Part shown: positions 1 to 57,392 of the stretch, one piece after another
Numbering within the stretch: position 1 is the first letter of the stretch
Layout: each line of letters opens with the position of its first letter
Assembly (NCBI GenBank): GCA_035538015.1
Contig: DATLLC010000279.1
Coordinates: 1 to 57,392 of the forward strand
Origin: Vicinamibacterales bacterium
GTDB lineage: Bacteria; Acidobacteriota; Vicinamibacteria; Vicinamibacterales; UBA2999
Direction: 5' to 3'
Length of the DNA stretch: 57,392 nucleotides
Made by a program: the position numbers and the translations under genes
Notes under the pieces: model-generated
What the model was told of the DNA's origin: nothing
The model's database searches: none
Seen by the model: only the letters and a program-made list of their open reading frames with translations

Positions 1-39
1 AGTAGTCCGGCTGGGGGTGCCGCTCACTTCAACCGTGAG

Positions 40-150
40 ACCGCAAGTCGCCCGATCTCGCAATCGCCCGATGCGTCAATCCGAATGAGCCGATGACGCA
101 ATCCCCAATCACCCGATAAATCGCTCAATCGCCAATCATCAACCGCAAAT
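40..150 (-). repeat. Diverged copy of the dispersed low-GC GAT/ATC-word element, just 3' of gene 165..635
   Basis: The reverse complement reads ATTTGCGGTTGATGATTGGCGATTGAGCGATTTATCGGG...TGCGTCA. It shares GTTGATG, CGATTTATC and TGCGTCA with copy 40481..40650. It starts about 15 nt after the TGA stop (165..167, minus) and has the same orientation as that gene. Confidence 0.4.
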
Positions 151-164
151 GGACGCGGCCCGAG

Positions 165-635
165 TCACCCGCGGTCGAAGGGGATGCCCACGTAGAGCTC
201 CGCCTGCTCGGGCCTCAGTATCATCCAGGTGAACATGAAGCGAATCGCGGTCCGGTTGTCCACGCGCGAGACCTCGATGGCCTGCTGATAGCGCACGTGC
301 CAGTCGTACAAGTCGGTGAAAATGCCGGGACCGATCTCGCAGTAGTCCGGATACTTCTGGTTGGATTTCAAGAAGATCCCGAATTGACGACGGATTTCCA
401 CCAGCACCCCGTGTGCCACCGACGGACCGATGAACGCGTCGCGCATCAGCCGCCGGATCTCGACGATCTGGTCGGCGATCTCCCTGAGCGCCTGCGCGCT
501 GACGAGATCCGGTGGCTGCGCCGCCGTGACGTCGCCACTCGCCGCTGCAGCTGCCCCGTCTCCTGCCCCGCCGTCGGCCGCGGCCGCCAGCGCGCCAAGC
601 GCACCCGTTGTTACCACTTCGCGTCGCGTCACCAT
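165..635 (-). CDS. Hypothetical exported protein with a twin-arginine-like signal
   Basis: 156-aa ORF. The N-terminus MVTRREVVTTGALGALAAAA has an RR motif followed by a hydrophobic core. AAGGAGG (revcomp of 641..647) lies 5 nt upstream of the ATG. I recognise no family. Confidence 0.6.
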   Translation of the reverse strand: MVTRREVVTTGALGALAAAADGGAGDGAAAAASGDVTAAQPPDLVSAQALREIADQIVEIRRLMRDAFIGPSVAHGVLVEIRRQFGIFLKSNQKYPDYCEIGPGIFTDLYDWHVRYQQAIEVSRVDNRTAIRFMFTWMILRPEQAELYVGIPFDRG

Positions 636-944
636 CGAGACCTCCTTGCGGACCTGTGTCGAGCCTACTGTAAGGCCGGACGCGGCGGGATCTTCGCAGT
701 GGCCGGCGGCGGGTCATTGTGAACGAAGCTCAGCCCAGTGACCCCGCTGTGGGAACTTTGCCGGGTATCTGGTGGGCCACGATGGCCGCCTGCGCTCTCT
801 CTTCGGCAGCCTCGGCGCGCCTGCCAGCCCGGTGCTGACCAGCGCAATCGGGCAGGTGCTTGGCGAGCCCGTCCCCAAGGGTGATCGTTGACCGTCGACG
901 GCCCCTTGCCAAGGTGGCCGCTGGTCCGTCGATGAGCCGCCCGG

Positions 945-950
945 TAGAAT
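945..950 (+). promoter_or_regulatory. -10-like box TAGAAT 6 nt upstream of ATG 957 (candidate leaderless promoter)
   Basis: TAGAAT at 945..950, then GACGCC, then ATG. There is no Shine-Dalgarno sequence. Confidence 0.45.
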
Positions 951-956
951 GACGCC

Positions 957-1769
957 ATGGCTCCGTTCACGTCGATTCTCTGTGCGGTCGATGCCTCGGG
1001 CGGCGCCCCACGCGTGCTCCGCCACGCAGCGGCGCTCGCCAGCGTCAGCGCCGCGCGCCTCACGGTGCTCACGGTCACCGATGGCGACCGCCGTCAGAGC
1101 GAGGCCCAGCTCGAGTCGCTGGTGTCGACCGTCCTGCCCGAGCGGCTTCTGGAAATCGGCGAGCCACGGCTTCGAGTCGCCCGCTTGACCCAGGGCGGTG
1201 TCGCCGACGCCATTCTCGAGCTCGCCCGCGAAGGCACCGACCTCATCGTCGCCGGCACGCACGCTCGCAGCGGATTGTCGCGATGGCTGCTGGGATCGAC
1301 GAGTGCGGCCATCCTCGAACAGACCTCGTGCGCCACGCTCCTCATCCCTCCAGGCCAGGTCGACCTGGTGGCGTTGTCGCCGCAGGGCGCCCGCTTGAAC
1401 TTCGGCGCTGTCATCGCCGCGGTGGATCTGTCGGAGCACAACGAGAAACAGTTGCGGCTCGCCAGCCAGATCGCGGCCATGGTCCGTCTGCCGCTGGTGC
1501 TGATGACCGTGGCCAGCCCCGAGGTCACCGAGCAGCAGGCCGAGCGGGGGCTGGCGGAGCGGGCGGAGGCGCTCGGCCTCGTTGGCGTGCAGCAGATCGT
1601 CGTCCGGCGCGGGTCGGTGGCCGAGGAGATCTCGCGCGCAGCCGTCATGGAACCCGCCGGACTCGTGGTGATGGGTCTGCGGGAACGAGGCCGCGGCCCG
1701 GCCGGCGAAATCGCGACGCGCGTCGTCCATGGCAAGGACACCGTCGTGCTGGCAGTGCCGGCGGGGTGA
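957..1769 (+). CDS. Universal stress protein, tandem Usp domains
   Basis: 270 aa with two Usp-like halves. Each starts ILCAVD / VIAAVD and ends with a G-x-G...GS-type ATP-binding region (AGTHARSGLSRWLLGSTSAAIL; MGLRERGRGPAGEIATRVV). Confidence 0.85.
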   Translation: MAPFTSILCAVDASGGAPRVLRHAAALASVSAARLTVLTVTDGDRRQSEAQLESLVSTVLPERLLEIGEPRLRVARLTQGGVADAILELAREGTDLIVAGTHARSGLSRWLLGSTSAAILEQTSCATLLIPPGQVDLVALSPQGARLNFGAVIAAVDLSEHNEKQLRLASQIAAMVRLPLVLMTVASPEVTEQQAERGLAERAEALGLVGVQQIVVRRGSVAEEISRAAVMEPAGLVVMGLRERGRGPAGEIATRVVHGKDTVVLAVPAG

Positions 1770-1797
1770 CAGTCTCTTCATTGAATGAGGTTCCTGC

Positions 1798-4407
1798 ATG
1801 CGATTCGGAGTGGCACTGGTAGTCCTCATGGCACTGGCGGGCAGCGCAGGTGCGCAAACCTCCACTCCGGCGCCGGGCGTGCCGCTCGATGTCGCCACGC
1901 GGCGTGCGGCGGTCATCTTCGACCTCGGCTACGACCTGTCGCTCACCATCCCCAAGGCCCTGGCAGATCCCATCACCGGCTCCACGCGCATCACGTTCGA
2001 CCTGCGGGACAACACCACGCCGCTCGTCATCGACTTCGAGACCAGCCGTGACCACGTGCGGTCGGTCAAGGCCAACGACGCGATCGCCGCCTTCGAGTAC
2101 GTCAACGGCCACATCGTCGTGCCCAACACGGCGCTGAAAGTGGGCCGCAACATCATCGAGATCGCCTTCACGGCCGGCAACGATTCCCTCAACCGGAGCG
2201 CAGATTTTCTCTATGCGCTGTTCGTCCCCGCACGTGCACGGCAGGCAATTCCGGTGTTCGATCAGCCGGATCTGAAGGCCCGGTGGACGCTGACCCTCAT
2301 CCACCCCTCGGAGTGGAAAGCCGTCAGCAACGGCGCCGCGAGCGGTGGTGCCGTCTCCGGCGTCAGGGATCCGAACGGCCGGGCAGTGGCCGGGCCCGCG
2401 ACCGTGCGTTTCGCCGAGACCGAGCCGCTCTCCACCTACCTCTTCTCCTTCGTGGTCGGCGATTTCAAGGTGGAGTCGGCCGTCCGCAACGGCCGCACTT
2501 TCCGGATGTTCCATCGCGAGACCGACGCCCAGAAGGTCGAGCGGAACAAGGCCGCGATCTTCGATCTCCATGCGACAGCGCTGGCCTACATGGAGCAGTA
2601 CACCGGCATTCCCTACGCGTTCGGCAAATTCGACTTCGTGCTCATTCCCGCGTTCCAATTCGGCGGTATGGAGCACGCCGGCAAGATCCTCTACAACGCC
2701 ACCGGGCTGCTGCTCGACGAGTCGGCCACTCAGAACCAGCTGCTCGGCCGCGCCTCGGTCATCGCCCACGAGACTGCCCACATGTGGTTTGGCGATCTGG
2801 TGACCATGCGGTGGTTCAACGACGTGTGGATGAAGGAAGTCTTCGCGAACTTCATGGCGGCGAAGATCGTCAACCCTTCATTCCCGGACGTGAACCACGA
2901 GCTCCGCTTTCTGCTCGCGCACTACCCGGCGGCTTATGAAGTGGACCGGACGCCTGGCGCAAACCCGATCCGGCAGCAGCTGGACAACCTGAACGAGGCC
3001 GGCAGCCTCTACGGCGCGATCATCTATCAGAAGGCGCCGGTGGTGATGCGCCACCTCGAGGCGCTGCTCGGCGAGGAATCCTTCCGCGACGGCCTGCGCG
3101 AGTATCTCGGCGCGCACGAGTTCGCCAACGCCACGTGGAACGACCTGATCGAGGTATTGGATCGGCGCACGCCCGCGGATCTTCGGTCGTGGAGCCGCGT
3201 GTGGGTGGAGCAACCCGGGCGGCCGGTGATCGCGACGGAGCTCGATGCCCCTGGCGGCCGCATCGCGCGACTATCCTTCGTGCAGCGCGACACCTGGGCC
3301 CGCGGTACCGCATGGCCGCAGCAGCTCCGCGTGGTGCTTGGATACGCTGACGGACCGAAGACGGTGCACGTCGCGCTGGAGGGCGAGCGTGTGGACATGA
3401 AGGAAGCGATCGGGTGGCCCGCGCCGTTGTACGTACTCCCCGCTGGTGAGGGCTGGGCCTACGGAGAGTTCGAGCTCGATCGCGCATCGCTCAGCTATCT
3501 CTCGCGCTCGCTGGCCTCGATCGGAGACCCGCTGACCCGAGGCAGCGCCTGGGTCACGCTCTGGGATGCGCTGCTCGAGGGCACGCTCTCGCCTGATGCG
3601 TTCATGGACCTGGCCTCGTCCGCCCTGCCGAATGAGACCGACGAACAGCTGACGGCGCGGGTCCTGAACTACGCGGGCAGCGCCTGGTGGCGATTTCTCA
3701 CCGCGGCGGAGCGGACCCGTCGCGCCGCCCCCCTCGAAGAGCTCCTTCGACGGGGGCTCGCCCAGGCTGCCACCGCGAGCCAGAAAGCCGCGTGGTTTGG
3801 CACGTTGCGGACGGTCACCCTGACACCCGAGAACACGGCCTGGCTGCGGCGTGTGTGGGCCAAGGCCGAATCGGTCCCGGGCCTGCCGCTGGCGGAATCC
3901 GACTACACGACGCTCGCACTCGAACTGGCCGTGCGCGAGGTCGAGGGGTGGAAAGCTCTCCTCTCCGAGCAGCTGACGCGCATCGAGAATCCCGATCGCA
4001 AGGGCCGCTTCGCGTTCGTGATGCCGGCGCTCTCCGCCGATCCCAGGGAACGTGACGCGTGGTTCCGCTCGCTGGCCGACGTGAAGAATCGGAGGCGCGA
4101 GCCCTGGGTGCTCGAAGGGTTGACCTACCTGCATCACCCGCTGAGGGCGCGTGCCTCGTCCGGCTATGTCGCGACCAGCCTCGACATGCTGTTGGAGATT
4201 CAGAAGACCGGCGACATTTTCTTCCCCAAGCGGTGGCTCGATGCCACGCTGGGCGGCTACAACTCATCCGAAGTCGCCACTGCCGTCCGGCAATTTCTCG
4301 GCTCGCTGCCACCAAACTACCCCGAGCGGCTGAAGAACATCACGCTCCAGTCGGCGGACGAGCTCTTCCGCGCGGAGACAGTGCAACGTGCCGTGGATCG
4401 GCGCTGA
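1798..4407 (+). CDS. M1-family zinc aminopeptidase (aminopeptidase N-like), secreted
   Basis: 869 aa with a signal peptide (MRFGVALVVLMALAGSAGAQ). It has the exopeptidase motif FGGMEHAG (a GAMEN variant) and HETAH-X18-E (HETAHMWFGDLVTMRWFNDVWMKE). GAGG lies 7 nt upstream of the ATG. Confidence 0.9.
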   Translation: MRFGVALVVLMALAGSAGAQTSTPAPGVPLDVATRRAAVIFDLGYDLSLTIPKALADPITGSTRITFDLRDNTTPLVIDFETSRDHVRSVKANDAIAAFEYVNGHIVVPNTALKVGRNIIEIAFTAGNDSLNRSADFLYALFVPARARQAIPVFDQPDLKARWTLTLIHPSEWKAVSNGAASGGAVSGVRDPNGRAVAGPATVRFAETEPLSTYLFSFVVGDFKVESAVRNGRTFRMFHRETDAQKVERNKAAIFDLHATALAYMEQYTGIPYAFGKFDFVLIPAFQFGGMEHAGKILYNATGLLLDESATQNQLLGRASVIAHETAHMWFGDLVTMRWFNDVWMKEVFANFMAAKIVNPSFPDVNHELRFLLAHYPAAYEVDRTPGANPIRQQLDNLNEAGSLYGAIIYQKAPVVMRHLEALLGEESFRDGLREYLGAHEFANATWNDLIEVLDRRTPADLRSWSRVWVEQPGRPVIATELDAPGGRIARLSFVQRDTWARGTAWPQQLRVVLGYADGPKTVHVALEGERVDMKEAIGWPAPLYVLPAGEGWAYGEFELDRASLSYLSRSLASIGDPLTRGSAWVTLWDALLEGTLSPDAFMDLASSALPNETDEQLTARVLNYAGSAWWRFLTAAERTRRAAPLEELLRRGLAQAATASQKAAWFGTLRTVTLTPENTAWLRRVWAKAESVPGLPLAESDYTTLALELAVREVEGWKALLSEQLTRIENPDRKGRFAFVMPALSADPRERDAWFRSLADVKNRRREPWVLEGLTYLHHPLRARASSGYVATSLDMLLEIQKTGDIFFPKRWLDATLGGYNSSEVATAVRQFLGSLPPNYPERLKNITLQSADELFRAETVQRAVDRR

Positions 4408-4706
4408 GATGGCGGAGATGAATGTCGGCGCGGGAGGACACGCCCCCCGCGGCCGGGGCTGGGGTATGGCTTGGCTGGGCACTCGCCGGCACCTGCCTGA
4501 TCGCCGTACCCGAAGCTCGACCAGATTGTCGGCCGGCGTCTTCGTTTCCGGCGTCGCCCCCGCGGGACTCGTCTTGGCGAACGTGCCATCGGCGTGCAAG
4601 GACCAGGCTCAGCCGCCAGAAACCCACCGTTGCTCCAACTGAGCACGGCCCTTGCTCCATTCGGCATCGAGGTACCCAACCAGGGGACTTCGCGTTGCGA
4701 CGCTCC

Positions 4707-5147
4707 TCAGAGGGGCTGCTGGCCGGTACCCCGTGAAACCTCCCGCACCAGCTCCGCCACCTCAGGTGGTTTCCCCGCCCAGGCCACGTCGGCCTGCGCG
4801 ATGATCCCGACGCATCGGTCCTCGTCGTCGATGACCGGCACCCGCCGGATCCGATGCTTCTCCATCGTCGACAGCACCTCCTGGAGGGAATCGTCGGCCC
4901 GGACGCTCACCACGGGCTGGGACATGCAGTGCTCGGCGGGGTACCCGATCGGGTTCCTTCCAACCGCCACGACGCGGCAGACGATATCGCGGTCAGTGAC
5001 CACGCCGATGAGCTCGTCCGATCGGTTGATCACCGGAATCTCCCCGCAATCGTTCTGGATCATCATCTTCGCCACCTGTTCAAGGGGCGTATCCGGCGTG
5101 CAACACGCCGGTGCCGGTGTCATCACGTCTTGTGCTACCTGCTTCAT
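4707..5147 (-). CDS. CBS-domain pair protein
   Basis: The C-terminal 146 aa of ORF 4707..5330 begin MKQVAQDVMTPAP. There are two CBS repeats (..IPVINRSDELIGVVTDRDI.. and ..VPVIDDEDRCVGIIAQADV..). I chose the internal ATG at 5147 because GGGAGG lies 7 nt upstream and the upstream 61 codons look non-coding. Confidence 0.85.
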   Translation of the reverse strand: MKQVAQDVMTPAPACCTPDTPLEQVAKMMIQNDCGEIPVINRSDELIGVVTDRDIVCRVVAVGRNPIGYPAEHCMSQPVVSVRADDSLQEVLSTMEKHRIRRVPVIDDEDRCVGIIAQADVAWAGKPPEVAELVREVSRGTGQQPL

Positions 5148-5253
5148 GTCTGGTGCCTCCCACCGGTGTCGGTGCAAGGCAGGTGCCGTCGGCCCGCGAA
5201 TCCCTGAATTCTCCTCACTCTCATCCGTGCAATCGGCGTAATCTGCGGATCCC

Positions 5254-6471
5254 ATGTTCCGAATCATCCTGGCTTGCATCTGTGTCATGCCGCTCTCGGC
5301 ATGGGCGCAGCCGTCAGCGATCACCATCAAGGCTCAGCGGGTCGTCGATGGCGCTGGCGGCGTGGTCGAGAACGCCATGGTCACCGTGCAGGACGGGAAG
5401 ATTACCCGCGTCGGGCCGGTGCAGGGCGTGCCGACCATCGACCTCGGCGACGCCACGCTGCTACCCGGGTTCATCGACACCCACGTCCACATCGACTGGC
5501 ATTTCGACGCGCAGGGCCGTTACCACACCGGCCCCGAACCCGCCGAACAGAACGCGCTCTACGCGGCCGAGAACGCGTACGTCACGCTGATGGCCGGCTT
5601 CACGACCATCCAGAGCGTCGGATCGCCACGCGACAAGGCGCTGCGGGACGCCATCGCGCGTGGCGTGCTGCCGGGGCCTCGACTGCTGACCTCCCTCGGG
5701 CAGATCAGCGACCCCAAGATGACGCCGGACGAGATGCGCGCCGAGGTTCGAAAGAAGAAGGCGGACGGTGCCGACCTCGTGAAGATTTTCGCCTCAGCCA
5801 GCATTCGGGACGGGGGCGTCCCGACCCTCTCGCAGGAACAGCTCGATGCGGCCTGCGGGGAGGCGAAGGCCCAGGGACTGCGGTCCATGGTCCATGCCCA
5901 CAGCCCGGAGTCGATGATGCGTGCGGCCCGCGCGGGCTGCACGGTCGTGGAGCACGGCGGGCTGGCGACGCCCGATGCCCTGAAGATGCTGGCCGAGCGC
6001 GACGTCTACTTCGATCCGAACATCGGCCTCGTCACGCAGAACTACCTGGAGAACAAGCCGCGGTTCCTGGGAATCGGGAACTACACGGAAGAGGGCTTCG
6101 CCTCGATGGAGAAGGCGCTCGTCCTCAAGGACGCGATGTTCACCGCCGCGCTCAAGACCCCGAACCTCAAGATGGTGATGGGCACGGACGCGGTCGCAGG
6201 GGCGCACGGCCAGAACATGCGCGAAGTGCTGGAGCGCGTGAAGTCGGGCCAGAAGCCGATGGACGCGATCGTCTCGCTGACGTCGATCTCCGCGGCGTCG
6301 ATCGGCATGGGGAAGCAAATCGGCGCCGTGGCCCCTGGCATGGCCGCCGACCTCGTGGCCGTGGCCGGCAACCCGATCGCCGACGTCGATGCGCTGCGCC
6401 GGGTGCTGTTCGTGATGAAAGGCGGCAGAGTGTATCGCGGTGTCACGGGGACTGGCACCGTGACACGCTGA
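5254..6471 (+). CDS. Amidohydrolase-superfamily metallohydrolase (imidazolonepropionase / Xaa-Pro dipeptidase-like), secreted
   Basis: 405 aa with a signal peptide (..CVMPLSAWAQ) and the HxH metal motif in LLPGFIDTHVHIDWH. The C-terminal ADLVAVAGNP...VMKGGRVY is typical of the family. Confidence 0.85.
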   Translation: MFRIILACICVMPLSAWAQPSAITIKAQRVVDGAGGVVENAMVTVQDGKITRVGPVQGVPTIDLGDATLLPGFIDTHVHIDWHFDAQGRYHTGPEPAEQNALYAAENAYVTLMAGFTTIQSVGSPRDKALRDAIARGVLPGPRLLTSLGQISDPKMTPDEMRAEVRKKKADGADLVKIFASASIRDGGVPTLSQEQLDAACGEAKAQGLRSMVHAHSPESMMRAARAGCTVVEHGGLATPDALKMLAERDVYFDPNIGLVTQNYLENKPRFLGIGNYTEEGFASMEKALVLKDAMFTAALKTPNLKMVMGTDAVAGAHGQNMREVLERVKSGQKPMDAIVSLTSISAASIGMGKQIGAVAPGMAADLVAVAGNPIADVDALRRVLFVMKGGRVYRGVTGTGTVTR

Positions 6472-6561
6472 TCCGTAGCAGAGTCTGCCGACCCGGAACG
6501 CACGGATTCGTGAGATGGCAGTTCCTGCGGCGTTCCGTCATGTCACGGTGCCAGTCCCCGT

Positions 6562-6567
6562 TACAAT
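6562..6567 (+). promoter_or_regulatory. -10-like box TACAAT 6 nt upstream of ATG 6574
   Basis: TACAAT-CAGCAG-ATG, with no SD. Confidence 0.45.
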
Positions 6568-6573
6568 CAGCAG

Positions 6574-7755
6574 ATGCGCAGCTCGGCGGAGGTCGTCATC
6601 GTGGGTGGGGGCTGCATGGGGTGCAGCCTGGCCTGGCACCTGGCCGAGCGGGGCCTCACAAACGTCGTCTTGATCGAGCGAGAAGCGCAACTCGGCGCTG
6701 GTTCCACGGGCAAGAACGCCGGCGGCGTGCGGCACCAGTTCTCCCACCCGGCCAACATCCGCCTCTCGCTCGAATCGATCGCAATGCTGGCGGACTTCGA
6801 GGCGCGGGTCGGCGCGCCTATCGACTTCCACCAGGACGGGTACCTGTTCCTGGTGTCGAAGTCGTCCAACGTCGCGGCCTTTCAACAGAACATCGCCTTG
6901 CAACGCCGCATGGGCGTGGACGTGCAATGGCTCGCGCCCGACGAGGCGTCCCGAATCGCGCCCGGCATCGAGATCGGCGGCATCCGGGGCGCCGCCTGGT
7001 GCGCGGCCGACGGCGTCGCGGACCCCAACGGCGTGACGATGGGCTTCGCCAGGGGCGCGCAGGCGCGTGGCGTCGAGATCGTGCGCGAGACCGAGGTGAC
7101 TGGCGTCACGCTCGACGGCCATCGCGTCGCCGCAGTCCAGACCTCGCGCGGATCGATCAGCACTCCGGCGCTGGTGAATGCCGCCGGACCGTGGGCAAAG
7201 GCCATCGGCCGCTATTGTGGAGTGGACGTCCCGGTCGAGCCCGAGCGCAGGCACATCTTCATCGCCGCTCCGGAGCGAGGCGGCTCGTGGGACGCGCCGG
7301 AATGGGAAGGCCGCGTGCCGCGCTCCCGAGTGCTCGTCATCGACTTCGAGAGCACGTTCTACTTCCACCGCGAGGGGCCGGGGCTGCTCTTCGGGATGGG
7401 CGACCCTGACGAGAGACCGGGCTTCGACATCACCGTGCGCTGGGACTTTCTGCCCAAGGTGACGGAGGTCGCGATCACCCGACTTCCGGCAATGGCGGAC
7501 GCGGCCGTGTCACATGCCTGGGCCGGCCTTTACGAAATGACGCCCGACCACAACCCCATCATCGGGCCCTCCGGTGATGTGACCGGCTTCTACACGATCG
7601 CCGGATTCAGCGGCCACGGCTTCCAGCACGCCCCGGCAGCGGGCCGGATTCTCGCCGACCTGATCACGGGCCGCGATCCGCGGTTCGACGTCTCGCCCTT
7701 CGCCGCCGACCGCTTCGCGAAGGCGACCCGCAGCGGCGAATTGAACGTCGTATGA
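6574..7755 (+). CDS. FAD-dependent oxidoreductase, DAO family (sarcosine oxidase beta / D-amino-acid oxidase-like)
   Basis: 393 aa. It has the N-terminal dinucleotide fold VVIVGGGCMGCSLAWHLAERG and the C-terminal FSGHGFQHAPAAGRILADLI typical of DAO/SoxB-like enzymes. Confidence 0.85.
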   Translation: MRSSAEVVIVGGGCMGCSLAWHLAERGLTNVVLIEREAQLGAGSTGKNAGGVRHQFSHPANIRLSLESIAMLADFEARVGAPIDFHQDGYLFLVSKSSNVAAFQQNIALQRRMGVDVQWLAPDEASRIAPGIEIGGIRGAAWCAADGVADPNGVTMGFARGAQARGVEIVRETEVTGVTLDGHRVAAVQTSRGSISTPALVNAAGPWAKAIGRYCGVDVPVEPERRHIFIAAPERGGSWDAPEWEGRVPRSRVLVIDFESTFYFHREGPGLLFGMGDPDERPGFDITVRWDFLPKVTEVAITRLPAMADAAVSHAWAGLYEMTPDHNPIIGPSGDVTGFYTIAGFSGHGFQHAPAAGRILADLITGRDPRFDVSPFAADRFAKATRSGELNVV

Positions 7756-7790
7756 GCCGACGCCGGGAACCGGCATCCTGAGTCGCTTGG

Positions 7791-9065
7791 TCACTGCCTG
7801 TAGACGCGCCCGCCCTTCATCACGAACTTCACGCGCCTCAAGGCGCCGATGTCCCTCGTCGGATCGCCGTCGACGGCAATCAGGTCCGCCAGCAGGCCTT
7901 CCCGCACCTGGCCAACCAGTCTGTCCAGGTGAAAGAACGAGGCGTTGCCGGAGGTCGCCGCCGCCGCCGCCGCCAGCGGCGTCATGCCCCACGCGACCAT
8001 GAGCTCCAGCTCGCGCACGTTGTCGCCGTGTGCGTAGACGCCGACGTCGCCGCCGAAGCACATCTTCACGCCGGCCGCGAGCGCGGCCTTGAACGTCATA
8101 CGCTTCCGGGCAATCCGCTCGGGCTCGGGATCGACGCCCTTCTTCCACCCGGCGTACTGCGCGGTGGCGTCGGGGGCCGCCAGCGTCGGGCAGTAGGCCA
8201 CACCTTTCTCCACCATCAGCTTCCATATCTCCGGCGTGCCCTCGTCGCCGTGCTCGATCGTCTCCACGCCGCCGAGGATGGCGCGGCGCATCCCTTCCAC
8301 CGTGCCCGCGTGGGCCACGACCGGGCGGCCGCTGCTCTTCGCCACCTCGACAATGCGCGCGATCTCGTCGAGGGTGAAAGTGGCGCGCGACTCGCCATTG
8401 GGCCCCCAGCGGTAGTCCGCGTAGATCTTGATGAAGTCCACGCCGTGCCCGATCTGATCGCGGGCCACCCGGGTGACGCCCTCCAGACCGTCGGCTTCTT
8501 CGGCCCCCTGGGGCACCCGCACTTCGGTGGCAAAGCCCTTGGGCCCGTAGCTGCCGGTTGCCACCATGGCCGGGCCCGCCACCAGCATGCGCGGTCCGGG
8601 CACCAGGCCTTCCTCGATGGCGCGCTTCAAGCCGACGTCGGCGTACCCTGCGCCCTCGGTCCCGAGATCGCGCACCATCGTGACGCCGGCCATCAACGTG
8701 CGCTCCGCATGCGTGACGGCGCGCGCCACCCGGTAGGACAGCGGCTCGCGCAGAACCTGGTCGTTCCAGGTCGTCTCGTTGTACGGATGCAGCAGCAGGT
8801 GCGAGTGGCCCTCGATCAGGCCCGGCATCAGTGTGAGCGTGGGCAGTCTTACTTCCTGCGCCCCCGCCCGGGTCAGTGAGCCGGCCGGGCCCGCCGCGAC
8901 GATGCGATCGCCGGTCACCACGACTGCCCAGCCGCGCTGCAGCTGAACTCCGTCGAACACCGCCTCTGGGACGAGGATCATGGTCGGCGTCATGGCGGGC
9001 TGCGCGGACGGCGAGATCGAGAGAGCCACGGACAACACGGCCACCACTGAAAGCAAGAGCTTCAT
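7791..9065 (-). CDS. Amidohydrolase-superfamily metallohydrolase, secreted
   Basis: 424 aa with a signal peptide (MKLLLSVVAVLSVALSISPSAQP), the HxH motif in PGLIEGHSHLLLH, and the C-terminal ADLIAVDGDP...VMKGGRVY. Confidence 0.85.
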   Translation of the reverse strand: MKLLLSVVAVLSVALSISPSAQPAMTPTMILVPEAVFDGVQLQRGWAVVVTGDRIVAAGPAGSLTRAGAQEVRLPTLTLMPGLIEGHSHLLLHPYNETTWNDQVLREPLSYRVARAVTHAERTLMAGVTMVRDLGTEGAGYADVGLKRAIEEGLVPGPRMLVAGPAMVATGSYGPKGFATEVRVPQGAEEADGLEGVTRVARDQIGHGVDFIKIYADYRWGPNGESRATFTLDEIARIVEVAKSSGRPVVAHAGTVEGMRRAILGGVETIEHGDEGTPEIWKLMVEKGVAYCPTLAAPDATAQYAGWKKGVDPEPERIARKRMTFKAALAAGVKMCFGGDVGVYAHGDNVRELELMVAWGMTPLAAAAAATSGNASFFHLDRLVGQVREGLLADLIAVDGDPTRDIGALRRVKFVMKGGRVYRQ

Positions 9066-9073
9066 GGGCGCGA

Positions 9074-9079
9074 AGTATA
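9074..9079 (-). promoter_or_regulatory. -10-like box TATACT (minus strand) 8 nt upstream of ATG 9065
   Basis: The minus strand reads GCAGTATACTTCGCGCCCATG, with no SD. Confidence 0.4.
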
Positions 9080-9094
9080 CTGCCGGCCCGGACG

Positions 9095-9150
9095 GGGATC
9101 AGGGGTCAGGGATCAGGGATCAGGGATCAGGGATCAGGGATCAGGGATCA
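9095..9150 (+). repeat. Tandem heptamer array (GGGATCA) x8
   Basis: Eight contiguous 7-nt units. Seven are GGGATCA and one is GGGGTCA (9102..9108). The array is intergenic, between divergent starts 9065 (-) and 9237 (+). Confidence 0.95.
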
Positions 9151-9160
9151 GGAGTAGGGA

Positions 9161-9236
9161 GCAGGACCCAAAGCGCAGGACCCAAAGACCCCGGACCGAG
9201 ACCTCGAGAACGCGGGACCCAAGGCCCCAGGACCCA
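9161..9236 (+). repeat. T-poor GGACCC-word degenerate repeat, related to 57084..57150
   Basis: GCAGGACCCAAA occurs twice, plus GGGACCCAAGG and CAGGACCCA. There is a single T in 76 nt. It shares GCGCAGGACCC (9173..9183) and CGAGAACGCG (9205..9214) with 57084..57094 and 57094..57103. Confidence 0.8.
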
Positions 9237-9815
9237 ATGAAGAACGTGTTGGTCGCGCTGATCGTCGCAGTGGTGCTCGGTGCGGGTGCGCTATATCTGC
9301 AAGGTGGCGCGCTGCGTGAGGGGGCGCGCCCGACCGTGAGCCGCGTCGTGAACGCGCCGGAGCCCGCTCCCGTGGATCCGGCGCCGTACCTCGCCGCGTT
9401 TCCCTTGACGCCGCTCGAGGCGCCGCCCGTCACCGGGACCACGCGGGTAGCCAAGGCGCTCGACAAGGCCCTTGTCCCGTATCGCAGGGGCGACTACGTG
9501 GCGGCGGCCTCGGCGCTCGACGGCGTAAAACTCGACCACCCCGACGATCCGACCGTCACCCTGTATCTTGGCATCGCGCGGCTGTTCATCGACGAGCCAG
9601 CGAACGCGCTCGAGATCCTTCAGACGATGCCCCCGAACGCCACGCCCGAGGTAGCAGGCGAAGCCGCCTGGTACTCGCTGGTCGGAATCGCGCGCCTGCG
9701 CAACCCCACTGATGTCGAAGTCCGGGCCCGCACGCTGTGTGCCTCTCCCCTTCCAACGGCCCCCCGCGCGTGTGACGCGATTGCACGGCTGTCGACAGCG
9801 CAGACGAAACCCTGA
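9237..9815 (+). CDS. Hypothetical membrane-anchored protein, possibly TPR-like
   Basis: 192 aa with the N-terminal TM/signal anchor MKNVLVALIVAVVLGAGALYL and a helical, TPR-like middle (YRRGDYVAAASALDGV...LYLGIARLF). I recognise no family. Confidence 0.55.
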   Translation: MKNVLVALIVAVVLGAGALYLQGGALREGARPTVSRVVNAPEPAPVDPAPYLAAFPLTPLEAPPVTGTTRVAKALDKALVPYRRGDYVAAASALDGVKLDHPDDPTVTLYLGIARLFIDEPANALEILQTMPPNATPEVAGEAAWYSLVGIARLRNPTDVEVRARTLCASPLPTAPRACDAIARLSTAQTKP

Positions 9816-9918
9816 GCGCGACAAGGGTTCGCATTCTGCGGCCGGGTCTGCGGCCTTGTCTGCGGCCTTCTCTGCGGCCATACTCTTGGGTTGATTCCGC
9901 CTCTTCGAGGCGTCATCA

Positions 9919-12900
9919 GTGATGAGGTCCATGACCATGTCTTGCCGTTTGCAGGGCGTTGCCGCGCTCGTCGCGCTGTTTGTCGTCTCTGCTGCGCCGT
10001 ATCGGGCCATGGTGGTGCGTGCGCAGTCCGATCCCAACGCCGTCGTACCGCCAGCGGCCTTCGACGATCTGAAATGGCGTCTCGTCGGCGCCACGCGCGG
10101 CGGCCGCGTCACCGCGTATTCCGGCGTGCGCCAGCAGCCGTACACCTTCTACATGGGGGCCACTGGCGGCGGCGTGTGGAAGACCGACGATGCCGGAATC
10201 ACGTGGACGCCGATCGGCGACGGGCAGTTCGCGACCGGGTCGATCGGATCGATCGACGTGGCCCCGTCGAACCCCAACCACGTCTGGGTGGGCACGGGAT
10301 CCGCCGCTATCCGCTCGAACGTCATCATCGGGCGCGGCGTCTACAAATCCACCGACGCCGGCAAGACCTGGGCGTTCGTCGGCCTGAAGAACTCGGGCCA
10401 GGTCGGCGGCCTCAAGGTCCACCCCTTCAACGCCAGCACGGTGTGGCTGGCGGCGCTCGGGTCGCCCTTCGGTCCCAACGACGAGCGCGGTATCTTCAAG
10501 ACCACCGACGGCGGCAAGACGTGGAAGAAGACGCTGTTCGTGAACAACGAGACCGGCGGCCGCGACATCGAGGTGGACTGGGAGAACCCCGACATCTTGT
10601 ACGCCGCGATGTACAAGGGCTTTCGCAAGGGCTGGGACATCATCAGCGGCGGCCCGGCGTCCGAAGGCGGCATCTACAAGTCCATCGACGGCGGCGAGAC
10701 CTGGAAGAAGATCACCGCCGGCCTGCCAGACGACCTGATTGGCAAGATCGACATCGACATCGCCCGCAGCAACCCGAAGGTGCTCTACGCGATGGTCGAG
10801 GGCCTCGGCGCCAAGGGCGGCCTCTACCGCTCGAACGATGCCGGCGAGTCGTGGTCACTCGTCAACAACAGCCAGCGCCTGCGCGCGCGCCCGTTCTACT
10901 TCCACTACGTCACGGTGAACCCCAAGGACGAGAACGAGGTGTGGGTGAACGAGCTCGGCCTGCACAAGAGCGTCGACGGCGGCAAGGCGTTCACGTCGGT
11001 CGAGACGCCGCACGGCGACAACCACGGGATGTGGTTCAACCCCGACAACCCGAGCCTCATCATCCAGGTGAACGACGGCGGGGCCAACGTGAGCCTCAAC
11101 GGTGCCAGGAGCTGGTCGTCCCTGCTCAACCAGCCGACGGCCGAGTACTACATGGTGTCGGTGGACGAGCAGTACCCCTACCGCCTCTACATGCCGCAGC
11201 AGGACAACAGCACGCTGATCATCCCGAGCGTACCGCCGGTGTCGTGGGGCTTCGAGCATCCGGCCCAGGCCTGGCAGCAGGCTTCGGGCTGCGAGACCGG
11301 CATGATCTGGCCGAAGCCCGATGGCCAGGTGGTGTGGGGGGCGTGCAAGGGCGAAGTGGGCCGCTACAACGTGCGGACCGGCCAGGAGAAGCACTACTGG
11401 GTGTACCCGCAGAATCGCTACGGCCACGACCCCGACGACATCAAGTTCCGCTTCCCACGGCAGACCGTCGTCTACGTCTCTCCGCACGATTCACGCGTGA
11501 TCTACCAAGCGTCGCACGTGCTGCACCGCTCGATCGACGAGGGCGTGTTCTGGGAGGTCATCAGCCCCGACCTGACGGCGAAGGAGCCCGAGCACCAGAT
11601 CGTGTCGGGCAACCCGATCACGCGCGACGTGACCGGCGAGGAGGTCTACTCGACCATCTACGCGATGGTCGAAGCACGCAACGAGAAGGGCGTGATCTGG
11701 GTCGGCGCCAACGACGGGCCGGTGCACGTGTCGCGCGACAACGGCAAGACGTGGAAGAACGTTACGCCCAGGGGCCTCGTCGGCGCGCGCATCCAGAACA
11801 TCGAGGATTCGCCGCACGCCCGGGGCCGCGCCTACATCGCCGCCTATCGCTTCCTCCGCGAGCACGATTTCAAGCCCTACATCTATCGCACTGACGACTA
11901 CGGCGCCACGTGGATGCTGCTGACCGACGGCGGCAATGGCATCCCCGATGAATACCCCACGCGTGTAGTGCGCGAGGATCCGAGACAGCCGGGCCTGCTC
12001 TACGCCGGCACCGAGTTCGGGTTCTTCGTTTCGTTCAACGCCGGGAAGAACTGGCAGCCGCTGCAAATGAACCTGCCGGTGACACCGGTCACCGACCTGC
12101 GCGTGCACCGGAACGATCTCGTGATCTCGACGATGGGCCGGTCGGCCTGGATCATGGACAACGTGACACCACTGCAGCAGCTGGCGGCGATTGCGCAAGG
12201 CACGTCGCGGGCCGCCGCAGCCGGGTCATCGGCGTGGCTGTCCGGCCCGTCCGCCCTGGCCGATTCCTCGGCCCCCACGAGCCGCGGCGGAAGCTGGTCG
12301 GCCGCCGAGCAGGCGCCCGCGACGCTGCCCGCGATGCTGATGTTCGCACCGCGGGAGACCGTGCGGCTTCGCAACAGCTCCGCGCCTTCTTCGGGCAGCG
12401 AGCCGGAGTACCCCGGCGCGATGGCCCAGATCGACCTCTACTTCCAGACTGCCCCGCCGGCGGACGCGAAGGTGGAGATCACCGACGCGCGCGGCGGGGT
12501 CATCAAATCATGGGGTGTGCTCCAGCCGCGGCAGGGCGCCGGCGGCGGACAGGAGATGCGTGGGCTCATCCGCCGCGGTGCGGTGAGCTCCGCCGGCATC
12601 CTGCCCGAGGCCGGCATGCAGCGGCTGGTGTGGGACATGCGCTACCCCGGGCCGTGGGCGCCGAACGCGCCGGAGGGAGGGCCTGGCGGACCGCTGGTGC
12701 CACCCGGGAAGTACACACTCAAGCTGATCGCGGGCGGCCAGACCGCGACGCGCACGCTGGAGGTGAAGTCGGATCCGCGACTGGCGGCCGACGGCGTCAC
12801 CGATGGCGACCTCGGCGAGCAGGTCAAGTTCCAGTTGAGCGTCCGCGATGCGCTCAGCGACGCGCGCAAGCTGCAGGCGAGCATCGAGGAAGCGATGAAG

Positions 12901-13170
12901 GCGCAGGGCGTCAAGCCCGTGCCGCCGGCGCCTCCAGGCGCCAGCCCGGCTACAACCAAGTACGACCACCCGCTGCAGAAGCTGTGGGCGCAGGTGGTGG
13001 ATACGCCGGGCATCTACGTCCAGGGCATGCTCATCAGCCAGCTGCAGAACGTGCAGCGCATGGTCGGTCAGGCCGACCAGAAGGTGGGCAAGGACGCCTA
13101 CGATCGCTTCGGCGATCTGCAAACCGAGCTGGCCAGGCTCCAGGCTGAGTTCGCGAAGACCGGAAAGTAA
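9919..13170 (+). CDS. Large secreted BNR/Asp-box repeat protein (sortilin/VPS10-like beta-propeller)
   Basis: 1083 aa with a signal peptide. It has at least six S/T-x-D-x-G-x-T/S-W Asp-boxes (KTDDAGITW, KSTDAGKTW, KTTDGGKTW, KSIDGGETW, RSNDAGESW, SRDNGKTW). Confidence 0.85.
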   Translation: MMRSMTMSCRLQGVAALVALFVVSAAPYRAMVVRAQSDPNAVVPPAAFDDLKWRLVGATRGGRVTAYSGVRQQPYTFYMGATGGGVWKTDDAGITWTPIGDGQFATGSIGSIDVAPSNPNHVWVGTGSAAIRSNVIIGRGVYKSTDAGKTWAFVGLKNSGQVGGLKVHPFNASTVWLAALGSPFGPNDERGIFKTTDGGKTWKKTLFVNNETGGRDIEVDWENPDILYAAMYKGFRKGWDIISGGPASEGGIYKSIDGGETWKKITAGLPDDLIGKIDIDIARSNPKVLYAMVEGLGAKGGLYRSNDAGESWSLVNNSQRLRARPFYFHYVTVNPKDENEVWVNELGLHKSVDGGKAFTSVETPHGDNHGMWFNPDNPSLIIQVNDGGANVSLNGARSWSSLLNQPTAEYYMVSVDEQYPYRLYMPQQDNSTLIIPSVPPVSWGFEHPAQAWQQASGCETGMIWPKPDGQVVWGACKGEVGRYNVRTGQEKHYWVYPQNRYGHDPDDIKFRFPRQTVVYVSPHDSRVIYQASHVLHRSIDEGVFWEVISPDLTAKEPEHQIVSGNPITRDVTGEEVYSTIYAMVEARNEKGVIWVGANDGPVHVSRDNGKTWKNVTPRGLVGARIQNIEDSPHARGRAYIAAYRFLREHDFKPYIYRTDDYGATWMLLTDGGNGIPDEYPTRVVREDPRQPGLLYAGTEFGFFVSFNAGKNWQPLQMNLPVTPVTDLRVHRNDLVISTMGRSAWIMDNVTPLQQLAAIAQGTSRAAAAGSSAWLSGPSALADSSAPTSRGGSWSAAEQAPATLPAMLMFAPRETVRLRNSSAPSSGSEPEYPGAMAQIDLYFQTAPPADAKVEITDARGGVIKSWGVLQPRQGAGGGQEMRGLIRRGAVSSAGILPEAGMQRLVWDMRYPGPWAPNAPEGGPGGPLVPPGKYTLKLIAGGQTATRTLEVKSDPRLAADGVTDGDLGEQVKFQLSVRDALSDARKLQASIEEAMKAQGVKPVPPAPPGASPATTKYDHPLQKLWAQVVDTPGIYVQGMLISQLQNVQRMVGQADQKVGKDAYDRFGDLQTELARLQAEFAKTGK

Positions 13171-13193
13171 CCAGCGGCCAACACTCGAGGTCC

Positions 13194-13228
13194 GAACGTC
13201 GGGGCACGCGCCCCGGCGTTCTTGTTTT
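13194..13228 (+). terminator. Rho-independent terminator after the BNR gene
   Basis: GAACGTCGGGGC-ACGC-GCCCCGGCGTTC forms a 12-bp stem with one G.U pair. It is followed by TTGTTTT and sits 24 nt after the TAA stop. Confidence 0.65.
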
Positions 13229-13374
13229 CAGAAAGATTGCGCGCTCGCGCTTGACGGTCTCGCGCCGCGCGTGCTCTATTTCCAATTGCGCCATTCGTCT
13301 TGCTCGCCGGTCAGCGGAGTCCAACCAGCCGCCGCCGACGCGCACTGTGTCTATCTTCTGGACGGAGGCTACCA

Positions 13375-14488
13375 ATGAAGTGTGGACTGTCCGCTGCCCT
13401 GCGCAGCGCGTCAATCGGCGTGGCAATCGGTGCTGCCCTGCTCTCACAACCCACGCGTGCAATCGCCCAGTCTCTCCTGGATCCCGACCTCGCAGTCTCT
13501 ACCGTCGCCACGGGCCTCAATCAACCGATCGCGATGGCCTTCATCGGTCCGGACGATATCCTCGTCACCGAGAAGGCGACCGGGATCGTCCAGCGCGTTA
13601 CTGGCGGCGTCGTCACCGGCGCCGTGCTCGACCTGGCGGCAGCACCCTGACCTTCGATCGCAACATCAGGGCCCGGTGCCTGATGACGATTTCGGCGGCC
13701 CCTTGCCAGACAACGCCCACCTCACGGGAGCCATCCTGCGCCTGAACGATGACGGCAGCATTCCCGGCGACAACCCGTTCCACCAGTCCGGCCAGCAGAC
13801 GGGACGCCGCATCGGCGGCGCCCTCGGCGAGGAGGTCGGGCTCAACCTGCAGCGCCTTTACGCCTACGGCGTGCGCAACAGCTTCGGGATGACCTTCGAT
13901 CCGGTAAGCGGCGTGCTGTGGACGACCGAGAACGGCGGCTGGATCCAGTTCATGGGCCCGCTCAGCCGCGTCGCCGACTTCAAGGCCATCGAGCTCGCCT
14001 CCAGGGTGGGGCTGAACGGGCCGACCGGACTGCAGCAGCTGCGCTTCCCCGCCGAGCGCATTTCGGACACACCTGGGGACGCCAGGAAACGCCTGTTCCA
14101 CATGCCGGCCGCGCAGCCGCGCGATCCTCAATTCAGCTGGAAGAATGTCGTGCCGCCTGCGGCCCTTGGCTTCATCAGCGGCGGCGGCCTGGGGCCCGAG
14201 TATGAAGGCGACCTCATCGTGGGATCGGCGGTCGCGCGCGCGACGAATCCGGGCAACCTGTACCGGTTCCGTTTGAACGGCGGCCGGACGAAGTTCCGGT
14301 TCGACGACGACCGCCTAAAGGACACGGTCGCCGATAACACCGCGTTGGACGACTTCACTACCGAGGGTGAGGAGATTCTGTCCGGCACGAGCTTCGGGAT
14401 CGTCACCGACATCCAGACCGGACCCGCCGGGGCGCTGTATCTCGTCGGCCCGGTACCGGGGGAGATCAGGAAAATCTCCAGGCCGTAG
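13375..14488 (+). pseudogene. PQQ-dependent sugar (glucose/sorbosone) dehydrogenase, disrupted by frameshifts and internal deletions
   Basis: GGAGG lies 6 nt before ATG 13375, and the product has a signal peptide. Frame 1 reads ..TGLNQPIAMAFIGPDDILVTEKATGIVQRV..VLDL and stops at 13650. Frame 3 reads STLTFDRNI (13641..13670). Frame 2 reads QGPVPDDDFGGPLPDNAHLTGAILRLNDDGSIPGDNPF...YAYGVRNSFGMTFDPVSGVLWTTENGG.. through to 14488. The pieces are collinear with the family, but long stretches between them are missing. Confidence 0.6.
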
Positions 14489-15229
14489 TCAGCGATCGCC
14501 GTACGCCTTCAGCATCACGTCTTCGCCTGGGGCCTGCAGCACGTAGTTCGCGGCGAACGCGTCCGCGTCCGGATAACGGGTGGCGCGGATGCGGTTCGCC
14601 GCGGCCTCGAGGTCGTAGTGCGTATGCATGAAGCGGGGGCCGCCGGCATCGAGCAGCAGCCAGTGCGCTCCCGGCGTGTCGAACGGCATGCCGACGCTCC
14701 CGGCATTGAGGACGCGGAAGGTGCCGACGTGGCGATCGAAGGTCATATGCGTGTGCCCGCAGACCACGACGGGAGCGGTGACGTCCGCAAACGCGGGAGC
14801 AATCCGAGTATCTGGCGTGAGCCGCGTAAAGACGTCCACGTCGTTCCGCGGCGTCGCGTGGCAGAAGAGAACCGCCCCCAGTCCCTCGACCTCGACCTGC
14901 AACGTTCTTGGCCATTGCCTGAGGCTCGCGATCTGATCGGTGCGCAGCTGCTCGGCGCCCCACTTGACCATCGGCTGGTAGGCCGGCGGCACCGTCGTCA
15001 TCTCGCGGCCGTCCGCCGCGGCAAGCGTTTCGCGATCACCGTTGCCGGTGAGATAGCGGACCGGTAGATCGAGCGCCGCCAGTAGGTCGAGCGTCTCGAC
15101 CGGCATCGGCCCGGGCAGCACGTCGCCGCCGACCACAATCAGATCGGCCGCAGCCTTACGGACCTCGCGCAGGACGGCTTCGAGGGCCGGCAGGTTGCCG
15201 TGGATGTCATACAGGGCGGCTAGCGTCAT
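14489..15229 (-). CDS. Metallophosphoesterase (calcineurin-like)
   Basis: The internal start MTLAALYDIHGN gives 246 aa. Motifs present: DIHGN, GGDVLPG, GNGD, CGHTH. ATG 15229 shares one nt with the TGA of the upstream DinB gene (TGATG), which suggests translational coupling. Confidence 0.85.
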   Translation of the reverse strand: MTLAALYDIHGNLPALEAVLREVRKAAADLIVVGGDVLPGPMPVETLDLLAALDLPVRYLTGNGDRETLAAADGREMTTVPPAYQPMVKWGAEQLRTDQIASLRQWPRTLQVEVEGLGAVLFCHATPRNDVDVFTRLTPDTRIAPAFADVTAPVVVCGHTHMTFDRHVGTFRVLNAGSVGMPFDTPGAHWLLLDAGGPRFMHTHYDLEAAANRIRATRYPDADAFAANYVLQAPGEDVMLKAYGDR

Positions 15230-15759
15230 CAATGATTCGACGGCCATGCCGCGTGTGGGCGGCCGAACCAAACCCAGGCGATGTAGTCCACCAGCGGCGG
15301 CGTGCCACCGACTTCGCGCAGACGCATGTTCACCTGTCCGCGGTGGTAAAGCGTGTGCAGCGCGACCTGGAGCATGGTATCGCCCATCGTGGTCATCGCC
15401 GGCGGGCGCCCGATCTCTTTTTCGACCATATCGACCCATGCGTGCGGCCGTGGCGCCGTCAGGGCATCCGGGCCCAACGTGGCCAGCTCCGGCGGCGCGT
15501 CCCGGTGGAACGCTCGAGCCCACGCCATGATCTCGCGGGGAGCGTCGAAGGTAGGGAACGGCGTGTCACGGGGCTCGCCGCGCCACATGCGCAGGAACAC
15601 GTGCTGCACCATGTGGGTGTGGTACAGCAACTCGCGCAGGCGCCCGTCCGCCGAAGCCCGTTCGTCAGCGAGCACGGCCGACCACACCGTGGCATCGGCC
15701 CACTCCATGTGCGGGTAGAGATCGGAGAGGATAGTCGCATCCATCACGGATGCGACCAT
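15229..15759 (-). CDS. DinB-family protein
   Basis: 176 aa. The sequence shows the DinB four-helix His triad: YPHMEWAD...LYHTHMVQHVF...LHTLYHRGQV. Confidence 0.8.
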   Translation of the reverse strand: MVASVMDATILSDLYPHMEWADATVWSAVLADERASADGRLRELLYHTHMVQHVFLRMWRGEPRDTPFPTFDAPREIMAWARAFHRDAPPELATLGPDALTAPRPHAWVDMVEKEIGRPPAMTTMGDTMLQVALHTLYHRGQVNMRLREVGGTPPLVDYIAWVWFGRPHAAWPSNH

Positions 15760-15774
15760 CCTACCGGACGGCGC

Positions 15775-16278
15775 TCACGCCTGGGCGAACGGATTCTCGT
15801 CGGCGCTCGGGCCGTAGACCGAGGGAATCGGCACGTTGAGCTGCCGCAAATAGACGACGAGCTGGCCGCGATGGTGGTACCAATGGTTCAGCATCACCGC
15901 GCGGAGGAAAGCCGCGCGCGGCATCGCCATCAGCTCGCGATTGCCGGCCACGAGGCGCCAGGTCTCCTGCATGGCGGCATCGCTGACGGGGGCGAGCGTC
16001 GATTTCGCCGTCTCGACGCTCGCGTGCAGCGCGGGCAGCAGATCCGCACTCCGCGCGGCCCGCTCCTGGACGAACTCCGGCGGCGTGGCCGGCGAGTGCA
16101 TCGCCAGCGTCGCGACGGCACCCGGGATCTGCGCCACATGCAGGGCCAGCTGGCCCAGGCTGTAGGACTTCGGATGCGGGCGCCAGTCCAGGTGCGCGTC
16201 GGGCACCCGCTCGAGCACGCGCCTGGTCGTCTGCGCTTCCTGCTCCAGCTCCTGGAGGAGTCCTTGAACAATAGGCAT
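15775..16278 (-). CDS. DinB-superfamily protein
   Basis: I chose the internal ATG at 16278 (MPIVQGLLQELEQEAQTTRRVLERVP..) because AGGAGA lies just upstream. The product is 167 aa with LALHVAQIPG...MLNHWYHHRGQLVVYLR. Confidence 0.8.
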   Translation of the reverse strand: MPIVQGLLQELEQEAQTTRRVLERVPDAHLDWRPHPKSYSLGQLALHVAQIPGAVATLAMHSPATPPEFVQERAARSADLLPALHASVETAKSTLAPVSDAAMQETWRLVAGNRELMAMPRAAFLRAVMLNHWYHHRGQLVVYLRQLNVPIPSVYGPSADENPFAQA

Positions 16279-16292
16279 GGTCGTTCTCCTTG

Positions 16293-16739
16293 CTACTTCT
16301 GCTCCGCGACGCGCTGGATTCGCGCGTGCAGCGCATGCCATCCATTGCCGAGGTTCTTGCGGACCTCGTCGGGCACGAAGCCCAGCGCGGAGTGACGGAA
16401 CGTGATCAGGGTGCCGCCCTCGACGGGCGTAAGTCGATACTGCAGGTTCGACATCACCGGGGCCGAGAGGAAGAGCGGCCCGCAGATCTCGAGCAGGCTC
16501 GGCCGCTTGATGGCCTGCACGACACCCCAGAAATGGCCGTCGTCGGCACCAAGGTCGCGGAACCAGCGCCCGCCCGGCCAGGGCTCGATACGCATCGGCA
16601 GCTTGTCGCCATAGGGCGTCTCGTTGTGCGGTCCCATTTCCTCCAGCAAGGTCTCGAAGGTCGTGTCGAGCGACGCGCCGACGCGAATCTCCTCGGTGAC
16701 GGTGAGCGTGAGCTGTTCGAGCGAGAGTTGATCGATCAT
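16293..16739 (-). CDS. SRPBCC / AHSA1-like (Activator of Hsp90 ATPase homolog 1-like) protein
   Basis: 148 aa starting MIDQLSLEQLTLTVTEEIRV. It has an ATGA overlap with the stop of the upstream ArsR gene (16736..16739). An ArsR gene followed by an AHSA1 gene is a classic pair. Confidence 0.8.
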   Translation of the reverse strand: MIDQLSLEQLTLTVTEEIRVGASLDTTFETLLEEMGPHNETPYGDKLPMRIEPWPGGRWFRDLGADDGHFWGVVQAIKRPSLLEICGPLFLSAPVMSNLQYRLTPVEGGTLITFRHSALGFVPDEVRKNLGNGWHALHARIQRVAEQK

Positions 16740-17068
16740 CGTGCCTCCGCGCGCGCTTTCACGCGCGATAGTTGGTGCCGCCACATCTGCTGGAACGTGC
16801 CCGTCCATTCGTGCACGGGCCGGATTGCCTCCGCGTTGGTGCGGTAGAGCACGCGCTTGCCGTCGCGGCGCGCCCGCACCAGCCCGACGTCGCTCAGCAC
16901 GCGCAAGTGCTTGGACACTGAGGGCTGCGCGCAGTCGAGCGCGTCGACCAGCTCGCCGACCGAGCGTTCGTCGGTCGCCAGCAGGGTCAGGATGGCGCGC
17001 CGCCGTGGTTCGGCAATGGCGTTGAACGTGTCGGACGTGGTTGCGGCACGGGCCACAAACGCGATCAT
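16736..17068 (-). CDS. ArsR/SmtB-family transcriptional regulator
   Basis: 110 aa with a winged HTH: FNAIAEPRRRAILTLLATDERSVGELVDALDCAQPSVSKHLRVLSDVGLV. The true start may be GTG 17056 (see the promoter feature). Confidence 0.9.
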   Translation of the reverse strand: MIAFVARAATTSDTFNAIAEPRRRAILTLLATDERSVGELVDALDCAQPSVSKHLRVLSDVGLVRARRDGKRVLYRTNAEAIRPVHEWTGTFQQMWRHQLSRVKARAEAR

Positions 17069-17091
17069 ATTCCATTATTGGAATATGTCAA
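17064..17091 (-). promoter_or_regulatory. ArsR promoter with an embedded palindromic operator
   Basis: The minus strand reads TTGACA (17091..17086), a 16-nt spacer, TATGAT (17069..17064), then 7 nt, then GTG 17056. The perfect inverted repeat CATATTCCA-TTAT-TGGAATATG (17066..17087) fills the spacer and overlaps both hexamers. Confidence 0.55.
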
Positions 17092-17128
17092 CCGCGCCGG
17101 CAGAGCCGGCCGCGCTATCCTGTGTGAG

Positions 17129-19348
17129 ATGCGACAGCGCCTGGTCCGCGCCCTCACCTGCCCCGCGCTCGTGTTCGCCACCGTCGCTCTCGCCCACGCA
17201 CAGGACCTCGCCCTGTCCTCACCCGATGCGCGACGAACACTGAAAGCCGTCGAAACCGCCGAGCCGCCGACGATTGACGGCGTGCTGGACGAACCGCTGT
17301 GGCAGCGGGCGGAGCCGGCCACCGGATTCGTCCAGGCCGATCCCCTCGAAGGCGAGCCCGCGACCGAGCAGACGGAGGTGCGCGTGGCGTTCGATCGCAA
17401 CTACCTCTACATCGCGGCGCGCTGCCTCGACTCCGATCCCTCGGGCGTGATCGTCAACGAGATTCGCAAGGACTTCGTGCCCCGCGAGCAGGATGCGTTC
17501 GAGGTGCTGCTCGACACGTTCCTCGACCGGCGGAACGGATTCGTCTTCTCCACCAACGCCGCTGGCGCGCGCGCGGACACGCAAATCGCCGACGAAGGGC
17601 GCGAGGTCAACACCAACTGGGATGCCGTCTGGTGGGTGGCAGGCGCCAGGACGGCGGAGGGATGGTCGGCGGAATTCAAGATTCCCTTCAAGACGCTGCG
17701 CTTCGAGGGCGGCCCCAACCGGTCGTGGGGCATCAACTTCGCGCGGCGTATCCGGCGCAAGAACGAAGTCACGTACTGGTCGCCCGTGTCCCGTGCGTTC
17801 TCCATCTACCGGGCCTCGTCCGAAGGCGACCTCACCGGCCTGCCGCCGCTCAATCCTGGCCGCAACATCCGCGTCAAACCGTACTTGCTCGAGGGCGCGA
17901 CGCGCGCGGTCGGCACCGACACCTTCGACAACGACGTGAGCGTTGGCGTGGATATGAAAGTGGGGGTTACCCCATCGATGGCACTCGACCTGACGGTGAA
18001 CCCCGACTTCGCGCAGGCCGAGGCGGACGAACAGCAGGTGAACCTCACCCAGTTCAGCCTGTTCTACCCGGAGAAGCGCGAGTTCTTTCTCGAGAACTCC
18101 GGCATCTTCTATTTCGGAGACATTCCCCGGAACTCACGCCAGGCCGCCCGGTTCCGTCCGCCCGAGGAGGACCTCCTGCTGTTCTTCAGCCGACGCATCG
18201 GCCTGACCGACAGCGGCGAGCCGCTGCCGCTCTACGGGGGCGTGCGGCTGACGGGCCGCGCCGGGCCCTACGGCCTCGGCCTGATGACCATGCAGGCCGA
18301 GCCATTCGCCGGTCGGCCGAGCGAGAACTACAGCGTCGTCAGGGTGCGGAGGGACGTGCTGGCCAACTCGGACGTCGGCGGCATCGTCGTGTCGCGAGAG
18401 CCCTCGGGCGCCGGGACCGACTTCAACCGGGTCGCCGGCGTGGATGCGAACTTCCGGTTCTACCGCTACTTCAACATCAATGGTTTCGCCGCCAAGTCGG
18501 AAACGCCCGGCGAGACACGTAACCAGGGTACCGCCAAGCTCGCTCTCGGCTGGGAGGACAGCCTGACGCGCTTGCAGGCGTCCGTGCTGCACATCGGCGA
18601 GGGCTTCCGCGACGATCTCGGCTTCGTGCGCCGCACCGGCGTCTTGCGCACGTTCTTCGACTGGGCGTGGATGCCGCAGCCGGAGTCGCTGCAGCGGAAG
18701 GGCATCCGCCAGTTGCAGCCGCACGCGCGCGTCTTCACCTATTACGACCCGTCGGGTGACGTCGCCTCGAGGCTGGGACACGCGGCGTTCCAGATCACCT
18801 GGAACAACGGATCCTGGTTCGAATATGCGTTCGAGCCGAGAACCGAGGCGATCACCACGCCCTTCAGGCTGCGACCCGACGTGGAGCCGATTCCGGTAGG
18901 CCGCTACGATTGGACGCAGCACCTGTTCGCGGTCGAGACCGATCACAGCCGCGCTTTTTCCGCCGCCGCCCGTGCCACGCTCGGGGAGTTCTGGAGCGGA
19001 GACCAGCGCACCGCGCAGATCAGCCTGCTCTATCGGCCCACGAGCCAGCTGATGTTCGATGCAGGAATCCAGGTGAGTGACATCTCGCTCCAGGTGCCGG
19101 TCGCAGCCTTCACCACAACGTTGGTCAACCTGCGATCCGGCTTCGCGTTCAACACCAACATGTTCCTCGACGCCCTGGTGCAATACCGCACCGACGTGAA
19201 GCAGTTCTCGGCCAACGTCAGGTTCAACCTGATTCACCACCCCTTGAGCGATCTGTTCGTCGTCTTCAACGGTCAGGACTATCCCGACCAGCGCGTGCTG
19301 GCGGGACGCAGCGTGGTCGTGAAGTACACCCACATGTTTGCGTTCTAG
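17129..19348 (+). CDS. Outer-membrane-type protein, CBM9-like N-domain + DUF5916-like beta-barrel
   Basis: I chose the start at MRQRLVRALTCPALVFATVALAHAQ, a signal peptide. The N-terminus EPPTIDGVLDEPLWQRAEP..FVQADPLEGEPATEQTEVRVAFDRNYLYIAARC matches my recollection of the CBM9-like/DUF5916 family. The C-terminus ..YTHMFAF ends in an aromatic residue, as in OM beta-barrels. Confidence 0.7.
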   Translation: MRQRLVRALTCPALVFATVALAHAQDLALSSPDARRTLKAVETAEPPTIDGVLDEPLWQRAEPATGFVQADPLEGEPATEQTEVRVAFDRNYLYIAARCLDSDPSGVIVNEIRKDFVPREQDAFEVLLDTFLDRRNGFVFSTNAAGARADTQIADEGREVNTNWDAVWWVAGARTAEGWSAEFKIPFKTLRFEGGPNRSWGINFARRIRRKNEVTYWSPVSRAFSIYRASSEGDLTGLPPLNPGRNIRVKPYLLEGATRAVGTDTFDNDVSVGVDMKVGVTPSMALDLTVNPDFAQAEADEQQVNLTQFSLFYPEKREFFLENSGIFYFGDIPRNSRQAARFRPPEEDLLLFFSRRIGLTDSGEPLPLYGGVRLTGRAGPYGLGLMTMQAEPFAGRPSENYSVVRVRRDVLANSDVGGIVVSREPSGAGTDFNRVAGVDANFRFYRYFNINGFAAKSETPGETRNQGTAKLALGWEDSLTRLQASVLHIGEGFRDDLGFVRRTGVLRTFFDWAWMPQPESLQRKGIRQLQPHARVFTYYDPSGDVASRLGHAAFQITWNNGSWFEYAFEPRTEAITTPFRLRPDVEPIPVGRYDWTQHLFAVETDHSRAFSAAARATLGEFWSGDQRTAQISLLYRPTSQLMFDAGIQVSDISLQVPVAAFTTTLVNLRSGFAFNTNMFLDALVQYRTDVKQFSANVRFNLIHHPLSDLFVVFNGQDYPDQRVLAGRSVVVKYTHMFAF

Positions 19349-19349
19349 G

Positions 19350-19375
19350 CATGACAGCTGCGCGGCGCCGTCATG
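19350..19375 (+). other. Hairpin 2 nt after the stop of 17129..19348 (possible terminator, no T-tract)
   Basis: CATGACAGC-(8 nt)-GCCGTCATG gives 8 of 9 positions paired. Confidence 0.3.
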
Positions 19376-19382
19376 GTCGTGC

Positions 19383-19412
19383 TTGACATGTGACCATTAG
19401 GTCACCTATCAT
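19383..19412 (+). promoter_or_regulatory. Sigma70-like promoter with a palindromic operator, for the fused ArsR-SRPBCC gene
   Basis: TTGACA (19383..19388), an 18-nt spacer, TATCAT (19407..19412). The spacer contains the perfect palindrome GTGACC-ATTA-GGTCAC (19390..19405). An in-frame GTG at 19420 lies 7 nt after the -10 box. Confidence 0.5.
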
Positions 19413-20196
19413 CGCGACCGTGGACGATGTGTTCAAGGCGCTCGCGGACCCGACGCGCCGGCAGCTCCTCGATGAACTGTTCAGGAATGACGGGCAGACG
19501 CTGAGCGCACTCGAGCAGCGCCTCCCGATGACCCGGTTCGGCGTGATGAAGCACCTGCGCGTGCTGGAGCACGCCGGGCTCGTCGTCACCAAACGGCGCG
19601 GACGCGAAAAGCTGCACTACCTGAACGCCGTGCCGATCCGCCTGGTCCACGACCGCTGGGTGAGCAAGTATGCAGAGCCATGGGCGGCGGCGCTGAGCGA
19701 CCTGAAAACCGGATTGGAGAAGACCATGGAGAAAGTGTTCGAGATTTACATCAAGACCACGCCGGAGCGGCTGTGGGCGGCGATCACCGACCCCGCGCAG
19801 CGCGCGAAGTACAACTTCGGGGCCTCGGTCACGAGTGACTGGAAGGTGGGATCCCGCTACACCATGGGCGCGCGCAACGGTACTGTGATCCTCGGCGAAG
19901 GAGAGATTCTCGAGGTCGATCCTCCTCGGCGGCTGGTGCAGACGATGCGCGCGTTGTGGGACGAGGCGGTCACCAGTGAAGGCACATCGCGCGTGACCTG
20001 GGAGATCAAGCCGGTCGGCGACTCGTGCTGCCTGACCGTGACCCACGATCAGCTCCGCGAGGGCGCCAACGATCAGCTGTACGGTGGCTGGCCGATGATC
20101 CTGTCCGGGTTGAAGACCTGGCTCGAGACCGGCGAGATGCTCACGACGCCGGGATCGCTGCTTTATCTCGAGCCGTCGCCAAGCTCCGCTTCATGA
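19390..20196 (+). CDS. ArsR-family HTH fused to an SRPBCC/AHSA1-like domain
   Basis: 268-aa ORF. HTH region: FKALADPTRRQLLDELFRNDGQTLSALEQRLPMTRFGVMKHLRVLEHAGLV. C-terminal half: FEIYIKTTPERLWAAITDP...VTWEIKPVGDSCCLTVTHD (SRPBCC). The real start is probably GTG 19420 if the promoter call is right. Confidence 0.8.
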   Translation: MTIRSPIIATVDDVFKALADPTRRQLLDELFRNDGQTLSALEQRLPMTRFGVMKHLRVLEHAGLVVTKRRGREKLHYLNAVPIRLVHDRWVSKYAEPWAAALSDLKTGLEKTMEKVFEIYIKTTPERLWAAITDPAQRAKYNFGASVTSDWKVGSRYTMGARNGTVILGEGEILEVDPPRRLVQTMRALWDEAVTSEGTSRVTWEIKPVGDSCCLTVTHDQLREGANDQLYGGWPMILSGLKTWLETGEMLTTPGSLLYLEPSPSSAS

Positions 20197-20635
20197 GAAC
20201 GTAAGGCGCAAGGGTGAAGCCGCACCGGTCGTAGACGCGCCGGGCCCTTGTGTTGACCTCGTGCGCGTACAGACGGAGATCGAGCGCCCCGTTGGCAGCC
20301 GCGGTCTGGGCGAGGTGGTCCAGCAGTTGGTCCACCAGCCCATCGCCGCGGTGCGACGGGTCGACGAACAGGCTCTGCACCCACCAATAGTGGCCTCCGT
20401 GGAAGTTACTCCACTCGGTCGTGACCGACGCGCTGGCGACGACCTCGCCATCTGGCGCCTCGACGACCCAGTAGCGGGCGAGGGCCGGATCCTGCAGCGC
20501 CAGGGCGACGCCGCGCCGGACACGGGACGGATCCAGAGACACGCGCTCCGCGTCCTGTGCTTCGTGCAACGTGAACCCCACGAGGACCTCGACGTCGTGC
20601 GGTGTCGCCGGTCGAATCCGATAGCCGGAGGTCAC
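20141..20635 (-). CDS. GNAT-family N-acetyltransferase
   Basis: 164 aa with a GTG start. The acetyl-CoA motif region is WVQSLFVDPSHRGDGLVDQLLDHL. The 3' end overlaps the convergent gene 19390..20196 by 56 nt. Confidence 0.8.
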   Translation of the reverse strand: MTSGYRIRPATPHDVEVLVGFTLHEAQDAERVSLDPSRVRRGVALALQDPALARYWVVEAPDGEVVASASVTTEWSNFHGGHYWWVQSLFVDPSHRGDGLVDQLLDHLAQTAAANGALDLRLYAHEVNTRARRVYDRCGFTLAPYVLMKRSLATARDKAAIPAS

Positions 20636-20823
20636 ACCAACACCTCGCCATGCCGCGATTCGCGATCGAAATCCACCATCATCTGCTGCACGTAGTCAGG
20701 CACGACCGCGCTGAGAAATCCATCGAGGCGGGCCAGCGCGGGGAAGGTCTTGGCGCGGAGGTGAGCGATGTCCGCCTCGGCGCGATCCGGCCGGGCAAGG
20801 CCACGCCAGTGTCTCGCAATCAT
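20632..20823 (-). CDS. Short ABM (antibiotic biosynthesis monooxygenase)-like fragment, possibly internally deleted
   Basis: MIARHWRGLARPDRAEADIAHLRAKTFPALARLDGFLSAVV..PDYVQQMMVDFDRESRHGEVLV. The N- and C-terminal segments resemble ABM-domain proteins as I remember them, but at 63 aa it lacks roughly 30-35 central residues. Its stop overlaps the GNAT start. Confidence 0.35.
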   Translation of the reverse strand: MIARHWRGLARPDRAEADIAHLRAKTFPALARLDGFLSAVVPDYVQQMMVDFDRESRHGEVLV

Positions 20824-20951
20824 GAGTTCGGCTCGACCGGCGAGAAGTCCGCGAACAGCTGGGCCGCCTCCGGGACCTGGGCAATCGGCACGTAGTCGCA
20901 GACCGTGGCGTACTGTTCCCACATCTTCACCGACGCATTCTACGCCGCGGG

Positions 20952-21665
20952 TCAGGCGCCTCGCTTCGCGCGAGCCGTAACCCGTCGTCGGACACCGGCA
21001 CTGCTCAGCTCACGCAACGCATCCTTTCCGACCCATGTCGCAGCCGCACTCCCGGACGCAGCCAGCCCCCCGGCAAGGTCCAGCGCAGCCGCGTGCAGGA
21101 CCGCATTCCGCTTGCCGGTCGCCCTGAGTGCCATGTTCACGGCCTTCTTGACGAAGTGCCTATCGTCATCGGCCGCCCGGCGAATCAGCTGGAGTCCCTC
21201 GAGGAACGGCGCGTCGCCGGCCTCCTTGTCGTGTACGGTCAGGCCCCAGAGGAGGGCGAATGCGGCGCGTTTCTCGTACTCCGCGTGGCGGCCGGCCCAG
21301 GCGGACACCTTGGCCCAGGCGTGCGGCGTGCGATCGAAAAGTGCGAAGCAGACCGTGTCGCACACGCCCCAATTGTCGAAGTCGCGGCACCATCGATCCA
21401 TCTGTGCCGCGGTCACCTGTCGTGGGTCGTCGACATACGCGGCCAGCAGGCGCGCTTCGTAGACGCCCGTCTTCCACAGACCAGCCGCCAGAGTATGGTC
21501 ACGGCCGATTTGCCGCGCCAGTGCCTGGATGTCCCTCATCGCGACGCCCAGCGCGCGATCCGAAATGATGGCGTAGCGCGCCATCGCGTCGAGCGTGGCC
21601 TTCCGCGCGTGACTCTTCAACCACCGCTGTGCTCCCGCGACATCCCATTGGTTCGCTCGACTCAT
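20952..21665 (-). CDS. DNA alkylation repair protein (AlkD-like HEAT-repeat family)
   Basis: The internal ATG at 21665 (MSRANQWDV..) gives 237 aa. The recognisable family core is YEARLLAAYVDDP...MDRWCRDFDNWGVCDTVCFALF...HAEYEKRAAFALL...DDRHFVKKAVNMALR. Confidence 0.8.
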   Translation of the reverse strand: MSRANQWDVAGAQRWLKSHARKATLDAMARYAIISDRALGVAMRDIQALARQIGRDHTLAAGLWKTGVYEARLLAAYVDDPRQVTAAQMDRWCRDFDNWGVCDTVCFALFDRTPHAWAKVSAWAGRHAEYEKRAAFALLWGLTVHDKEAGDAPFLEGLQLIRRAADDDRHFVKKAVNMALRATGKRNAVLHAAALDLAGGLAASGSAAATWVGKDALRELSSAGVRRRVTARAKRGA

Positions 21666-21700
21666 GGTGTGCACCACAGAACGAACGCCGTGCCAGGCCT

Positions 21701-22384
21701 TCAGGTGAGCGACCAGAAAGGGCCGTCGAGTCCGCAGCGGCGGAACATCTGCTGCGTCTGTTCCACTCCGGCCCGCCGCCACCCTCGCTCCATGCGCGTC
21801 CTGTACCAGTCGCGCCCGAGATCGTACAGCGCCTGCGGCGACACCGCGGCTCCCCGCGTCAAGCCCTGCGCCGAAAGATAGTCCTGAAGCTCGCCCTCCG
21901 ACCGGAAGGCGCAGATGTTGGCTCAGGTGAAGGCGATGTCATCCCAGAAGCGCGCGGCTGGCACGAGGAAATGCGCCACGCCATCGCCGTTCACCACCCC
22001 GTTGGTCACGTCGAAGACGATGGACGCGCCCGTCGCCGGTGAGTGCATGTCGAGCCGCCCCGTGCCGCCGAACAAGCTCACGATCGCCAGGCCATCCCAG
22101 ACGCAGTTCCCGAACCATTGCCGACCGCCGATGGTGACGAGGGTGTCGGTCGGGACTGCCGAAAAGGGATGGGCCATGCGCACCGACTCGCCGTCGGGCT
22201 GCAGGACCAGGGCGTGCTCCTCGCCGAGGCGACGGAGCGCCGCCCCGACCTCAGCGTCGCTCGCGCCAAGCATGGCCGCGAGCTCGGCGACCGAAGGACT
22301 CCAGCCCTTCTCGCGGAAGCCGTGGTAGACGGCCGCTCGGACGTCACGCTCGAACTCGGTCACGCGCGTGTGACGGTTTGCCAA
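21701..22384 (-). CDS. MerB-like (alkylmercury lyase family) protein with an in-frame TGA at 21925..21923: candidate selenoprotein, otherwise truncated
   Basis: The ORF track gives 21923..22384 (153 aa, TTG start). The core NCVWDGLAIVSLFGGTGRLDMHSPATGASIVFDV aligns without gaps to MerB [34 protein letters not shown] (from memory). The same frame continues after the TGA for 74 codons (ANICAFRSEGELQDYLSAQGLTRGAAVSPQALYDLGRDWYRTRMERGWRRAGVEQTQQMFRRCGLDGPFWSLT) to TGA 21703..21701. Confidence 0.55.
21892..21911 (-). promoter_or_regulatory. SECIS-like hairpin 11 nt downstream of the in-frame UGA
   Basis: The mRNA reads CGCCUUCC-GGUC-GGAGGGCG, an 8-bp stem (one G.U pair) with a GGUC tetraloop. The loop occupies +23..+26 counted from the U of UGA. 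As I recall it, the E. coli fdhF SECIS has its GGUC loop at +22..+25. Confidence 0.45.
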
Positions 22385-22411
22385 CCCGAGCCGGCCGCCT
22401 CGTTCGCTCTG

Positions 22412-22921
22412 TTACTTGACGACCACGCCGCACGCGATCCGGTCGCCGGCGTTGCCCGACGGGTCGGTCTTCATGTCGTCCGCCGCCGCGTGGACCACGA
22501 TGGCCGTGCCGCCGCCCGCGAATACGGAGTTGGCGTCGGCGCCCATACTGACGGTCTTGTTCGTGACCGATCCCTTGGCCATGCCATTGGCGGCGACCGT
22601 GAAGTTCGGCATGTCGCCGGCATGCGGCCCCTCGGGGTTCTGCGTGCCGTGCTTCTTGCCGGCGGGGTTGAAGTGCGGTCCGGCCGTGGCGAACGGCGGT
22701 TCGCACTTCGCCACCTGGTGGATGTGCAGGGCGTGCTCGCCGGGGGGCAATCCCTTGAAGTCGTAGGCCACGGTCACCCCCCCGCCGGAGGCCGGGGAGA
22801 GCATGACCATGCCGACTTCCTTGCCTTGTGCGTCCTTCAACGTGACGTGGGTCATCTGTGCGCTGAGGGTCAACGCGGAGGCAGCGAGGATGGTAACGAC
22901 GACCGTAACGGTTCGAGTCAT
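22412..22921 (-). CDS. sodC: Periplasmic Cu,Zn superoxide dismutase
   Basis: 169 aa with a signal peptide. Motifs present: HALHIHQVAKCE, GPHFNP, HAGDMPN, IVVHAAADD, GNAGDRIACGVV. AGGAG lies 4 nt upstream of the ATG. Confidence 0.9.
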   Translation of the reverse strand: MTRTVTVVVTILAASALTLSAQMTHVTLKDAQGKEVGMVMLSPASGGGVTVAYDFKGLPPGEHALHIHQVAKCEPPFATAGPHFNPAGKKHGTQNPEGPHAGDMPNFTVAANGMAKGSVTNKTVSMGADANSVFAGGGTAIVVHAAADDMKTDPSGNAGDRIACGVVVK

Positions 22922-23082
22922 GGCGCTCCTGTGGGTGAAAGGTGAGACAAGAGTAATCCGTGTCGCGCGACCGTCTCAAGCCCGGCACTCGACCGGCTCG
23001 TCCGGCCGGCCGTGGCTCGGCCCGGCGTTTAGGGACTGCAAGGAATCCTGCGCGCTCCGTTCTAGGGAGCGGAGGACGTCAG

Positions 23083-25302
23083 ATGCCGTTGGCCCGACTC
23101 GATCGCTGGCTCCGTGCCGACCCGCGGCACGGGCAGATTGCCACCCTCGCCGCGCTGCTCGGCTACGGCATGGTCTGGCTGGACTTCGACCTCACCATCT
23201 CCCAGGCCATTGTCACCATCGGCACGGCGCTCGGTGTCCAGGCGCTGGTTGACAGCTGCTCGGGCCGGCCACTCGTCCAGGGCGCAAAGAGCGCGCTCAT
23301 CTCGGCCCTCTCGCTTTGCCTGCTCCTGCGAACGGACCATCTCCTACTGGCCGGTGCCGCCGCAGGCGTCGCGGTCCTGTCGAAAGTCCTCATCCGGGTC
23401 CGCGACAAGCACGTCTTCAACCCCACCAATTTCGCGCTGATCGTCATGCTCGTAACGACCGACGCCGCCTGGGTATCGCCCGGGCAGTGGGGGACCAGCG
23501 CCCTGCTGGCGTTCGCATTTGCGTGCGCGGGACTGTTGGTCGTCCATCGGGCGACGCGGAGCGACGTGACGCTGGCGTTCCTCGCCTCCTACGCCAGCCT
23601 TGTCGTGGCGCGGTCCCTTTGGCTCGGCGAGCCGCTCGCCATCCCCCTGCACCGGCTCGAGAGCGGCGCATTCCTGCTCTTCGCCTTCTTCATGATTTCG
23701 GACCCCAGGACCACTCCGGACTCTCGAGCGGGGCGCGTGCTGTTCGCCACGGCGGTCGCACTCGGCGCCGCCTACGTCCAGTTCCGGCTGTTCCGGACCA
23801 ACGGCTTCCTGTGGTCCCTGGTGGTGCTCTCCCCTGTCGTGCCGTTCATCGACCGCTGGATGCCGGCGGCGCGCTATCACTGGCCCGGGGCACCAAGACC
23901 CGCCGGGCCTTCTCCCTGGAGGTCTGCGATGGTTCGACGCGTAGTGACGGGGCTGCTTGGATGGGTGGTCATCGTTTCGAGTGCGAGTGCGGCCGAGGCT
24001 TTCTGCGGATTCTACGTCGCCCGCGCCGATACCCGGCTGTTCAACAAGGCTTCGCAGGTGGTGCTGGTCCGCGACGGCGACCGGACGGTGCTGACCATGG
24101 CCAACGACTTCCGCGGCGACCCGCGCGAGTTCGCGATGGTGATCCCGGTGCCGACTCCCATCACCAGGGGCCAGATCAACGTGGGTGAGAAGGCGGTGCT
24201 GGACCACCTCGACGCGTTCACGGCGCCTCGGCTAGTCGAGTACTACGACGCCGATCCCTGTGTGGTCTTCGAACGCCGATTCCGCAGCGGGGCATCGATG
24301 TTAGCTGCTCCTCAGATGGAAATCGGGGATCGGAGCAGCGCGCGCAGCCTGGGCGTCACCATCGAAGCGCAGTACACCGTTGGGGAATACGACATCCTCA
24401 TCCTGTCGGCGACCCAGAGCTCGGGCCTGGAACAGTGGCTCCGGCAGAACGGATACCGCATTCCGCCCGGTGCATCGACCGTACTCGGCAGCTACATCAA
24501 GCAGAACATGCGCTTCTTCGTCGCGCGCGTGAACCTCGCCGAACAGTCGAAGCTGGGGTACGCCACGCTGCGCCCCCTGCAGGTGGCCTACGAATCGCCG
24601 AAGTTCATGCTGCCGATCCGCCTCGGGATGGTGAACGCCGATGGCCCGCAGGAGCTGTTCGTCTACGCGCTGACCCGCAAGGGCCGGGTCGAAGCGACGA
24701 ACTACCGCACCGTGAAGCTGCAGACCGACGTCGAGATTCCGGTCTACCTCAAGGACCCAGCCGAGTTCGGCCGCATGTACCGGGCGATGTTCGACCAGCA
24801 CGTGAAGCGGGAGCAGATGCGCGCCGTGTTCCAGGAGTACGCGTGGGACATGCGGTGGTGCGACCCATGCGCGGCGGATCCCCTGACCGCTGACGAACTG
24901 CGACGCCTCGGCGTGTTCTGGAGCGACGACGGCGAGCCTTCACAGCCGACGTGGCGCGGGCCCTCGGCCTCGCCCCAGGAGGTCTTCGTCACACGCCTCC
25001 ATGTGCGTTACGACGAGGCGCACTTTCCCGAGGACCTCGTGTTCCAGGAGACGGGCGACCGCGCCAACTTCCAGGGACGGTACGTGCTGCGCCACGCCTG
25101 GAAGGGACCGATGCGGTGCCAGGCGGGCACCGCATACGTTCGGGAGCTGCCTGCGCGTCGTGAGCGGGAGGCCCAGGCGCTGGTCGCGCTCACCGGTTGG
25201 TCGATCGACGATGTCCGCCGCCGGATGACCGACAACGGCATGGCGCCTCTGCCGGCCGATCCGGCCTTGCCGTGGTGGCGCCGACTGTGGGGCGGCTGGT
25301 AG
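23083..25302 (+). CDS. Fusion ORF: RnfD/NqrB-like polytopic membrane domain + DUF2330 domain
   Basis: I chose ATG 23083 because GGAGG lies 7 nt upstream. The N-terminal ~280 aa are multi-TM, with FNPTNFALIVMLV and FFMISDPRTTP (NQR2/RnfD/RnfE-family hallmarks). From MVRRVVTGLLGWVVIVSSASAAEA-FCGFYVA onward it is DUF2330-like (VVLVRDGDRTVLTMANDF, FAMVIPVP, WCDPCA). No stop separates the two parts. An internal GGAGG (23918..23922) plus ATG 23929 could also give a separate secreted DUF2330 product. Confidence 0.7.
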   Translation: MPLARLDRWLRADPRHGQIATLAALLGYGMVWLDFDLTISQAIVTIGTALGVQALVDSCSGRPLVQGAKSALISALSLCLLLRTDHLLLAGAAAGVAVLSKVLIRVRDKHVFNPTNFALIVMLVTTDAAWVSPGQWGTSALLAFAFACAGLLVVHRATRSDVTLAFLASYASLVVARSLWLGEPLAIPLHRLESGAFLLFAFFMISDPRTTPDSRAGRVLFATAVALGAAYVQFRLFRTNGFLWSLVVLSPVVPFIDRWMPAARYHWPGAPRPAGPSPWRSAMVRRVVTGLLGWVVIVSSASAAEAFCGFYVARADTRLFNKASQVVLVRDGDRTVLTMANDFRGDPREFAMVIPVPTPITRGQINVGEKAVLDHLDAFTAPRLVEYYDADPCVVFERRFRSGASMLAAPQMEIGDRSSARSLGVTIEAQYTVGEYDILILSATQSSGLEQWLRQNGYRIPPGASTVLGSYIKQNMRFFVARVNLAEQSKLGYATLRPLQVAYESPKFMLPIRLGMVNADGPQELFVYALTRKGRVEATNYRTVKLQTDVEIPVYLKDPAEFGRMYRAMFDQHVKREQMRAVFQEYAWDMRWCDPCAADPLTADELRRLGVFWSDDGEPSQPTWRGPSASPQEVFVTRLHVRYDEAHFPEDLVFQETGDRANFQGRYVLRHAWKGPMRCQAGTAYVRELPARREREAQALVALTGWSIDDVRRRMTDNGMAPLPADPALPWWRRLWGGW

Positions 25303-25313
25303 GGCCTCCGATG

Positions 25314-25346
25314 GTCACGGCACGGGCCTCACACTCGTGCCGTGGC
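25314..25346. other. Strong hairpin between convergent genes
   Basis: CACGGCACG (25316..25324), an 11-nt loop, CGTGCCGTG (25336..25344). The stem can be extended by two pairs. There is no T-tract on either side. Confidence 0.5.
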
Positions 25347-25363
25347 GACGTTGGTCCGGGTCT

Positions 25364-25414
25364 GGCATCCAGCAGTCGGCAACCGGCACCGCAGCCGGCA
25401 TCCGGCAGTCGGCA
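25364..25414 (+). repeat. 18-nt direct repeat GGCATCC(A/G)GCAGTCGGCA x2
   Basis: Copies at 25364..25381 and 25397..25414 differ at one position. A third GGCATCC starts at 25411. The repeat is intergenic. Confidence 0.8.
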
Positions 25415-25445
25415 TCCGGGGGCGACGGCGGCGGCATTTGAGCCT

Positions 25446-26369
25446 TCAGGGCGCGCCGCCGCGCGGGGGGTCGTGCACGGCAACCTCGCCTGGCTCTTCC
25501 CACTGCACGTTCTCCTCGTTCGCCCAGCGCTCGCGAATCTGCCTCGATCGCTGGCGGCGCCGCCGCACGGCCAGCGCCGCGAGGGCAATCACGCCGAGCC
25601 ACAGCGCCGTGGACGAGACGATGAGTGGGACCCAGATCGTCCAGGTTCGTTGGCCGCGCCAGAACTCCTCCTCGAAGCGAGGCAGCGACTGGGCGGTGAG
25701 GCTCGCGACGGCGAGGTCGAACGAGCGCCCGCCGGCCGCCTCTCGCAGCACACGGCCGGGCGCGTCACCGCCGTATTCCCGCATCAGATGCCGGACGAGT
25801 GCGGTCGACAGCACGTACGCCCGCTGCTGTGCGGCCTCGTCACCCGCGAAGTGCGCGTCGATTTCCATGAGGCCGAGACGCGGGCCAAAGAGCAGCGCGG
25901 ACGCGAGACGCGTCCGATCCTCAAGATCCCACGGACGCTCGACGGCGACGGCCAGCCCCTCGTGAAACCAGCGGGGCACCGGATGCCCGGCCGCCGCGCG
26001 ACTGATCAGCACGTGCGCCACCTCGTGGCGGAGCACGTCTTCGAGGGTGTCGTGGGGGTAGAGCGGGGAGCGGGACGGAAACAGCACGACGAGGCCTGCT
26101 TCTCCGATTGCGAAGCCGGCCGCCCACGGCGGGACCTGCCGCGCCCACTCGCTGCCGTCCTCCGCCAGGACAACCCGCATGGGCGGTCCGGGCGCGTCGA
26201 GACCGACGGCCCGGACGATGGACGAGAGCGGGCGCCGGTCAAAGCGCTCGAGCCGGGTCCGTGCGGCGGCGAGCGGCGCCGGCGCCTCGATGAGCAATTC
26301 GGGCGGGGACTGCGCCAGGGCCCGACCGCCGGTCAGCAGGGCGACGATCAGGACCAAGGCGAGGCGCAT
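25446..26369 (-). CDS. Peptidase-MA-like zinc metalloprotease-fold protein with a C-terminal TM anchor
   Basis: 307 aa with a signal peptide. It has HEVAH (LRHEVAHVLI) followed by WFHEGLAVAVE, and a C-terminal TM segment (WVPLIVSSTALWLGVIALAALAV) followed by RRRRQR. Confidence 0.7.
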   Translation of the reverse strand: MRLALVLIVALLTGGRALAQSPPELLIEAPAPLAAARTRLERFDRRPLSSIVRAVGLDAPGPPMRVVLAEDGSEWARQVPPWAAGFAIGEAGLVVLFPSRSPLYPHDTLEDVLRHEVAHVLISRAAAGHPVPRWFHEGLAVAVERPWDLEDRTRLASALLFGPRLGLMEIDAHFAGDEAAQQRAYVLSTALVRHLMREYGGDAPGRVLREAAGGRSFDLAVASLTAQSLPRFEEEFWRGQRTWTIWVPLIVSSTALWLGVIALAALAVRRRRQRSRQIRERWANEENVQWEEPGEVAVHDPPRGGAP

Positions 26370-26378
26370 GCCTCCAGA

Positions 26379-26903
26379 TTACGGGCGTTGCGCCTCCCAC
26401 GCGAACCACAGAACGACCGACTGGTCGGAAGCCAGCCGATACGTCCAGCGCTCGGAGGCGGTGATCGATCGGCCGTCCTCGGAGATCTGGCCGGTCACGT
26501 AGGATTCGAACTCGTAATCCACCCGGGCGCCGCCGCAGGGCTGGTATCCCGGCCTGCTCGTCGTCGCCTCGAACCGGTCGGCGTCAACCGTCCCCACCAG
26601 CTCGAGGTGATCGGTTGGATAGTTGCGGACGTCGTAGAGCAGCGTGATGGACTCGCCGTCACGGCGCACGTCGAGCAGCGCGTCCGACCGGGCGCCCAGC
26701 GACCCGCGGCGATCGAAGCACACCGAGGCCCCGGCCACTGACGTCAGCGTGGTCGTCAGCAGCCAGTAGCGGCCGGCCGGCGGCGCGACGGCTGCCGCGC
26801 TGGAGGGCACGGACGAGGGACTGAAAGGCGTCGCCGCTCTGGAATCACAGCCGGCCGACACGCCGATCGCCGCCAACGCGGACACGAGAATGAGCCGTCG
26901 CAT
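26379..26903 (-). CDS. Hypothetical lipoprotein
   Basis: 174 aa with the lipobox ..IGVSAG-C. It lies 9 nt upstream of the next gene on the same strand. I recognise no family. Confidence 0.55.
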   Translation of the reverse strand: MRRLILVSALAAIGVSAGCDSRAATPFSPSSVPSSAAAVAPPAGRYWLLTTTLTSVAGASVCFDRRGSLGARSDALLDVRRDGESITLLYDVRNYPTDHLELVGTVDADRFEATTSRPGYQPCGGARVDYEFESYVTGQISEDGRSITASERWTYRLASDQSVVLWFAWEAQRP

Positions 26904-27061
26904 GTGGACGCGCCCTGCCCAGGCAGGAAACTCCTGCTACTGAGACAGAAAACGTCCGCGAGCTCCGGAACGAACATTAACGCCCGGAAGCGCATGCACT
27001 GTGACGCCGTGTGGCTCAGCCCGCGACCACGCTGACTCGACTGTGGGAACGCGAGACGGCC

Positions 27062-28144
27062 CTACTGTCTGGCCGCCAACGGGCCCGCGGTCACCTTGCC
27101 CTGCGTGTTGGCCAGCGGACCCAGCTCCGCCGCCACTCCCCGGGCGATGGCTGCCGTCTCGCTGCCCGCCTGGAAGCACGTGAAGTCCGGACGATCCCGC
27201 CAGGCGAACGGACCGCAGAGGCGGACGCCGGCGTTGATGGCAGCATCGTGGACGATGTTGATCGCGCGTTCGTAGTCCGGCTGGCCCTGCCGGTAGCCGG
27301 TGAAGTTGGCCAGGTCGCCGCTGGCCGCGAACACTGCGGTCACGCCCGGCACCTTGGCGATGCCAGCTGCGTTCTGCAGACCTTCCAGCGTCTCGATCAT
27401 CAGGATCACCACGAGGTTGTCGTTCACGGTATTGCGATAGCCTCCGGGCACGCCGCCCCACATCGCGGCGTCGAACGCCTGGCCGCCGCCGTTGCTGCGG
27501 CGTCCGAGCGGCGGGAAGTAGGCCCAGTTCACGACCTCGCGCGCCTCCTCGACCGTGTCCACCGTCGGCACGACGAGCACGAGGGCGCCGGCGTCCAACG
27601 CGTGTTGAATCTCCCGCTCGTCGGTGTAGGCAACGCGCACGCCCGGAACGGCCTTGGCGTGCGGGCACGTGCGCCACAGCCGCGCCACCGTCTCCCAGTC
27701 GCGCTGATCGTGCTGCATCTCGGTCCAGATGAAGTCGTAGCCGGCGTTGGCCATCGCGCAGTAGGTGCTGGGGTCGGTCGCGGCGAAGAGCGTGCCGCCC
27801 GTGACCTTGCCACCCTCCTGCATCTTCACCCTGACCGGGTTCCAGGGCGCGCCCTTCGCCGGCGGATCGAAGGCGGCGCCGTACTTCCAGGTCGCCGGGC
27901 TGAAGGGTCCCGAGTTGGTCGACAGTGGCGGCGCAGTGTCCTTGGCCTTGCTGTCCACGCCGGCGGGAGCCGCCAGCGGGAAGTTCGCGGCGCCGGGCGC
28001 GGCGTTGGTGGCGTAGGGGTCGGCGGTTGAGGTTGGCGTTTGCGGGCGCGGCGCGGGTGGCTGTGGTGCGGTCTGGGGCGCCTGCGCGCCCATCGCCAGC
28101 GACAGGGTGCCGGCCAGCGTGAGTCCAAGAGCGAGTCGCCTCAT
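27062..28144 (-). CDS. HpcH/HpaI-family aldolase domain with a signal peptide and a ~100-aa Pro/Ala-rich linker
   Basis: 360 aa. It starts MRRLALGLTLAGTLSLAMGAQA, followed by PQTAPQPPAPRPQTPTS... The aldolase core is GYDFIWTEMQH...VRVAYTDEREIQHALDAGALVLVVP...MIETLEGLQNA...FAASGDL. GGGAGG lies 7 nt upstream. Confidence 0.8.
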   Translation of the reverse strand: MRRLALGLTLAGTLSLAMGAQAPQTAPQPPAPRPQTPTSTADPYATNAAPGAANFPLAAPAGVDSKAKDTAPPLSTNSGPFSPATWKYGAAFDPPAKGAPWNPVRVKMQEGGKVTGGTLFAATDPSTYCAMANAGYDFIWTEMQHDQRDWETVARLWRTCPHAKAVPGVRVAYTDEREIQHALDAGALVLVVPTVDTVEEAREVVNWAYFPPLGRRSNGGGQAFDAAMWGGVPGGYRNTVNDNLVVILMIETLEGLQNAAGIAKVPGVTAVFAASGDLANFTGYRQGQPDYERAINIVHDAAINAGVRLCGPFAWRDRPDFTCFQAGSETAAIARGVAAELGPLANTQGKVTAGPLAARQ

Positions 28145-28215
28145 GAGGATCCTCCCTGAGGCGTCGAGTGTAACGCGGACTTCGGCGATGCGACGATGGA
28201 ACCGTGATTCCTGCC

Positions 28216-29097
28216 TTACTCGACCGAAGCGTCCTGCTCGCGGGCGCGCTCGTAGACCGCCACCATCCGTGCGTAGCTGCGGAGCACAGGCTTCTCGATC
28301 AGCTTCCCGCCGACGACCAGCAGGCCGGTCTCGCCCTGGGCGAACGCGTCGAGCACCCGGCGCGCGTGGGCAACACTGGCCTCGTCGGGCGTGAACATCC
28401 GGTTCAGGTCGGCAATCTGCCTCGGGTGAATCGCGCCCTTGCCGGTAAAGCCGAGCTCCGCCGAGAGGGTGGCCTCCCTGATCAGGCCCTCACGGTCGTC
28501 GAGATCGAGGAAGGGGACGTCGATGGCATCGAGCCCGGCCGTGGCCGCCGCATGCACGATGCGCGAGCGCGCGTACTGCAAGGCCATCCAGGTGCCCTTG
28601 CAGCGCAGGTCGGCGGCCATGTCCACGCCGCCGAAGAAGAGCGCTTCGATGCGGTCGCTCGCCTGCGCGATGTGGTGGGCCGCCTCGAGCGCCTCGTTGG
28701 TCTCAATGATCACATGAAGCCTCGTGTCCTTCCGGTACTCCGTCAACAGGTCGGCCAGGTTCCGGACCTCCTCGGGTCCTTTCACCTTCGGTAGCATCAC
28801 GGCCTCGACCGGCTGCGGATACGTGAGCAGCGCCTGCACGTCAGCCATGCCATCGAGCGTGCGGAGGCAGTTGATGCGGATGACGCGTTCCACCCGGGCT
28901 GGACCGGCCGCGATCGGCAGGTGCGAGAATGCCGCCTCCCGCGCGATGGCCTTGTCCTTCGGCGCGACGGCATCCTCGAGATCGACGCAGACGATGTCGG
29001 TGCCGCTCGCCAGGGCCTTTGGGTACATGTCGGGGCGGGGCCCTGGGGCGAAGATGAACGTACGGCGCGGCCGCGGCCGGCGATCAGTGAGGGACAC
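28216..29097 (-). CDS. CitE-like (citrate lyase beta / malyl-CoA lyase family, HpcH superfamily)
   Basis: I chose GTG 29097 (VSLTDRRPRPRRTFIFAPG), giving 293 aa. The core is DIVCVDLEDAV...MLPKV...IIETNEALE...LFFGGVDMAADL...GKGAIHPRQI. Confidence 0.8.
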   Translation of the reverse strand: MSLTDRRPRPRRTFIFAPGPRPDMYPKALASGTDIVCVDLEDAVAPKDKAIAREAAFSHLPIAAGPARVERVIRINCLRTLDGMADVQALLTYPQPVEAVMLPKVKGPEEVRNLADLLTEYRKDTRLHVIIETNEALEAAHHIAQASDRIEALFFGGVDMAADLRCKGTWMALQYARSRIVHAAATAGLDAIDVPFLDLDDREGLIREATLSAELGFTGKGAIHPRQIADLNRMFTPDEASVAHARRVLDAFAQGETGLLVVGGKLIEKPVLRSYARMVAVYERAREQDASVE

Positions 29098-29129
29098 GCG
29101 GGGAGTGTAGCGCGGCCCGAACCGCGAAC

Positions 29130-30044
29130 CTACGGCCTGGGCGAGCGCTCGACCGGGTAATCCTTCCTCGACCAGTCCTCGAACGAGCCGTCGTAGAGCA
29201 GGACCTTGAGTCCGAGCGTGCGAGCGGCGAGGATCACCTGCGTGGCCTGTTGCCCGATGTGGCAATAGGCGACAACCGTGTCACCGAGCTTCACACCGCC
29301 GACTCCGAAGAGCTTCTGCAACTCGGCCGCGGGCCTCAGCCGGGAGGCCGCGTCGAGCGTGTCGCTGAACGGCACGCTGCGCGCGCCTGCGATGTGGCCG
29401 GTCTTGTGTGGCGCCCCCGGTCCACCTCCGGTCTGCGCGCCGCTATAGAAGGCGGCGTTCCTCCCGTCGACAATCGCGATCCCGCGAGTGGCGAGATTCG
29501 CCTTCACGAACTCGGCATCCACAATGAGAGGCCGCACCGTGAGCGGCTCGAGCGTGCCCGGCCGATCCGGCGGCGATTCGGTCGAGAGCGGATGCCCGGC
29601 CTGCACCCACGCGCCGAGACCGCCGTCGAGTACGGATGCCCGGTCACCAAGGCCGGCGTAGTCCAGCGTGAACAGGACGCGCGCGGTCGGCGACACGTAG
29701 GGGTTCTCGCGCCCGAAGTAGACGACGATGCGCGAGTGGGTCGAGATGCCAGCAGCGGCCAGGCGACGCCTGAGCTCGTCGGCGGGAGGCATCTGCAGCG
29801 TCAGGCCCCCAGCCGATCGATCCGTGACCGCCAGCTGCTGATAGTCCAGATATCTCGCGCTGCGGATGTGTCCGGCGTCGTACTCGGCGCGGGGACCGAT
29901 GTGCAGCACCACGAGATCCGGATCGGGAAGATGCTCGGCCAGCCACCCGGGCTGCACCAGCACGCGCGCACGCGCGTCGGGCGCCTGCGCATCAGCGCTC
30001 GCGGCGGCCAGAAGCAAGGCGAGGCAGATCGTCTTGTAGGTCAT
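29130..30044 (-). CDS. Tandem-rhodanese sulfurtransferase (thiosulfate/3-mercaptopyruvate type), secreted
   Basis: I chose ATG 30044 (MTYKTICLALLLAAASADAQA, a signal peptide). There are two rhodanese domains. The active-site loop is CHIGQQAT, followed by YDGSFEDW. The start is uncertain; an upstream TTG at 30083 is also possible. Confidence 0.8.
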   Translation of the reverse strand: MTYKTICLALLLAAASADAQAPDARARVLVQPGWLAEHLPDPDLVVLHIGPRAEYDAGHIRSARYLDYQQLAVTDRSAGGLTLQMPPADELRRRLAAAGISTHSRIVVYFGRENPYVSPTARVLFTLDYAGLGDRASVLDGGLGAWVQAGHPLSTESPPDRPGTLEPLTVRPLIVDAEFVKANLATRGIAIVDGRNAAFYSGAQTGGGPGAPHKTGHIAGARSVPFSDTLDAASRLRPAAELQKLFGVGGVKLGDTVVAYCHIGQQATQVILAARTLGLKVLLYDGSFEDWSRKDYPVERSPRP

Positions 30045-30131
30045 CGACAGGAGACTGGCATCGGCCTTGTCGAATGTCAACAAGAGACGGCGAATTTGTG
30101 GGGATGAAGAAAGGGATGGCTCACCGCGGGC

Positions 30132-30989
30132 CTACCGAGGCGGTACCAGGGCGACGCGGAAGCCGATGAACGCGCGCCGCGCGCCGGGCTCGGCGCCACC
30201 GCGCACCGTGGTACGCACCATCCGCGCCGGGTCGCCGTAGTGGCCGCCGCGGATCACCCAGAGGGCGTCCGCCTGCAGGTTCGCGCGATCGTTGGCATCG
30301 GTGTAGGGGTACGGCTGATACGGGCTGCTCGTCCACTCCCAGACGTTGCCGCTCATGTCCCGCAGGTCGTGCGGACACTCGGGGCACGGGAACTGTCCGA
30401 CCGGCGTCACGCCGGCGCTGTCGAAGTTCGCGCGGTCCCGCCGCGGCTCCGCGCCCCACGGATACCGGCGCCCGTCGTTCCCACGTGCCGCCTTCTCCCA
30501 CTGGGCTTCGGTGGGGAGCCGAATGCGCCAGCCGGATTGCAGGCGATCGACGACGGCCCCCGGGACGCCGGGCATGCGGGCGAGCGTGCCTTCCAGCCAG
30601 CGGCAATAGGCCAGCGCTTCGGGCCACGAGACGAAGGTCGCCGGGTGTGCGGGTGGCACCGCAATCGCGCGGGGATCGGTCGGCCGGTGGGACGCATGGA
30701 CGAAGGCGGCAAACTGCGCCACGGTGGTCTCGGTGCGCGCGATGAAGAACGTGGGTAGGTCGACCGTACCCTCGCCGGCAACCGACGACCAGCGTTCGTT
30801 CTCGAAGGCCTCGCCATCGCGATCGACTCCGGCGCCCATCGTGAAGGGGCCACCGGGCACCTCCGCGAGGACCGGAACGCTGACGGCGGCGAGGGAGGCT
30901 GGGGCCGCGGTCTGCGACAGCGGGGCCGGAGCGCCGGCGAGCCCGGACGCGACGACGAACAGGACAGCGGGAACCCGTCGGCGCGTCAC
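30132..30989 (-). CDS. Formylglycine-generating-enzyme (FGE/SUMF1)-fold protein, exported
   Basis: GTG 30989 overlaps the upstream stop (GTGA). The N-terminus VTRRRVPAVLFVVASGLAGA is RR-containing and signal-like. The core is FFIARTETTVAQF...SWPEALAYCRWL...RLPTEAQWEKAARG...MSGNVWEWT...IRGG. Confidence 0.8.
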   Translation of the reverse strand: MTRRRVPAVLFVVASGLAGAPAPLSQTAAPASLAAVSVPVLAEVPGGPFTMGAGVDRDGEAFENERWSSVAGEGTVDLPTFFIARTETTVAQFAAFVHASHRPTDPRAIAVPPAHPATFVSWPEALAYCRWLEGTLARMPGVPGAVVDRLQSGWRIRLPTEAQWEKAARGNDGRRYPWGAEPRRDRANFDSAGVTPVGQFPCPECPHDLRDMSGNVWEWTSSPYQPYPYTDANDRANLQADALWVIRGGHYGDPARMVRTTVRGGAEPGARRAFIGFRVALVPPR

Positions 30990-32623
30990 CTTGACGCCGA
31001 CGCCTTGTCGCAGGCGAAGGCCCACCCATGACGGCAGGCGCGGGCGTAGAGGTCGGGCTCGGTCATGTCCATCAGGTTGAGTCCGCCCTGACGCAGAAGC
31101 AGGCGCAGGTCCATCGTTCTCGGCTCGGCTCGCGCCACATCCGCCTCGTCGAGCAGGTTCAGGCAGCCCGGCTGGAAGCGCGCCTCGCACGCGCGTGCGA
31201 AGTAGGCGAGCGCGCCCTCCCGATCGACCGGTACAAGACGGCCCTCCAGGGAGTAACGCCCCAGCTCGTTGCAGGCCCAGCCAGAGTTGTCGAGGCAATA
31301 CGAGGCCTCGATGTTCAAGAGCCGCTGGCAGGCCTGCGGTCGATTCTCGCCGCACGCCTGCTGCCAGAACGGCAGCGCGTCCCCGCGATGCATCCCGTCA
31401 GTGGCGCCGAACGCGGTCATCACGGCGAAGAAAGCGACCCACACCGCCATGTGCGCGAGGTTTCCGCGTCCGATCGGACCCTCGAGGCGAAGCGCGGTGA
31501 CGATCGGGCGCGTCCGCCACTTCTCCACCGCTCGGTCGATGGCTGGTACGCAGAGGTTGAGGAGTGGCACCGACAGGAGCTTGTCGTAGAAGGTCGGCAA
31601 CCCGAGGGCGCCGAGCACACCGAAGAGTGTCAGGACCCCCACTCCGTACATGACCCCGAACACCGCGCGGCCGATCGGGGTCCTCGGCGACGTGGAGGGA
31701 TCGGTGACCAGGAGGTGCAGCCCGAGAAACACCGCCGAAGGGATTTCGGAATCGACGAAGTACGGCACCCCGGTCACTGCGTAGTAGATCGCGCTCCCAG
31801 CGAAGAGCGTCGCCGCCGCGGCCGCCGTCACCGGCGTGATGGCGAAGAAGTACATGACGACGAGCCCGATGAGGAAGAGCGCCAGGTAGATGCTCGGGCC
31901 CAGGCTGAAGGTCGTATTGATCTCCTGCGCCCAGGTGAGGCCGGTCGTTCCCGTCGCGAGCAGCACAAGGCTGAAGAGCGCCAGGGTGAACGCCGAAGGG
32001 TTGAAGATGTGCACGTCGCGGCCGTCGCGGCGCCAACGCACGAAGGCCTTGCCGAGGAAGCCGACCGCGATCAGCACGAACTGCAGGGCGAACCAGTCGT
32101 CGCGGAACCACAGGAACAGGTTCGTGCTGAAGACGATTGGGAATGGTCCGAAGCCGAGGGCGTAGGGCTGGCGCCTGGACCAGGCGAGCAGCAGGTCGAA
32201 GGCGTACGCGAAGACCAGCTGCCCGAGTAGTAATGGCGAGTAGGCGTAGACCGGTGGCCAGAACCAGCCCCAGTAGGCATAAACGCCGAGCTGGCAGAGG
32301 CTCTGGACGTAATGTTGCGCCCGGGGCCGGGACAGTTCGAGCCGTGGCGCCGGCGTTCCCCACTTCCACAGAAAGATGGCGGCCTGCCAGGCCAGCAGTA
32401 AGAGGGCCGCACCCCAGAACGACCACGCCAGCGGCTCGCTTTGCTGGATGCGCGGCAGCCGGCCCAGCACCAGCAGGCCGCCGATGAGGGCCATCGGCAC
32501 GATGAACACGCCCGGACCCGCGTCCGTGCGCTCGCCGGCGTGCGCTCCCTGAGTCCCCTTCACGTTGCCTGTGCCTTGTACACCACCAGGATCCGGGGTG
32601 CAACCAACCGGCGGAACTCTCAT
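30986..32623 (-). CDS. RnfD/NqrB-like polytopic membrane domain fused to a C-terminal Cys-rich Sel1-like repeat domain
   Basis: I chose ATG 32623, but the start is uncertain. The multi-TM region contains IFNPSAFTLALFSLVLL and HLLVTDPSTSP, the same hallmarks as 23083..25302. The C-terminal ~140 aa read ACGENRPQACQRLL..WACNELGRYSLEGRLVPVDREGALAYFARACEARFQPGCLNLL..ACRHGWAFACDKA (Sel1/Hcp-like). Confidence 0.65.
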   Translation of the reverse strand: MRVPPVGCTPDPGGVQGTGNVKGTQGAHAGERTDAGPGVFIVPMALIGGLLVLGRLPRIQQSEPLAWSFWGAALLLLAWQAAIFLWKWGTPAPRLELSRPRAQHYVQSLCQLGVYAYWGWFWPPVYAYSPLLLGQLVFAYAFDLLLAWSRRQPYALGFGPFPIVFSTNLFLWFRDDWFALQFVLIAVGFLGKAFVRWRRDGRDVHIFNPSAFTLALFSLVLLATGTTGLTWAQEINTTFSLGPSIYLALFLIGLVVMYFFAITPVTAAAAATLFAGSAIYYAVTGVPYFVDSEIPSAVFLGLHLLVTDPSTSPRTPIGRAVFGVMYGVGVLTLFGVLGALGLPTFYDKLLSVPLLNLCVPAIDRAVEKWRTRPIVTALRLEGPIGRGNLAHMAVWVAFFAVMTAFGATDGMHRGDALPFWQQACGENRPQACQRLLNIEASYCLDNSGWACNELGRYSLEGRLVPVDREGALAYFARACEARFQPGCLNLLDEADVARAEPRTMDLRLLLRQGGLNLMDMTEPDLYARACRHGWAFACDKASASR

Positions 32624-32785
32624 TCCCGGTTGCTCGCAAGCAGCGTTGCGTGCGTATCGCGCTTTGTCGTTTCTTCGGTTCCCGGGCGATCCGCGCCCGG
32701 GTTCGGGTTGACAAGCGCCGGCCGTCCAAAGCATCCTTGCCCGGCCTTTTACGAAGTCAGTGTCCCTTCGCCAACCGAGGTGCTC

Positions 32786-34864
32786 ATGAGGACTGGACCT
32801 TCAGGGAAATGGGCGGCTCCCGCCCTGGGTGGTGTGCTGGCCGTAGTGATCGGCCTGGCGATCGCGGGAGTACCTGGGAGCGCCCAACAAAAGGGAGACT
32901 GGCCAGCCATCACCGGTGGCGATACGGCGACCCGCTACTCGGCGCTCGATCAGATCAACGCTTCGAATTTCAACAACCTCAAGGTCGCGTGGGAATGGCG
33001 GGGCGAGGTGCCCGGCATCGAGATCGGCGAGATAAACGGCCGTGGGCTTCCGATCTATGTAGACGGGATGCTCTACACCACCTCGGGCCCGCGCCGGACC
33101 GTCGTCGCCATGGATCCCGCCACGGGCAAGACCGTGTGGGCTTTCCAGGAGCCGCTGACCCCGCGTCACGAATACTCGATGCGATCCAACCACGGCAAGG
33201 GCGTGACCTTCGCGCGCATCAACGGCCGTGGCGCGATCATCGTCGTCACACCTGGATTCTTTCTGCACGTGCTGGATGCCAAGACCGGTCAACCTCTCGA
33301 AGGCTGGGGCGGCAATGTGCCGGTGGCCGGCTTCCCGAAGTCCGGGTCGATCGATCTGCTGAAGGATCTCATCGCCGACTGGGATCCGTGGACCTCGGCC
33401 AAGAAGCCGTACGATGCCGCGGCGGGACTGCCCCTCGAGATCGGCTACATCACCAACTCCTCGCCGCCGATCGTCGTCAACGACGTGCTCGTCGTCGGCA
33501 ATTCCGCCGAGCAGGGCTACAACCAGACGCGGATCGAGAACGTGCCGGGCGACATCCTCGCCTACGACGTCAAGACCGGCAAGATGTTGTGGAAGTTCCA
33601 CGTGATTCCGCGCCCGGGCGAGTTCGGCCACGAGACGTGGGAGAACGACGCGTGGAAGTGGACCGGCGACATCTCGTCGTGGGCGCCGATGTCGGCCGAT
33701 CCGTCGCGCGGCCTCGTCTACGTGCCGACCAACGGTCCGACGATGGATTACTTCGGCGGGTTCCGGCCGGGCGACAACCTGTTCAGCACCAGCATCATCG
33801 CGCTCGACGTGAAGAGCGGCAAGCGCGTCTGGCACCAGCAGCTGGTGAAGCATGACATCTGGAACTACGACGTGCCGAACGCGCCGATGCTGCTCGACGT
33901 CAACGTCAACGGCACGCGGGTGCCGGGAGTCTTCGCCATCACCAAACAGGCGTGGGTCTATTCCTACAACCGCCAGACGGGCGCGCCGATCTGGCCGATT
34001 GTCGATCGTCCCGTGCCGGCGTCGCAGGTGCCTGGTGAGAAGCTTGCGGCCACCCAGCCATTCGTCACCAAACCGGCACCGTACGACCTGCAGGGGCGCA
34101 CGGAAGATCAAGTCATCGACTTCACGCCGGAGATCAAGAAGCTGGCGCTGGACCGGGCGAAGCAGTACGACCTGCTCGCCCCGCTCTTCGCGCCGCCACG
34201 GCATCGTGGCAACAGCGAGGGCAAGGGTCACGTCAACATCTGCCCGGGCGGCGGTGGCGGCGCCAACATCACCGGGCCACCGGCAGCGGACCCGACCGCC
34301 GGTATTCTCTTCATCACCTCGACCAGCGGCTGCTCCCCCACCATCCTGGCACCCGCGATCGAGCGCGACACGCCGCGCATGACCGGCAAGACCGTGGCAC
34401 AGTGGGCGACGGCCCGCGGCAGCAACCCGCCGGCGCCAAAGCCCGATCCGAACGATCCGCTGGCCGGCATCCCCGACCTCTTCAAGGGCCCGCTCGGCCG
34501 CATCGTCGCGATCGACATGAACACGGGCGAACACCTGTGGACGATTCCGCACGGTGACATGGACGCGAAGGCCCAGGAGGCATTCAAGAGCAACAAGCTC
34601 CTGCAGGGCCGCACCATCGACACCAATTGGGGCCGGCGCGGGCACGCTGCGATGGCCGCCACGTCCACGCTGCTGCTGGCCACGGGGCAGACCGCCAACG
34701 GGCAGGCGCAGCTGTTCGCGATCGACAAGAAGACCGGCAAGCGCGTCGGTCAGGTGCCGACCACGCGGCTGGGCGGTTACGGATTGATGACCTACATGCA
34801 CCAGGGCAAGCAGTACATCGTCGTGCCGCAGAACGGCGGCTACACCACGCTGGCGCTGCCCTAG
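32786..34864 (+). CDS. PQQ-dependent dehydrogenase (quinoprotein, 8-bladed propeller), signal-anchored
   Basis: The internal ATG at 32786 has GAGG 5 nt upstream and gives 692 aa. The N-terminus has a TM/signal segment. It reads DWPAITGGDTATRYSALDQINASNFNNLKVAWEW..., typical of the N-terminus of quinoprotein glucose/alcohol dehydrogenases, with repeated W-motifs throughout. Confidence 0.85.
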   Translation: MRTGPSGKWAAPALGGVLAVVIGLAIAGVPGSAQQKGDWPAITGGDTATRYSALDQINASNFNNLKVAWEWRGEVPGIEIGEINGRGLPIYVDGMLYTTSGPRRTVVAMDPATGKTVWAFQEPLTPRHEYSMRSNHGKGVTFARINGRGAIIVVTPGFFLHVLDAKTGQPLEGWGGNVPVAGFPKSGSIDLLKDLIADWDPWTSAKKPYDAAAGLPLEIGYITNSSPPIVVNDVLVVGNSAEQGYNQTRIENVPGDILAYDVKTGKMLWKFHVIPRPGEFGHETWENDAWKWTGDISSWAPMSADPSRGLVYVPTNGPTMDYFGGFRPGDNLFSTSIIALDVKSGKRVWHQQLVKHDIWNYDVPNAPMLLDVNVNGTRVPGVFAITKQAWVYSYNRQTGAPIWPIVDRPVPASQVPGEKLAATQPFVTKPAPYDLQGRTEDQVIDFTPEIKKLALDRAKQYDLLAPLFAPPRHRGNSEGKGHVNICPGGGGGANITGPPAADPTAGILFITSTSGCSPTILAPAIERDTPRMTGKTVAQWATARGSNPPAPKPDPNDPLAGIPDLFKGPLGRIVAIDMNTGEHLWTIPHGDMDAKAQEAFKSNKLLQGRTIDTNWGRRGHAAMAATSTLLLATGQTANGQAQLFAIDKKTGKRVGQVPTTRLGGYGLMTYMHQGKQYIVVPQNGGYTTLALP

Positions 34865-34947
34865 GCGGGCGTCGCCGCGGCGAGCTCAGACGGCCGGTCC
34901 GACGTGGCAGCGCCGGACCGGCCGTTCGTGTTTCTGACGCCGCTGAG

Positions 34948-34953
34948 GATAAT
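34948..34953 (+). promoter_or_regulatory. -10-like box GATAAT 6 nt upstream of ATG 34960
   Basis: GATAAT-GGGCCC-ATG. Confidence 0.4.
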
Positions 34954-34959
34954 GGGCCC

Positions 34960-35634
34960 ATGTGCGACTTTGGCCGCCACGGTCACGACCACCACGACCA
35001 TTCCGACGCGGCGGTGCCGCACTTCGGATTCCTGGTCGACGTCCCCGAGATTCGTACCCTGATTGCTGAAACCCGCCAGCTCACTGCCGAGATCGCAGAC
35101 ACCGCCGCCCGCGTGGAGGCGCTCAAGCCGGCGTTCTCGAAACTCCTGGCCGCAGACGGATGGCTGCCCGAGGAGTACGCGTCACCAGATCTGAAGAGCG
35201 GTATGGGCGGTGGGATCGGCCAATATGCGCTTTATCGCGCCGAGGACCTGTGTCTGTTCTCGCTGGTCATTCCCGCCGGCGCGGAGACGCCGGTGCATGA
35301 CCATCTTGCATGGGGCCTCATCGGTGTGTATCGGGGGCGGCAAGACGAAACCGTCTACCGCCGCCTGGACGACGGGCGTGTTGAAGCGCGCGCGACGCTC
35401 GAGGTGTCGAAGCGCCAGACGATGGACACGGGTGAGTTCTATGCGCTGCTGCCGCCGCGCGACGACATCCACTTCGTGAAGACCGTCTCCGAGGTCCCGT
35501 CCATCTCGATTCACCTGCTCGCGAACGACACGGCGTGCGTGTGGCGCCACCGGTTCAACCCCGCGGCCGGAACAGTCAACGCGTTCAGGTCCGGGTACAG
35601 CAACGCACCGTGTCCTGAAGAGGCGCGCTCGTAG
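34960..35634 (+). CDS. Cysteine dioxygenase type I-like cupin
   Basis: The internal ATG gives 224 aa. The N-terminus is His-rich (MCDFGRHGHDHHDH). The cupin core is FSLVIPAGAETPVHDHLAWGLIGVYRGRQDETVY...IHFVKTVSEVPSISIHLL, which resembles the bacterial CDO / 3-mercaptopropionate dioxygenase family. Confidence 0.7.
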   Translation: MCDFGRHGHDHHDHSDAAVPHFGFLVDVPEIRTLIAETRQLTAEIADTAARVEALKPAFSKLLAADGWLPEEYASPDLKSGMGGGIGQYALYRAEDLCLFSLVIPAGAETPVHDHLAWGLIGVYRGRQDETVYRRLDDGRVEARATLEVSKRQTMDTGEFYALLPPRDDIHFVKTVSEVPSISIHLLANDTACVWRHRFNPAAGTVNAFRSGYSNAPCPEEARS

Positions 35635-35688
35635 CGCGTTGGCAAGTGAGTGGGGCGCCGGCAGCAACGGCACCGGTGTCCGGCGATG

Positions 35689-36144
35689 TCAACGGTCTGA
35701 CGCGGGCCGTCGTTCGAGATGATGCCGGAGATGCTGCACGGCTTCATCCGACGTGGCGACGATGCGCAGTTGCTCGATGCTGGTGACCTTGGTGATCTCC
35801 AGCAGGCGTTGCAATTCGGTGGCGGCCTCGCCTGTCAGCACGATCGCACAGGGCGCGACCCAACCGCGCACCCAGGCCGCAATCGCCGCGAGCAGTGCCC
35901 CGAGATCGGCCGACGAGAAACGGTAGCCGTAACCGCCGAAGTCCAGGAGCACACCGGCGTATCGCATCCGCCCATCACCCTGCGCGTGGAGCATCTCCGC
36001 GACCGCGTCAGCCTTGAGCGTGATGGCTGCTTGGGGACGCGAGAGGACCAGCACCTGTCCGAGCGGCGCCATGTCCATCGAGTGTTCGGTCAGGGACTGC
36101 GCGCCGGACCGGCTGCCCAGCAGGCCACGAAAGGCGTTCAGCAT
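35689..36144 (-). CDS. Hypothetical protein
   Basis: I chose the internal ATG at 36144 (MLNAFRGLLG..), giving 151 aa. I recognise no family with confidence. The coding call rests on ORF length, codon bias and its same-strand neighbour. Confidence 0.45.
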   Translation of the reverse strand: MLNAFRGLLGSRSGAQSLTEHSMDMAPLGQVLVLSRPQAAITLKADAVAEMLHAQGDGRMRYAGVLLDFGGYGYRFSSADLGALLAAIAAWVRGWVAPCAIVLTGEAATELQRLLEITKVTSIEQLRIVATSDEAVQHLRHHLERRPASDR

Positions 36145-36184
36145 GCGCGCCCCGGCGGGACGCGGCCGCGGCGCGGCCCGCGGG

Positions 36185-36562
36185 TCATTGGGCGGCGCCC
36201 AGGGCGCCAAGCGTTCCGTGGGTGTGGAATACGCACGTGGTCGGCGGGCCGAGCGGCGCCGTCTCAGGGTTCACGCCCGTGACATGCATCACGCTTTCCT
36301 TGAACCAACGATCGAAACCGTGGCTCGAGGCAGCGTAGTCCTGGGCCGCCACCTGCATCGGCTTGCCGGAAAACTGCGTGACAGCGATGACCCACAGGCC
36401 GTCCGGCTGCTCCTGTTCGTACCAGCTCTCGTGGGAAATCCCCATCCGGCCGTAGAACTCGGCCGCCTCAGCGGCGCGGGTCGTCTGCAGGTCGCGCGCG
36501 AACTGTCGCATCTGGTCTTCCTGGCCCGGGAGAATCGGAAAGGCACGCACGAGGAGCTCCAT
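36185..36562 (-). CDS. Hypothetical small alpha/beta protein
   Basis: 125 aa. AGGAGG lies 8 nt upstream of the ATG. I have no confident family assignment. Confidence 0.55.
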   Translation of the reverse strand: MELLVRAFPILPGQEDQMRQFARDLQTTRAAEAAEFYGRMGISHESWYEQEQPDGLWVIAVTQFSGKPMQVAAQDYAASSHGFDRWFKESVMHVTGVNPETAPLGPPTTCVFHTHGTLGALGAAQ

Positions 36563-36612
36563 GACTCACGCCTCCTGTATCGAGTGACCGAGCGGGATTG
36601 TGCCACAGGCGG

Positions 36613-37119
36613 CTACCGGCCGACGGCCTTCCGCATGAACACGCAGGCAATGGGCCGTCCGGACTGGAGGTGCGTGTCGCCGCGGCCCACCTCGACGAAT
36701 CCATTCGCTCTGTAGAAGTCGACGCCAGCCAGCGAGGCTTCGATGTGAAGGCTGGTGGCGCCGCGGCTGACGGCGTCGGCCTCCGCCAGCGCCAGCAGCG
36801 CTGAGCCGATACCGCGCCGGGCCGCGGCACCGCGGACATACACGGATGTGCCATAGCGCGTGCCCTCGATCGGGTAGTCGCTGGCAAACCCGAGCACCAC
36901 GGCTGTGTCATCGATGTGGCCCGTGGCGATGAAGAACACCTCGCCTCGTCGCATCGCTGCGAGGTAGAGCCCGCCGGTGACGCAGTCCTCCCAGTCGTCG
37001 ACCACTGCCGGCGAGTAGAACCTGGGACCTATCGATCGAATGGAATCACGGTGCGCGACGCCGATGGCGTCGACATCGACCTCCTCCGCTCGCCGGATCT
37101 GCAGATCGCCGGTGTTCAT
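36613..37119 (-). CDS. GNAT-family N-acetyltransferase
   Basis: The internal ATG at 37119 (MNTGDLQIRRAEEVDVDAI..) gives 168 aa. The sequence YVRGAAARRGIGSALLALAE..FYRANGF is typical of the family. It has an ATGA overlap with the upstream gene's stop. Confidence 0.8.
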   Translation of the reverse strand: MNTGDLQIRRAEEVDVDAIGVAHRDSIRSIGPRFYSPAVVDDWEDCVTGGLYLAAMRRGEVFFIATGHIDDTAVVLGFASDYPIEGTRYGTSVYVRGAAARRGIGSALLALAEADAVSRGATSLHIEASLAGVDFYRANGFVEVGRGDTHLQSGRPIACVFMRKAVGR

Positions 37120-37445
37120 TCCGGTTCGATCCCGCGGCGCGGCTGCTTCCGCGGCACATCCCACGCGCCGGGAGGCAGGTAGTGGAAGCGAATCAGAAAC
37201 ACGTTGTCGCCGGAACCGTGCCTGGCTACGCCGAGCAGCTCATCAACACTCTCGAAGCCAGATTCGCGCGCCAGGTCGAAGGTGATATCGCCGAGGGCAA
37301 TCGGCACGATGGAATCGACGACGATGTGCCCATCGTCCATCGGATAGTGTCCGCCCACCTTGACATGAGGATGTTTCCAGATGCGAACGCTGCACCGGAT
37401 CCGGCCGCGGCGGATTCCCTCACGGAGTCGTTTGGTGAACACCAT
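37116..37445 (-). CDS. ASCH/PUA-like small protein (tentative)
   Basis: I chose the start MVFTKRLREGIRRGRIRCSVRIWKHPHVKVGGHY.., giving 109 aa. The pattern resembles ASCH-domain proteins. It is translationally coupled to the GNAT gene downstream. Confidence 0.5.
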   Translation of the reverse strand: MVFTKRLREGIRRGRIRCSVRIWKHPHVKVGGHYPMDDGHIVVDSIVPIALGDITFDLARESGFESVDELLGVARHGSGDNVFLIRFHYLPPGAWDVPRKQPRRGIEPE

Positions 37446-37659
37446 GCGGAACTCGCGGACCGATGAAACCATACCATCCCGCAGTCGCGGCACGGCCCCG
37501 CCCGAGCGGCTCCTCCAGGCGGAGTCGCGCTGTCAGCGTCGAAACACCGCCTTCGGAATCTTCCCCTCGATGACCTGCGAAAGGTCGACGGCCTCGGCGA
37601 CGTGGAAATCGCCCGCGATGCTGGCCGGCGTTCGCCGGACAAGCTCGAAATATTGACAG

Positions 37660-37688
37660 TTGCAATGCGACAGTCAACTGTATATATT
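37660..37688 (+). promoter_or_regulatory. AT-rich promoter for the MerR gene
   Basis: TTGCAA (37660..37665), a 17-nt spacer, TATATT (37683..37688), then 8 nt to ATG 37697. It is preceded by an overlapping TTGACA (37653..37658). The spacer holds the direct repeat GACAGT x2 and the inverted repeat ACAGTTG/CAACTGT. Confidence 0.45.
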
Positions 37689-37696
37689 AACCGTCG

Positions 37697-38116
37697 ATGA
37701 GCGGGGACACCGCGCGCTACGGCATCGACGAGCTCGCCGAACTGGGCGGCGTGTCCCGTCGCACGGTGCGCTACTACGTCCAGGAACAGCTCCTGCCGCC
37801 GCCCCTCGGCGTCGGCCGCGGCCGACACTACGGCCGCGCCCACCTGGACGCGTTGCTCCGCGTCAAGTCCATGCAGGAAGCCGGCCTCACGCTCGAAGCC
37901 GTCCACCACGCCCTCTCGAGCCGATCCGCCGCGCCGCTACTCGCGCGCGAGGCTTTCGGCCGCGAAGTCTGGCGCCGACTCGCCCTGGCCCCCGGCCTCG
38001 AGCTGCACGTGCGCAGCGACGTCCGGGTGCCGCCCGCCTCAGCGCTCGCCGCGCTGTCAGAGTGGTGCCGCATTCACCTCGGACAAACGGGAGATCGCCA
38101 CCATGCCGACGACTGA
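37697..38116 (+). CDS. MerR-family transcriptional regulator
   Basis: 139 aa with the N-terminal HTH YGIDELAELGGVSRRTVRYYVQEQLLPPP..GRGRHYGRAHLDALLRVKSMQEAGLTL. Confidence 0.85.
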   Translation: MSGDTARYGIDELAELGGVSRRTVRYYVQEQLLPPPLGVGRGRHYGRAHLDALLRVKSMQEAGLTLEAVHHALSSRSAAPLLAREAFGREVWRRLALAPGLELHVRSDVRVPPASALAALSEWCRIHLGQTGDRHHADD

Positions 38117-40442
38117 ACCCACCCCCGCATCGCGCGTCCCGGCCGGCCTCCTCGCCGCGGGCACACCGGTGCCCCTCGAGGGCGTCTCGGTGAACGCCCT
38201 CGTCACCAGCGCGAGCGCGCGCGTGACGATCGCCCAGCGCTATCGAAACCAGGAGCGACAGCCGATCGAGGCGGTCTACGTGTTCCCGCTGGACGAAGGC
38301 GCGGCCGTCTGCGGCTTCGAGGCCGTCACCAGCGGGGTGCACTACGTCGGCGAGGTCAGGCCGCGGGACGAGGCATTCAGGGTCTATGACGAGGCGCTGC
38401 TGGCCGGCCACGGGGCCTACCTGCTCGATGAAGAGCGGCCCGACGTGTTCACCGCCAGCATCGGCAACCTCCCGCCCGGCGCCGAGGTGCTGATCAGGCT
38501 CACCTACGTCACCGAGCTTGCCACCGAGGGGAACGCCCTCCGCTTCACGCTCCCGACCACCGTGTCACCCCGCTACGCGCCACACGAGGACCGCGTCGGC
38601 ATCGGCCGCTCGCCAGACACGACGCTGAACCCACCCGTGGCCTGGCGCGTACCCTACGGCCTGGATCTCACGATCGCGCTCGACCTGCCGGGCGCCATCA
38701 CCCGCGTCGAGTCGCCATCGCACCCGATTGGCCTGACGCTCGATGGCGCGCGCGCCACCGTCACCCTGGCGCAGACGAAGGCGGCGCTGGACCGCGATGT
38801 AGTGGTGCTCATCGAGGCCCAGGGGCTCGACGCGCCGCACGCCATCGTCGAAACCACCGCGAGCGGGGAGCAGACGGCAGTAGTCGTCTTCCAGCCCAGA
38901 CTCGAGGCGGCGCTGGCTCCAGCCGACGTCGTCTTCGTCGTGGATCGATCCGGTTCGATGAAAGGAACGTCGATCGAGGAAGTCCGCAACGCTCTGCAGC
39001 TCTGCCTGCGCTCACTCGTCCCCGGCTCGCGCTTCGACATCGTCGGCTTCGGCGACCGGTTCGTGTCGTTGTTCGGCAATAGCGTCCCGTACGACGAGAC
39101 CACGCTGGCCCGGGCGGCGGAACACGTCGCCCTGCTCCAGGCCGACCTGGGCGGCACCGAGATCCTGCCGACCCTGCAGGCGGTGTTCGACCGTCCGCGA
39201 TCGGAGCTGCCCCGCCAGCTGGTCATCTTCACAGACGGCGAGGTCACTAACACCGATGCGGTGCTCGCGCTCATCGGCCGGCAGGCGTCCCACTCGCGCG
39301 TGTTCACGTTCGGGATCGGCCGCGGCGCCAGCGCACACCTCGTCCGCGGCATGGCGCGGGCCGGCCACGGCGCCGCGGAGCTCATCTACGCCGGCGAGCG
39401 GCTCGAGGCGAAGGTGCTGCGGCAGTTTTCGCGGGTGATGACCCCGGCCCTCACCGACGTCACCGTCGATTGGAGCGGCCTCGCGATCCGCACCGCCCCG
39501 ACCATCGCCCCGGCGGTGTTCGCCGGTGGACGCGTGCTGGTCTATGCGTGGCTGAGGGACGCGAGGCCGGGAACGGTCACGCTGTCGGCACGCGGCCCGC
39601 GCGGGACCGTGTCCCACACCGTGACCATCGATCCAGGTCGCGCCGCGGCAGGGACAACCGTGGCCAGCCTGGCCGCACGGACCCGCATCCGGGAACTCGA
39701 GGAAGGCCAGGAATGGCTCGCGCGCCGCGGATCGCAACAGATCGAGCGGCACGCCGGTCAAGTCCGTGAGGAAATCGTTCGCCTCGCTTGTGCCTATCAC
39801 CTGGCGTCGCGGGAGACATCGTTCATCGCGGTGGAGCAGCGCGAAGTGCCCGTCGAGGGCGAGGTGCAGCTCCTCCGGATTCCCGTGGCGCTGACCAGCG
39901 GATGGGGAGGCGTCGATGAACAACCGCGCGTGGGGGGGAACATATTGGCCCTCCACGTTCAGGACTGGGACGCGACCAACGACGCTCCTGGAGTCCAATT
40001 CCTGCGCCGGTCCGAAGCGGCCTATCCACCTCCAAAGTCAACCGGGGCCTCTCAGCTCGCTCTGCGCGTGGGGCGCAGCCTGCGCGAGCCCTTCAGTAGA
40101 GAGAGCCCTGGGCAGAGGGCCGCGCGACCTCCGCTCGACGCGGTGGTCGCTCTTCAGCGTGCCGACGGCTCGTGGGAGCTGACCGAGAAGCTCGCGAGAG
40201 CGGTCGGCGTGGAGTGGACGCACCTCACCTCTGCGTCCGCCGAGGTGAGCGGCACCCCCGACCACGGTCGCATCTGGGCCACGATGGTGGCACTGGCGTG
40301 GCTGGCTCGACACGCGGACGAGTCGCGCGACGAGTGGCAGCTGCTGGCGCAGAAGGCGGAGGGCTGGTTATCCGCAACGGTGCGGGATCAGGCGTCGCTG
40401 GCGCGCTGGCGGCAGGCCGCGGACGCGCTGGTCAACGCCTGA
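38103..40442 (+). CDS. Cytoplasmic VIT-domain + von Willebrand factor A (vWA) protein
   Basis: 779 aa with no signal peptide. VIT region: VNALVTSASARVTIAQRYRNQERQPIEAVYVFPLDEGAAVCGFEA...LTYVTEL. vWA region with MIDAS: VVFVVDRSGSMKGTSI. The start overlaps the MerR stop by 14 nt. Confidence 0.85.
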   Translation: MPTTEPTPASRVPAGLLAAGTPVPLEGVSVNALVTSASARVTIAQRYRNQERQPIEAVYVFPLDEGAAVCGFEAVTSGVHYVGEVRPRDEAFRVYDEALLAGHGAYLLDEERPDVFTASIGNLPPGAEVLIRLTYVTELATEGNALRFTLPTTVSPRYAPHEDRVGIGRSPDTTLNPPVAWRVPYGLDLTIALDLPGAITRVESPSHPIGLTLDGARATVTLAQTKAALDRDVVVLIEAQGLDAPHAIVETTASGEQTAVVVFQPRLEAALAPADVVFVVDRSGSMKGTSIEEVRNALQLCLRSLVPGSRFDIVGFGDRFVSLFGNSVPYDETTLARAAEHVALLQADLGGTEILPTLQAVFDRPRSELPRQLVIFTDGEVTNTDAVLALIGRQASHSRVFTFGIGRGASAHLVRGMARAGHGAAELIYAGERLEAKVLRQFSRVMTPALTDVTVDWSGLAIRTAPTIAPAVFAGGRVLVYAWLRDARPGTVTLSARGPRGTVSHTVTIDPGRAAAGTTVASLAARTRIRELEEGQEWLARRGSQQIERHAGQVREEIVRLACAYHLASRETSFIAVEQREVPVEGEVQLLRIPVALTSGWGGVDEQPRVGGNILALHVQDWDATNDAPGVQFLRRSEAAYPPPKSTGASQLALRVGRSLREPFSRESPGQRAARPPLDAVVALQRADGSWELTEKLARAVGVEWTHLTSASAEVSGTPDHGRIWATMVALAWLARHADESRDEWQLLAQKAEGWLSATVRDQASLARWRQAADALVNA

Positions 40443-40480
40443 CGCCAGGCGGCCGCTCGAATGACATCTCAGGTAACGAT

Positions 40481-40650
40481 ATCTGTTGATGTCTCGAGGT
40501 GATGATCTGGTGATCGATCGGGGCGATTTGGCGATCGACCCGATCTATCTCTCGATTTATCTGGCCCGGATAGATGCGTCAGATGATCAACCAGACCATC
40601 CGATCGCCAGGTCCATCACAATGTCACCCGATCAGGAGATCTTCAGATTA
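40481..40650 (+). repeat. Dispersed low-GC, GATC-dense 3'-flank element (longest copy)
   Basis: It starts ATCTGTTGAT, 38 nt after the TGA of 38103..40442. There are 9 GATC sites in 40504..40641. It is collinear with 49835..49920: the same 10-mer, and GATCTATCT 61 vs 59 nt downstream. Confidence 0.8.
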
Positions 40651-40665
40651 CCGATTCAGCGCTTA

Positions 40666-41172
40666 CTAGTTGGGCGGCGTCTCGGGCGCCGCGATGAAGT
40701 GCCGCGTCTGCACCTGCAGCGACCGCCTGATCTGGCGGATCGCGCCGAGGTGATAGGCCGTGTGCGCGACGATGGCGAGACTGTCGGCGACAGCAGCGTC
40801 GCTCCACGCCGGGAGTGTGTTCAGCGACGCCCGCAGCTCGTCGTACTCCAGCCGCAGCTGTGACCTCAGTGCCTCCCACTCGGCGGCGCCGACACGCTGT
40901 ACCTGCCAGCTGGCCGGCCAGTCCAGCGGCTGCTCGCGCCCGACGATGACGTTGTGATTGGCGCGCAGATAGTAGCCGAGATGCGCGCAATGCGCCGCAA
41001 TGCTCGGTGCCCCATCCCACGGCGATCGCGAGGCTACCTCGGGTGTGATCGCCTCGAGCGTCGGGAACAACCCCGCCCCTTTGTCTAGATAGTAGCTGCC
41101 GCCCTCTTCGAAGGTTTCCTGCAGCAGCGTGAAGAGGTTGGCGGTGAAGTGCTGCGGCTCGGGACGCGTCAT
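40666..41172 (-). CDS. DinB_2-like protein
   Basis: 168 aa. His-containing helices are typical of the DinB superfamily: IAAHCAHLGYYL...IVAHTAYHLGAIRQI. Confidence 0.7.
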   Translation of the reverse strand: MTRPEPQHFTANLFTLLQETFEEGGSYYLDKGAGLFPTLEAITPEVASRSPWDGAPSIAAHCAHLGYYLRANHNVIVGREQPLDWPASWQVQRVGAAEWEALRSQLRLEYDELRASLNTLPAWSDAAVADSLAIVAHTAYHLGAIRQIRRSLQVQTRHFIAAPETPPN

Positions 41173-41251
41173 GGCGTCCTAGACTGCCACAGAACGGCCG
41201 GCGTGCCCTCGCCAGAGTACAATCGCGATCACGAGCGCACCACGGGCCCTC

Positions 41252-42625
41252 ATGTCCACGAAAATCGCCAACAACATTCTCGATACGATCGGCCGCACGC
41301 CGCTCGTCCGCATCAACCGCATCACAAAAGGCAAGATTGCGGCCGACGTGCTGGCGAAGATCGAGACCTTCAATCCGGGAAACTCGATCAAGGACCGCAT
41401 GGCGGTCAAGATGATCGAGGACGCCGAGAAGGACGGCCGCCTCAAGCCCGGCGGCACGATCATCGAAGGCACCTCGGGGAATACCGGGATGGGCCTGGCC
41501 ATCGCGGCCGTGGTGAAGGGCTACAAGTGCATCTTCACCACCACCGACAAGCAGTCCAAGGAGAAGGTGGACGCCCTCCGCGCCTTCGGCGCCGAGGTCA
41601 TTGTCTGTCCCACCGACGTGGACCCGGAAGATCCTCGCTCGTACTACTCCGTCTCCTCACGCCTCGAGCGCGAGACGCCCAACAGCTGGAAAGCCAACCA
41701 GTACGACAACCCGTCCAATGCCCAGGCCCATTACGAGCAGACCGGGCCTGAAATCTGGGACCAGACCGACGGCAGGGTCGATCACCTTGTCGTCGGCGTC
41801 GGCACCGGCGGCACGATCTGCGGCGTCGGCAAGTTCCTCAAGGAGCGGAAGCCGTCGGTCAAGGTCTGGGGCATCGACACCTACGGCTCGGTGTTCAAGA
41901 AGTACAAGGAGACGGGGGTCCTCGACAAGAACGAGATCTACCCATACATCACCGAGGGCATCGGCGAGGACTTCCTCCCGAAGAACGTGGACTTCTCGAT
42001 CATCGATCACTTCGAGAAGGTGACCGATCGCGATGCTGCGATCATGACCAGCCGCATCGCCCGTGAGGAGGGCATCTTCGCCGGCAATTCGGCCGGATCC
42101 GCGATGGCCGGACTGCTGCAGCTCGCGGATCGGTTCAAGCCCCGCGAAACGGTCGTGGTGATCTTCCACGACCATGGCACGCGCTACCTGGGCAAGATGT
42201 ACAACCCGGACTGGATGCGCGAGAAGGGGTTCCTCGACAAGAAGGGCCTCACCGCGAAGGACCTGGTGGCGGATCGCCAGAAGGCGCCGCTGACGACCAT
42301 CGAATGCAACCAGCCGGTGGCGCAGGCCGCGCATCTGATGACCGAGCACGCCTACTCGCAGCTCCCGGTGCGAGCCGGCGGTCGGCTCGTCGGCTCGGTG
42401 AGCGAGAGCCACCTGTTCGGCGAAATCGTGAAGAACCCGGAACTATTGAAGGGGCCGGTCGAGGCCATCATGGAGCCGGCGATCCCGTTCGCCGACATCT
42501 CGACTGGTCTGGACGCGCTGGCCGGCATGCTGACGGACCAGAGCCCCGCCGTGCTCGTGCGGGACTTCAAGAGCGACGAGACGTACATCATCACGCGGTG
42601 GGACGTCATCAGGGCGCTCAGCTAG
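41252..42625 (+). CDS. Cystathionine beta-synthase (PLP CysK/CysM fold + C-terminal CBS pair)
   Basis: 457 aa. PLP-lysine region FNPGNSIKDRMA, GTSGNTGMGLA, GVGTGGTICG, then two CBS repeats at the C-terminus. Confidence 0.9.
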   Translation: MSTKIANNILDTIGRTPLVRINRITKGKIAADVLAKIETFNPGNSIKDRMAVKMIEDAEKDGRLKPGGTIIEGTSGNTGMGLAIAAVVKGYKCIFTTTDKQSKEKVDALRAFGAEVIVCPTDVDPEDPRSYYSVSSRLERETPNSWKANQYDNPSNAQAHYEQTGPEIWDQTDGRVDHLVVGVGTGGTICGVGKFLKERKPSVKVWGIDTYGSVFKKYKETGVLDKNEIYPYITEGIGEDFLPKNVDFSIIDHFEKVTDRDAAIMTSRIAREEGIFAGNSAGSAMAGLLQLADRFKPRETVVVIFHDHGTRYLGKMYNPDWMREKGFLDKKGLTAKDLVADRQKAPLTTIECNQPVAQAAHLMTEHAYSQLPVRAGGRLVGSVSESHLFGEIVKNPELLKGPVEAIMEPAIPFADISTGLDALAGMLTDQSPAVLVRDFKSDETYIITRWDVIRALS

Positions 42626-42633
42626 AGCCACGT

Positions 42634-42775
42634 GGGTTCAAAGCACGGCGGGTTCAAAGCACGGGGGGTTCAAAGCACGGCGGGTTCAAAGCACGGTGGG
42701 TTCAAAGCACGGGGGTTCAAAGCACGGGGGTTCAATGCACGGTGGGTTCAATGCACGGGGGGTTCACAGCACGAG
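42634..42775 (+). repeat. Tandem array, 9 copies of a 15-17-nt unit GGGTTCAAAGCACGG(N0-2)
   Basis: Read directly from the sequence. The last three units drift (GGGTTCAATGCACGG twice, then GGTTCACAGCACGAG). The array begins 9 nt after TAG 42625 and ends 15 nt before the TACAAT box at 42791. Confidence 0.95.
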
Positions 42776-42790
42776 ATGCCTGTCACGGCC

Positions 42791-42796
42791 TACAAT
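42791..42796 (+). promoter_or_regulatory. -10-like box TACAAT 6 nt upstream of ATG 42803
   Basis: TACAAT-GGCCGG-ATG, with no SD. Confidence 0.45.
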
Positions 42797-42802
42797 GGCC
42801 GG

Positions 42803-44254
42803 ATGACTGAGCGATTCGTGAAGACTGCGGCGATCGTCGCGACCTCTGCGGCGCTGACCGCGTCGCTCGCGTGGGCGCAGGAGACGCAGACCGAGCGCGA
42901 AGCGGCCAAGGACGTGCTCCAGAAGATGGCCACCCTCGAGAAGTCCCTCGATGTGCCGTCGATGGTCGCCAGACTTTCGACCACGAGCGCCACACGCGAT
43001 GCGGTGGCTGCGCGCGCCAAGCAGTTGCTGGACACGGAGCTTCTCGCGCTCTCGGACGACATCTGCACGCACCCGGAGATCGGCTACAAGGAGACGCGGT
43101 CGGTGCAGAAGCTCGTCGAGGCGCTGAAGAAGCACAACTTCGGCGTCGAGGTGGGCGTCGGGGGCTTCGAGACGGCGTTCGTGGCCCGCTACCGAGGCGG
43201 CGGCGGCGGCCGGCCGCAGATGGGCGTGATCGTGGAATACGACGCGCTCCGTGGCACCAACGGCGCGTTTCACGGCGACCAGCACTGTTCGCAGGGGCCG
43301 ATTGGCCTTGCCGCGGCGGTGGCCATCGGCGAGTTCCTGGACAAGGCGGGGCTTCCGGGCACGGTCACCGTCTTCGGCACCCCGGCCGAGGAGCTGCTCG
43401 AGCCCTCGGCCAAGGCGACGATGCACAAGAACCACGTGTTCGACGGCATGGACGTCATCGTCCGCAGCCATGCAAGCACGAACACGTCGAGGCCGGCCCC
43501 CGGCTTCGGCACCTGTTGCCTCAACATCGACGGCGTGAAGTACACCTTCAGCGGCGCGCCGGCCCACCAGATGACCGCCTGGAACGGACGGAACGCCCTC
43601 ACCGCGGTCATGAAGCTCTTCGACAACATCGACGGCGTGCGCAGCAACATGCGTCCCGAAGCGCGGATCCAAGGCGTGATTACCGAAGGAGGCGCGGCGC
43701 CCAACGTGGTGCCCGATCGCACGCAGGCGGACTTCTACATTCGCTATCCGGACGAGGTCTACCTGAAGCAGGTGCGCGAGTTCGTCGACAATGCCGCGAA
43801 GGCGGCCGCCCTGGCGACGGGGACGAAGGTGAAGATCGACAACTACGGCAGCAACCGCGACGGCATCTCGGTCGCGACACTGGCGGAGCTGGCGTTCACC
43901 TACATGAAGCAATACGGCGGCGGCAAAGTGCTGGACGCTCCAGGCAAGCCGCAGGGCTTCGAGGAGAGCGGGAGCGTGTCGCGCGACATTCCCGGCATCG
44001 GCTTTGCGGCCTATACGTCCGACTGGCCGAACCACACTTACGAAATGGAGCAGGACAACCTGAAACCGGTCGGGCACAAGGGCTTCACGGTCCAGGCCCA
44101 GGCCATGGCGGCGCTGCTCCACGACTTTGCGACCAACGAGGGCTACCGAGCCGCCGTGGAAAAGGAGTTCGCAGGCATCAGGGGGCTGTTCGGCGAGTAC
44201 CTGCAGGCCCTGGAGACGGTCTATCAGGTGCCGAAGGTTGCCGACCCGAAGTAA
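42803..44254 (+). CDS. M20-family amidohydrolase (AbgB / aminobenzoyl-glutamate utilisation-like), secreted
   Basis: I chose the internal ATG at 42803 (MTERFVKTAAIVATSAALTASLAWAQ, a signal peptide). The translation upstream of it is just the repeat array. The core is ICTHPEIGYKE...VEYDAL...HGDQHCSQG...FGTPAEE...GGAAPNVVPD. Confidence 0.8.
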   Translation: MTERFVKTAAIVATSAALTASLAWAQETQTEREAAKDVLQKMATLEKSLDVPSMVARLSTTSATRDAVAARAKQLLDTELLALSDDICTHPEIGYKETRSVQKLVEALKKHNFGVEVGVGGFETAFVARYRGGGGGRPQMGVIVEYDALRGTNGAFHGDQHCSQGPIGLAAAVAIGEFLDKAGLPGTVTVFGTPAEELLEPSAKATMHKNHVFDGMDVIVRSHASTNTSRPAPGFGTCCLNIDGVKYTFSGAPAHQMTAWNGRNALTAVMKLFDNIDGVRSNMRPEARIQGVITEGGAAPNVVPDRTQADFYIRYPDEVYLKQVREFVDNAAKAAALATGTKVKIDNYGSNRDGISVATLAELAFTYMKQYGGGKVLDAPGKPQGFEESGSVSRDIPGIGFAAYTSDWPNHTYEMEQDNLKPVGHKGFTVQAQAMAALLHDFATNEGYRAAVEKEFAGIRGLFGEYLQALETVYQVPKVADPK

Positions 44255-44394
44255 CGGACTCGGTCAATGGCCGCTCCGATATTCGGCGCAATGCCAAGAC
44301 CACGCCTCTCGTTCGTGCTGGTAACCGGGGGCGGCACGGCCGTGTCGAACGAACTTGGTCGTGATGGTGCCGTAGGCGTCCCGGCCGGCGGCGA

Positions 44395-44400
44395 TAGAAT
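44395..44400 (+). promoter_or_regulatory. -10-like box TAGAAT 5 nt upstream of GTG 44406
   Basis: TAGAAT-GGGCC-GTG, with no SD. Confidence 0.4.
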
Positions 44401-44405
44401 GGGCC

Positions 44406-44870
44406 GTGCTCGACTACCATCGCCGCATGCTCGCGTTCGACCACTGGGCCAACGTGGTGTCACTGGATGCGGTGGGACCGGTGGTCGAGCGGGTGCCGAA
44501 GTCGCTCGCCTGGCTCAATCACATCCTCGGTGCCAAGCGCATCTGGCTGGCACGCGTGACCGGCACGCCGATGCCGTTTGGGGTGAACCCAACGTTCAGC
44601 GCCACCGAGCTACGCCAGGAGTTCGAGGCCGCAGGCGAGGGGTGGGAGCAATTCCTCGGCACCCAGACGAATGGCGACATGGTTCGCGTGATCCAGTACA
44701 CGAACCTCAAGGGCGACCCATTCCGGACCCCGCTCGCCGACATCCTCGCGCACGTGCCGATCCACGGCCAGCACCACCGCGGCCAGATCAATGCCGACCT
44801 GCGCGCCGCCGGCATCGCCCCTCCGGTCATCGACTTCATTCACGCCGCCCGCTCCGGACTGCTGGACTGA
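44406..44870 (+). CDS. DinB-family protein
   Basis: 154 aa. LDYHRRMLAFDHWAN...LNHILGAKRIWL...ILAHVPIHGQHHRGQI. Confidence 0.8.
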   Translation: MLDYHRRMLAFDHWANVVSLDAVGPVVERVPKSLAWLNHILGAKRIWLARVTGTPMPFGVNPTFSATELRQEFEAAGEGWEQFLGTQTNGDMVRVIQYTNLKGDPFRTPLADILAHVPIHGQHHRGQINADLRAAGIAPPVIDFIHAARSGLLD

Positions 44871-44875
44871 GGACA

Positions 44876-44975
44876 CCATAGATCGACCGGTCGATCAATC
44901 GATAGATCACCGCCTCACCAGATCTCCAGATCGATCAAGACATCACCAGATCAGAAGATCATCAGATTCGCCTAT
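44876..44975 (-). repeat. Dispersed GATC-dense 3'-flank element, inverted copy directly after the MFS gene stop
   Basis: The reverse complement reads (TAG)ATAGGCGAATCTGATGATCTTCTGATCTGGTGATGTCTTGATCGATC... For comparison, after TAG 49826 the sequence reads GCACAGGAGCGAATCTGTTGATCTCTTGATGTGAGGATC... There are 8 GATC sites in 44881..44960. Confidence 0.75.
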
Positions 44976-46226
44976 CTATCCCAACTCCCTCCCCCTTGTT
45001 TCCGGCCCCAGCCACAACAGAATCAATACCGCAATGCCCGCGCCGCCGATGCATCGAAGCATCGCCGATCGAAGGTCCAGGCCCCCGTCCTGCATCGCCC
45101 CGATCAGATAGGGACCGAGCGCACCGATGCCGACCCCGACGTGGTAGGCGAAGCCGGTCCCCACACCGCGCGCTTCGGTCGGGAAGCGTTCCGAAAGGTA
45201 ACCGGGAACAATCCCCCATGCGCCGGAGGCCATGAACCCGATCAACCAGGCGCCAGCGAGGAGCCCGGGGGCGGACGGGGAGAAGAGATAGAGTGGCGCG
45301 GAGGCGAGGCCGAGCGCGACCCCCAGCGTCGCGGCCCCTCGTCGGCCACCTCGCCACTCCGACAACGCGCCGAATGCCACCGACCCGATCAGGCCGCCGG
45401 CGTTCAACAGGATCAGGAACACAAGTGGCTGCTGCTTCAACTGCGTCAGCAGCGTCGGATACCAGAATGTGGTGCTCTGGTACATGAAGACGAAGCCGCC
45501 CATCAGGAGCGAGGTGTGCAGCGTGACCGCCCTCAGGTCGGCGTCGAACAGGCGCGCGAGCGACAGGCGCGGCGACGCGCCGGTCGCGGACCGTGCGCGC
45601 TGCTGTTCGAGCCACACGGGGCTCTCCGGCACCCGGCGCATCGCGAAGAAAATCAGGATGCCGGGGATGACTCCCGCCCAGAGCATGAAGCGCCAGGCCC
45701 ACTCCGGCCGATCGCTGATGAGCGGGTAGCCGAGCTGGTAGACGAGGGAGGAGAGCAGGAAGCCGGCCGAGTAGCCGCCCTGCAGGATGCCCGAGGCAAT
45801 GCCGCGAAAGCGGGCGGGCCACTGCTCCAGCGCCAGCGGCATCCCGGCGGCCCACATCCCGCCCATGCCGATGCCGAACAGCCCCCGGAAGGCGAACAGC
45901 ATCACGTAGGTGGTGGAGAGCCCGCTCAGGAACGCGAACACCGTGTACCAGGCGATCGAGAAGAGGATCGGCCCTTTCCGCCCGTAGCGATCCGCGGCGG
46001 TGCCGGCGCCGATGCCGCCGAACATCCGGAACAGCAGGGTCACGGTGCCGAGCGCCCCCGCGAGCGCGCGGTTTACCGAGAAACTCTGCTGGATGTCGAT
46101 GAGAACGAAGGTGAGGATGGTGAAGTCGAACGAGTCGAGCGTCCAGGCCGTGAACGTCGTCAGGAACGTCTTCCACTGTTGGCCGGTGACCTGGCGATAC
46201 CACGGAGCGTCGGGCGAAACCGTCAT
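44976..46226 (-). CDS. MFS transporter
   Basis: 416 aa with about 12 TM segments. MFS motif A is present: GTAADRYGRKGP. Confidence 0.85.
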   Translation of the reverse strand: MTVSPDAPWYRQVTGQQWKTFLTTFTAWTLDSFDFTILTFVLIDIQQSFSVNRALAGALGTVTLLFRMFGGIGAGTAADRYGRKGPILFSIAWYTVFAFLSGLSTTYVMLFAFRGLFGIGMGGMWAAGMPLALEQWPARFRGIASGILQGGYSAGFLLSSLVYQLGYPLISDRPEWAWRFMLWAGVIPGILIFFAMRRVPESPVWLEQQRARSATGASPRLSLARLFDADLRAVTLHTSLLMGGFVFMYQSTTFWYPTLLTQLKQQPLVFLILLNAGGLIGSVAFGALSEWRGGRRGAATLGVALGLASAPLYLFSPSAPGLLAGAWLIGFMASGAWGIVPGYLSERFPTEARGVGTGFAYHVGVGIGALGPYLIGAMQDGGLDLRSAMLRCIGGAGIAVLILLWLGPETRGRELG

Positions 46227-46249
46227 CGTCGAGCTTCAGTGTACTCGGA

Positions 46250-46255
46250 TAGAAT
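46250..46255 (+). promoter_or_regulatory. -10-like box TAGAAT 7 nt upstream of ATG 46263
   Basis: TAGAAT-CGCCGCC-ATG, with no SD. Confidence 0.4.
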
Positions 46256-46262
46256 CGCCGCC

Positions 46263-46703
46263 ATGGCGCTCTGGCGGCTGATCCTCGCGTTGATCGCCCT
46301 CACCTATGCGGGATTCGGGTTCATCTTCCTCTTCAACCCGGATGCCTGGGGCACGACGTTGTCGATCGCGTTCACCTCGCCGGCGGGCCGCACCGATTTT
46401 CGGGCGGTGTACGGCGGGCTCGAATTCGGCGTTGGTATCTTCCTGCTGCTGTGCGTGCTGCGCCGGGAGTTCGTGCGCATCGGGCTCTTCGCGAGCGCGT
46501 GCGCGCTGGTTGCGATGGCCACCGCCCGGTCCACGGGCCTGCTCCTCGACGGATTCGATTTCCTGCAGGCGTTCGTCGTCCTCACCGAGTGGATCGGGGG
46601 GGCCGTCGCTACCTGGGGGGCATTGATGGCCAAGCCGGAGCGTGATTCCGTGCCGACGCCGCTCCAGGATCCAACCCCCGACAGACCGCCGCCCGCCGCG
46701 TGA
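46263..46703 (+). CDS. Small 4-TM membrane protein (DUF4345-like)
   Basis: These are the C-terminal 146 aa of ORF 45141..46703, starting MALWRLILALIALTYAGFGFIFLFNP. The upstream part of that ORF is antisense to the MFS gene. Confidence 0.6.
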   Translation: MALWRLILALIALTYAGFGFIFLFNPDAWGTTLSIAFTSPAGRTDFRAVYGGLEFGVGIFLLLCVLRREFVRIGLFASACALVAMATARSTGLLLDGFDFLQAFVVLTEWIGGAVATWGALMAKPERDSVPTPLQDPTPDRPPPAA

Positions 46704-46711
46704 GGTACTCG

Positions 46712-47734
46712 ATGCCACGTGCTTCCGGTCTGATCGCGCTCTGCGCCTCAGCCGTTCTCGTCTCCGCCGCAGCTCCACGCGCCCAGGCGTCGCGCACCCA
46801 TCGCCTCGAGGCCACGCCGTCGAGCGTGGCGTACGGCTACTACTGGTCGGAGGCCAAGCCCGTGCTGCGCATCCAGTCAGGCGACATCCTGGACGTGGAT
46901 ACGCTGCTGACCTCGACCCCCGATCGCCTGGAGAAGGCCGGCGTGAAGCCCGATGACGTGCAGGCCTCCCTCCGCGCCATCGTCTCGTCCGTGACCGACC
47001 GTGGGCCAGGTGGACACATCTTGACGGGACCCGTCTTCGTGGAGGGCGCCGCCCCTGGTGATGCCCTCGAAGTGCAGGTCGTGTCGATTGACCTCCCGAT
47101 CGCCTACGGCTACAACGGCTGCAGCGGGTTCATTCGCGAGAATTGCGATCAGGGCCGGCCCATCGCCATCATTCCCCTGGACCGCACGCGCATGATCGGC
47201 ACGTTTCGGCCGGGCATCGAGATTCCGCTGAGGCCCTTCTTTGGCAGCATGGGCGTGGCGCCGCCGCCAGCCGCCGGGCGGATCAGCAGCAGCCCGCCGG
47301 GCATACACGCGGGGAACCTGGACAACAAGGAACTGGTGGCGGGCACGACGCTCTGGATCCCGGTGCACGTCCCGGGAGCGCTCTTCGAGATCGGAGACGG
47401 CCACGCCGCGCAAGGTGACGGCGAGGTGGATCAGACGGCCATCGAGACGTCGCTCCGCGGACGCGTGCGGCTCACCGTACGCAAGGGCTTGACACTGAAG
47501 TGGCCGCGCGCCGAAACCCCAGCCCACTACATCAGCATGGGCACCGACGTAGACCTGACGGCCGCCACGCGGATCGCCATTCAGGAAATGGTGGACTTCC
47601 TCACGGCGGCCAAGAAGCTCGACCGTCACGCGGCGTATCAGCTGACCAGCCTCGCCGGCGATGTCGCGATCACACAACTCGTCGACGGAACCATGGGGGT
47701 CCACGTGAAGATGCCGAAGAGCGTGTTCAAGTAG
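46712..47734 (+). CDS. Acetamidase/formamidase-family amidase, secreted
   Basis: I chose ATG 46712 because GAGG lies 6 nt upstream. It has a signal peptide. The core is GHILTGPVFVEGAAPGDALEV...HAGNLDNKELVAGTTLWIPV...FEIGDGHAAQGDGEV. Confidence 0.85.
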   Translation: MPRASGLIALCASAVLVSAAAPRAQASRTHRLEATPSSVAYGYYWSEAKPVLRIQSGDILDVDTLLTSTPDRLEKAGVKPDDVQASLRAIVSSVTDRGPGGHILTGPVFVEGAAPGDALEVQVVSIDLPIAYGYNGCSGFIRENCDQGRPIAIIPLDRTRMIGTFRPGIEIPLRPFFGSMGVAPPPAAGRISSSPPGIHAGNLDNKELVAGTTLWIPVHVPGALFEIGDGHAAQGDGEVDQTAIETSLRGRVRLTVRKGLTLKWPRAETPAHYISMGTDVDLTAATRIAIQEMVDFLTAAKKLDRHAAYQLTSLAGDVAITQLVDGTMGVHVKMPKSVFK

Positions 47735-47783
47735 GGTGCGGACGGGTGCGGACAGGTGCGATTGGGTGCGGACAGGTGCGATT
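47734..47783 (+). repeat. Tandem repeat: GGGTGCGGAC followed by a perfect duplication of the 20-mer GGGTGCGGACAGGTGCGATT
   Basis: The 20-mer copies at 47744..47763 and 47764..47783 are identical, and 47734..47743 is a half-unit. The first nt belongs to the upstream TAG stop. The GTG start 47776 of the next gene lies inside the second copy. Confidence 0.9.
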
Positions 47784-48231
47784 TTTCGTCTTGATTGTGG
47801 CATTCGTGGCGGGCTGTTCGCCGGCTGCGCCGCCACCAGGGTCTGAGACGGCGGTGGCGCCGCAGGATGCGCAGCACGCCGGCATCACCGAGCCACACGG
47901 CGATCACACGCCCCATCACGGCGGGCTGGTGCTGATGAACGGAGACGTGCACTACGAAGTGGTCATGGATCCGGCGGGAAAGTACGAAGTGTGGTTCAGC
48001 GATGCCGTGCGGACGGAGTTGCCGGCCTCGGTGGCCGAGAAGGCCCGCGTCGAAGTCACGCGCCCGGGGGGCGCTACTGAAACACTGGCGCTCGCAATCG
48101 ACGAGTCCGGCGAGAGCTGGATCGGTACGGGTCGGCCCGTGACCGGCGAGGGGGTGATGGTGAAGGTCACCTACGCGCTGAAAGGCGCGCCGAGCGAAGT
48201 CGAGATTCCGTTCGTCGCCGCCAGGCGCTGA
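47776..48231 (+). CDS. Small lipoprotein with a His-rich segment
   Basis: The GTG start gives VRFFVLIVAFVAG-C (lipobox), 151 aa. It is followed by HAGITEPHGDHTPHHGG. I recognise no family. Confidence 0.5.
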   Translation: MRFFVLIVAFVAGCSPAAPPPGSETAVAPQDAQHAGITEPHGDHTPHHGGLVLMNGDVHYEVVMDPAGKYEVWFSDAVRTELPASVAEKARVEVTRPGGATETLALAIDESGESWIGTGRPVTGEGVMVKVTYALKGAPSEVEIPFVAARR

Positions 48232-48254
48232 CCCCTGGCGCAGGGGAGCATCCC

Positions 48255-49826
48255 ATGTCGAAGGCCCGCGTCCGACCGCTGGTTCTGCTGTTCGTCTCGC
48301 TCGTCTTCGTGTCGGTCGGCGCCCAGGCGCCGGCGGCGCCGCCCAACATCGACGCGATGGTCGAACGCGTCCGCTCCACTTTCGACGTGCCCGGCATCAG
48401 CCTCGCCGTCGTCAAGGACGACAAGGTGGTGGTCGCGCGCGGCTTTGGCGTGCGCAAGCTCGGCGACCCTGCGCCCGTGGATGGCCGCACCCTCTTCGGC
48501 ATCGCCTCCAACAGCAAGGTCTTCACCGCCGCGGCGCTGGGCATCCTCGTCGAAGAGGGCCAAGTGGCGTGGGACGCGCCGGTGATCCGCTACCTGCCGT
48601 GGTTCCAGCTGTCGGACCCGTACGTCACGCGCGAGCTGACGGTGCGCGACCTGCTGGTGCACCGGAGCGGCCTTGGCCTGGGCGCCGGCGACCTCCTGTG
48701 GTGGCCGCCGTCCACCTATACCCGCCGCGAAATCGCCGAGCGGCTGCGCTTCGTCCCGCTCGAGACCAGCTTCCGCAGTGCCTACGCCTACGACAACGTG
48801 CTGTATCTCGTGGCCGGCGAGGTGATCGAGACGCTGAGCGGGCTGAAGTGGGAGGACTTTATCCGTACCCGGATCCTGGCGAAGGTCGGGATGGGCACGT
48901 CCCACCCGCGATTCGACACCACCGTCAACGCCGGTAATGTGGCCACGCCGCACGCGCGCGTCGACGAGCGCGTACGGGTCGTCCAGCCGTTTGCCTCCGA
49001 CAACACCAATCCGGCCGGCGGCATCCTGTCGAACGCCGAGGACATGGCGAAGTGGATGCGGGTCCTGCTGCGCCGCGGCCGGCTCGAGGACGGCACACGC
49101 CTGTTTTCGGAGGCCACGTGGCGCGAGATCTCGTCCCTCGTCACGCCGATGCCGAACTCGGATCCACCGCTGGAGCTGGCGCCGCTCGCCAGCTTCGTCC
49201 AGGGCTACGCACTGGGATTGAACGTGCGCGAGTACCGCGGCCACGGCGCGCTCACGCACACCGGCGGCCTGGTCGGGCTCGTGTCACGGGTGCTCCTGAT
49301 ACCGGACATCGGGCTCGGCGTCTCGGTGCTCACCAACCAGGAGTCGGGCGAGGCGTTCAACGCCCTCGCCTATTCGGTGGCGGATCACTATCTCAAAGCC
49401 CCACCCGTGGACTGGGTGGCGCAATTCGCCGCGGTGCGAGCGCGGAACCTCGCCCGGTTAGCCGATGCGGAGCTGAAGTCCACCCAGGCTCGCGACGCCT
49501 CGTCGAAGCCGTCGCTGCCGCTGGCCAAGTACGCCGGCACGTATACCGACGCCTGGTACGGCGACATCGAGATCGCCGAAGCCTCCGGACGGCTGTCGAT
49601 CCGCTTCACGAAGACGCCGTCGCTCGCCGGCACGCTCGAGCACTGGCAGCACGACACGTTCGTCGCACGGTGGACCGATCGCGAGCTGCGCGCCGACGCA
49701 TTCGTCACGTTTGCGCTCGAGCCGGACGGTTCGATCGAACGCGCGAAGATGCAGGCGGTGTCGCCGGCAACCGACTTCAGCTTCGACTTCCAGGATCTGA
49801 CGTTGGTGCCAAAGATTTCGAGATAG
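48255..49826 (+). CDS. Serine hydrolase of the beta-lactamase / PBP4* family (class C-type motifs), secreted
   Basis: 523 aa with a signal peptide. Motifs present: S-x-x-K (ASNSKVF), Y-x-N (YAYDNV), H-T-G (THTGGLVG). There is an extra C-terminal domain. GGGGAG lies upstream of the ATG. Confidence 0.85.
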   Translation: MSKARVRPLVLLFVSLVFVSVGAQAPAAPPNIDAMVERVRSTFDVPGISLAVVKDDKVVVARGFGVRKLGDPAPVDGRTLFGIASNSKVFTAAALGILVEEGQVAWDAPVIRYLPWFQLSDPYVTRELTVRDLLVHRSGLGLGAGDLLWWPPSTYTRREIAERLRFVPLETSFRSAYAYDNVLYLVAGEVIETLSGLKWEDFIRTRILAKVGMGTSHPRFDTTVNAGNVATPHARVDERVRVVQPFASDNTNPAGGILSNAEDMAKWMRVLLRRGRLEDGTRLFSEATWREISSLVTPMPNSDPPLELAPLASFVQGYALGLNVREYRGHGALTHTGGLVGLVSRVLLIPDIGLGVSVLTNQESGEAFNALAYSVADHYLKAPPVDWVAQFAAVRARNLARLADAELKSTQARDASSKPSLPLAKYAGTYTDAWYGDIEIAEASGRLSIRFTKTPSLAGTLEHWQHDTFVARWTDRELRADAFVTFALEPDGSIERAKMQAVSPATDFSFDFQDLTLVPKISR

Positions 49827-49834
49827 GCACAGGA

Positions 49835-49920
49835 GCGAATCTGTTGATCTCTTGATGTGAGGATCTCGTGATCCATCTTGAGATATGGAGATCTCGGGAT
49901 CTATCTGGGGACCTATCTGG
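49835..49920 (+). repeat. Dispersed GATC-dense 3'-flank element copy
   Basis: It starts 8 nt after TAG 49826 with GCGAATCTGTTGATCT. There are 5 GATC sites in 49846..49901, and GATCTATCT at 49898..49906. Confidence 0.8.
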
Positions 49921-49928
49921 CGAGCTTC

Positions 49929-50279
49929 TCAGTCCCGGTCCAGGTGGAAACGGTGCAGCACGTGGGTCGCGATGGGCGCTAGCACCAGGCCCACCGTCGC
50001 GATGAACACCACGCCGCAGTAGATCGCATAGGCACCGGCGAAGACCTTCACGGTGTCGTTGGTCAGGGGAGTCACGGGGCCCATACCGCCGAGCAGCATC
50101 GAGGCGTTGAGAAAGGCATCGATCCACGTCATCGGCGCCAGCCAGCGGTAGCCGACCATCCCAACCGCCAGCGAGACGGCCAGCCCCCCTCCAGAGATGG
50201 CTGCGTTCCGCGCCAGGTGCGACCGGAACCGCTGTCGCAGTTGCTCCGGGGTGACTTTCTCGCGGGGCGTCCTACTCAT
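49929..50279 (-). CDS. Small membrane protein, last gene of the MacB-type operon
   Basis: I chose the internal ATG at 50279 (MSRTPREKVTPEQL..), giving 116 aa with about 3 TM segments. Its start overlaps the stop of the upstream permease by 8 nt. Confidence 0.5.
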   Translation of the reverse strand: MSRTPREKVTPEQLRQRFRSHLARNAAISGGGLAVSLAVGMVGYRWLAPMTWIDAFLNASMLLGGMGPVTPLTNDTVKVFAGAYAIYCGVVFIATVGLVLAPIATHVLHRFHLDRD

Positions 50280-51609
50280 AGCGCAGCGAGTCGATGGGGT
50301 CCAGCCGCGATGCCCGGCGTGCGGGATAGTAGCCAAAGCCGATACCGACCGCGGCGGCGATGCCGAAGGCCAGCCCGATGGTCGGGGCCGTCACATGCGT
50401 CGGCCAGTCGAGCAGGGCGGTGAGCCCGCGCGCGGTGACGATGCCGGCGAGGACGCCCACCGCGCCGCCGATCAGGCTCATCACCAGCGCCTCGACCAGG
50501 AACTGGACGAGCACATCGCGCCGTCGGGCCCCGACCGCCAGACGCAACCCGATCTCCTTGGTCCGCTCGGTCACCGACACGAGCATGATGTTCATGATGC
50601 CGATGCCGCCCACGATGAGCGCGATACCGGCGATGCTGCCGAGCAGGGCCGTCATCGTGCCGCCCGCCCGGGCGAGCGTGCTCGACATCTCCTGCAGGGT
50701 CACCTCGTCGAGTTTGGCCATGTTCGCCAGCGCGAACGCCGCCACCGACGTGTAGAGGCCCTTCGTCACGTTCGCGGCCGCCTGCGTCTTCACGGTGAAG
50801 TCGTCGACGGTGCCGGCCGACCCGGGCCCCTGCAGCCCGCCGAGCCCCACCGCGCTGGACGTCTGGCGCCCCCGGGCATGGCGCTCTCGCAGCAACGTGG
50901 TGATGGCCTCTGCAATCAGCGTGGCTTCGCCCGCCTGTTCCACGGACACGGCGATCGTGTGCAGGTGCGGGATCGATTGCAGCTCCTGTCCAGCCCCCAG
51001 GGAGATGAACGCCGTCTCGTCCTGATCGGCATCGCTCGTCCGCACGACGCCGGCCACCGTGAACGCGCGCTCGCCGATCGTCACTCGCTCACCCGAAGCG
51101 CTGAAGCCCTCGCCGAAGAGCTCGGCCGCGGCGGTCCGTCCCAGCACGACCACGTCGTCTCGCGACGGGAACTCGCCCTCCAGAAAGGTCCAGCCGTGCA
51201 CGTCGGCCAGCGTCGGATCGGTGCCGCGCACCTGGCCGAAGAACTGACGGTGCGGCGCCTTCACCCATGTTCGGTTGCGCACCCCGCCGGCGACGTACTG
51301 GACGCCGTCGAGGCCGCGGATCGCATCGCGGTCCTCGACGGTGAGCGTCGTCGCCGAGCCCAGGCCGCTGGCGATGTTCATCGACTCGCCGCCCCGCGTG
51401 AAGTTCCCGGCGCTGACCAGAATGATGTTGGTGCCGGCCGACCGCAGGGAGCGCTCCACCGACGCTCGGGCACCACTCCCGAGCGCGACCATGGCGATGA
51501 CGGCCGCGACGCCGATGATCACGCCGAGCATGGTCAGCACGGTCCGCATGCGGTTGCGGCCCAGGGCGCGGAGGGCGATCTGTGTCGAAACGATGACGCG
51601 GCGCAGCAT
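50272..51609 (-). CDS. MacB-type ABC transporter permease (MacB periplasmic domain + FtsX)
   Basis: The internal ATG at 51609 (MLRRVIVSTQIALRALGRNRMRTVLTMLGVIIGVAAVIAM) gives 445 aa. The C-terminal FtsX region is GIGIMNIMLVSVTERTKEIGLRLAVGARRRDV...YYPARRASRLDPIDSLRYE. Confidence 0.85.
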   Translation of the reverse strand: MLRRVIVSTQIALRALGRNRMRTVLTMLGVIIGVAAVIAMVALGSGARASVERSLRSAGTNIILVSAGNFTRGGESMNIASGLGSATTLTVEDRDAIRGLDGVQYVAGGVRNRTWVKAPHRQFFGQVRGTDPTLADVHGWTFLEGEFPSRDDVVVLGRTAAAELFGEGFSASGERVTIGERAFTVAGVVRTSDADQDETAFISLGAGQELQSIPHLHTIAVSVEQAGEATLIAEAITTLLRERHARGRQTSSAVGLGGLQGPGSAGTVDDFTVKTQAAANVTKGLYTSVAAFALANMAKLDEVTLQEMSSTLARAGGTMTALLGSIAGIALIVGGIGIMNIMLVSVTERTKEIGLRLAVGARRRDVLVQFLVEALVMSLIGGAVGVLAGIVTARGLTALLDWPTHVTAPTIGLAFGIAAAVGIGFGYYPARRASRLDPIDSLRYE

Positions 51610-51650
51610 GTCTGGATGAACGCGGCCGGTGGTTCGGCCACCCCCGACCA

Positions 51651-53168
<1,518 letters not shown>

Positions 53169-53855
53169 GCTGCACGTCCGAGGTCACCTTGCCGTCGCGA
53201 AAGTCAATCGTACGCGATCCGTAGGCGGCGATGTCGCGTTCGTGGGTGATGACGACGATCGTCAGCCCCCGCTCGCGCCTGAGGCGGGCGAAGATCTCCA
53301 TCACCTCGTGGCTGGTCGAGGTGTCGAGGTTGCCGGTCGGCTCGTCCGCCAGCAGCACCGACGGGCTGGCGACCAGCGCTCGTGCGATGGCCACGCGCTG
53401 CTGCTGCCCGCCGGAGAGCTGGTTGGGATGGTGCTCGGCGCGGTCGGTGAGGCCCACCGCGTCGAGCGCCTCCATGGCCTTGCGGCGGCGCTCCGCGGTC
53501 TTGACCACGCCCTTTCGGGTATACAGCAGCGGCAGCTCGACGTTCTCCACGGCCGACGTCCGGGCCAGCAAGTTGAAGCCCTGGAACACGAAGCCGAGCA
53601 TCTCGTTGCGGACGCGCGCCAGTTCATCAGGGGGCAGCGTCGACACGTCACGGCCGTTCATCAGGAACAGCCCCGTGGTCGGCCGGTCCAGACACCCCAG
53701 GATGTGCATGAAGGTGGACTTGCCCGAACCGGACGGCCCGACGATGGTGACGAACTCGCCGGCGTCGATGCCGAGCGAAACACCGCGGAGCGCGTGGACG
53801 AGATGATCGCCCACGCGGTACTCCTTGGTCAGGTCGCGCGTTTCCAGGAGCGGCA

Positions 53856-55544
53856 TCAGTTGGTGGTGGACTTGGCCGGCCCCGGCGGAATCTTGCCGGC
53901 GAACGCGTAGGCCATGGCCGCCACCACCTTCTCCGCTCCCGCCATGCCGTAGATCTTGCCGGCGCCCTCGATCACGTACCATTCGTTGGCCGCATGCGCG
54001 CCGCCGCCGTGGCCGCCGCCGCCGCCGACGATCGGCACCCCGGCGAAGGACGACACCTTCTCGCCCACGTCGCCGTTGCCGAACAGGTACGCCGGCCAGT
54101 AGCCGCCGGCGGCCGCGCCACCGCCGCCGATGCCCCACTCGTCTTTCAGCGCACCGTGAGGGATGTTCATTACCTCGTACGCGCGCTTGAGCGCGCGACC
54201 CGCGTCGTGTTCCGTGTTCATCTTCGCCCACGGCACGTCGCCGATCATCTTCACCTCGACGTCCTTGTAGCCATTCTTGTCCAGCTGCGCGCGCAGCTTC
54301 TTGACGATGTCCGGACCCTTCATGTTGGGCACGTAGCGGAAGTTGTGCTTCGAGGTGACCTTGTTGGGCAGGATGGCGCCGGCGCCGCCGGCGTACATGT
54401 TGCCGCCCCAGATGCCGTCGAGATTGAAGGACGTGCCGAAGCGCTGCATCTTCAGCATCGTGTAGGGGTCCTCCGAGATGTAGCGGGCCACGCCCACGTT
54501 GTCGGCCGCCACCTTCATCTCCGTCTTCTGCGCCGCCGTCTTCAGCTCCTCGTCCTGCCACTGGTCGATCGGCGCTCTTCCCTCGTGGAAGCCCTCGATG
54601 AGCGGCGTGTTCCCATCGTCGGACACGAGCGAGGCGAGCATCTTGATGTGGCGCCAGGCCGGGCTGTCCACGCTGCGCTTGTAGCTGCCGTGGATGTCCG
54701 ACACGGTTGGGCCGCGGCCCCAGGACTTGCCGCTGGTGGTGAGCTCGACGTAGACGCAGCCCTCCGAGCCACCACCGAAGCTGCCGCTACCGCCTGGCGA
54801 CTGGCCGCCGAAAAGCAGCATCGCGTCGGCGCCGGCCAGCAACTCGGGATGGTCCTTGACGAACTTGCGGAGCCCGATGTCCATGCGCTCCTCGTCGCCC
54901 TCGGCGACGAAGATCAGGTTGACCGGGAGCTTCCCGTGCACCGCCTTGATGGCGCGAAAGGCGTTCAACTGCGACATCTGCGGGCCCTTCGAGTTGGTGG
55001 CGCCGCGGCCGATGAGGACCTTCTTGTAGGGGGCCTGCTCCACGAGCCGGCCCTCGAAGGGCGGTGAGGTCCACGCGTCCGGCTGCGTGACCGGCATGGT
55101 GTCGTACATCCAGTAGATCATCAGCGTCTTCTCGGCGCCCTCGTCGCACTTCGCATAAACGACGGGATTGCCGGGCGAGCCGTACTCGGTGACGCCGACG
55201 TCGAAAATCTGCGTCTGCTGGCAACCCAGCTCGTCGAAGAAGCCCTTCACCATCTCGGCGGACTCCGGGATGCCCTCTCCAGAGTTCGAGATGCTGGGCT
55301 GCCGAATCCACTTCTGCAGGTTCTCGACGTGTTCGTCGATGTGCTCGTCGATGTAGGCGAAGACCTTCTGCACCTCGGGCGGCACCTGCGCGAGGTCCGG
55401 CTGGATTTCGGTGTCGCCGTCAGGCCGGACGTTCAGCTTGGCCGCGGCAGGCTTGGCCGCATCTGCCGGAGCCGTCGCCGGCGCGGGCTGCGCACAGCCA
55501 GCCGCCAGCGCCACCATCAACCCGATCGAACCCAGTCGTCGCAT
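53856..55544 (-). CDS. M20-family dipeptidase-like lipoprotein
   Basis: I chose ATG 55544 ([17 protein letters not shown], lipobox) because AGGAGA (55556..55551) lies 6 nt upstream. The core is WIRQPSISN...[25 protein letters not shown]...[10 protein letters not shown]...IFVAEGDEE. Confidence 0.85.
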
Positions 55545-55580
55545 CACCAGTCTCCTTTGGGTCACCGTCGCAGACGGCAG

Positions 55581-55752
55581 CCCGGTTGCCTGATCCCGGT
55601 CTCCGTCTGCCGGTTGTGCCGGTTGCCGTCGGCCCGTTTCCGGCCCCCGTTCCCGTCTGCCGGCTGCCGGTTCCCGCTTGCCGGTTGCCGGTTCGTGCTT
55701 GCCGTCTGCCGGTTGCCGTCTGCCGCTTCCCGGTTGCCGGTTCCCGGTTCAC
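55581..55752 (+). repeat. Degenerate CCGGTTGCC / CCGTCTGCC / CCGGTTCCC repeat tract, almost A-free on the + strand
   Basis: About 170 nt contain a single A (in TGATCC) before TTCACCG at the end. It is built of short Y/G words. It lies between divergent starts 55544 (-) and 55813 (+). Confidence 0.9.
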
Positions 55753-55812
55753 CGTGTCTGGGTTCTACAGGTTCTCGGGGCGCGGGTCAACAGATCCTGC
55801 GGGTCCACGATA

Positions 55813-57075
55813 ATGCTGCGCGTGAGGCGGCGCGCGCGGATATCGATCGCATGCATGACCGGGATGCTCCTGGCGGGGTGCGGGCCCGCGCCCGGCCGGG
55901 CCGACCTCGACGCGATTGCATCTCGTTACATCCAGCTCGTGCAGGATCTGGCACGACACGACCCTTCACTGATCGACCACTGGCTCGTCGAGCCGCCCGC
56001 GGACCCAGCCGTCGGCCGGCAGCCGGTCGCGCTCTTGCGCGGCGCCGTGGATGCACTGGCGAGGGACGCGGACGCTGCCGTGCTCGACGTCGAGGGACTC
56101 GACCGCGAGCGCGCCGTGTGGCTGGCGGGCCAGGCCCACGCGTTACAGCTCGTCTCCGGGCGGCTCATGGGGGAATCGGTACCCTTCGATGCCGAGGCTC
56201 GCCTTGCCTTCGGCATTTCGCCGCGACGTGCCGATCGGTTCCGGGCCGACCGCGCTCACGAGGCGTTGGCGAGCGAGCTGCCGGGCGAAGGCACGCTGGC
56301 GATGCGCCTCGCCGCGTTCCGGGCCCGATTCCTGGTACCACTGGAGGCGCGCGACACGGTGATGCGTGCGGCGCTGGCCGCCTGTCGTGAGGCAACGGGA
56401 ACGGTCCTGGCGCTCCCGGCGGACGACTCGATCGAGGTGGCGTTTGTCGACGGCCTGCCCTGGGATGCGCACGCTCGCTATCTGGGTGCCCATCGCACGC
56501 GGATCGAGATCGATGGCAGCCAGCCGCTCGACCTGACGCGGGCGCTCCGGGTGGCCTGCCATGAAGGGGCGCCGGGCCATCACGCGCAGCACCTCTGGGT
56601 GGCCGACGAGCTCGTCGGCCAACGACGATGGCGCGAGCACGCGATGGTCACAGGGTTCGGGCCGGCCTTGCTGCTGGCCGAGGGGGGCGCGGAGGTCGGG
56701 GCCGACATGGCGATGCCCGCCGAGCGCCGTCAGGCCGTCTATCGCGAGCGGCTGGTCCCGGCTGCCGGGCTCGCGCACCTCACGGCACACGATCTCGACC
56801 GCCTCGTCCGCGTGGAGGAGGCGCAGGCCGCCCTCGAGCCCTTGATCGGGGACATCGCCCGCGAATACCTCGACAATCGCATCAACGCGACAACGGCCGC
56901 GGAACGGCTGGAACGGGAGGTGCTCTTGCCTGGAGCCGAGGCGTTCGTGTTCTTCATCGAGCGCCGCCGGACGCGGATCCTGGCCTATACCGACGGTCGC
57001 CGGCTTGTGCTCGAGCGCCTGGGCCAGACTGGCCTCTCCGGTCTGCACGCCGTGTTCGTGCCGCCTGCACCATAG
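55813..57075 (+). CDS. DUF885-like lipoprotein (HExxPGHH motif)
   Basis: These are the C-terminal 420 aa of ORF 55678..57075. The lipobox is MTGMLLAG-C, and the motif is CHEGAPGHHAQH. The alternative start GTG 55822 lies 7 nt after GATAAT (55809..55814). Confidence 0.65.
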   Translation: MLRVRRRARISIACMTGMLLAGCGPAPGRADLDAIASRYIQLVQDLARHDPSLIDHWLVEPPADPAVGRQPVALLRGAVDALARDADAAVLDVEGLDRERAVWLAGQAHALQLVSGRLMGESVPFDAEARLAFGISPRRADRFRADRAHEALASELPGEGTLAMRLAAFRARFLVPLEARDTVMRAALAACREATGTVLALPADDSIEVAFVDGLPWDAHARYLGAHRTRIEIDGSQPLDLTRALRVACHEGAPGHHAQHLWVADELVGQRRWREHAMVTGFGPALLLAEGGAEVGADMAMPAERRQAVYRERLVPAAGLAHLTAHDLDRLVRVEEAQAALEPLIGDIAREYLDNRINATTAAERLEREVLLPGAEAFVFFIERRRTRILAYTDGRRLVLERLGQTGLSGLHAVFVPPAP

Positions 57076-57083
57076 CCGACATC

Positions 57084-57150
57084 GCGCAGGACCCGAGAAC
57101 GCGAGACCCCCAGAACCTCAGAACCCCAGAACCCCCGAACCTCGCACACC
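57084..57150 (+). repeat. T-poor CAGAACC-word repeat, related to 9161..9236
   Basis: GCGCAGGACCCGAGAACGCGAGACCCCCAGAACCTCAGAACCCCAGAACCCCCGAACCTCGCACACC has 2 T in 67 nt. It shares GCGCAGGACCC and CGAGAACGCG with the 9.2-kb locus. Confidence 0.8.
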
Positions 57151-57155
57151 TCTGC

Positions 57156-57161
57156 TACAGT
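57156..57161 (+). promoter_or_regulatory. -10-like box TACAGT 7 nt upstream of ATG 57169
   Basis: TACAGT-CCTGTTC-ATG, with no SD. Confidence 0.4.
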
Positions 57162-57168
57162 CCTGTTC

Positions 57169-57392
57169 ATGCAATCGCTCTCGCGACTCACGACTGCGCT
57201 CGCGCTTGGCGTGGTCCTCATCGTCGTCGCCAACGTCATCTCGGTGGCTCGTCAGGCGGCGAAGTCACCCCGCGCTTATGTCCTGGTGCAGGTCGACGTC
57301 ACCAACGCGGCGCAATACGCGGAGTACGCGAAGCTGACGCCCGACATCATCGCCAAGTACGGGGGGCGCTTCCTGGCGCGGGGCGGGCGCAC
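57169..57392 (+). CDS. DUF1330-domain protein with an N-terminal TM/signal segment (3' end truncated by the window)
   Basis: My own translation: MQSLSRLTTALALGVVLIVVANVISVARQAAKSPRAYVLVQVDVTNAAQYAEYAKLTPDIIAKYGGRFLARGGR. The second half matches the DUF1330 pattern (AY.i..v.VtD...Y.eY......kyGGrfL.RGG). It is absent from the ORF track because there is no stop codon before the window ends. Confidence 0.7.
   Translation, partial: MQSLSRLTTALALGVVLIVVANVISVARQAAKSPRAYVLVQVDVTNAAQYAEYAKLTPDIIAKYGGRFLARGGR

What the first reader, a model, noticed from the sequence alone, without database searches (positions are those of the whole stretch)
21701..22384. Candidate selenocysteine in a MerB-like (organomercurial lyase family) protein, at the position of the catalytic Cys159/Cys160 pair
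Seen in the sequence:
- The minus-strand ORF ends at TGA (21925..21923).
- The same frame stays open for 74 more codons, to TGA 21703..21701.
- Those codons translate to protein-like sequence: ANICAFRSEGELQDYLSAQGLTRGAAVSPQALYDLGRDWYRTRMERGWRRAGVEQTQQMFRRCGLDGPFWSLT.
- Read-through removes an otherwise unexplained 257-nt gap and leaves 35 nt to the next start at 21665.
- Eleven nt after the UGA, the mRNA folds into CGCCUUCC-GGUC-GGAGGGCG (21911..21892). Its GGUC loop is at +23..+26.

Established knowledge: MerB catalysis uses Cys96, Asp99 and Cys159, and Cys160 is adjacent to Cys159. Bacterial SECIS elements are hairpins directly 3' of the UGA. In E. coli fdhF, the loop GGUC (G23/U24) is the SelB contact.

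Inference, using an alignment done from my memory of R831b MerB: NCVWD matches WCALD, so the Cys96 and Asp99 equivalents are kept. AFT-U-ANICAFRS matches SFC-C-HVHFFAS, which puts the UGA in the Cys159/Cys160 dipeptide. A Cys-to-Sec swap at a metal-binding catalytic thiol is the classic signature of a genuine selenoprotein. I do not know this family as an established selenoprotein family.
Basis: partly seen in the sequence, partly recalled or inferred. Interest (0 to 1): 0.8.

Follow-up and report, generated by a model that had tools for sequence, protein, structure and literature searches.

The report
Selenocysteine-containing MerB-like lyase gene
The "stop" codon in the middle of this mercury-lyase-like gene is almost certainly read as selenocysteine, placing selenium at the enzyme's metal-binding catalytic site, and the same hidden recoding occurs in a large group of soil and sediment bacteria whose genes public databases list as truncated.

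Summary
The minus-strand ORF ends at TGA 21925..21923. The frame stays open for 73 more codons, and Pfam MerB (PF03243) aligns straight across the TGA.

The TGA falls on MerB catalytic Cys159. The Cys96 and Asp99 equivalents (C94, D97) are kept.

In 79 species-representative genomes from at least 7 phyla:
- 76 have TGA at this codon and 3 have TGC.
- All continue with a conserved C-terminus (FRSE…WY..R…GL.G.FW).
- Synonymous changes outnumber non-synonymous ones about 2:1 downstream of the TGA.

Eleven nt after the UGA lies a hairpin with a GGUC loop. The loop sequence and spacing match E. coli fdhF.
- The lower stem covaries.
- The loop codons are frozen (Arg CGG 97%, Ser TCG 99%).
- The Cys-form genes lack the hairpin.

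One related contig also carries an FdhA gene with TGA at the canonical Sec position.

A MerB-like selenoprotein, SaoL, is already known (CU motif, anaerobes). This clade fails the SaoL and MerB NCBIfam cut-offs, has a TU motif and has no conserved gene neighbourhood. I found it described nowhere in the literature I could search.

Verdict: a real selenoprotein gene and a new member of a known kind. The source genome's Sec machinery could not be tested.

The parts
21701..22384 (-). Full recoded MerB-like gene. It is 227 codons from TTG 22384, or about 220 from the likelier GTG 22363, with one internal UGA and a terminal TGA at 21703..21701.
   Evidence: Pfam MerB scores 66 bits and spans the UGA. 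GC3 is 0.86 on both sides of the UGA.
22361..22363 (-). Probable true start codon, GTG. Homologs begin MTEFERDV.
   Evidence: This rests on the alignment of homolog N-termini and was not otherwise tested.
22103..22105 (-). TGC encoding Cys94, the equivalent of MerB Cys96 (the first metal-ligand thiol).
   Evidence: (invariant column): TGC/TGT in 72 of the 76 loci where the motif search matched, TGA in the other 4.
22094..22096 (-). GAT encoding Asp97, the equivalent of MerB Asp99 (the proton donor).
   Evidence: invariant D97.
21923..21925 (-). In-frame UGA, read as selenocysteine 154. It aligns with MerB catalytic Cys159.
   Evidence: alignment to 3F2G/3FN8; TGA in 76 of 79 loci, TGC in 3; four independent assemblies.
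21892..21911 (-). SECIS-type hairpin. The 5' arm is 21911..21904, the GGUC loop is 21903..21900 and the 3' arm is 21899..21892. It begins 11 nt after the UGA.
   Evidence: covariation; frozen CGG/UCG codons; absent from Cys forms; E. coli fdhF loop GGUC at +22..25.
21704..21922 (-). The 73 codons translated only after recoding. They form the C-terminal third of the MerB fold, with motifs FRSE, WY..R and GL.G.FW.
   Evidence: Mean identity to homologs is 42% downstream versus 47% upstream. The syn:nonsyn ratio is 2.16 downstream versus 2.87 upstream.
20952..21665 (-). Next gene on the same strand: a DNA-alkylation-repair (PF08713) protein starting at ATG 21665, 35 nt after the recoded gene's stop.
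   Evidence: The longer 276-aa call from GTG 21782 would overlap the recoded C-terminus.
22412..22921 (-). Upstream gene on the same strand: a Cu/Zn superoxide dismutase (Sod_Cu). This is context only.

Best explanation
This is a selenoprotein gene. During translation of the minus-strand mRNA, UGA 21925..21923 is not a stop. A hairpin 11 nt downstream has 8 bp and an apical GGUC loop. It acts as a bacterial SECIS element that recruits SelB-GTP-Sec-tRNA(Sec) to the ribosome, so selenocysteine is inserted at residue 154 and translation runs on for 73 more codons.

The product is a protein of about 220 aa in the MerB (alkylmercury lyase, PF03243) superfamily. Its presumed active site is Cys94 / Asp97 / Sec154, where MerB has Cys96 / Asp99 / Cys159.

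By analogy with MerB, Cys94 and Sec154 would bind the metal of an organometallic substrate, and Asp97 would protonate the carbon that leaves. This is inferred, not shown. Selenium would give a softer and more nucleophilic ligand. Without selenium or SelB, only a truncated fragment of about 146 aa lacking that ligand would be made.

Shown here: the recoding signature (conserved UGA, Cys homologs, translated downstream frame, conserved SECIS). Inferred: the enzymatic reaction and its substrate.
For: - Pfam MerB aligns across the UGA. The UGA aligns with Cys159 of crystallised MerB, and C94/D97 align with Cys96/Asp99.
- More than 100 database homologs are annotated as 145-146 aa, all ending ...FWDDIGFT.
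- The two 'full-length' homologs carry W at that residue; in the one whose DNA could be retrieved it is a TGA called under genetic code 4.
- In 79 GTDB species-representative loci from Acidobacteriota, NC10/Methylomirabilota, Chloroflexota, Acidimicrobiia, Gemmatimonadota, Marinimicrobia and Desulfobacterales, the codon is TGA in 76 and TGC in 3. A conserved ORF of about 55-80 codons follows in every case.
- More distant full-length relatives have Cys there.
- The downstream frame is under purifying selection. The ratio of synonymous to non-synonymous single-base differences is 2.16, against 2.87 upstream and roughly 0.3 expected if untranslated (my estimate, not computed).
- Hairpin: 85.5% of cells pair, versus 44-60% when the partners are slid. 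Five of 8 pairs show double changes. The covariation score is 0.295 versus 0.17, and 0 of 500 shuffles reach it.
- Arg+7 is CGG in 71 of 73 and Ser+8 is UCG in 70 of 71. Other conserved six-fold-degenerate sites use their top codon only 36-46% of the time.
- The three Cys-form genes lack the hairpin.
- The alignment of 76 sequences has no indel between the UGA and the hairpin.
- Genuine E. coli fdhF has the same GGUC loop at +22..25, against +23..26 here.
- Contig L040 carries both a member of this family and an FdhA with TGA exactly at the FdhF Sec140 column, followed by a GGUCU-loop hairpin at +22.
- The TGA is reproduced in 4 independent assemblies.
Against: - No selA, selB, selD or tRNA-Sec was found in the 57-kb window or in the 20-kb flanks of related loci. 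This is uninformative rather than negative, but it leaves the source genome's Sec trait unverified.
- No Rfam SECIS model matches.
- The single-sequence fold energy is ordinary.
- FRSE is also conserved at the protein level in Cys forms, so part of the nucleotide conservation in the hairpin is due to protein constraint.
- No mer operon or any conserved neighbourhood supports an organomercurial role.
- The AlphaFold model is poor around the site, so the active-site geometry rests on sequence alignment only.
Confidence: 0.88

Rival explanations
1. The TGA is a genuine stop. The family is a 146-aa truncated MerB-like protein, and the downstream 73 codons are a decaying remnant or a separately translated small ORF (gene fission).
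For: Gene callers and GenBank annotate it this way, for example HEX5531112.1 at 145 aa. Many orphan ORFs of about 70 aa matching the C-terminal part exist in protein databases.
Against: - A remnant would not stay open and conserved in 79 of 79 loci across several phyla, nor show a syn:nonsyn ratio of 2.16.
- The window has no start codon near the TGA. The first is TTG at +21 codons, which would cut off the conserved FRSE motif.
- The truncated product would lack the Cys159-equivalent ligand.
- Cys-form homologs are single full-length proteins.
Confidence: 0.04
2. The UGA is read through or reassigned to a standard amino acid (Trp, Gly or Cys) rather than to selenocysteine. This could be by an alternative genetic code or by near-cognate suppression stimulated by the hairpin.
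For: Some pipelines translated it as W under code 4. The Sec machinery of the source genome was not seen.
Against: - The gene itself ends with TGA, as do many neighbouring genes.
- The host phyla use the standard code.
- The column is Cys in homologs, the classic Sec/Cys pair.
- The loop sequence and its distance from the UGA match the SelB-binding element of E. coli fdhF.
- A canonical Sec-FdhA sits on the same contig in L040.
Confidence: 0.05
3. A sequencing or assembly error turned TGC/TGT into TGA, so this is an ordinary Cys protein.
For: None beyond the one-base distance between TGC and TGA.
Against: The same TGA is found in four independent soil metagenome assemblies, three of which were checked and differ from the window by 6-13 SNPs elsewhere. 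It is also found in 76 other genomes.
Confidence: 0.01

Closest known systems
SaoL, the MerB-like organometallic lyase selenoprotein (NCBIfam NF040728; Haft & Gwadz 2022, bioRxiv 10.1101/2022.07.06.499078)
   Same: - It belongs to the PF03243 superfamily.
[quoted passage not shown]
- Its Sec aligns with MerB Cys159, and the Cys96 and Asp99 equivalents are kept.
- It is routinely truncated in databases.
   Different: - The window protein scores 24 bits and ten diverse clade members score at most 38 bits against NF040728, whose cut-off is 140.
- The motif is T-U, not C-U.
- There is no nine-gene SAO locus and no conserved neighbourhood at all.
- The hosts are mainly Acidobacteriota, NC10, Chloroflexota, Acidimicrobiia and Gemmatimonadota from soil and sediment. 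SaoL hosts are strict anaerobes such as Clostridioides, Syntrophobacter and Brachyspira.
MerB organomercurial lyase of plasmid R831b (PDB 1S6L, 3F0O/3F0P, 3F2G)
   Same: Same domain and overall length. The Cys96-x-x-Asp99 motif is kept as C94-V-W-D97, and the third catalytic position is the recoded codon. The only PDB fold matches with E <= 0.001 are MerB and MerB2.
   Different: - Scores are 30 and 22 bits against the MerB equivalog models, whose cut-offs are 193 and 200.
- Sec replaces Cys159, and Ala replaces Cys160.
- No merA, merR, merT or merP is nearby.
- The substrate is unknown.
E. coli fdhF SECIS element
   Same: The hairpin starts 11 nt after the UGA. The apical tetraloop is GGUC, at +22..25 in fdhF and +23..26 here, read from the real sequences. 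G23 and U24 as SelB contacts and the 11-nt spacing rule are from my own knowledge of the E. coli literature (Huttenhofer 1996; Liu 1998). I did not find them in the library I could search.
   Different: The stem here is a perfect 8-bp helix without the bulged U17. Recognition by the host's SelB is untested.
Cys-containing members of the same clade (L069 uncultured bacterium, L074 Actinoallomurus acaciae, L081 Microbacterium sp.; proteins P0128, P0234, P0239, P0242)
   Same: Same architecture and motifs (...T-C-x-x-x-x-F-R/C-S...WY..R...FW). They share up to 51% identity with Sec forms.
   Different: They have TGC instead of TGA, no hairpin, and relaxed codon choice at the loop positions (CGC and UCU in L069).

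Membership tests
Pfam PF03243 (MerB / alkylmercury lyase superfamily) | Domain match above the gathering score over the whole domain | tested here: met
   66.1 bits against a cut-off of 27. Residues 74-194 match model positions 1-125 of 126, across the UGA.
MerB sensu stricto (NCBIfam NF009710 / NF033555) | Score above the curated equivalog cut-off | tested here: not met
   30.4 bits against 193, and 22.2 bits against 200. Ten other clade members score at most 56 bits.
MerB sensu stricto (NCBIfam NF009710 / NF033555) | Catalytic Cys96 / Asp99 / Cys159 triad | tested here: met
   C94 and D97 are invariant, and UGA154 falls on the Cys159 column. The third member is Sec or Cys, not Cys only.
MerB sensu stricto (NCBIfam NF009710 / NF033555) | Location in a mer operon (merR/T/P/A) | tested here: not met
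   No mer-family domains were found among 31 window ORFs with Pfam results (29 scanned here, 2 from precomputed annotations; 2 had no hit). No neighbour is shared by more than 14 of 80 loci.
MerB sensu stricto (NCBIfam NF009710 / NF033555) | Protonolysis of C-Hg bonds | not testable with these tools
   This needs an enzyme assay.
SaoL (NF040728) | Score above the curated cut-off (140 bits) | tested here: not met
   24 bits for the window protein. Seven of ten other members score 18-38 bits and three show no hit.
SaoL (NF040728) | Cys-Sec (CU) dipeptide | tested here: not met
   The residue before U is Thr in 76 of 76 Sec forms.
SaoL (NF040728) | Embedded in the nine-gene SAO locus | tested here: not met
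   Clustering of neighbours across 80 loci finds no conserved locus. Representative neighbours are histidine kinases, response regulators, an aldehyde dehydrogenase and GNAT acetyltransferases.
SaoL (NF040728) | Sec at the MerB Cys159 column | tested here: met
   for this protein. The SaoL side is taken from the paper.
Bacterial selenoprotein gene | In-frame UGA conserved among orthologs, with Cys in the same column in other homologs | tested here: met
   76 TGA and 3 TGC among 79 loci. Cys is present in distant full-length relatives.
Bacterial selenoprotein gene | The frame downstream of the UGA is translated (protein-level conservation) | tested here: met
   Pfam coverage. Identity to homologs is 42% downstream against 47% upstream. 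The syn:nonsyn ratio is 2.16.
Bacterial selenoprotein gene | SECIS hairpin immediately 3' of the UGA with conserved G/U in the apical loop | tested here: met
   Fixed 11-nt spacer and GGUC loop at least 90% conserved. Covariation, synonymous constraint and absence from Cys forms support it. There is no Rfam model hit.
Bacterial selenoprotein gene | selA, selB, selC and selD present in the same genome | not testable with these tools
   None is present in the window or the held flanks. The SelB-like hit in L082 is IF-2. Indirect support comes from a Sec-type FdhA on the same contig as a family member in L040.
Bacterial selenoprotein gene | Selenium incorporated in the protein | not testable with these tools
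   This needs 75Se labelling or mass spectrometry.

The most novel reading that the evidence does not exclude
This is the founding example of an undescribed clade of stand-alone MerB-superfamily selenoenzymes. The clade is phylogenetically broad (at least 7 phyla, more than 500 protein clusters), carries a T-U motif, and is distinct from both MerB and SaoL. It has been hidden because every pipeline truncates it at the UGA.

One sublineage has replaced both metal-ligand cysteines by selenocysteine.

If the enzymes cleave carbon-metal bonds, they could be an unrecognised route of methylmercury or other organometal degradation in ordinary soils and sediments, linked to selenium availability.
Probability: 0.45. 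Interest if true: 0.72.

Novelty: new member of a known kind. Interest (0 to 1): 0.6.

Why it matters
Annotation. Hundreds of database entries for this family are truncated at about 145 aa and lack a catalytic residue, for example GenBank HEX5531112.1. Others are mistranslated with Trp. Correcting them needs a family model that spans the UGA.

Selenoproteome. The clade adds a widespread selenoprotein to lineages that dominate soils (Vicinamibacterales, NC10, Acidimicrobiia, Gemmatimonadota, Chloroflexota). It gives a second and probably independent case of Sec at the MerB Cys159 position. That strengthens the idea that selenium is selected at carbon-metal-cleaving sites.

Mercury and selenium. 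Mercury-selenium antagonism and soil methylmercury turnover are active questions. A Sec-dependent MerB-like enzyme outside mer operons gives a concrete gene to test.

The double-Sec variants offer a natural series of Cys/Cys, Cys/Sec and Sec/Sec active sites.

Tried and rejected
- Rfam at gathering score over the whole window, and at E <= 10 over 21800..22000, gave no SECIS family. The only hit was a chance flavivirus stem-loop on the other strand.
- Single-sequence folding has z = -1.0, so it is not evidence on its own.
- tRNA-Sec and SelA/SelB/SelD searches of the window and about 1.3 Mb of related loci found nothing. The one SelB-like hit, in L082, is IF-2.
- A protein search with the 98-aa segment around the U returned nothing useful and spent one search.
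- AlphaFold2 on P0091, which has W at the Sec position and a shallow C-terminal alignment, gave pLDDT 72 overall and below 50 around residues 127-152. I used only the fold-level match to MerB and MerB2, not the geometry.
- A scan of the window for other UGA-plus-hairpin sites gave 6 further candidates. None has coding character on both sides.
- Two same-frame ORFs separated by TGA at 15229..16341 (-) are tandem DinB-like paralogs by sequence inspection, each with its own start. They are not a selenoprotein.
- No conserved gene neighbourhood was found.
- I looked for a paper describing this clade. Reviews up to 2026, the deep-Sep paper and the BSepDB paper do not mention it, and only SaoL appears.

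Full report
**1. The observation**

- The minus-strand ORF starting at TTG 22384 is followed by TGA 21925..21923.
- The same frame then runs 73 sense codons (ANICAFRSEGELQDYL...GLDGPFWSLT) to TGA 21703..21701.
- The hairpin CGCCUUCC-GGUC-GGAGGGCG occupies 21911..21892. It starts 11 nt after the UGA.
- With read-through, the distance to the next plausible start (ATG 21665, a PF08713 DNA-alkylation-repair gene) falls from 257 nt to 35 nt.
- GC3 is 0.86 on both sides of the UGA, which is the value of real genes in this window.

On its own the hairpin is not statistically unusual in this GC-rich DNA: z = -1.0, and Rfam finds nothing. The case therefore rests on comparison with other sequences.

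**2. What the protein is**

With the UGA read as a residue, Pfam MerB (PF03243) matches residues 74-194 to model positions 1-125 of 126, at 66 bits against a cut-off of 27. The 73 'extra' codons are therefore the missing C-terminal third of the domain.

HMMER alignment to crystallised MerB (3F2G, 3FN8, 1S6L) puts:
- NCVWD on WCALD, so C94 corresponds to Cys96 and D97 to Asp99;
- the UGA on the first Cys of SFCC, which is Cys159.

A low-confidence AlphaFold model of a homolog finds only MerB and MerB2 in the PDB at E <= 0.001. It is too poor around the site to say anything about geometry.

**3. Comparative evidence for recoding**

*Annotated homologs.* A protein search returned 527 relatives. 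Nearly all of the best 120 are 145-146 aa and end at ...FWDDIGFT. The only two 'full-length' ones have W at the next position. For one of them the DNA is available and the W is a TGA that a pipeline translated with genetic code 4; the DNA for the other could not be retrieved.

*Genomic loci.* A scan of one genome per GTDB species gave 80 loci from Acidobacteriota (Vicinamibacterales, Thermoanaerobaculia), NC10/Methylomirabilota, Chloroflexota, Acidimicrobiia, Gemmatimonadota, Marinimicrobia, Desulfobacterales and others.
- Of the 79 that reach the site, 76 have TGA and 3 have TGC (an uncultured bacterium, Actinoallomurus acaciae and a Microbacterium).
- In all of them the frame continues for about 55-80 codons, with shared motifs x-N/T-I-x-x-F-R-S-E ... 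W-Y-x-x-R ... G-L-x-G-x-F-W.
- More distant full-length relatives have Cys in the same column.

*Selection on the downstream frame.*
- Identity to the window protein averages 47% upstream and 42% downstream of the UGA.
- Among 210 moderately diverged pairs, synonymous single-base codon differences outnumber non-synonymous ones 2.87:1 upstream and 2.16:1 downstream.
- The downstream frame is therefore under protein-level purifying selection.

*Error excluded.* The same TGA occurs in four independent soil metagenome assemblies; the three checked differ from the window by 6-13 SNPs elsewhere, one of them a G-C to G-U change inside the hairpin. That excludes a sequencing error.

**4. The SECIS element**

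The first 48 nt from the UGA align without a single gap in 76 genes, so the 11-nt spacer is fixed. The loop GGUC is at least 90% conserved.

*Covariation.*
- For the 8-bp helix, 85.5% of cells pair. Only 44-60% pair when the 3' partners are slid by 1-3 columns.
- Five of 8 pairs show changes on both sides. For example, pair 17-32 is C-G in 31 sequences, U-A in 21 and G-C in 6.
- The covariation score is 0.295 against 0.17, and 0 of 500 shuffles reach it.

*Synonymous constraint.* Selection is visible at synonymous sites, so it acts on the RNA.
- Arg at +7 is CGG in 71 of 73 genes.
- Ser at +8 is UCG in 70 of 71 genes.
- Other equally conserved six-fold-degenerate residues in the gene use their top codon only 36-46% of the time.

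*Cys forms.* The three Cys-form genes use other codons (CGC and UCU in L069) and form no hairpin there.

*Comparison with E. coli fdhF.* I read the real fdhF sequence. It has UGA at codon 140 and a GGUC loop at +22..25. The window has GGUC at +23..26, and the helix starts at +15 in both. The statements that G23 and U24 contact SelB, and that a minimal SECIS must sit 11 nt from the UGA, come from my own knowledge of the E. coli literature. I could not find them in the held library.

**5. Sec machinery**

The window has no tRNA at all and no SelA, SelB or SelD homolog. The flanks of the related loci have none either. A SelB-like hit in L082 is IF-2.

One indirect test succeeded. Contig L040 (Acidimicrobiia UBA4744) carries a member of this family. 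About 4.5 kb away it carries an FdhA homolog that is 38% identical to E. coli FdhF over 633 aa, with TGA exactly at the Sec140 column (CNRT-TGA-HAPSVAGL). That TGA is followed by the hairpin GUCGCC-GGUCU-GGCGGC, with its loop at +22. That genome therefore decodes Sec, and it uses the same loop motif in both genes.

**6. Context and function**

No mer genes are present in the window. The neighbours are a Cu/Zn SOD, a DNA-alkylation-repair protein, a GNAT acetyltransferase and an ArsR-AHSA1 protein. Further out lie peptidases, amidohydrolases, a PQQ dehydrogenase and others.

Across 80 loci, no neighbouring gene is shared by more than 14. The gene is a stand-alone unit.

The mechanism I propose is organometal protonolysis, with Cys94 and Sec154 as metal ligands and Asp97 as proton donor. 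This is by analogy with MerB and is inference only.

**7. Comparison with what is known**

A MerB-like selenoprotein is already known. SaoL (NF040728) has a C-U motif, sits in a nine-gene SAO locus and occurs in strict anaerobes (Haft & Gwadz 2022). It is the only MerB-like entry in the 2022 and 2026 selenoproteome inventories (PMC9312934, PMC13188914).

The present clade is not SaoL:
- Scores against NF040728 are 24 bits for the window protein and at most 38 bits for ten diverse members. The cut-off is 140.
- The motif is T-U.
- There is no SAO locus.

It also fails the MerB equivalog models, with at most 56 bits against cut-offs of 193 and 200. I found no paper describing it. GenBank still annotates members as truncated, for example HEX5531112.1, a 145-aa 'organomercurial lyase'.

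**8. Verdict**

This is a selenocysteine codon at the Cys159-equivalent catalytic position of a MerB-superfamily protein, served by an fdhF-like SECIS hairpin.

It is a new member of a known kind (MerB-like selenoproteins). It represents a large, mis-annotated clade that, as far as I could search, has not been described.

What remains unproven is the Sec machinery of the source organism, actual selenium incorporation, and the substrate.

Noticed in passing
L059 (about 10240 and 10430), L080, L083 and L085. These are related loci, not the window.: Four members have TGA at both catalytic-Cys columns. They come from Anaerolineales, Desulfobacterales, a 'delta proteobacterium' MAG and Anaerolineae. 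The sites read ..YWGN-TGA-VWD.. (the Cys96 equivalent) and ..GYT-TGA-ATIL.. (the Cys159 equivalent). Each first TGA is followed by a predicted hairpin, for example GGCAUUGCUGCC-AUUCUG-GGCAGCGAUGC in L059. These are possible double-Sec MerB-like enzymes. The same subclade, including L070, also carries an extra P-C-G-C-G-E/D/V-C motif.
   Followed up: partly
L040:15224-15226 (FdhA-like gene, about 14963..16879): A formate-dehydrogenase-alpha homolog has TGA exactly at the E. coli FdhF Sec140 column, followed by a GGUCU-loop hairpin at +22. It lies on the same contig as a MerB-like TGA gene. This shows that this genome uses selenocysteine.
   Followed up: yes
window 21701..21782: The downstream DNA-alkylation-repair gene is called as 276 aa from GTG 21782, both in public metagenome annotation and by the ORF list. 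That start would overlap the recoded C-terminus by 82 nt in another frame. ATG 21665 (237 aa, with the Pfam domain starting at residue 14) fits better.
   Followed up: partly
Proteins P0002, P0091 and P0223; GenBank HEX5531112.1: Public annotation of this family is inconsistent. Most entries are truncated at 145-146 aa. Some have Trp at the Sec position because the contig was called with genetic code 4. Many orphan 'proteins' of about 70 aa are the C-terminal fragment.
   Followed up: yes
window 21892..21911 and alignment A2, columns 15-18 and 31-34: The lower stem of the hairpin pairs the codon before Phe+6 with the codons after Glu+9. The amino acids at these positions (Ala/Leu/Gly versus Gly/Glu/Ala) therefore co-vary for RNA reasons rather than protein reasons.
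   Followed up: partly
window 15229..16341 (-): Two DinB-like ORFs of 188 and 176 aa lie in the same frame, separated by TGA and a few codons. They look like tandem paralogs with their own starts, not a recoded gene.
   Followed up: partly
window 22960..25302 (+): A 780-aa ORF combines an NQR2/RnfD/RnfE-like membrane domain (residues 174-303) with a DUF2330 domain (residues 343-694). It is transcribed divergently from the SOD / MerB-like gene cluster. Its function is unknown.
   Followed up: no
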